From NCBI GenBank assembly GCA_000004985.1, contig GG739117.1: 7,687 bases of DNA; one strand, written 5' to 3'. The notes under the pieces were generated by a model, which saw only the letters and a program-made list of their open reading frames with translations, was not told the origin of the DNA and did no database searches. The stretch comes from Naegleria gruberi. Its lineage: Eukaryota. The position numbers and the translations under genes were made by a program. This document shows, one piece after another, positions 1-7,687 of the stretch. Each line of letters opens with the position of its first letter. Positions within the stretch are counted from its first letter, which is position 1.

Positions 1-30
1 ANCCTTTGTAAAATTTTAATTTTAAAAAAA

Positions 31-1158
31 ATGCAACAAAATATTAGTGTTGGTCAACAACAACAACAAGCCTTCACTAATTATTATGAACAACAACCAT
101 CATCATCTAATAACAATATAATAACATCATCATCATCATCATTTAATTCTAATATTAATAATAATAATAATAATAATTCTAATAGAATGAATCAAAAAGA
201 AATATATACATATAATTCAGATTGGATGATATATTCACTTTCATGGTCAGTTAGAAGAGATGAAAAGTATAGACTTGCAATTGGATCATTTATAGAAGAA
301 TATAGAAATAAAGTAGATATAATTAAATTAAATAATGATAATATATTAGAAAGAGTTGCACAATTTGAACATCCATATCCTGCTACTAAAATACAATTTC
401 ATCCTTCTGCTTCTATTAATAATCCTGATTTAATTGCTACTTCAGGTGATTATTTACGTTTATGGAATATTAATAATAATTCAACAACTACAACTACAAC
501 TACTAGTAATAATAATGTGAATAATAACATTTCATCACAACAACAACAACAAACAGTTCAAACAGTACAAAAATATCATACATTTAATAATGATAGTTCA
601 AGTGAATTTTGTGCACCATTAACAAGTTTTGATTGGTGTGAATATAATCCTAATATGATTGGTACTTGTTCAATTGATACAACATGTACAATATGGGATA
701 TTCCAACAGGTAAATCTAAAACACAACTTGTAGCACATGATAAAGAAGTTTATGATATTTCATTTAAAGATGAAAATATATTTTGTACAGTTGGTGCAGA
801 TGGTAGTTTGAGAATGTTTGATTTACGTTCATTAGAACATTGTTCAATTTTATATGAACATGAACAATTACAACCTTTATTAAGATTAGCATGGAACAAA
901 CAAGATCCAAATTATATTGCTACCATTTCAATGGATTCAAATATTATTGTTTTAATTGATATTAGATTATCTTCAATTCCATTAATGAAATTATCAGGTC
1001 ATTCTAATTCTGTTAATTCAATTTCATGGGCTCCTCATTCTTCAAATCATTTATGTTCTGTTGGTGATGATGCTCAAGCTTTAATTTGGGATGTTAGAAG
1101 TGGTTTTAATAATAATTTAAATGATCAATATGATAATTCATCATCACAACAACAACAA
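31..1158 (+). CDS. wdr68: DDB1- and CUL4-associated factor 7 (DCAF7/WDR68/HAN11) homologue, WD40-repeat protein; 3'-partial, truncated by assembly gap (about 50 C-terminal residues missing)
   Basis: Continuous ORF from ATG at 31 in an AAAAAAAATG context. From residue about 53 (NQKEIYTYNSDWMIYSLSWSVR...) the translation aligns colinearly with human DCAF7 ([22 protein letters not shown]... FRLALGSFVEEY... DHPYPTTK... DLLATSGDYLRVW... DFCAPLTSFDWNE... GTSSIDTTCTIW... KTQLIAHDKEVYDIAF... SVGADGSVRMFDLRHLEHSTIIYE... PLLRLCWNKQDPNYLATMAMD... IAWAPHSS... DDHQALIWDI). The WD-repeat signatures are conserved. The ORF runs directly into N at 1159, so the stop codon is not in the available sequence. Codon usage is AAT/CAA/TTA/GGT-biased. 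The gene symbol is recalled from the Dictyostelium orthologue naming and should be verified. Confidence 0.88.
55..69 (+). repeat. (CAA)5 trinucleotide repeat encoding a poly-Gln run inside wdr68
   Basis: caacaacaacaacaa read directly; translates as QQQQQ. Confidence 0.9.
151..180 (+). repeat. (AAT)n trinucleotide repeat encoding a poly-Asn run inside wdr68
   Basis: aatattaataataataataataataat read directly; translates as NINNNNNNNSN. Confidence 0.9.
483..557 (+). repeat. Composite coding microsatellites: (ACA/ACT)n poly-Thr, (AAT)n poly-Asn, (CAA)5 poly-Gln
   Basis: acaactacaactacaactact ... aataataatgtgaataataac ... caacaacaacaacaa. Encodes STTTTTTTSNNNVNNNISSQQQQQ and lies in a segment with no counterpart in human DCAF7. 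Confidence 0.85.
1147..1158 (+). repeat. (CAA)4 poly-Gln-encoding repeat running directly into the assembly gap
   Basis: caacaacaacaa followed immediately by N. The repeat probably continues into the gap and may have caused the assembly break. Confidence 0.8.
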
Positions 1159-4100
1159 NNNNNNNNNNNNNNNNNNNNNNNNNNNNNNNNNNNNNNNNNN
1201 NNNNNNNNNNNNNNNNNNNNNNNNNNNNNNNNNNNNNNNNNNNNNNNNNNNNNNNNNNNNNNNNNNNNNNNNNNNNNNNNNNNNNNNNNNNNNNNNNNNN
1301 NNNNNNNNNNNNNNNNNNNNNNNNNNNNNNNNNNNNNNNNNNNNNNNNNNNNNNNNNNNNNNNNNNNNNNNNNNNNNNNNNNNNNNNNNNNNNNNNNNNN
1401 NNNNNNNNNNNNNNNNNNNNNNNNNNNNNNNNNNNNNNNNNNNNNNNNNNNNNNNNNNNNNNNNNNNNNNNNNNNNNNNNNNNNNNNNNNNNNNNNNNNN
1501 NNNNNNNNNNNNNNNNNNNNNNNNNNNNNNNNNNNNNNNNNNNNNNNNNNNNNNNNNNNNNNNNNNNNNNNNNNNNNNNNNNNNNNNNNNNNNNNNNNNN
1601 NNNNNNNNNNNNNNNNNNNNNNNNNNNNNNNNNNNNNNNNNNNNNNNNNNNNNNNNNNNNNNNNNNNNNNNNNNNNNNNNNNNNNNNNNNNNNNNNNNNN
1701 NNNNNNNNNNNNNNNNNNNNNNNNNNNNNNNNNNNNNNNNNNNNNNNNNNNNNNNNNNNNNNNNNNNNNNNNNNNNNNNNNNNNNNNNNNNNNNNNNNNN
1801 NNNNNNNNNNNNNNNNNNNNNNNNNNNNNNNNNNNNNNNNNNNNNNNNNNNNNNNNNNNNNNNNNNNNNNNNNNNNNNNNNNNNNNNNNNNNNNNNNNNN
1901 NNNNNNNNNNNNNNNNNNNNNNNNNNNNNNNNNNNNNNNNNNNNNNNNNNNNNNNNNNNNNNNNNNNNNNNNNNNNNNNNNNNNNNNNNNNNNNNNNNNN
2001 NNNNNNNNNNNNNNNNNNNNNNNNNNNNNNNNNNNNNNNNNNNNNNNNNNNNNNNNNNNNNNNNNNNNNNNNNNNNNNNNNNNNNNNNNNNNNNNNNNNN
2101 NNNNNNNNNNNNNNNNNNNNNNNNNNNNNNNNNNNNNNNNNNNNNNNNNNNNNNNNNNNNNNNNNNNNNNNNNNNNNNNNNNNNNNNNNNNNNNNNNNNN
2201 NNNNNNNNNNNNNNNNNNNNNNNNNNNNNNNNNNNNNNNNNNNNNNNNNNNNNNNNNNNNNNNNNNNNNNNNNNNNNNNNNNNNNNNNNNNNNNNNNNNN
2301 NNNNNNNNNNNNNNNNNNNNNNNNNNNNNNNNNNNNNNNNNNNNNNNNNNNNNNNNNNNNNNNNNNNNNNNNNNNNNNNNNNNNNNNNNNNNNNNNNNNN
2401 NNNNNNNNNNNNNNNNNNNNNNNNNNNNNNNNNNNNNNNNNNNNNNNNNNNNNNNNNNNNNNNNNNNNNNNNNNNNNNNNNNNNNNNNNNNNNNNNNNNN
2501 NNNNNNNNNNNNNNNNNNNNNNNNNNNNNNNNNNNNNNNNNNNNNNNNNNNNNNNNNNNNNNNNNNNNNNNNNNNNNNNNNNNNNNNNNNNNNNNNNNNN
2601 NNNNNNNNNNNNNNNNNNNNNNNNNNNNNNNNNNNNNNNNNNNNNNNNNNNNNNNNNNNNNNNNNNNNNNNNNNNNNNNNNNNNNNNNNNNNNNNNNNNN
2701 NNNNNNNNNNNNNNNNNNNNNNNNNNNNNNNNNNNNNNNNNNNNNNNNNNNNNNNNNNNNNNNNNNNNNNNNNNNNNNNNNNNNNNNNNNNNNNNNNNNN
2801 NNNNNNNNNNNNNNNNNNNNNNNNNNNNNNNNNNNNNNNNNNNNNNNNNNNNNNNNNNNNNNNNNNNNNNNNNNNNNNNNNNNNNNNNNNNNNNNNNNNN
2901 NNNNNNNNNNNNNNNNNNNNNNNNNNNNNNNNNNNNNNNNNNNNNNNNNNNNNNNNNNNNNNNNNNNNNNNNNNNNNNNNNNNNNNNNNNNNNNNNNNNN
3001 NNNNNNNNNNNNNNNNNNNNNNNNNNNNNNNNNNNNNNNNNNNNNNNNNNNNNNNNNNNNNNNNNNNNNNNNNNNNNNNNNNNNNNNNNNNNNNNNNNNN
3101 NNNNNNNNNNNNNNNNNNNNNNNNNNNNNNNNNNNNNNNNNNNNNNNNNNNNNNNNNNNNNNNNNNNNNNNNNNNNNNNNNNNNNNNNNNNNNNNNNNNN
3201 NNNNNNNNNNNNNNNNNNNNNNNNNNNNNNNNNNNNNNNNNNNNNNNNNNNNNNNNNNNNNNNNNNNNNNNNNNNNNNNNNNNNNNNNNNNNNNNNNNNN
3301 NNNNNNNNNNNNNNNNNNNNNNNNNNNNNNNNNNNNNNNNNNNNNNNNNNNNNNNNNNNNNNNNNNNNNNNNNNNNNNNNNNNNNNNNNNNNNNNNNNNN
3401 NNNNNNNNNNNNNNNNNNNNNNNNNNNNNNNNNNNNNNNNNNNNNNNNNNNNNNNNNNNNNNNNNNNNNNNNNNNNNNNNNNNNNNNNNNNNNNNNNNNN
3501 NNNNNNNNNNNNNNNNNNNNNNNNNNNNNNNNNNNNNNNNNNNNNNNNNNNNNNNNNNNNNNNNNNNNNNNNNNNNNNNNNNNNNNNNNNNNNNNNNNNN
3601 NNNNNNNNNNNNNNNNNNNNNNNNNNNNNNNNNNNNNNNNNNNNNNNNNNNNNNNNNNNNNNNNNNNNNNNNNNNNNNNNNNNNNNNNNNNNNNNNNNNN
3701 NNNNNNNNNNNNNNNNNNNNNNNNNNNNNNNNNNNNNNNNNNNNNNNNNNNNNNNNNNNNNNNNNNNNNNNNNNNNNNNNNNNNNNNNNNNNNNNNNNNN
3801 NNNNNNNNNNNNNNNNNNNNNNNNNNNNNNNNNNNNNNNNNNNNNNNNNNNNNNNNNNNNNNNNNNNNNNNNNNNNNNNNNNNNNNNNNNNNNNNNNNNN
3901 NNNNNNNNNNNNNNNNNNNNNNNNNNNNNNNNNNNNNNNNNNNNNNNNNNNNNNNNNNNNNNNNNNNNNNNNNNNNNNNNNNNNNNNNNNNNNNNNNNNN
4001 NNNNNNNNNNNNNNNNNNNNNNNNNNNNNNNNNNNNNNNNNNNNNNNNNNNNNNNNNNNNNNNNNNNNNNNNNNNNNNNNNNNNNNNNNNNNNNNNNNNN

Positions 4101-6365
4101 NNNNNNNNNNNNNNNNNNNNNNNNNNNNNNNNNNNNNNNNNNNNNNNNNNNNNNNNNNNNNNNNNNNNNNNNNNNNNNNNNNNNNNNNNNNNNNNNNNNN
4201 NNNNNNNNNNNNNNNNNNNNNNNNNNNNNNNNNNNNNNNNNNNNNNNNNNNNNNNNNNNNNNNNNNNNNNNNNNNNNNNNNNNNNNNNNNNNNNNNNNNN
4301 NNNNNNNNNNNNNNNNNNNNNNNNNNNNNNNNNNNNNNNNNNNNNNNNNNNNNNNNNNNNNNNNNNNNNNNNNNNNNNNNNNNNNNNNNNNNNNNNNNNN
4401 NNNNNNNNNNNNNNNNNNNNNNNNNNNNNNNNNNNNNNNNNNNNNNNNNNNNNNNNNNNNNNNNNNNNNNNNNNNNNNNNNNNNNNNNNNNNNNNNNNNN
4501 NNNNNNNNNNNNNNNNNNNNNNNNNNNNNNNNNNNNNNNNNNNNNNNNNNNNNNNNNNNNNNNNNNNNNNNNNNNNNNNNNNNNNNNNNNNNNNNNNNNN
4601 NNNNNNNNNNNNNNNNNNNNNNNNNNNNNNNNNNNNNNNNNNNNNNNNNNNNNNNNNNNNNNNNNNNNNNNNNNNNNNNNNNNNNNNNNNNNNNNNNNNN
4701 NNNNNNNNNNNNNNNNNNNNNNNNNNNNNNNNNNNNNNNNNNNNNNNNNNNNNNNNNNNNNNNNNNNNNNNNNNNNNNNNNNNNNNNNNNNNNNNNNNNN
4801 NNNNNNNNNNNNNNNNNNNNNNNNNNNNNNNNNNNNNNNNNNNNNNNNNNNNNNNNNNNNNNNNNNNNNNNNNNNNNNNNNNNNNNNNNNNNNNNNNNNN
4901 NNNNNNNNNNNNNNNNNNNNNNNNNNNNNNNNNNNNNNNNNNNNNNNNNNNNNNNNNNNNNNNNNNNNNNNNNNNNNNNNNNNNNNNNNNNNNNNNNNNN
5001 NNNNNNNNNNNNNNNNNNNNNNNNNNNNNNNNNNNNNNNNNNNNNNNNNNNNNNNNNNNNNNNNNNNNNNNNNNNNNNNNNNNNNNNNNNNNNNNNNNNN
5101 NNNNNNNNNNNNNNNNNNNNNNNNNNNNNNNNNNNNNNNNNNNNNNNNNNNNNNNNNNNNNNNNNNNNNNNNNNNNNNNNNNNNNNNNNNNNNNNNNNNN
5201 NNNNNNNNNNNNNNNNNNNNNNNNNNNNNNNNNNNNNNNNNNNNNNNNNNNNNNNNNNNNNNNNNNNNNNNNNNNNNNNNNNNNNNNNNNNNNNNNNNNN
5301 NNNNNNNNNNNNNNNNNNNNNNNNNNNNNNNNNNNNNNNNNNNNNNNNNNNNNNNNNNNNNNNNNNNNNNNNNNNNNNNNNNNNNNNNNNNNNNNNNNNN
5401 NNNNNNNNNNNNNNNNNNNNNNNNNNNNNNNNNNNNNNNNNNNNNNNNNNNNNNNNNNNNNNNNNNNNNNNNNNNNNNNNNNNNNNNNNNNNNNNNNNNN
5501 NNNNNNNNNNNNNNNNNNNNNNNNNNNNNNNNNNNNNNNNNNNNNNNNNNNNNNNNNNNNNNNNNNNNNNNNNNNNNNNNNNNNNNNNNNNNNNNNNNNN
5601 NNNNNNNNNNNNNNNNNNNNNNNNNNNNNNNNNNNNNNNNNNNNNNNNNNNNNNNNNNNNNNNNNNNNNNNNNNNNNNNNNNNNNNNNNNNNNNNNNNNN
5701 NNNNNNNNNNNNNNNNNNNNNNNNNNNNNNNNNNNNNNNNNNNNNNNNNNNNNNNNNNNNNNNNNNNNNNNNNNNNNNNNNNNNNNNNNNNNNNNNNNNN
5801 NNNNNNNNNNNNNNNNNNNNNNNNNNNNNNNNNNNNNNNNNNNNNNNNNNNNNNNNNNNNNNNNNNNNNNNNNNNNNNNNNNNNNNNNNNNNNNNNNNNN
5901 NNNNNNNNNNNNNNNNNNNNNNNNNNNNNNNNNNNNNNNNNNNNNNNNNNNNNNNNNNNNNNNNNNNNNNNNNNNNNNNNNNNNNNNNNNNNNNNNNNNN
6001 NNNNNNNNNNNNNNNNNNNNNNNNNNNNNNNNNNNNNNNNNNNNNNNNNNNNNNNNNNNNNNNNNNNNNNNNNNNNNNNNNNNNNNNNNNNNNNNNNNNN
6101 NNNNNNNNNNNNNNNNNNNNNNNNNNNNNNNNNNNNNNNNNNNNNNNNNNNNNNNNNNNNNNNNNNNNNNNNNNNNNNNNNNNNNNNNNNNNNNNNNNNN
6201 NNNNNNNNNNNNNNNNNNNNNNNNNNNNNNNNNNNNNNNNNNNNNNNNNNNNNNNNNNNNNNNNNNNNNNNNNNNNNNNNNNNNNNNNNNNNNNNNNNNN
6301 NNNNNNNNNNNNNNNNNNNNNNNNNNNNNNNNNNNNNNNNNNNNNNNNNNNNNNNNNNNNNNNNN
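1159..6365. other. Assembly gap: 5207 consecutive N bases of unknown sequence
   Basis: Uninterrupted run of n characters. The left edge abuts a (CAA)n tract at 1147-1158. Genes on both flanks read into the gap. Confidence 0.99.
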
Positions 6366-6863
6366 TTGTTTTGTAATTGATACCTTCTCTGTACCTGTTC
6401 TTGAATCTTTAATTATTTCTTTTCTTTTACTTATTTTAGATCCATCTCTATTACTTGAAATACTTGAAAATGATGATGAATAATATGAATTAGCATTATC
6501 AAAATTTGAATGATTGTTAATATTATTGAAATGAGAATTAAAGTCTTCATCCATTCTTTTAAATAATTGTTCACTTCTTTTCATCATTGATGACATCATG
6601 TCAAATGGTGAATTTGAAAAGAATGGATCATTATCAAAGAATGAATTTGTCATCTTCATATTAAATGGATCTTCTCTTCTTCTTCTATCATTATTATTAG
6701 AATTAGTATTTGAATTATTTGAATTATTACTATTTGAAGTTGTTCTACTTTTTGTTGGATTGGAAGATGAAGAATGATAATGTCTATAATTATTAATATC
6801 TATGATGTATTGTGTGGTATTCTTAATAATGGAATGTAAACTAGTAGTGATACTTACGATCAT
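6366..6863 (-). CDS. Hypothetical Ser/Asn/Phe-rich low-complexity protein with DPF/FF motifs; 3'-partial (C-terminus lost in the gap). 6863 is the first in-frame ATG of the continuous ORF. The true 5' end is probably exon 1 at 6858-6975 (next feature), in which case 6800-6857 is intron and the in-frame coding part here is 6366-6799.
   Basis: Reverse-strand ORF open from the gap edge (6366) up to ATG at 6863 and then a TAA. Translation: MIVSITTSLHSIIKNTTQYIIDINNYRHYHSSSSNPTKSRTTSNSNNSNNSNTNSNNNDRRRREDPFNMKMTNSFFDNDPFFSNSPFDMMSSMMKRSEQLFKRMDEDFNSHFNNINNHSNFDNANSYYSSSFSSISSNRDGSKISKRKEIIKDSRTGTEKVSITKQ... Codon usage is Dictyostelium-typical. The ATG at 6863 has a poor start context (ccagatgATG). 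Confidence 0.75.
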
Positions 6864-6975
6864 CTGGATCTTCGTATCTTACACTACTACCATTGCTACT
6901 ACTCATATGATCACCATATTCATCATCATCTGATAATTCTTCAAACATTGGTCCTTGATGTTTTGTTTTTCTCAT
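6858..6975 (-). CDS. Candidate exon 1 of the same - strand gene (MRKTKHQGPMFEELSDDDEYGDHMSSSNGSSVRYEDPDD), joined through a putative 58-nt intron (6857..6800, GTAAGT...TCATAG) to the downstream ORF at 6799
   Basis: ATG at 6975-6973 sits in an ideal Dictyostelium context (tatttgaaaATGaga). Thirty-nine codons are open with good codon bias (GAA, GAT, CCA, GGT, TTA) in otherwise AT-rich DNA. This frame closes at a TAG 12 nt after a consensus GTAAGT donor at 6857-6852. A splice from after 6858 to the AG at 6801-6800 restores the long downstream frame (junction codon C|AT = His). The candidate intron is only about 71% AT, low for this genome, so the model is tentative. A 1-nt sequencing frameshift would explain the data equally well. 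Confidence 0.45.
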
Positions 6976-7364
6976 TTTCAAATAACCAAACAATTCACGG
7001 AAGTTGTAATTTTTAAAACTCTATTCTTTCTCAATAGTAGTGTAGTAATACAATCATATATATATACTAAAGACAACACTCACACGATATTGAGGCTTTT
7101 TTTTAAAACTGCTTATTTCCGAGATTTAAAAATAATGAGGCGCCAAGATTTAATTGAGGAAATTATGACATCGGAATTTCTTATTCCTTTATCATTCAAT
7201 TGCATCAATTAATCATCAACACTAAGCAACTTGTATCTAACATTCCAATGAAATAATTGTTTAAAAGAATCAAATTAAAATACTATTATTAGAATAAAAG
7301 GAGTTCGTTCAAATTGATTTTAAAAAACAAATAACAACACATTACATAATAATTAGACAATACT
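6976..7364. promoter_or_regulatory. Divergent intergenic region containing the promoters and 5' UTRs of the - strand gene (start 6975 or 6863) and the + strand gene starting at 7365
   Basis: Lies between two outward-facing start codons. No long ORF with coding-like composition. Homopolymer A/T runs (7098-7111) and AT-rich blocks are typical of Dictyostelium promoters. It also contains unusual GC-containing islands (tgaggc at 7092-7097 and 7136-7141; GGCGCC at 7139-7144). Confidence 0.5.
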
Positions 7365-7687
7365 ATGAATCATAATAATAATAATAGGAAGGAAGAACAT
7401 TCTAATCATCATCAACAACAACAACAACATTATATTCATAATATTAGTAATAATATTAGTAATAATAATAATAATAATGGAATGAATTCAATGTCAGTCT
7501 CTCAAACACTCTCTAATCAATTTAATAATACTATTATTAATAATAATAATACTAATAATACAACATCAACATTTAATCATTCTAGGAAACAAGATCATCA
7601 TCACAATCATGAATATAATTTTCATCATTCAAATTTAAATTTTCAACATCAATTACATAATAATAATAATAATAATAAAAATCAACA
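7365..7687 (+). CDS. 5' part of an uncharacterised His/Asn/Gln-rich low-complexity protein; runs off the window end (5'-complete, 3'-partial)
   Basis: ATG at 7365 is preceded by an in-frame TAG at 7356. The frame then stays open for 107 codons to the last base (MNHNNNNRKEEHSNHHQQQQQHYIHNISNNISNNNNNNGMNSMSVSQTLSNQFNNTIINNNNTNNTTSTFNHSRKQDHHHNHEYNFHHSNLNFQHQLHNNNNNNKNQ...). The supplied track omits it because it has no stop in the window. An open frame this long in DNA this AT-rich is unlikely by chance. Codons are AAT/CAT/CAA-biased. Confidence 0.6.
   Translation, partial: MNHNNNNRKEEHSNHHQQQQQHYIHNISNNISNNNNNNGMNSMSVSQTLSNQFNNTIINNNNTNNTTSTFNHSRKQDHHHNHEYNFHHSNLNFQHQLHNNNNNNKNQ
7371..7479 (+). 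repeat. Cluster of coding trinucleotide repeats: (AAT)n, (CAA)5 and (AAT)6 at the start of the 7365 ORF
   Basis: cataataataataatagg ... caacaacaacaacaacat ... aataataataataataat read directly. Confidence 0.85.

What the first reader, a model, noticed from the sequence alone, without database searches (positions are those of the whole stretch)
6800..6975. Likely mis-modelled 5' end of the - strand gene: a 39-codon upstream exon and a 58-nt GTAAGT intron, or a frameshift
The ORF-track start at 6863 (MIVSITT...) has a weak context (ccagatgATG). A second frame opens 112 nt upstream at an ideal tttgaaaATG (6975) and reads 39 well-biased acidic codons. The two frames overlap for only about 35 nt, and a canonical Dictyostelium donor GTAAGT (6857-6852) sits exactly there. 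Splicing to the AG at 6801-6800 (TCATAG) joins the frames perfectly, giving ...YEDPDD-H-INNYRHYHSSSS.... Dictyostelium introns cluster at the extreme 5' end of genes and nearly always begin with GTAAGT, so a 2-exon model is attractive. The candidate intron is 58 nt and only about 71% AT, whereas typical introns in this genome exceed 85% AT. An alternative donor GTAAGA at 6882 with acceptor AAG at 6822 is also frame-compatible. A single-base indel in the assembly would explain the frame pattern equally well.
Basis: partly seen in the sequence, partly recalled or inferred. Interest (0 to 1): 0.55.

Follow-up and report, generated by a model that had tools for sequence, protein, structure and literature searches.

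The report
Real short intron in Naegleria MLF gene
The frame switch at 6800-6975 is an ordinary 58-base intron near the start of a Naegleria gruberi (not Dictyostelium) myeloid-leukemia-factor-like gene; public annotation of a near-identical copy already has it, so it is correct but not new.

Summary
These are ATG 6975, ATG 6863, GTAAGT 6857-6852, AG 6801-6800, a 58-nt interval of 70.7% AT, and a 35-nt overlap of the two frames. The favoured two-exon model is right. Splicing 6858|6799 gives MRKTKHQGPMFEELSDDDEYGDHMSSSNGSSVRYEDPDD-H-INNYRHY.... This is exactly the N-terminus and junction of the annotated Naegleria gruberi protein XP_002668340.1 (NAEGRDRAFT_76749), which is 97% identical to the window product.

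The organism is therefore Naegleria, not Dictyostelium, and the ">85% AT intron" objection does not apply. Orthologous MLF-family genes (Pfam PF10248) carry a phase-1 GTAAGT...AG intron at the same place, just after the conserved YEDPDD/EEPED motif. This holds in N. lovaniensis, a third Naegleria species and Willaertia magna. Their introns are 79, 123 and 48 nt and cannot be aligned with one another.

Exon 1 is under protein-level selection (dN/dS 0.26-0.33), and codon usage is coding-like in both exons but not in the intron. The frameshift, the alternative GTAAGA/AAG splice and the 6863 start are all rejected. No transcript evidence could be obtained. Verdict: a real and ordinary intron that is already known. 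Interest is low.

The parts
7021..7023 (-). In-frame TAG upstream of the start codon. No ATG lies between it and 6975.
   Evidence: translation (...E*SFKNYNFRELFGYLKM) and the sequence.
6973..6975 (-). Start codon of the MLF-like gene, in the context TTTGAAAATGAGA.
   Evidence: It matches Met1 of XP_002668340.1.
6858..6975 (-). Exon 1 coding part: 118 nt, 39 codons plus 1 nt, ending in phase 1. It encodes MRKTKHQGPMFEELSDDDEYGDHMSSSNGSSVRYEDPDD.
   Evidence: It is identical to residues 1-39 of P0001. It is conserved in orthologues with dN/dS 0.26-0.33. DNA alignment z is 7.8. Codon log-odds are +0.47 in frame and below -1.2 out of frame.
6800..6857 (-). Spliceosomal-type GT-AG intron: 58 nt, phase 1, 70.7% AT. 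The donor GTAAGT is at 6857-6852 and the acceptor TCATAG ends at 6800.
   Evidence: Homologous phase-1 GTAAGT introns of 79, 123 and 48 nt occur in L001, L003 and L002. Read-through reaches a stop at 6843-6841. Codon log-odds are negative in all three frames. Intron alignments are barely above shuffles, z 1.6-2.2.
6366..6799 (-). Visible part of exon 2. The first two bases complete the His codon C|AT. It encodes INNYRHYHSSSS...DPFFSNSPF...KDSRTGTEKVSITKQ and then runs into the N gap.
   Evidence: It is 97-98% identical to P0001 residues 40-186. Codon log-odds are +0.55.
6801..6863 (-). Spurious 5' extension of the mechanical ORF (MIVSITTSLHSIIKNTTQYII). It is intronic sequence that happens to be open in the exon 2 frame.
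   Evidence: Codon log-odds are -0.86, like the flanking non-coding DNA. In N. lovaniensis and L003 the same frame has stops within 3-8 codons of the acceptor.
1159..6365 (.). Run of 5207 N (an assembly gap or mask). It removes the 3' end of the MLF-like gene, about 82 codons judged from P0001, and the 3' part of the + strand WD40 gene.

Best explanation
The - strand gene is the Naegleria gruberi member of the myeloid leukemia factor family (MLF, Pfam PF10248 'Mlf1IP').

Its coding sequence starts at ATG 6975. After 118 nt it is interrupted by a 58-nt phase-1 GT-AG intron (6857-6800, donor GTAAGT, acceptor TAG). It resumes at 6799.

In the pre-mRNA the spliceosome joins 6858 to 6799 and creates a His codon (C|AT). 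This links a conserved acidic N-terminal peptide (GPxFEELSDDDE ... SVRYEDPDD) to the rest of the protein. That remainder is a low-complexity linker followed by the MLF core with its DPFF and KDSRTGTEKVS motifs.

The ATG at 6863 and the peptide MIVSITT... are an artefact of ORF calling that ignores introns.

What is shown: the sequence anatomy, identity with the annotated junction in a near-identical N. gruberi copy, conservation of the intron's position and phase, and coding-type conservation of exon 1.

What is inferred: actual splicing in vivo, and the biochemical role of the protein. By analogy with animal and Giardia Mlf, that role would be an Hsp40/Hsp70-associated proteostasis factor with disordered N- and C-terminal flanks.
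For: 1; the spliced 184-aa product matches P0001 at E = 6.5e-100, 97% identity and 100% coverage. P0001 reads ...SSVRYEDPDDHINNYRHYHSSSS..., which is the proposed junction. P0001 is XP_002668340.1 / EFC35596.1 / NAEGRDRAFT_76749.

2; the N. lovaniensis gene C9374_011907 ('Myeloid leukemia factor 1') has a 79-nt intron, A|GTAAGT...GATAG|AT, in phase 1 straight after SVRYEDPDDM. Removing it reproduces the annotated protein exactly.

3; a third Naegleria species (L003/L004) has a 123-nt phase-1 GTAAGT...CAG|AT intron at the same place. Willaertia magna (L002) has a 48-nt phase-1 GTAAGT...AAG|AT intron after VEEPED. In all four, read-through reaches stop codons.

4; exon 1 has pS 0.52-0.62 against pN 0.20-0.32, giving dN/dS 0.26-0.33 among the Naegleria sequences. 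The GPxFEELSD and SVRYEDPDD blocks differ almost only by synonymous changes.

5; alignment z-scores are 7.8-18.8 for exon 1, 1.6-2.2 for the intron and at most 1.1 for the 5' flank.

6; codon-usage log-odds are +0.47 for exon 1 and +0.55 for exon 2. They are -0.74 to -1.16 in every frame of the intron.

7; the only GTAAGT in the window is this one.

8; all orthologues hit PF10248. The domain match begins after exon 1 (residue 73 of P0001, residue 57 of P0002).

9. Short introns are normal in the genus. The median is 80 bp in N. lovaniensis (PMC6125883). N. gruberi has 33% GC and 1.7 exons per gene (PMC8296547).
Against: - No transcript evidence was obtained. Two metagenome scans, one for the spliced junction and one for the conserved exon 1 sequence, found nothing.
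- All supporting gene models are computational predictions. The N. lovaniensis annotation was RNA-seq guided according to PMC6125883, but I could not inspect reads.
- The window copy is not identical to the annotated copy. It has 3 substitutions and 3 one-residue indels, all in exon 2.
- No clear branch-point or polypyrimidine consensus was identified in the 58-nt intron.
- The window fragment alone gives no Pfam hit, and P0001 scores below the Pfam gathering threshold (27.7 against 34.5 bits).
Confidence: 0.93

Rival explanations
1. There is no intron, and the frame switch is a single-base indel error in the assembly around 6840-6880. The true gene would then be one continuous ORF from 6975.
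For: The two frames overlap by only 35 nt. The window is a small, gap-ridden scaffold, so sequence quality could be poor.
Against: The same interruption exists in three other independently sequenced genomes. There the intervening segment is 79, 123 or 48 nt, carries several stop codons, begins with GTAAGT and ends with AG. In L003 the segment length is a multiple of 3, so no frame shift is involved there, yet stops still interrupt the frame. The peptide an indel-corrected read-through would encode is not conserved, and the segment has non-coding codon statistics. The annotated N. gruberi copy also needed the intron.
Confidence: 0.02
2. The intron is real but uses the other pair: donor GTAAGA at 6882 and acceptor AAG at 6824-6822 (61 nt). 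The product would read ...SSSNGSS|NTTQYIIDINNYRHY.
For: The pair is frame-compatible and has a plausible length.
Against: It would delete VRYEDPDD, the most conserved block of exon 1, which is invariant in three Naegleria sequences. It would keep NTTQYIID, which has no counterpart in any orthologue. It does not match the P0001 junction. All homologous introns use GTAAGT placed directly after the E(D/E)P(D/E)D motif. It is only one of 21 frame-compatible GT..AG pairs.
Confidence: 0.02
3. Translation of the MLF protein starts downstream, either at ATG 6863 or at the Met pair of ...NMKMTNSFFDNDPFF. The 6975 ORF would be a separate upstream ORF or part of the 5' UTR.
For: The Pfam MLF domain match starts only after exon 1. 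From my own recollection, not tested here, animal MLF1 begins close to its DPFF motif.
Against: Exon 1 is conserved at the amino-acid level with mostly synonymous changes. In four taxa the intron joins it in frame to exon 2 despite different intron lengths. A uORF would not require conserved phase and frame continuity. The segment from 6863 to 6801 has non-coding statistics.
Confidence: 0.03

Closest known systems
Naegleria gruberi NAEGRDRAFT_76749 (XP_002668340.1 / EFC35596.1 / UniProt D2W5Q7), 268 aa 'predicted protein'
   Same: The N-terminus, exon 1 peptide and splice junction (YEDPDD-H-INNYRHY) are identical. Overall identity is 97-98% over the 184 residues visible in the window.
   Different: It is encoded on another contig of 7631 bp. 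The window copy differs by 3 substitutions and 3 one-residue indels in exon 2 and lacks its 3' end because of the N gap. No protein identical to the window copy is in the database cluster, which has a single member. I could not determine whether the two are alleles, haplotypes or recent paralogues.
Naegleria lovaniensis C9374_011907 'Myeloid leukemia factor 1' (P0002, locus L001)
   Same: It is the orthologue, at 40-45% identity. It has the same conserved N-terminal peptide and a phase-1 GTAAGT...TAG|AT intron at the homologous position. It hits PF10248 above threshold at 53.8 bits.
   Different: Its intron is 79 nt and cannot be aligned with the window's. Exon 1 is 5 codons longer, and the low-complexity N/S linker is absent.
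Willaertia magna ABK040_006292 (P0004, locus L002)
   Same: It is an MLF-family orthologue in a sister genus. It carries the FEELSDEE and EEPED motifs and a phase-1 GTAAGT intron directly after EEPED.
   Different: Its intron is 48 nt, it has an additional 38-nt intron after codon 3, and it is about 30% identical.
Animal MLF1/MLF2 and Giardia Mlf (Pfam PF10248 Mlf1IP)
   Same: They share a central Mlf domain flanked by disordered N- and C-terminal regions (PMC11527388). The DPFF and DSRTG-like core motifs are present in the window product.
   Different: The acidic exon 1 peptide lies outside the Pfam domain match. I saw it only in heterolobosean sequences. No functional data exist for the Naegleria protein.

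Membership tests
Spliceosomal (U2-type) GT-AG intron | GT at the 5' end and AG at the 3' end | tested here: met
   GTAAGT at 6857-6852 and TCATAG ending at 6800.
Spliceosomal (U2-type) GT-AG intron | Removal restores one continuous reading frame that encodes the conserved protein | tested here: met
   The spliced product is open as far as the gap. It matches XP_002668340.1 across the junction.
Spliceosomal (U2-type) GT-AG intron | Intron position and phase shared with orthologues | tested here: met
   Phase-1 GTAAGT introns lie after the E(D/E)P(D/E)D motif in L001, L003/L004 and L002.
Spliceosomal (U2-type) GT-AG intron | The interior evolves as non-coding DNA: variable length, stops present, no codon bias | tested here: met
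   Lengths are 58, 79, 123 and 48 nt, with stops on read-through. Alignment z is 1.6-2.2 against 7.8-18.8 for exon 1. Codon log-odds are negative in all frames.
Spliceosomal (U2-type) GT-AG intron | Recognisable branch point and polypyrimidine tract | not tested
   I found no Naegleria branch-site consensus in the literature searched (one search returned no papers). L003 has TACTAAT 16 nt upstream of its acceptor. Nothing equally clear is present in the window intron.
Spliceosomal (U2-type) GT-AG intron | A spliced transcript is observed | not testable with these tools
   Metagenome scans for the junction and for the conserved exon 1 sequence gave 0 hits. No RNA-seq or EST resource was available.
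MLF family (Pfam PF10248 Mlf1IP) | Significant match to the PF10248 profile above the gathering score | tested here: inconclusive
   The 184-aa window fragment gives no hit at E <= 0.1; half of the domain lies in the N gap. The full-length sister copy P0001 scores 27.7 bits against a cut-off of 34.5. The orthologue P0002 scores 53.8 bits. PF10248 is precomputed for all six homologues.
MLF family (Pfam PF10248 Mlf1IP) | Conserved core motifs shared with family members (F-D-x-DPFF; KDSRTGTEKVS) | tested here: met
   Both motifs are present in the window product and invariant across the heterolobosean homologues.
MLF family (Pfam PF10248 Mlf1IP) | Interaction with Hsp40/DnaJB-type chaperones | not testable with these tools
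   This is known for Drosophila and Giardia Mlf (PMC5549762 abstract; PMC11527388). There are no data for Naegleria.
   The best protein match is N. gruberi at 97% identity. The remaining hits are Naegleria or Willaertia proteins or unnamed records, and none is named Dictyostelium. The intron is 70.7% AT, in line with the homologous Naegleria introns at 54-63% AT.

The most novel reading that the evidence does not exclude
Exon 1 may encode a conserved acidic N-terminal module specific to heterolobosean MLF proteins. Its form is G-P-x-F-E-E-L-S-D-[DE]3 ... [VI]-x-[YE]-E-[DE]-P-[DE]-D, and the S-D-D-D-E part resembles a casein-kinase-2 site. It lies outside the Pfam MLF domain and has not been described. 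The phase-1 intron marks its boundary and has been retained since before Naegleria and Willaertia diverged. A weaker version is that retention of the short intron is used for regulation, since the unspliced mRNA would give only a 44-aa peptide.
Probability: 0.3. Interest if true: 0.2.

Novelty: already known. Interest (0 to 1): 0.08.

Why it matters
The finding matters little beyond correct annotation. It shows that the mechanical ORF start at 6863 is wrong. The true N-terminus of this scaffold's MLF-like gene is MRKTKHQGPMFEELSDDDEY..., as already modelled for the sister copy NAEGRDRAFT_76749.

It also corrects the taxonomic assumption from Dictyostelium to Naegleria gruberi. That correction matters for any other finding drawn from this window.

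There is a minor by-product. The intron position is conserved across Naegleria and Willaertia, and the N-terminal acidic peptide is a conserved feature of heterolobosean MLF proteins.

Tried and rejected
- **Pfam on the 184-aa window fragment.** No hit. The C-terminal half of the domain lies in the N gap, so family assignment rests on the orthologues.
- **DNA of the annotated sister copy.** The look-up of encoding contigs for P0001 found nothing on record, so I could not compare the two N. gruberi introns at the DNA level.
- **Metagenome scans.** I scanned for the spliced junction GATCCAGATGATCATATTAATAAT and for the conserved exon 1 pattern GTAAGATAYGAAGATCCAGAYGAT. Both gave 0 hits, which is uninformative.
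- **Third protein search, with an N-terminal profile.** It returned only P0007, the 48-aa exon 1 ORF of L003/L004. Oddly, it did not return P0001 or P0002. No transcript-derived proteins were found.
- **Synteny.** I first noted a convergent WD40 gene beside the MLF gene in both the window and N. lovaniensis. tblastn shows only 23-34% identity, so these are different WD40 genes and synteny is not shown.
- **PDB profile search with the MLF alignment.** No meaningful hit.
- **Literature search for a Naegleria 5' splice-site consensus.** No papers.
- **tRNA and Rfam scans of the window.** Nothing found.
- **Own error.** My one search test of the alternative splice used the wrong exon 2 start. It was corrected.

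Full report
**Observation.** I read the - strand of 6500-7687 and checked every coordinate by script.
- ATG 6975-6973 lies in the context TTTGAAAATGAGA. It is the first ATG after an in-frame TAG at 7023-7021.
- It opens a 118-nt stretch encoding MRKTKHQGPMFEELSDDDEYGDHMSSSNGSSVRYEDPDD.
- GTAAGT lies at 6857-6852 and TCATAG ends at 6800. The interval between them is 58 nt and 70.7% AT.
- Joining 6858 to 6799 gives ...YEDPDD-H-INNYRHYHSSSS..., open until the window's N run.
- The upstream frame closes at 6843-6841 and the downstream frame opens at 6878, so the overlap is 35 nt.
- The alternative GTAAGA (6882) / AAG (6824-6822) pair is frame-compatible too.
- There is one small error: the quoted context of the 6863 ATG is really gaagatccagATGatc.
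- GTAAGT occurs once in the whole window on both strands, and that copy is inside the overlap.
- Frame compatibility alone is weak evidence, because 21 GT...AG pairs would join the frames.

**Organism and gene.** The spliced 184-aa product matches a Naegleria gruberi predicted protein (P0001) at E = 6.5e-100, with 97% identity and full coverage.
- P0001 is XP_002668340.1 / EFC35596.1 / NAEGRDRAFT_76749 / D2W5Q7. Its sequence reads ...SSVRYEDPDDHINNYRHYHSSSS..., so the public gene model of a near-identical copy uses exactly the proposed exon 1 and junction.
- The window is therefore Naegleria, not Dictyostelium. N. gruberi has 33% GC and 1.7 exons per gene (PMC8296547), which is consistent with the window's roughly 74% AT.
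- The second hit is N. lovaniensis 'Myeloid leukemia factor 1' (P0002). A profile search added Willaertia magna (P0004) and three more homologues, all carrying Pfam PF10248.
- hmmscan places the MLF domain after exon 1, from residue 73 of P0001 and residue 57 of P0002.
- The window fragment alone gives no Pfam hit, because half the domain is lost in the N run 1159-6365.

**Comparative test of the intron.**
- *N. lovaniensis* (L001): the gene spans 784 nt for a 705-nt CDS. The difference is one 79-nt intron, A|GTAAGT...GATAG|AT, in phase 1, straight after SVRYEDPDDM. Removing it reproduces P0002 exactly.
- *A third Naegleria species* (metagenome and Logan contigs L003/L004): prokaryote-style gene calling split the gene into a 48-aa ORF and a 143-aa ORF. 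Reading the DNA shows exon 1 as MKRTHPRQEKGPTFEELSDDENHHEEHSSSSGAGSVRYEDPDDDAV, then A|GTAAGT...CAG|AT, 123 nt, phase 1.
- *Willaertia magna* (L002): the intron is T|GTAAGT...AAG|AT, 48 nt, phase 1, straight after VEEPED. There is also an extra 38-nt intron after codon 3.
- In all four genomes, reading through the segment hits stop codons. In L003 the intron length is a multiple of three, so that interruption cannot be explained by an indel.

**Coding versus non-coding behaviour.**
- A codon alignment of exon 1 gives pS 0.52-0.62 against pN 0.20-0.32, so dN/dS is 0.26-0.33 among the Naegleria sequences. The GPxFEELSD and SVRYEDPDD blocks differ almost only at synonymous sites.
- Global DNA alignments, scored against shuffles, give z = 7.8-18.8 for exon 1, 1.6-2.2 for the introns and at most 1.1 for the 5' flanks.
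- Codon-usage log-odds were trained on the other two genes of the window. They are +0.47 bits per codon for exon 1 in frame and +0.55 for exon 2. They are -0.74 to -1.16 in all frames of the intron. The frame that the ORF track took for MIVSITT... scores -0.86, like the 5' flank.
- A 58-nt intron of about 71% AT is unremarkable in this genus. The homologous introns are 54-63% AT, and the median N. lovaniensis intron is 80 bp (PMC6125883).

**Rival explanations.**
- *Assembly indel.* This is excluded by the same interruption occurring in three other genomes and in the annotated N. gruberi copy.
- *GTAAGA/AAG alternative.* It would delete the invariant VRYEDPDD and keep the unconserved NTTQYIID. 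It also disagrees with P0001.
- *Downstream start with exon 1 as a uORF.* This does not explain amino-acid-level conservation, nor frame continuity preserved across introns of four different lengths.
- *Remaining weakness.* I have no transcript evidence. Two metagenome scans and a third protein search found nothing useful.

**Function (inferred).** The product is an MLF-family protein.
- In animals and Giardia these are small proteins with a central Mlf domain flanked by disordered regions. They work with Hsp40/Hsp70 in protein quality control (PMC11527388; PMC5549762).
- Exon 1 contributes the conserved acidic start of the N-terminal disordered region. Its specific role is unknown.

**Verdict.** The feature is a real but ordinary short phase-1 spliceosomal intron at 6857-6800, with the start codon at 6975. 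It is already represented in public annotation of a sister copy and of orthologues. Novelty: already known. Interest: low.

Noticed in passing
window 1159-6365 (and position 2): A run of 5207 N splits the window, and position 2 is also N. The 1751-2150-aa 'ORFs' in the mechanical list are artefacts of N being translated as X. Both the + strand WD40 gene and the - strand MLF-like gene lose their 3' parts in this run.
   Followed up: partly
window 31-1158 (+): This is the 5' part of a WD40 beta-propeller gene (376 aa visible) with long N/Q/T-rich inserts. Its Pfam and PDB hits are generic; the best natural PDB hit is GATOR2 WDR24 at 96 bits. It is only 23-34% identical to the WD40 gene that lies convergent to the MLF gene in N. 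lovaniensis and L003, so it is not the orthologue and synteny is not demonstrated.
   Followed up: partly
window 7365-7687 (+): A third gene begins at ATG 7365 and runs off the window end. It encodes a low-complexity N/Q/H-rich peptide, MNHNNNNRKEEHSNHHQQQQQHYIHN.... It is divergent from the MLF-like gene, and the two share a 389-nt intergenic region (6976-7364).
   Followed up: no
window 6366-6799 (-) versus P0001: The window copy differs from XP_002668340.1 by 3 substitutions and 3 single-residue in-frame indels, all in exon 2 (NPTK/NSTR, RRRR-EDP/RRRRSEDP, N-MKMT/NMMKMS, SSMMKR/SS-MKR). Exon 1 and the junction are identical. P0001 sits on a different 7631-bp contig. The two may be haplotypes or recent duplicates; this is unresolved.
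   Followed up: partly
L003 2581-2727 and 3001-3432; L004 1314-1460 and 1734-2165: In metagenome and Logan assemblies of another Naegleria species, prokaryote-style gene calling splits the same gene into a 48-aa ORF (P0007: exon 1 plus read-through) and a 143-aa ORF (P0003). This is the same artefact as the window's ORF track.
   Followed up: yes
L002 3010-3047: The Willaertia magna orthologue has an additional 38-nt GTAAGT...CAG intron after the third codon (MHR|R). It is absent from the Naegleria genes.
   Followed up: partly
L005 1630-2613: An MLF homologue (P0006, 327 aa) lies on a 3.2-kb contig of the unnamed NCBI assembly GCA_037189345.1. It is intronless here, yet it keeps N-terminal acidic motifs (TIQELQDSSDDD, IIEEPDSDED) resembling exon 1. 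I did not identify the organism.
   Followed up: no
tool behaviour: The profile search with the N-terminal alignment A2 did not return P0001 or P0002, although their own N-termini were in the query alignment. The negative results of that search should not be over-interpreted.
   Followed up: no
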